Source of the DNA: a virus
Lineage: Duplodnaviria > Heunggongvirae > Uroviricota > Caudoviricetes
Strand: one strand, 5' to 3'
Virus record (IMG/VR): IMGVR_UViG_2681813004_000011
DNA length: 17,781 bases
Within the stretch, counting starts at the first letter, position 1; the number at the start of each line of letters is the position of its first letter. Shown piece after piece: positions 1-17,781 of the stretch. The translations under genes and the position numbers were made by a program. The notes beneath the pieces are model-generated. The model made no database searches, had not been told where the DNA came from, and saw nothing but the letters and a program-made list of their open reading frames with translations.

Positions 1-7871: not shown

Positions 7872-9232
7872 TTTCGCAGTATCCCCCTGAACATCGCCTT
7901 CACCGCATCACGCTCTGTTTCGCTTATGGCCTTATTACCGTCAGACGCGCCCTCCTGGCGTGTGCCTGACGACGTTTTCCCGGAAGACGCGAACGGATCC
8001 TCACGGGCATCACGACGGGACAGCGCCTCCAGACTGTAGTTCTGCTGCTGAAGATACAGTGCATCACCGCCGGCCAGGGGCGGCAGGTTCTCACGTTTAC
8101 GGGCCTCATTGGGCGTGAGAAGCGTATTTTTCACCGCATCCCCCAGCGTTTTCATGCGCCGCTCACTGTCCATTCTCAGCAGCGTGGTGACATCAAACTC
8201 CGTACTCTCGTTTTCCCCCGTTTCCAGCGCCTCATCCAGTAACAGTTCAATGGACTCAATCAGCGTCTGCAGGCACTGGGAATAATACTGCTGCTCCAGC
8301 GCCTCCACGTTGTCACTGGAAGGCGGCTGGCCAACGCCAATCTTGTAGGCCGGGACACGGAACACCGAACAGACAATTTCAGCGGTCATCTTCAGTTGTT
8401 CCACCGTCTGCGCATCCACAGGTGAAAACGTCGTGGGGTTGTATTTTGCCCCGTTGCTCAGAATGGCCGTTTTCCCCGCATTTTCGCCTGTATACCCGCT
8501 GTCCCAGTTGCTCTTCAGTTTTTTCGCATTTTCTTCCGTAATACTGCCGGGGATCTCAATCACCCCGGACGGCCTGCCGCCATTTCTGAAAAAAGACGTC
8601 GAATTTTCCTGAATATGATGCCCCTGCGTGGCCGCCAGCCCGGCGGCATACACCGGCGGCAATCCTATAAGCGGATGAAAAAAACAGTTAAACCGGTCGT
8701 GGATCACTTCCCGGGCAGGCACCGTCACCGCCTCCGTGATCCCGCAGTTCCGGTCCGGCGTGATGCGGTAGAACACCTCGCCGTCATCCGCCACCAGAGG
8801 TTCAACCCGGCTCCAGTCCAGAATACGCAGTTCTTTGATCTGCCCCCGGGCATTACGGATTTTCAGCACCACCGTATTGCCATGACGCAGTTTGGCGTTC
8901 AGCCACAGTTCAAAAAACTGGATGCGGTTCTGCTGGGCGTTGGGACGACGACAGAGGCGGGCAATATCCCCCCGGCGCGTTTCCCTGCGTATCCCATGCG
9001 CATCCGTCTGCATAAGACGCAGCCGCATTTTGGCGATATCCTGGGATATCAGCGAAATACATGCAAACACCGCATGAAAGGAGAGGACGGCTTCAGGATC
9101 GGCTTTCACGCCCTGCTGCCAGGCGCCGGAAAAGGGCTCAGCCACCGCCTGAAACAGGCTGGTCCAGCCCGCCTCTCTTACGTCACGTCCTGATTTCTGG
9201 TTTTTTCGGGTTCGCCGTAAAAGGTTCCACAT
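7868..9232 (-). CDS. Portal protein (HK97 family)
   Basis: 454-aa ORF with portal-family motifs as recalled: N-terminal FHAVFACISLISQDIA, central FFRNGGRPSGVIEIPG...NWDSGYTGENAGKTAILSNGAKYNPTTFSPVDAQTVEQLK, C-terminal LLRMDSERR...LTPNEARKRENLPPLAGGD, and an acidic tail. Confidence 0.9.
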   Translation of the reverse strand: MWNLLRRTRKNQKSGRDVREAGWTSLFQAVAEPFSGAWQQGVKADPEAVLSFHAVFACISLISQDIAKMRLRLMQTDAHGIRRETRRGDIARLCRRPNAQQNRIQFFELWLNAKLRHGNTVVLKIRNARGQIKELRILDWSRVEPLVADDGEVFYRITPDRNCGITEAVTVPAREVIHDRFNCFFHPLIGLPPVYAAGLAATQGHHIQENSTSFFRNGGRPSGVIEIPGSITEENAKKLKSNWDSGYTGENAGKTAILSNGAKYNPTTFSPVDAQTVEQLKMTAEIVCSVFRVPAYKIGVGQPPSSDNVEALEQQYYSQCLQTLIESIELLLDEALETGENESTEFDVTTLLRMDSERRMKTLGDAVKNTLLTPNEARKRENLPPLAGGDALYLQQQNYSLEALSRRDAREDPFASSGKTSSGTRQEGASDGNKAISETERDAVKAMFRGILRK

Positions 9233-9399
9233 TCGCCATGCTCCGCATCACGTTTCTTTTTCTGACCTGCCGGACGTCGCACCGTGATGTACTCCGCCTT
9301 TCCCAGGCGAACCAGCACCTCCGCACACGGCTGTGCCACATCACGGATATCCCCGGCCCGGGCATCATGCGTGCCCTGCAGATATCGGATCTTTGCCAT
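9178..9399 (-). CDS. Hypothetical small protein (73 aa); may not be real
   Basis: ORF starts right after a GC-rich hairpin downstream of the capsid gene and overlaps the annotated portal start by about 55 nt in another frame. No recognisable motif and a weak SD. Confidence 0.3.
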   Translation of the reverse strand: MAKIRYLQGTHDARAGDIRDVAQPCAEVLVRLGKAEYITVRRPAGQKKKRDAEHGECGTFYGEPEKTRNQDVT

Positions 9400-9409
9400 A
9401 ACCTGTTAC

Positions 9410-9427
9410 GGGAGGCGCACGCCTCCC
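9410..9427 (-). other. GC-rich stem-loop immediately downstream of the capsid gene stop
   Basis: GGGAGGCG-CA-CGCCTCCC forms an 8-bp perfect stem. It lies between an AAGGAGG motif and the ATG at 9399 and has no U-tract after it. Confidence 0.4.
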
Positions 9428-9443
9428 GTCCTCCTTATCAGAC

Positions 9444-11381
9444 TCAGCCGCCGGACGCACTGCCGTAGTTCACTCCGGTGATCACCGCCACCGCCGCAGT
9501 ACGGCGACGACGCCAGTTGATCCAGCGCTCCGCACGGATGGCCACGCTGCCTGTCTGGAACATGGAAACCAGCTCCACCGGGGACGGCGTGGTACTGTCG
9601 CCGGTCGGCTCAGACTGCATTTCCAGTGATGCCTCGCGGGACATATCCACTGCCACGCCGCCGTCATCCGCCAGATAAATATCCGGGGCATTCACCAGCA
9701 CCAGCTGGTCACCCACGTACTGGGAGACAATCACCGGCAGCCCCTGGAAGGAGCCACCCAGCAGGGTCATGTCCGGGTATTCCTTCTGACCCAGCGCATT
9801 TTTACGCATGGACAGTGCCAGGGCATTGGTGCTGGACATCAGCCAGACCGCACCGGTGGGCTGCAGGTTTGCTGCCACAAACTGTCCAAACGCCGCCTCT
9901 GCATCCGCATCCGGGTTACCGGTTGATGCCGTGCCCTTCACATCATGGGTGATGGACGCCGGGGAGACATCTGCCACTGCGGCTTTTTTCGGGTCCACAA
10001 AGTCTGTATCCAGACGCGCCACCACCGCTTCCGCCAGCGCATTACGGACCAGTGCATCAGCAGCCGGACTGGAAAAACGGATCAATTCTTCCGTCAGTAC
10101 CGCAATGGCCGACACTTTCGCATGACTGAAGGTGATGGATTCAAAATCAAACTTCGTCAGGGGTTTTGCCTTACCCTCACCCACCCAGCCGGCAGCACCG
10201 CCGGACACCTGGGCGTGCACACGGATATTGAACGGCACCTGACGAAGTGCAGGGATCCCGCCCTGACCAAATCGCCCGATAATGGTCTGCGGACGCAGGT
10301 AATCAATAAAGTCCTGTGCGTATTCCTGATATTCAGACAGGCTGCCTGCCCACTGCGGATCCGTGGTGGTCCCCGCGCCCACTGCCGATTTCAGGACATG
10401 ATGCAGACGACTGTCATCCGGATACTGACGACGGGCCACTTCCAGGGCTTCAGATCGGACGCCTTTAGCCGCAGCCAGCGATTTGGCAAAGCGGGCGAAG
10501 CCAATCCCCTTATCCAGTTTCTGCTCCACACGGATCACCGGCGCAGAAGCCACCGCGGCCACATTCCCGTTACCGGCCTGTTTCACCGGCTGCGCCGTGG
10601 CGGCCTTACCGGCTTCCAGTTCACGCAGACGCTTCAGGTGCGCATCCACCTGACGGATTTCCGCTGCGGTGTTGTCGTAATGCTCTTCCTCCTCCACATC
10701 CAGCGTGCGCCCTTCCTCTGCGGCTTTGGTCATGACCTCCTCAAGGGAGGCTGCCAGCGCTGCACGCTTGTTTTCAAAACTTTTAATCTGTTCGCCAATA
10801 TTCATTATGGTCTTTTCCTTATGAAAAACGGTTGTTGACTGTGCCGCAGCGCCGGCAGAAGATGCGATTTTCACCACCGGTTTCCGGTTGCCGGACGCGG
10901 CAGAAAACGGGCGGTCGTAAGATTTAATGGTCCGGATGGTGCATTCCGCATTCGCGGGCACGGTGACGGCAGACACCTCCATCAGTTCCCAGCGCAGAAA
11001 ATGCAGTCCGCCTCCGTCCAGAAAGGTGTATTCATGGGGACGGAAGCCCACGGACAGCCCCCTGACCAGCCCGGTCTTAATGGCCGCCCAGACCTCATCC
11101 AGCCGGGCAGCCAGTTGCGACGGCATATCCGGTACGGGCTTCACCAGTGTTGCCGTGATTTCCAGCCCTTCGCTGACCCGGCGTACCGTACACTGCCCCA
11201 CCGGGCGGGAATGGTCATGCTGCCAGAGAAACGGGATCGCACTGCCAAACTCCGCGCCCTCCGGCTCCAGGATGTCACCATCCCGATCCGGAGAAGGTGT
11301 TGACGCAATCCCGGTGATCACCCGTTCATCCTCACTGAAGGATTTCACCGTCAGCAGGGAACAGGCCCGTTTAAGAGTCAC
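9444..11381 (-). CDS. Prohead protease - major capsid protein fusion (HK97-type protease domain + HK97-fold capsid)
   Basis: 645-aa ORF. N-terminal ~170 aa carry prohead protease motifs (ITGIASTPSPDRDGDILEPEGA, IPFLWQHDHSRPVGQ). The remainder has the coiled-coil N-terminal region and C-terminal motifs (GLPVIVSQYVGDQLVLV, SVAIRAERW) typical of HK97-family capsid proteins. GTG start at 11381 preceded by AGGAGG. Confidence 0.85.
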   Translation of the reverse strand: MTLKRACSLLTVKSFSEDERVITGIASTPSPDRDGDILEPEGAEFGSAIPFLWQHDHSRPVGQCTVRRVSEGLEITATLVKPVPDMPSQLAARLDEVWAAIKTGLVRGLSVGFRPHEYTFLDGGGLHFLRWELMEVSAVTVPANAECTIRTIKSYDRPFSAASGNRKPVVKIASSAGAAAQSTTVFHKEKTIMNIGEQIKSFENKRAALAASLEEVMTKAAEEGRTLDVEEEEHYDNTAAEIRQVDAHLKRLRELEAGKAATAQPVKQAGNGNVAAVASAPVIRVEQKLDKGIGFARFAKSLAAAKGVRSEALEVARRQYPDDSRLHHVLKSAVGAGTTTDPQWAGSLSEYQEYAQDFIDYLRPQTIIGRFGQGGIPALRQVPFNIRVHAQVSGGAAGWVGEGKAKPLTKFDFESITFSHAKVSAIAVLTEELIRFSSPAADALVRNALAEAVVARLDTDFVDPKKAAVADVSPASITHDVKGTASTGNPDADAEAAFGQFVAANLQPTGAVWLMSSTNALALSMRKNALGQKEYPDMTLLGGSFQGLPVIVSQYVGDQLVLVNAPDIYLADDGGVAVDMSREASLEMQSEPTGDSTTPSPVELVSMFQTGSVAIRAERWINWRRRRTAAVAVITGVNYGSASGG

Positions 11382-11393
11382 ATCAGCCTCCTG

Positions 11394-11419
11394 AAAATAA
11401 AAAAACCGCCGGAGCGGTT
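11394..11419 (-). terminator. Stem-loop plus U-tract between the large terminase and the capsid gene
   Basis: Minus-strand RNA reads AACCGC-uccg-GCGGUU followed by UUUUUUUAUUUU, then the AGGAGG SD and GTG start of the protease-capsid gene. Confidence 0.45.
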
Positions 11420-11444
11420 CGTGATGGTTACAGTGTGAACAGGG

Positions 11445-13106
11445 TTATATGAAAAAAACCGCATATTCTTTCTTTTTCGGTTCCGGGTTAAGGGACATCA
11501 GGGAGACCGCATTGAACAGCGCCATCAGCGGGTCAATTTTTCCCCGTCCACTGGCCTGTTTGGTGATAAGAATGGCGTTACCTTTAGGCTCCACCCGGGC
11601 ATTGCCGACACACCAGGCCATCAGGGGCTGGTCACCATGCACCAGCACCCCTTCAGCCAGTTTGCGCTCGGTGGTTTTAATGGCCCCGCCCAGTTTCCAG
11701 CCCTGGCTTATCCCCACCACAATTCCGTCGGGGATCCCGGCTTCCGCCAGTGAATCCAGAATCTGCCCCACCCCTGACGGGTCAATACCGATATGGTCCA
11801 GTAACTCAGCCTCATGAATGCGACGCACATATTCCGCCACTTCCGCCGTGTCATCCCCGACACGCCGGACAATGGTCATATCTCCACAGGCAACAAGATC
11901 CTGAAACCGGGACGCCTCGCTCTTCCGTCGGACCACCGCGGCTTCATGCGCCCAGGCATGGCCCCAGCCCAGCCATTCGCGGGTCTCCCGGTCACGCCCA
12001 GTCACATACATCCCCAGCAGATCATCCAGCCCTCCGCCGTCAATCCCCACCGTCACCACATCAGCACGACGCAGGATATCGTCCAGGCTGATACAACGGC
12101 CCTGCTCTTCCCAGAAATCAGCCCCCGCCCAGCGGTCAGAGCGCAGGGCAAGACCAATTTCCACATTGGCGTGTTTTGACATGAACCCCCGGAATGTCTC
12201 TTCACCGGCTTCCCGGGCTTTACGGTACTCCCGGTACAGAAAGGCCTCATCCACTGAATAGCCGAGATTCGGATTGACCATGGCGAGGTTTTCCATCAGC
12301 AGGTGAGCCCCGCTTTCCACCATTTCAGGAGGGTGTTCAAATATCACCGGCAGAAAGTGCGGATCATGAATTTTGCCGTCGCGCACATCCCGGGCGTACT
12401 GCAGTTTCTGTCTGAATACCCCGGCGGGCGGTTCATTCGACTGGGTGGTCGTATACACCACAAACCCTTCCGGGCGGGAGGCAAGGCCGCCTATGGCTTC
12501 ACGTAACATGTCCTCCGCCTTGCACTGCTTGCCAAACAGCCACAACTCATCAATCAGCGTACCCACGGACTTGATACCGGACACCGTATTCGGATCGGCT
12601 GCCACCACCTTCAGGGTGGTGTCTGTCACCCTGTGGGTGATGGTCCGGATATGTGTCTGCACCTGGCAGAGGTCATCCAGATCATCGTCACGTCGTACCA
12701 TATCCCGGGCAGGGTTGAAGGCGTTGGCCGCCACCTCCACAGTCGGGGCCAGAATCGTGTAACCCGCCGCCTGCCGCCAGTTCAGTAACAGCGCCGTCAT
12801 CATGATCCCCGCGGCCAGCGTGGACTTCGAGTTTTTCTTGGGGATAAGGATAAAAACTTCCTTGATATGGCGTACACCGGTCTGCGCATCGTAGGAGCCA
12901 AACAGGGCCGCCACCAGGTCAAACACCCACGGTGCACAGGACTCCCCGAACGTCGGGCTACCAGGTGCATCCACAATCCGCAGTTGTTTAAAAATCGCCA
13001 GGGCATGTGCGGCCTCGTCCGGATAAATCGGATCCGGAATAATCGACAGCCCCTTTTTCAGGCGCTCTGCCCAGTCCGGGCAGGCTGTGCTCCATACAGG
13101 TATCAT
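11445..13106 (-). CDS. Terminase large subunit
   Basis: 553-aa ORF with an N-terminal ATPase region (Walker A-like PKKNSKSTLAAG, Walker B-like LIDELW) and a C-terminal nuclease-like region (GIDPSG...KIDPLMALFNA). Its start overlaps the small-subunit stop. Confidence 0.9.
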   Translation of the reverse strand: MIPVWSTACPDWAERLKKGLSIIPDPIYPDEAAHALAIFKQLRIVDAPGSPTFGESCAPWVFDLVAALFGSYDAQTGVRHIKEVFILIPKKNSKSTLAAGIMMTALLLNWRQAAGYTILAPTVEVAANAFNPARDMVRRDDDLDDLCQVQTHIRTITHRVTDTTLKVVAADPNTVSGIKSVGTLIDELWLFGKQCKAEDMLREAIGGLASRPEGFVVYTTTQSNEPPAGVFRQKLQYARDVRDGKIHDPHFLPVIFEHPPEMVESGAHLLMENLAMVNPNLGYSVDEAFLYREYRKAREAGEETFRGFMSKHANVEIGLALRSDRWAGADFWEEQGRCISLDDILRRADVVTVGIDGGGLDDLLGMYVTGRDRETREWLGWGHAWAHEAAVVRRKSEASRFQDLVACGDMTIVRRVGDDTAEVAEYVRRIHEAELLDHIGIDPSGVGQILDSLAEAGIPDGIVVGISQGWKLGGAIKTTERKLAEGVLVHGDQPLMAWCVGNARVEPKGNAILITKQASGRGKIDPLMALFNAVSLMSLNPEPKKKEYAVFFI

Positions 13107-13666
13107 CCGCTTTCCTCATTATCGTTATTCACCACCAGTCGGGGTGGCGGTGGCACCGCAAAACGGTTAGCCGCTTTTTTCGCGGCATCACCTTTTGCCG
13201 ATTTTTTCCCGGTATCCCCTTTTTTATGGTGCGTGAACTGCGCCAGACGCCAGGCCGCATCCAGTGCCAGTTTCGGATCAATGCAGAGGTTTTCCACCAG
13301 GATCCGCCCCATGGCTTTCACCGGATCGGGAAGACCATCCTCCATATATTCAATACCAGGAGACATCACCGCGGACGGTGGCATCTCCGGATTTTTTTCG
13401 TCCGGCTGTGGTATTGCAGCCACCTCACGGCGACGGGGTTTATCCTCCTGCTCTGATTTTTTCTGCCGGTAAACAGGAACCTCATCCACCTCCACCGTTT
13501 CGCACTGTTTACGGGCTATAAACGCAAGCACCTCCGGATCTTTTGCCAGCTGCGAGCCTTTAACCCTGGCGGTCTTCGCCGAATAACCGGCGGCAATGGC
13601 TGACGCTGTTTTGTTTTTCCCGGACATGAGCGCCAGCGCAAATTTTCGTTTTTGCGTTGTCAGCAC
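13103..13666 (-). CDS. Terminase small subunit
   Basis: 187-aa ORF immediately upstream of and overlapping the large subunit. N-terminal HTH-like segment (ALALMSGKNKTASAIAAGYSAKTARVKGSQLAKDPEV) and a basic C-terminal tail. GTG start preceded by GGAGGAGG. Confidence 0.7.
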   Translation of the reverse strand: MLTTQKRKFALALMSGKNKTASAIAAGYSAKTARVKGSQLAKDPEVLAFIARKQCETVEVDEVPVYRQKKSEQEDKPRRREVAAIPQPDEKNPEMPPSAVMSPGIEYMEDGLPDPVKAMGRILVENLCIDPKLALDAAWRLAQFTHHKKGDTGKKSAKGDAAKKAANRFAVPPPPRLVVNNDNEESG

Positions 13667-13736
13667 AGCCTCCTCCCGGGTCCATAACGCACTCAGCCGG
13701 GTATGGTTCAGCCCATTTTTCCCGGCGTCTCATGCC

Positions 13737-13866
13737 GCAAATGTTAACTGCTGCCTGGTTAACATTTGCTGAAAAAGCCAGTTAACATTTTTTTCGCACA
13801 ACAAACTGAATAATAAAGATAAAAACCGAAAAAATGCCCGGGCAGCCAGTTAACATGTTAACTGGC
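13737..13866. promoter_or_regulatory. Cluster of GTTAAC-containing palindromes between HNH and terS (candidate terminase recognition / cos-proximal region)
   Basis: Five GTTAAC cores within 130 bp: an inverted repeat GCAAATGTTAAC-N9-GTTAACATTTGC (13737..13769), CCAGTTAACAT (13778..13788), and a perfect 22-bp palindrome GCCAGTTAACATGTTAACTGGC (13845..13866). A C8 run follows at 13941..13948. Confidence 0.45.
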
Positions 13867-13955
13867 CTGAAACAGGAATTTTTTCTCTGCGTGAGAGGGG
13901 GCGCGGTGTCCGGAGCGATCGTTTTTTACGCCGGATGATACCCCCCCCGCTCGGG

Positions 13956-14321
13956 TTACAGTCCGATGATGTCGTCCGCTCTGCCACTACCTCCGGACAC
14001 CTCCGGCAGCGTCGGGTCCGGCATACCACCCGCCGCTTCACGAGCAGACTTTTGTCGATGGCATTCGGTACAGAGCGTCCAGAGATTCGTCTCCTCATTA
14101 CCACCACCGAACTGAAGTGCAATTCGGTGATCGAGTTCACTGTCACAGAGGTCAACCACACGACCACAGAGACAGCACTGCCCGGCATCCCTGAGCCAGA
14201 TATGACGCTTGAGGGAAACACGTGCACTGCCACTGACACGACGCTGTTCACCCTTCAGAATATTCACCCGTCGGGTATTCAGTGTTTTGATTCTGCTCTG
14301 GAGTGTACGAAGCTCAGCCAT
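13956..14321 (-). CDS. HNH endonuclease (terminase-associated)
   Basis: 121-aa ORF with a Cys-rich HNH motif (CCLCGRVVD...ELDHRIALQFGGGNEETNLWTLCTECHRQK). Located just upstream of terS, as in HK97-like cos phages. Confidence 0.85.
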   Translation of the reverse strand: MAELRTLQSRIKTLNTRRVNILKGEQRRVSGSARVSLKRHIWLRDAGQCCLCGRVVDLCDSELDHRIALQFGGGNEETNLWTLCTECHRQKSAREAAGGMPDPTLPEVSGGSGRADDIIGL

Positions 14322-14362
14322 GTAAAATCCCCGTCATATGGCAATCAGTAAAGGAAATAAAT

Positions 14363-14562
14363 ATGTCATCGAAAAACCGGACCCGCAGAACCACAACCCG
14401 CAATATCCGTTTCCCAATCACATGATTGAACAGATCAATATCGCCCTTGAACATAAAGGTTCCGGTAACTTTTCAGCGTGGGTTATTGAAGCCTGCAGGA
14501 GAAGGCTGGCAACAGATGCAACGCATCTGCGTCCGGCCAGCATGACAAATAACGAGAAATGA
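14363..14562 (+). CDS. Small ribbon-helix-helix-like DNA-binding protein with a disrupted reading frame (possible YlcI/YnfO-like gene)
   Basis: The ATG at 14363 has a good SD (AAGGAAATAAAT) and encodes MSSKNRTRRTTTRNIRFPIT-stop. The overlapping frame continues as NHMIEQINIALEHKGSGNFSAWVIEACRRRL... (the ORF-track call 14338..14562). One missing base in a C-run near 14415..14420 would join a basic beta-strand to two helices, an RHH layout. Confidence 0.4.
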
Positions 14563-14693
14563 ACGTTCGGTTACAGGAGCAGGTACCCACTGTCCTCCAA
14601 CAATATTTCATCTTCATACCCGGCGGAACAAGACTTACCCAGCCGGAATGTACAGAATAACAACAGAGTGATAATTAATTTCTGATGAAATAA

Positions 14694-15020
14694 TCAGGGT
14701 GCAGAAGGACTAAAGATAAACGTTTTCTTCACGCCTTTACGCGGCCTGTCCTTCTCAAATCGCCATTTTGCCATCGCCTTTACAACCTGCTCATCAAACA
14801 GATGGTGCGGCTCTGAACGGATAAACTCAATTCGGGTGACAGTACCATCAGCACCAATATCAAACTTCACATCAACCCGTCCCTTTATATAATTTGCCGC
14901 TGCATAGGCCGGATATTGTGGTAATGCCTTAACCAACTGTCGGGGCATATCTGTTTTATGTTGCGTACAGCCCATAACCAGAGAAGACAACAAAATAATT
15001 AACGGAAGATTTCTTTTCAT
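14694..15020 (-). CDS. Lipoprotein carrying a TonB C-terminal domain
   Basis: Signal peptide plus lipobox-like cysteine (MKRNLPLIILLSSLVMGC). The mature part (PQYPAYAAANYIKGRVDVKFDIGADGTVTRIEFIRSEPHHLFDEQVVKAMAKWRFE) aligns well with the E. coli TonB C-terminal domain as recalled ([56 protein letters not shown]). The likely start is the ATG at 15020; the ORF track extends it to a GTG at 15035. The region looks AT-rich by eye. Confidence 0.8.
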   Translation of the reverse strand: MKRNLPLIILLSSLVMGCTQHKTDMPRQLVKALPQYPAYAAANYIKGRVDVKFDIGADGTVTRIEFIRSEPHHLFDEQVVKAMAKWRFEKDRPRKGVKKTFIFSPSAP

Positions 15021-15040
15021 TTTCATTCCCGGCACAGATA

Positions 15041-15057
15041 AGAATAAGTCTTATTCT
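15041..15057. promoter_or_regulatory. 17-bp perfect palindrome (candidate operator) in the putative promoter of the TonB-C lipoprotein gene
   Basis: AGAATAAG-T-CTTATTCT lies about 20 bp upstream of the lipoprotein start and overlaps a -10-like TAGAAT on the minus strand, with a possible -35 TTGATG about 18 bp further upstream. Confidence 0.4.
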
Positions 15058-15358
15058 AACAATGCCACCCTGTCGGCCATCAATCCTCTGCTTAATGGCA
15101 ACGACAATTATCCGACTTAAATCACAAATCAGACACATGACATAACAGGTCTTGCGAGGTAACACATCGTCCGGTTTCTTCCACCATCGCACCGAACCAG
15201 CGACCATGAGGGGACAACGCCGCGCTCCGTTAACGCGGTAAACCCCGGTGTGTATCGTTTTTGATTATCCCCGCACACTCGCGCAGAGGAGTCTCCCTGT
15301 CGGGCTGCGGTCTCTGTTAATGAGGGAATACAGCGACGATACGGCGCATCAACAAAAC

Positions 15359-17781: not shown

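Follow-up and report, generated by a model that had tools for sequence, protein, structure and literature searches.

The 289-bp non-coding gap between an HNH endonuclease gene and terS (13667-13955) raises the question of whether this is the place where the phage terminase recognizes and cuts DNA for packaging and, if it is, which sequences within it are read. The gap lies in a window of 17,781 nucleotides, the whole stretch of DNA that was analyzed, in which the minus-strand late genes follow the order lysozyme, Rz, TonB_C-like, HNH, gap, terS, terL, protease-capsid fusion and portal. A sequence-only reading of the window had named the gap as a candidate terminase recognition or cos region and had placed it between HNH and terS, which is correct, except that both genes are on the minus strand. 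Read along that strand, as transcription and packaging proceed, the HNH gene is immediately upstream of the putative cos, with terS and terL directly downstream. The features of the region are listed in Table 1. Records of related phages and of E. coli name the gene at 13956..14321 as an HNH endonuclease or a DNase. When TerS is translated from its GTG start, the Pfam Terminase_2 alignment begins at residue 2, and the terL product is 23% identical to HK97 gp2 over ~490 residues (BLASTP, E=2e-11). The HNH-terS gap is 95-98% identical in 92 records of Stx1a-, Stx2a- and Stx2c-converting and related phages, among them 2851, 1717, YYZ-2008 and BP-4795. Of 5426 complete E. coli genomes, 1278 carry this intergenic block; it occupies 3002 places in all, with no more than 7 in any one genome, and the only annotation that these E. 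coli records carry under it is the HNH gene. The block belongs to the long-tailed Stx1-, Stx2a- and Stx2c-converting phages and, judged by sequence, the element that hosts the gap is a lambdoid E. coli prophage of the 2851/1717 (Stx-converting) group.

Table 1. Coordinates of the features in and around the HNH-terS gap; positions marked + or - in the remarks are counted from the predicted cut.
Feature	Position in window	Strand	Remarks
HNH endonuclease gene (121 aa)	14321-13956	-	Pfam HNH PF01844, E=7.5e-7
G8 tract on terS-sense strand (C8 on +)	13941..13948	-	-53..-46 from cut
Predicted 10-nt 3' cohesive end CGCGCCCCCT (AGGGGGCGCG on +)	13905-13896	-	By homology to Lys8385Vzw
Left-end block +1..+21, CTCACGCAGAGAAAAAATTCC	13875..13895	-	A6 tract at +12..+17 (13884-13879)
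Site A/A', perfect 22-bp palindrome GCCAGTTAACATGTTAACTGGC	13845..13866	.	Two inverted ATGTTAAC units, +34 and +40
A+T-rich spacer, ~56 bp	13789..13844	-	66% A+T; T-tracts +62, +71, +79, +91; A6 at +102
Site B, one ATGTTAAC unit, +108	13778..13788	-	Flanks copy right palindrome arm (ATGTTAACTGGC)
Sites C/C', two inverted ATGTTAAC units, +131 and +148	13737..13769	.	12-nt perfect arms, 9-nt gap
terS leader	13667..13736	-	Shine-Dalgarno GGGAGGAGG ahead of GTG start
terS (187 aa)	13666-13103	-	Pfam Terminase_2, E=1.9e-8
terL (553 aa)	13106-11445	-	Pfam TerL_ATPase + TerL_nuclease

The position of the cut is indicated by a close relative, Lys8385Vzw (MT225100), which was induced and sequenced from particles. 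It has been reported to be a cos phage, with 3' cohesive ends CGCCCCCCCT called by PhageTerm at the genome end (PMC7946995). The Lys8385Vzw record ends ...GGACACCGCCCCCCCT and begins CTCACGCAGAGAAAAAATTCC, after which the same palindrome and repeats follow as in the window. The start and end of the record are homologous to the window junction 13895|13896, where the minus strand reads ...GGACACCGCGCCCCCT|CTCACGCAGAGAAAAAATTCC. Because the window is nearly identical to Lys8385Vzw at this locus, unique 10-nt 3' cohesive ends are predicted for the window as well. The terS-sense strand would be cut between 13896 and 13895, and packaged DNA would start at 13895 and run toward terS; we infer the strand positions of the two nicks. 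The placement of the cut derives from the one PhageTerm result in the relative and from the geometry of HK97, where a G9 run, then 42 nt and then the right end ...GACCGCCGCCAAA come after the HNH gene, with terS at +50 from the left end. The HK97 right end thus has a geometry like that of the end predicted for the window. That the homologous point carries both the record ends and the 3' cohesive ends called by PhageTerm in Lys8385Vzw supports the proposal that the gap is the cos region. The cos reading can now be refined: the cut falls within the interval first delimited, 13737-13951, after the C8 run and ahead of the palindrome on the terS-sense strand. The C8/G8 run itself, which is present where it had been described, was rejected as the cohesive end, since the mapped end of the relative is 36 nt further on. 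Headful (pac) packaging is not what has been reported for Lys8385Vzw, which is described as a cos phage with defined ends (PMC7946995). A search of the phage collection with the cos core for other records ending at the cut gave no second mapped end and returned only the Stx-phage group and Salmonella phage FSL SP-016 (a partial genome). A literature search for cohesive-end or site sequences yielded a single relevant paper (PMC7946995), and none of the papers in the library searched contains the site sequences.

Between the cut and terS lies an array of short repeats. The asymmetric 8-mer ATGTTAAC has five copies in the 17.8-kb window, all of them within the 122 bp from 13741 to 13862, compared with an expectation of 0.32 for the window and with 0 of 200 shuffles reaching five. 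Its core, GTTAAC, is found eight times in the window, including five times at 13743-13862 (shuffle mean 2.3; 0 of 200 shuffles reach eight), and the five cores reported earlier for the gap are all present at their coordinates and clustered beyond what shuffling produces. With the cut as reference, the forward units start at +40, +108 and +131 and the reverse units at +34 and +148. The repeat tool likewise bore out their described arrangement as a palindrome, a half-site and an inverted repeat (sites A/A', B and C/C' in Table 1), giving the arms of C/C' as 13737-13748 and 13758-13769 and matching the single copy, 13777-13791, to one palindrome arm at 15 of 16 positions. Many close relatives have a palindrome of 18-20 bp and not 22 bp, since its outermost positions vary. 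The DNA between the repeats is A/T-rich, as had been observed (66% A+T at 13789-13844 versus 45% for the window), and the length of this spacer is kept across lineages despite diverged sequence. The phasing of its T-tracts suggests a candidate intrinsic bend. The further suggestion that this DNA might bind IHF fares less well: an IHF-like match with one mismatch is present at 13811-13799, and the window holds 25 such matches versus 16 expected, which is no better than chance. Two other candidate signals were rejected. Promoter predictions did not rise above shuffles, and the sole promoter-like match (13759-13788, plus strand) is made of the repeats themselves. A 24-aa hydrophobic open reading frame from the ATG of the palindrome is without a Shine-Dalgarno sequence, and its frame is broken by 1-nt indels in relatives.

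Comparison of related loci indicates that the repeats are maintained. Among 30 unique close relatives, 2 of 38 positions vary within the units versus 62 of 171 elsewhere (Fisher p=6.5e-5), and exactly five GTTAAC are present in all 30 sequences. Across 14 non-redundant lineages, GTTAAC has a density of 20 per kb from +20 to the terS start versus 0.2 per kb elsewhere, and the enrichment extends to lineages in which the copies form direct repeats outside coding sequence, such as two copies of TTGTTAACC where terS is at +64. The palindrome is conserved at the same position in related phages, a check that the sequence-only reading had called for, and the positions are kept in diverged lineages. 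Lineages with a TerS 77-89% identical to that of the window have the same architecture and positions, with all five units changed to ATGTTTAY; in these type II lineages and in the type I lineages to which the window belongs, the units are at 34, 40, 108, 131-132 and 148-149. In lineages with the KSARCKG allele of TerS the palindrome is replaced by TATAAACATGTTTATA, and type II sites C/C' read AAATGTTTAC-AGGGCAGCG-GTAAACATTT. Site B copies the palindrome arm of its own lineage, flanks included, giving ATGTTAACCACC in L170 and ATGTTTATACCC in L167, L168 and L294.

The type of repeat follows the allele of the TerS DNA-binding domain, as seen when repeat content is counted between +20 and terS for each allele. 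KTARVKGSQL (type I; 30 unique sequences, 80 loci) is accompanied by exactly five GTTAAC and no GTTTAY, and KSARCKGSQL (type II; 4 unique sequences, 5 loci) by no GTTAAC and five GTTTAY. Satellite-like islands with KTARVKGWQL have 2-4 GTTACAC (3 unique sequences, 8 loci), and the short form with KSARSKGSQL has the hybrid GTAAAC-ATG-TTAAC (38 unique sequences, 76 loci). The pairing of type I with GTTAAC and of type II with GTTTAY was predicted after three lineages and proved true in every further locus fetched; these represented one more type I variant and two more type II proteins. The sites and the DNA-binding domain behave as a cassette. In L295 and L296 the 3' end of HNH and the cos core as far as +21 are window-like, yet both loci carry type II sites and a type II DNA-binding domain, and the C-terminal half of their TerS (P0020) is almost identical to that of P0012, from a window-type lineage. 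Similarly, P0038 and P0054 share a TerS C-terminus and differ in DNA-binding domain and motif. Both HNH 3'-end alleles are found with both repeat types, a comparison that covered partial HNH sequences (3' end), and satellite-like islands without an adjacent HNH gene keep their own repeats beside their own terS. By these sequence comparisons, the repeat type tracks the TerS N-terminal domain and not the HNH 3'-end allele or the C-terminal half of TerS. Taken together, the conservation, the family-wide enrichment, the concerted change and the co-variation with TerS say that the repeats are likely functional and read by one factor. The proposed role of the repeats as a recognition array for the small terminase is consistent with their being conserved, fixed in position and switched together with the TerS DNA-binding-domain allele. 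The co-variation argument is weakened by physical linkage: the sites and the codons of the DNA-binding domain are within ~250 bp, and the association could in part reflect one recombination block and not co-adaptation.

The inverted repeats might also act as nucleic-acid hairpins, either in the late-transcript RNA or as DNA cruciforms, and not as protein sites, with a terminator or attenuator, an mRNA-stability element or control of terS translation as conceivable roles. Two of the three site groups are perfect inverted repeats, and the changes from type I to type II keep complementarity, with GTTAAC becoming the pair GTTTAC/GTAAAC. Folding of the leader RNA is slightly more favorable than that of shuffled sequences (z=-2.0), its centroid structure includes the 13769-13737 hairpin, and a weak hairpin followed by a T-run is found at 13841-13826 on the minus strand. 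However, a z of -2 is modest, and the search of the region for an intrinsic terminator gave one weak candidate (5-bp stem) versus 0.8 from shuffles. Site B is unpaired and yet switches in concert with the other units, and the direct repeats of other lineages (AAAAGTTACAC twice, in addition to the two copies of TTGTTAACC) cannot pair. Most relatives have a terS start codon that overlaps the first site, which leaves no space for a regulatory hairpin, and hairpin formation does not predict a co-switch with residues of the TerS recognition helix. We regard hairpins as an unlikely explanation of the array.

The way in which the array arose bears on a second alternative, namely that the extra units are functionless debris of duplicated terS 5' ends (ATG TTA ACN, encoding Met-Leu-Thr), left when an insertion of ~190 bp separated the present terS from the ancestral start codon. 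In ~100 relatives terS starts at +39/+40 with ATGTTAAC (ATG TTA ACA), the first site overlapping the start codon; the window palindrome is centered on the homologous ATG, and the window terS starts ~190 bp further on. In addition, ATGTTAACCAGGCAGCAG, made up of unit C and its flank, is similar to ATGTTAACAGGGCAGAAA, the sequence coding for MLTGQK at the terS 5' end, and the long form is seen in E. coli-type lineages only. From these resemblances, the array probably grew by duplication of the terS start region. Debris would be expected to decay, yet the five units are invariant while neighboring bases vary, their positions are kept, and all five have changed together in the type II lineages. 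Duplication accounts for the source of the extra units and not for their present invariance, fixed positions and concerted change, and such an origin is compatible with present function. We regard debris as slightly less likely than hairpins. Least probable of the three is that a protein other than TerS reads the repeats, be it the HNH endonuclease, TerL, a host nucleoid protein or a phage regulator: the HNH protein and TerL must act 30-150 bp from the repeats and HK97 gp74 stimulates cos cleavage (PMC11331095, PMC9410871), but each HNH 3'-end allele is seen with each repeat type, among the parts compared (HNH 3' ends and the two halves of TerS) only the N-terminal domain of TerS tracks the repeats, and islands lacking an adjacent HNH gene retain their repeats next to terS.

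The properties of TerS are consistent with its being the reader. The AlphaFold2 model of its N-terminal helix-turn-helix domain (residues 1-56, pLDDT >92) contains four helices, 4-14, 19-25, 30-41 and 44-56. The best Foldseek match of the domain is the DNA-binding domain of SF6 G1P (4zc3; TM 0.84, rmsd 1.6 Å, 30% identity), followed by 2cmp and then by full-length SPP1-like TerS and PaP3 TerS, and a profile search with TerS also finds 4zc3 (E=0.004). Residues 25, 32, 35 and 38 co-vary with repeat type; in the model they fall at the end of helix 2 and in helix 3, which would be the recognition helix. On the basis of the co-variation and the predicted fold, the TerS N-terminal domain is proposed to read the repeats. 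No sequence similarity between TerS and HK97 gp1 was detectable (best E=1.1), and an HK97-type TerS was ruled out, as the window protein is unrelated in sequence and belongs to the Terminase_2 family. The earlier assignment to an HK97-like cos therefore stands for gene order and TerL and fails for TerS, which is of the SF6/SPP1 Terminase_2 type, unlike gp1. Since TerS is of this type, its recognition logic is by analogy closer to lambda cosB than to the single site of HK97. SF6/SPP1 G1P, the structurally closest TerS, is described as having little DNA sequence specificity in vitro (PMC7672466), and this weak specificity would, by analogy, count against specific reading of the repeats.

Two further elements flank the cut. 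In relatives belonging to many genera, among them Atlantibacter, Kluyvera, Enterobacter, Kosakonia, Serratia, Erwinia, Pantoea and Morganella, a G-rich run precedes the cut by 39-45 nt, and its flanks are variable. The run is mostly G7-G12, with a few shorter or interrupted examples, and its length is polymorphic (G7-G11) among close relatives. Homology to 2851/1717/BP-4795-type phages breaks exactly at the G tract, and in PPompW prophages ISEc20 is inserted inside it. HK97 has its own G9 run 42 nt from its own cut, comparable to the G tract of the window. We treat the G tract as a putative conserved upstream cos element ~45 nt from the cut; a cosQ-like or HNH-related role for it would be purely speculative. 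On the other side of the cut, family-wide conservation is strongest, above that of the repeats, in the +1..+21 block with its A-tract. Nearly all of ~120 unique relatives retain CTCAYNYNNAGAAAA here, even where the TerS DNA-binding-domain allele and the repeat type are different. HK97 TerS requires a G plus an A-tract at +15..+29 (PMC11331095), and the window has a G plus the A6 tract at +11..+17. Because HK97 TerS uses these elements at a similar place, part of the recognition by TerS or by TerL/HNH may, by analogy, lie in the +1..+21 block instead of, or beside, the repeats.

Weighing the cut-site homology with the behavior of the repeats, we consider it probable that the HNH-terS gap is the cos of this phage, in which a cosB-like array of putative TerS sites lies beside an HK97-like, HNH-dependent cut site. 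The five ATGTTAAC repeats are most likely docking sites that would direct the small terminase to the DNA for packaging; we infer the binding of TerS, the bending of the spacer and the role of the G tract. In the proposed mechanism, the upstream half of the gap (~13948-13875, minus strand) would be an HK97-like cleavage core made up of the G tract, CGCGCCCCCT and the A-tract block at +1..+21, and CGCGCCCCCT, ~45 nt past the G tract, would become the 3' cohesive end upon cutting by TerL and the HNH protein. The downstream half (13866-13737) would form the cosB-like recognition array, in which the T-tract-rich, probably bent spacer of ~56 bp parts the first inverted pair from the other three units. 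Helix-turn-helix domains of an oligomeric TerS would read the pair at +34/+40 and the three downstream units, and the bend in the spacer would let a single TerS oligomer hold both groups of sites. Docking of TerS would then place TerL and the HNH protein at the cut, which is 30-40 bp away. In such an arrangement packaging specificity would be set by the repeat sequence and the TerS N-terminal domain, with the cleavage core common across specificities.

A wider scheme, which we offer tentatively and to which we give slightly less than an even chance, would extend this arrangement beyond the phage at hand. One HK97-like cleavage core would serve many Enterobacterales prophages and satellite-like islands, with specificity residing in a swappable cassette of repeat array and TerS helix-turn-helix domain and with at least three specificities in E. 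coli (GTTAAC, GTTTAY and GTTACAC). Satellites would keep the cut site of their helper but bring a private TerS and repeats, the TerL and HNH protein of the helper packaging satellite DNA, and co-resident STEC prophages would cross-package if they share a cassette but not if their cassettes differ. If the repeats and the TerS domain set specificity, the repeat type would predict which co-resident prophages, defective prophages and satellites each terminase packages, which toxin and effector genes travel together, and to which DNA the private TerS of a satellite redirects the helper terminase. The direct value would be a testable packaging-specificity code among Stx prophages and satellites, and three matched sets of alleles and sites are now available for how a Terminase_2-type TerS reads DNA in nature.

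Among known systems, SPP1/SF6 G1P resembles the window TerS in the fold and Pfam family of its N-terminal domain. On bent DNA beside the cut, G1P contacts short boxes that are repeated. Unlike the window module, for which the relative has defined cohesive ends, SPP1 and SF6 are headful (pac) packagers (PMC7672466). The same paper describes the Pseudomonas cos phage PaP3 as having a nonameric TerS with N-terminal helix-turn-helix motifs, and presents a model in which two neighboring motifs grip the ends of a ~20-bp site (PMC7672466). By analogy, this two-motif model would fit the 22-bp palindrome with its pair at +34/+40. Unlike the window, PaP3 has a single site and no HNH-dependent module, and its Foldseek similarity is weak (E about 1-3).

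The closest parallels in layout are found in lambda and HK97. Lambda cos comprises cosQ, cosN and cosB, and the R3-I1-R2-R1 sites are read by the winged helix-turn-helix of gpNu1; the repeat is ~16 bp, I1 is an IHF site, the cohesive ends are 12-nt 5' ends, and lambda, 21 and N15 represent packaging-specificity classes. The whole of lambda cos, with its subsites, is ~200 bp long (PMC4669245). As in lambda cosB, the window presents a predicted nick site and then short, candidate TerS-binding repeats of mixed orientation toward the small-terminase gene, split by a possibly bendable spacer, and specificity would likewise rest on a matched repeat and TerS N-terminal domain with a common cutting core. 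The differences from lambda are in the proteins, the window TerS being of the Terminase_2 family and not gpNu1 and the HNH protein being part of the module, in the ends, with 10-nt 3' overhangs (from the relative Lys8385Vzw) versus 12-nt 5' ends, in the unit of 8 bp versus ~16 bp, and in the IHF-like match, which is at chance level in the window, unlike I1. With HK97 (HNH gp74, TerS gp1, TerL gp2) the window shares the order HNH-cos-terS-terL, a G tract that precedes the cut by ~42-45 nt, a cohesive end that is a C-rich 3' overhang of 10 nt, predicted in the case of the window, and a related TerL. HK97 TerS recognizes one 15-bp site at +15..+29, with the DNA threading into the TerS channel (PMC11331095), whereas in the window five repeats span +34..+155 and the helix-turn-helix domain of TerS is external. 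By gene order, TerL and end type, the last taken from the relative, the window site belongs to the HK97-like HNH-dependent class; by analogy it is a site that would work like lambda cosB, but it is outside the lambda type by protein family and end type.

The most conserved part of the cos region is a block at +1 to +21, counted from the inferred cut toward terS. This block is present in nearly all relatives found, including one Burkholderia locus, whatever the TerS allele, and is better conserved than the repeats that follow it. The features discussed here are collected in the table.

Positions of features in the window and in related loci
Feature	Locus	Position	Strand	Evidence or remark
Block CTCAYNYNNAGAAAA(W)(W)T, +1..+21	Window	13875-13895		Includes A-tract
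G/C homopolymer	Window	13941-13948		
24-codon ORF (MLTGCPGIFSVFIFIIQFVVRKKC)	Window	13856-13782	Minus	
113-aa ORF with TonB C-terminal domain	Window	14694-15035	Minus	Pfam E=5.8e-15
Prohead protease and major capsid protein fusion, 645 aa	Window	Within 7868-13106		Peptidase_S78 plus Phage_capsid
cos core	L084 (Salmonella phage FSL SP-016, KC139516.1)	About 2500-2615		87% identity to short-form consensus
Satellite-like island	L301 (E. coli GCA_012987925.1)	About 3400-12000		Gene content and cos core
ISEc20 (IS110 family)	L293 (LC567822.1, PPompW prophage)	2775-4233		Equivalent to window about 13944

L171, L172, L299, and L300 are small integrative satellite-like islands of the same kind as L301, in which an integrase gene comes first, then small genes, a gene for an AAA_25 primase (or AlpA), a G7 tract and the cos cut core, terS, and a capsid-like gene. 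Their cut core, GGACACCGCCCCCCGT/CTCATTCGTAGAAAATTTT (slash at the cut), is the same as that of the window. The terS is the islands' own gene and carries the KTARVKGWQL recognition-helix allele, the repeats after the cut are 2–5 copies of AAAAGTTACAC in place of GTTAAC, and an HNH gene adjoining cos is absent in all five. The islands thus look like satellites that retain the cut site of the helper but have a private TerS specificity.

Among the phage records found, FSL SP-016 is the sole non-E. coli one with the same cos core. Its annotated terS start falls inside the core, consistent with the short form, whose start codon and first site overlap. In the window, the ATG of the palindrome is the ancestral terS start, and it opens the 24-codon ORF, which stops at the TAA of the next unit. 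This ORF is probably a fossil and not a gene, because it has no Shine-Dalgarno sequence and its frame is broken by 1-nt indels in some relatives.

Otherwise near-identical relatives differ in the length of this homopolymer, 7 to 11 bases (same place in L004–L083), a difference that could reflect real slippage or assembly error. In L293 the tract is interrupted by ISEc20 (...GGATGATCCCCC, IS, CCCCCCCGAAAGG), which parts it from the cut site; the homopolymer may be the target of the IS. In the PPompW prophages, Q and the tRNAs directly adjoin the IS. With the tract separated from the cut site and both the lysis genes and HNH missing, the cos of these prophages is probably crippled.

The TonB-domain ORF, labeled "protein TonB" in the Lys8385Vzw record, sits between the lysis genes and HNH. 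The homopolymer of the window has a counterpart in HK97, a G9 tract about as far from the HK97 cut. In contrast to the usual terL-portal-protease-capsid order of HK97, the order in the window is terL, protease-capsid fusion, portal, with the portal gene placed after the fusion.

Follow-up and report, generated by a model that had tools for sequence, protein, structure and literature searches.

The DNA analysed here (the window) is a 17,781-nt stretch of a lambdoid prophage, IMG/VR record IMGVR_UViG_2681813004_000011. Between its lysis and packaging genes, the minus strand carries an open reading frame beginning MKRNLPLIILLSSLVMGC, the 108-aa product of which is identical to RefSeq WP_000828070.1 ('TonB family protein') and has a lipoprotein signal peptide followed by a TonB C-terminal (TonB_C) domain. 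The features of the locus are listed in Table 1.

Table 1. Features of the TonB_C lipoprotein locus, in window coordinates
Feature	Position	Strand	Basis
TonB_C lipoprotein CDS, 108 aa	14694..15020 (including stop)	minus	Open reading frame and translation
Lipoprotein signal peptide and putatively lipidated Cys18, MKRNLPLIILLSSLVMG followed by C	14967..15020	minus	PROSITE-type lipobox pattern, invariant Cys
TonB C-terminal domain, residues 26–104	14709..14945	minus	Pfam/NCBIfam matches, gapless PDB alignment, AF2/Foldseek, residue mapping
Weak Shine-Dalgarno GGGA	15027..15030	minus	Read from sequence; 6 nt 5' of the ATG
Degenerate Fur-box-like 19-mer GATAAGAATAAGTCTTATT	15037..15055	plus	13/19 matches to GATAATGATAATCATTATC
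Palindrome, 17 bp, AGAATAAGTCTTATTCT	15041..15057		Exact; read from sequence
Extended -10-like element TGTTAGAAT	15053..15061	minus	Scoring script
Low-GC cassette, 653 bp	14517..15169		GC 43.6% v 55.3% in the window; present or absent among collinear lambdoid prophages

Neither of the in-frame start codons further upstream (ATG at 15026 and GTG at 15035) is conserved, the ATG being ATA in 13 of 80 near-identical IMG/VR copies and also in the sister alleles L002 and L003. We therefore take the start of the 108-aa frame to be the real one. At the position of the weak Shine-Dalgarno of the window, phage 21 and L002 have AGGA. The gene is AT-rich, as the initial annotation had remarked, with a GC content of 44% in the coding sequence compared with 55.6% in Rz and 55.3% in the window as a whole. 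It is under purifying selection: dN/dS was 0.12–0.16, with dS above 1, between the window allele and three sister alleles of 71–72% identity, and 0.21 between two of those sister alleles.

A TonB C-terminal domain on a predicted lipid anchor

Both profile searches matched the mature protein to the TonB C-terminal domain above the curated cutoffs (PF03544, E = 5.5e-15, 56 bits against 24.6; TIGR01352, E = 2.6e-15, 56.5 bits against 27.1). Residues 153–231 of E. coli TonB align without a gap to residues 26–104 of the lipoprotein, with 31 of 79 positions identical (39%). An AF2 model of the 108-aa protein, built from a 20-sequence alignment, had a pLDDT of 87.3, and its top Foldseek matches in the PDB (1u07, 2gsk_B and 2grx_C) were all TonB C-terminal domains, on which it superposed with an rmsd of 1.0–1.4 Å and a target TM-score of 0.88–0.92. 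The lipoprotein thus shares the fold of the E. coli domain (residues ~150–239; 1u07, 2gsk chain B, 2grx chain C). It also shares the seven aromatic and glycine residues reported as functionally important in TonB, Y163, F180, G186, F202, W213, Y215 and F230 (bioRxiv 10.1101/2021.12.08.471779), all of which map to conserved positions, namely Y36, F53, G59, F75, W86, F88 and F103. The two proteins differ in that the lipoprotein stops directly after strand beta3. They also differ at the equivalents of R158, Q160 and R166, which we take to be contact or suppressor positions of TonB; these are K31, L33 and Y39 in the lipoprotein, and the first two positions vary within the family alignment.

The membrane anchor and proline-rich spacer of TonB are absent, with a lipoprotein signal in their place and 7 residues between the lipidated cysteine and the domain. 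The best score against the NCBIfam TonB equivalogs was 73 bits against a cutoff of 315, over profile positions 157–240 only (PRK10819 equivalogs), and this is far under every TonB equivalog cutoff (265–448). A full-length TonB energy transducer is thus ruled out by both architecture and score; having no N-terminal anchor or spacer, the lipoprotein cannot couple to ExbB-ExbD. The central statement of the initial annotation, that the mature lipoprotein is a TonB C-terminal domain without its anchor and spacer, was borne out by the profile search and by the monomer model, two of the checks that it had proposed. The domain had also been recognised by earlier annotators, whose labels include 'partial tonB-like membrane protein encoded within prophage CP-933N', 'TonB C-terminal domain protein' and 'TonB fragment', and our literature searches returned no functional study of the lipoprotein.

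The signal peptide, of the Sec/SPase II kind, was assessed by a rule of the PROSITE PS51257 type, which asks for a basic n-region, a hydrophobic h-region and a lipobox of the form [LVI..][..][AGS]C with the cysteine within the first 35 residues. The window lipobox, LVMG followed by C18, satisfies this rule, in keeping with the lipoprotein signal first proposed. So do the lipoboxes of 12 of 13 family members, the thirteenth having a canonical LSAC after a proline, and the cysteine is invariant in all 13. An aspartate at position +2 retains lipoproteins in the inner membrane, while other residues send them to the outer membrane. Position +2 is threonine in the window protein and serine, threonine or alanine across the family, never aspartate, which by this rule predicts sorting to the outer membrane.

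Such a truncated protein might be what is left of a host tonB gene that was captured and is now decaying without function. The product does correspond to the C-terminal third of TonB only, and 'fragment' is among the annotators' labels. Yet it carries a lipoprotein signal that TonB lacks, with its invariant cysteine, family members keep a length of 107–133 aa over 34–100% identity, and operators are conserved upstream of most relatives. Identity to host TonB is only 39%, so the capture was not recent. This conservation and the low dN/dS of the window allele at dS above 1 contradict a pseudogene, and we regard the fragment reading as scarcely credible.

A moron-type cassette after the lysis genes

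Homology between the window and PPyecE_EH1910, which lacks the gene, ends at 14516 and restarts at 15170, and Stx2 phages match the window only from 15169 onwards. The cassette is thus present or absent between conserved flanks and deviates in base composition, as morons do. The closest relatives of the window are Stx1a-converting phages. We class the gene as moron-type accessory cargo of a lambdoid, Stx1-phage-like prophage; it follows the lysis genes, in a stretch rich in morons. A location between Rz and the packaging genes had been noted at the outset, and Rz/Rz1 (15359–15826) and HNH-terS-terL indeed flank the gene. The further statement that lambda carries bor at this place is right as to the approximate stretch; in phage 21 and in the prophage of E. 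coli ATCC 11775, bor/iss adjoins the TonB_C lipoprotein gene, so that both genes are carried together. Phages that are unrelated to one another use the slot after the spanin genes repeatedly: it recurs in phage 21, in L006/L112 (with an ST64B-like lysis cassette), in the Serratia prophage L104 and in Klebsiella phage ST13-OXA48phi12.4. The family as a whole consists of TonB_C-only lipoproteins in Enterobacterales chromosomes and prophages. Its chromosomal homologues are found in Raoultella, Serratia, Erwinia and Pantoea, some at loci with no phage genes nearby. We found no Rfam match in the conserved block after Rz, no PADLOC defence-system match for the lipoprotein, and no phage structural relatives below E = 1e-3 in a BFVD fold search.

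We considered whether the protein could be a late-lytic helper, made from the late transcript and acting on the outer membrane or peptidoglycan at lysis, or blocking receptors during release. The gene runs along the late operon, directly after the spanin genes, in every phage context examined, and a simple consensus scan detected no terminator upstream of it, including the gap to Rz, or downstream, where the predicted fold is unremarkable (z = -0.39). A full-length match to PHROG 1267, labelled 'Rz-like spanin' (E = 1.9e-42), points the same way. Against this, complete spanin pairs are present in the window (where Rz1 occupies 15421–15606), in phage 21 and in L112, and a separate lipoprotein is the candidate o-spanin in both L104 and L109. 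The protein lacks the proline-rich character of Rz1 and any transmembrane segment at its C-terminus, homologues occur on chromosomes outside any phage context, and a Fur-controlled promoter belonging to the phage copies themselves would imply expression in the lysogen. The existence of collinear phages without the gene means that it is not needed for lysis. A lytic role therefore seems quite improbable. An o-spanin of the Rz1 kind is a short, proline-rich lipoprotein of the outer membrane, the sole partner of the i-spanin in its phage and usually encoded within or across Rz. That the protein is itself such an o-spanin is rejected, since separate spanins are present, with a typical embedded Rz1 paired with Rz, and since its mature part folds as a globular TonB_C domain. 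The PHROG 1267 label is wrong for this TonB_C lipoprotein family.

The neighbourhood also raises the question of whether the gene encodes a virulence or serum-resistance lipoprotein of the outer membrane, acting on an animal host in the manner of Bor or Iss. It adjoins bor/iss in the two prophages named above, it is carried by Stx1-converting phages, and iron regulation, discussed below, is common among virulence genes. Like lambda Bor and E. coli Iss, it is a small lipoprotein moron between the lysis genes and cos. It has no sequence or domain similarity to them, however, the TonB_C families being its only matches, and it runs along the late genes whereas bor/iss lies on the opposite strand; the two genes co-occur and do not replace one another. 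The residue at +2 predicts a protein facing the periplasm rather than the cell surface, and homologues are present in plant- and insect-associated Erwinia and Pantoea. We therefore judge a role in virulence to be very unlikely.

Fur boxes in the wider family and a putative remnant in the window

Upstream regions were scored against two Fur motifs, the 19-bp GATAATGATAATCATTATC and the 7-1-7 motif TGATAATnATTATCA. At 12 of 20 family loci, a site with at most two mismatches to TGATAATnATTATCA lay 26–65 nt from the start codon, compared with 4 of 1305 background windows, and all 15 further IMG/VR phage contigs had a site with 0–1 mismatch to the Fur motif. The near-perfect boxes, which the majority of the more distant relatives have, both phage-borne and chromosomal, occupy the same position as the palindrome of the window. 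This finding appears to be new, and these motif matches suggest that the wider TonB_C lipoprotein family is part of the Fur regulon. The gene stx1 is reportedly a Fur-controlled cargo of prophages; phage-borne members of the family likewise have consensus Fur boxes over their promoters, whereas the window allele has a degenerate Fur-like site only.

The 19-mer at that site has the forward-forward-reverse hexamer layout of a Fur box, and a match as good as its 13 of 19 was reached in 3.7% of background 150-nt windows. Against the 7-1-7 motif the window has 5 mismatches, which is the background level. Judging from these sequences, the Fur box seems to have been lost from the prophage alleles of E. 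coli, and what the window keeps looks like a degenerate remnant, the box having perhaps decayed into a different palindrome.

That palindrome is perfect over 17 bp and overlaps a putative -10, as was first described. The extended -10 TGTTAGAAT has a poor -35 (TTGATG, 15078–15083) 19 nt upstream, and a strict consensus promoter scan called no promoter there; the same TGTTAGTAT element, followed by a Fur box, is present in the distant phage allele L006/L112. Taken alone, the palindrome is not statistically remarkable, the window containing two palindromes with arms of at least 8 bases compared with 0.57 ± 0.79 in shuffled sequences. It is intact in 74 of 80 near-identical copies. Its right arm is absent upstream of the alleles of 71–72% identity (phage 21, L002 and L003), and we thus rejected it as a conserved operator of the gene family. 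An operator shared with CI or Cro was rejected as well, because the 17-mer occurs once in the first 50,000 of the 50,953 bases of the related phage Lys8385Vzw, with no second copy there even at 3 mismatches. The proposal that the palindrome signals regulated expression therefore stands in part: with an unconserved right arm, the palindrome itself is a doubtful regulator, while Fur boxes do lie at this place in the majority of the more distant homologues. Expression in the window probably comes from the retained extended -10 together with read-through from the late operon, as far as the promoter sequence allows a prediction.

A candidate decoy for TonB

As the best explanation we propose, tentatively and with a confidence a little short of even, that the moron-type lipoprotein acts as an unenergised competitor or decoy of TonB at the outer membrane. 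On its short tether, the TonB_C domain would lie beside the periplasmic face of TonB-dependent transporters and bind the TonB-box strands of these transporters, or of incoming group B colicins, by TonB-type beta-strand addition. Since the lipoprotein has no link to ExbB-ExbD, no energy would be transmitted, leaving it as a competitor or decoy. Alternatively, it might form dead-end dimers with TonB. The expected outcome would be that TonB-dependent phages (T1/phi80 type), colicins and microcins enter less readily, and that siderophore uptake suffers to some degree. With a Fur operator on the promoter of most relatives, the protein would be made when the receptors are derepressed.

Such a mechanism, which the initial annotation had already suggested, is made plausible by the seven retained TonB residues and by analogy with engineered periplasmic TonB fragments, which have the same design, being anchorless periplasmic portions of the TonB C-terminus (Howard, Herrmann, Stratilo & Braun 2001, J Bacteriol 183:5885). 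According to PMC9841981, an overexpressed periplasmic TonB domain inhibits iron import via TonB-dependent transporters (citing Howard 2001), and a TonB-box pentapeptide lowers phi80 infection and colicin killing. The engineered fragments are artificial, soluble and over-expressed, whereas the phage protein is natural, predicted to be lipid-anchored in the outer membrane, and 39% identical. Periplasmic TonB fragments reportedly also inhibit phi80 infection and colicin M killing, and the shortest active one is said to be longer, at about the last 118 residues.

Phage lipoproteins that act on TonB-dependent transporters offer a second comparison. Llp of T5 is an outer-membrane lipoprotein that binds FhuA and rearranges its plug and loops EL7/EL8, blocking access to the receptor; Llp and Cor share a fold, and a common strategy of superinfection exclusion directed at TonB-dependent transporters has been suggested (bioRxiv 10.64898/2026.03.26.714494). 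Like Llp and the Cor proteins of phi80/N15/HK022-type prophages, the TonB_C lipoprotein is small, phage-encoded and predicted to reside in the outer membrane. Its fold is unrelated to theirs, and no match to Llp or Cor appeared in Pfam, PHROG or PADLOC or among the 50 Foldseek PDB matches listed. Llp and Cor recognise FhuA alone, whereas any TonB box might in principle be a target for a TonB domain; the function of Llp and Cor has been demonstrated, while the role of the TonB_C lipoprotein is a prediction.

A fuller, four-part version of the decoy proposal holds that Enterobacterales and their prophages possess natural, mostly Fur-regulated, dominant-negative TonB decoys, anchored in the outer membrane, that provide receptor-independent exclusion, maybe through capture of the TonB box of a toxin. 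The entry of TonB-dependent phages, group B colicins and siderophore-microcins would be blunted at the time when iron-starved cells load their outer membrane with receptors. It might be the TonB box on the incoming toxin, and not the one on the transporter, that is captured, and exclusion would be generic whatever the receptor, unlike that of the receptor-specific Llp and Cor. We find this version rather doubtful.

Some observations sit less easily with a decoy. The changes at the R158, Q160 and R166 equivalents are a point against it, and so are the late-operon orientation and the result of the terminator scan, given which the protein may be made mainly at a late stage of lytic growth. Transporters greatly outnumber TonB, so a decoy could compete for TonB boxes only if present in very large amounts. 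TonB is limiting and transporters compete for it, according to bioRxiv 10.1101/2021.12.08.471779 and PMC9841981. The J protein of the carrier phage has a C-terminus 51% identical to that of lambda J, and the same J is found in a phage without the gene. Self-exclusion via a TonB-dependent receptor is thus not indicated, and the comparison of J tips gave no link between the carrier phage and a receptor of this kind.

It also seems paradoxical that an inhibitor of iron uptake should be induced by iron starvation and kept on chromosomes. This apparently counter-productive arrangement would be avoided if the protein were a positive, iron-regulated accessory of TonB-dependent uptake, the phage copy giving the lysogen an iron or fitness benefit. 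In such a role the TonB-like domain might keep TonB boxes pre-organised or protected, link transporters to the peptidoglycan, or alter how transporters signal. Fur boxes in most family members, including chromosomal loci with no phage genes nearby, and the maintenance of the genes on chromosomes of several genera would fit this role. Transport could not be energised, however, with no connection to the ExbB-ExbD motor, and periplasmic TonB fragments, the one analogue with experimental data, act as inhibitors according to PMC9841981. No TonB-dependent transporter gene lay beside the family loci examined, and in E. coli the prophage alleles no longer seem to have the Fur box. We consider a positive accessory unlikely.

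Possible consequences and carriage

If the decoy proposal is correct, a single prophage gene would shift the sensitivity of its host to phages, colicins, microcins and siderophore-conjugated antibiotics, and iron uptake could change too. This would bear on phage therapy, on Trojan-horse antibiotics that enter via TonB-dependent transporters, and on competition in the gut, and it would provide a natural membrane-tethered, unenergised TonB C-terminal domain as a research tool. The correction of the PHROG label and the apparent Fur-regulon membership of the wider family can be used whatever the mechanism. Carriers of the gene include Stx-converting and iss-carrying prophages of pathogenic strains. 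Of 5426 complete E. coli genomes, 417 have the window allele and 1225 the 71%-identical allele, which in phage 21 lies beside bor/iss. Together, the two alleles occur in up to ~30% of complete E. coli genomes.

Domain, fold and signal sequence of the 108-aa protein

The product of the TonB_C lipoprotein gene matched Pfam TonB_C (E = 5.5e-15; 56 bits, cutoff 24.6) and NCBIfam tonB_Cterm (2.6e-15). It scored far below cutoff against the NCBIfam equivalog models of full-length TonB, matching only their last ~85 positions; it belongs to the TonB_C domain family, yet is not a TonB. When aligned to solved structures, residues 26–104 corresponded to E. coli TonB 153–231 with zero gaps and 31 of 79 residues identical. 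With 4 aligned sequences as input the AF2 model was poor (pLDDT 57.5); with 20 it reached pLDDT 87.3, with residues 30–100 at 96–98. The best Foldseek PDB matches of the 20-sequence model were TonB C-terminal domains without exception (1u07, 2gsk_B from a BtuB complex and 2grx_C from a FhuA complex), at rmsd 1.0–1.4 Å and target TM-scores of 0.88–0.92. Profile search and structure model thus both agree with the initial annotation, which had read the mature part as the TonB C-terminal domain.

Seven functionally important residues of the TonB C-terminus have been described by the Postle laboratory, namely Y163, F180, G186, F202, W213, Y215 and F230 (bioRxiv 10.1101/2021.12.08.471779). Their equivalents here are Y36, F53, G59, F75, W86, F88 and F103, six identical and one Tyr to Phe. 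At R158, Q160 and R166 of TonB, which we take to be TonB-box or plug contact positions, the lipoprotein has K31, L33 and Y39.

The N-terminus, MKRNLPLIILLSSLVMG followed by C18, conforms to a PROSITE-type lipoprotein rule. The lipobox Cys was invariant across 13 family members, and Asp never occurred at +2. Lipoproteins without Asp at +2 are sorted to the outer membrane, and by this rule the protein is predicted to go there. Only 7 residues lie between the predicted lipidated Cys and the domain, and the 108-aa sequence contains no transmembrane anchor, proline-rich spacer or C-terminal hydrophobic segment, bearing out the proposal that a lipoprotein signal stands in place of the TonB anchor and spacer. 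RefSeq lists the same 108 aa as WP_000828070.1, 'TonB family protein'. Upstream in-frame starts at 15026 and 15035 are not conserved; at 15026, 13 of 80 near-identical IMG/VR copies, as well as more distant alleles, have ATA in place of ATG.

Genomic context, selection and spread

The gene lies between Rz and the packaging genes and is AT-rich, both as first described: the neighbours run lysozyme, Rz/Rz1, the gene itself, DUF3950/YnfO and HNH-terS-terL, and the coding sequence has 44% GC, where Rz, terS and the window as a whole have 55–56%.

Features of the window and of related loci
Feature	Coordinates	Strand	Remarks
TonB_C lipoprotein CDS	start ATG 15020, stop 14694	-	108 aa, conserved start
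Lysozyme	16125-16658	-	first in minus-strand neighbour order
Rz	15359-15826	-	precedes TonB_C lipoprotein gene
Rz1	15421-15606	-	embedded in Rz, typical proline-rich
DUF3950/YnfO gene	14338-14562	opposite to TonB_C lipoprotein gene	follows TonB_C lipoprotein gene
HNH endonuclease, terS, terL	after DUF3950/YnfO gene	-	end of neighbour order
Phage-21-type TonB_C lipoprotein gene and bor/iss	L108 (phage 21) 3227-4327; L111 (E. coli ATCC 11775) 2238-3338	opposite strands	
Near-consensus Fur boxes (TGATAATnATTATCA, 0-2 mismatches)	upstream of genes in family loci L112-L126, L006, L093-L107		on or beside the -10 in most relatives, both phage-borne and chromosomal

Homology to PPyecE_EH1910, a collinear phage without the gene, ends at 14516 and restarts at 15170, and in many Stx2 phages the match begins only at 15169 and runs into Rz. 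Because the homology of gene-free phages breaks at its edges, the segment 14517–15169 behaves, as judged from sequence comparison, like a moron-type insert. Next to it, directly downstream of Rz, lies a ~190-bp non-coding block with GC-rich hairpins (15170–15355). This block is 94–97% conserved in Stx phages without the cassette and ~70% in phage 21; it had no Rfam match, and RefSeq annotates no gene in the matching interval of the near-identical prophage L001.

Of 5426 complete E. coli genomes, 417 carried the window allele, on chromosomes in every case; it was also found in Stx1a-converting phages, Lys8385Vzw and JLK-2012. The classical lambdoid phage 21 carries, between bor and cosQ, a 71% allele annotated 'TonB C-terminal domain protein', which was present in 1225 of the 5426 genomes. 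These include that of the type strain, in which iss is its neighbour. Since the gene adjoins bor/iss in phage 21 and ATCC 11775, it does not replace bor; the idea that it sits where lambda carries bor is only roughly right. In iss-positive strains with this arrangement, the gene is a silent neighbour. That it plays a Bor-like virulence role itself seems to us very unlikely.

Comparison of the window with the 71–72%-identical alleles (phage 21, L002 and L003) gave dN/dS of 0.12–0.16 with dS >1 (Nei-Gojobori), and two of these alleles gave 0.21 between them. These ratios rule out a decaying tonB fragment, and we give a dead gene next to no credence.

The family of TonB_C-only lipoproteins

An exhaustive profile search returned 6486 TonB_C proteins at E ≤ 1e-3; among the highest-ranking were proteins of 107–133 aa that matched end to end and began with a lipobox. 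The post-spanin slot is also occupied in two distant phage-borne relatives (L006 and L112, behind an ST64B-like endolysin and an Rz in which an o-spanin is embedded), in a Serratia prophage and in Klebsiella phage ST13-OXA48phi12.4. Chromosomal members, in surroundings free of phage genes, come from Raoultella, Klebsiella sp., Serratia grimesii, Erwinia, Pantoea and Pseudescherichia, and one (P0041) adjoins ahpCF.

PHROG 1267, which matches the 108-aa protein over its full length and covers these lipoproteins, is labelled 'Rz-like spanin', category lysis. The matched lipoprotein coexists with complete spanin pairs. As each phage examined has an o-spanin embedded in Rz or else another lipoprotein that is a candidate o-spanin, the label is a misnomer, probably an annotation error spread via the gene's position. 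A role as a late-lysis helper is improbable.

Other labels include 'partial tonB-like membrane protein encoded within prophage CP-933N', 'TonB fragment' and 'TonB C-terminal domain protein'. Annotators have thus already noticed the domain. The function of the protein is hypothetical: full-text searches, also by accession number, gave no functional study; a 2024 superinfection exclusion review mentions only Cor at FhuA, PADLOC has no model for the protein, and BFVD yielded no structural neighbour. The gene is widespread and easy to test, and it may bear on susceptibility to phages, colicins and siderophore antibiotics.

Putative promoter region and Fur boxes

The palindrome reported over the putative -10, AGAATAAGTCTTATTCT (15041–15057), is exact. 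It shares bases with an extended -10-like element, TGTTAGAAT, which lies 38 nt ahead of the ATG. Of 80 near-identical copies, 74 keep the palindrome intact; the alleles of phage 21 and L003 lack its right arm and retain the -10-like half (CAGAAT, TAAAAT). The window holds two palindromes with arms of 8 bases or more, compared with 0.57 ± 0.79 in shuffles, and AGAATAAGTCTTATTCT alone is not beyond chance. In the related phage Lys8385Vzw, searched over the first 50,000 of its 50,953 bases, no further copy turned up, so a shared immunity operator was rejected. The window's strongest palindrome is a different one, the perfect 22-bp GCCAGTTAACATGTTAACTGGC in the HNH endonuclease gene-terS gap (13845–13866), which may be a cos or terminase recognition site of the window's HK97-like packaging module.

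The Fur box consensus sequences reportedly go back to de Lorenzo in 1987 and to Baichoo and Helmann in 2002. A 7-1-7 Fur box, TGATAATnATTATCA, with ≤2 mismatches lay 26–65 nt before the start in 12 of 20 family loci, in most of them directly after a TAGTAT or TATAAT -10; an equally good match occurred in 4 of 1305 background windows of 150 nt. All 15 further IMG/VR phage contigs, from two clades, had 0–1 mismatch. In L112 and L120 (81% identical) the box differs at the free N position only and the flanks diverge. These near-consensus boxes indicate that the family, prophage copies included, is in all likelihood Fur/iron-regulated and part of the Fur regulon.

In the window, the 19-mer GATAAGAATAAGTCTTATT (15037–15055) agrees with 13 of 19 Fur-box positions, a score that 3.7% of background windows reach. 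Its hexamers are still arranged forward-forward-reverse as in a Fur box, and each has G, not T, as its final base; against the 7-1-7 motif there are 5 mismatches, the background level. No remnant was found in phage 21. The window site thus reads as a Fur-box remnant only, and the E. coli lambdoid alleles (window and phage 21) appear to have lost the box.

Proposed mechanism

Tethered to the outer membrane and facing the periplasm, the domain would lie beside the transporters, where its beta3 edge could add to the TonB box as in TonB. Energy delivery would be impossible, so the lipoprotein would compete with TonB or trap it in mixed dimers. We put such an inferred decoy or interference mechanism at a little short of an even chance. 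The engineered analogue acts in this manner: according to passages of PMC9841981, a periplasmic TonB domain inhibits iron import via TonB-dependent transporters (citing Howard 2001), and a TonB-box pentapeptide lowers phi80 infection and colicin killing (citing Tuckman & Osburne 1992). The lipoprotein is, in design, a natural counterpart of dominant-negative TonB fragments. The T5 lipoprotein Llp acts on a TonB-dependent transporter, binding FhuA and rearranging its plug, and prophage Cor shares the Llp fold; both resemble the TonB_C lipoprotein in context, but the folds differ and they are not homologous.

Against a decoy, the equivalents of TonB R158, Q160 and R166 are changed. Transporter copy number is greatly above that of TonB, so a TonB-box decoy would need abundance. 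Transporters compete for limiting TonB (bioRxiv 10.1101/2021.12.08.471779; PMC9841981). Moreover, an inhibitor of iron uptake that is induced by iron starvation and encoded on chromosomes is paradoxical. This paradox keeps alive a positive iron-uptake accessory, acting as helper or modulator, which we nonetheless think unlikely; alternatively, it suggests that the decoy's real target is the TonB box that colicins and microcins carry on their way in. The J tip of the carrier phage is lambda-like and common to a phage without the gene, so self-exclusion is not indicated.

Other features of the window

Upstream of the lysozyme gene is a 329-aa ORF (16695–17684, minus strand, ~45% GC) that starts with a DUF1327 domain at its N-terminus. 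In L001, a YdfR family gene separates holin from lysozyme, and a KilAC antirepressor gene separates lysozyme from Rz; the lysis region around the ORF looks like another swappable cargo slot. The portal-region frame (6646–9232) comprises two ORFs, 6646–7593 and 7868–9232, where L001 is annotated with a single 2580-nt portal gene, and comparison of the window with L001 revealed internal repeats in 7094–7707, self-aligning at an offset of ~162 bp.
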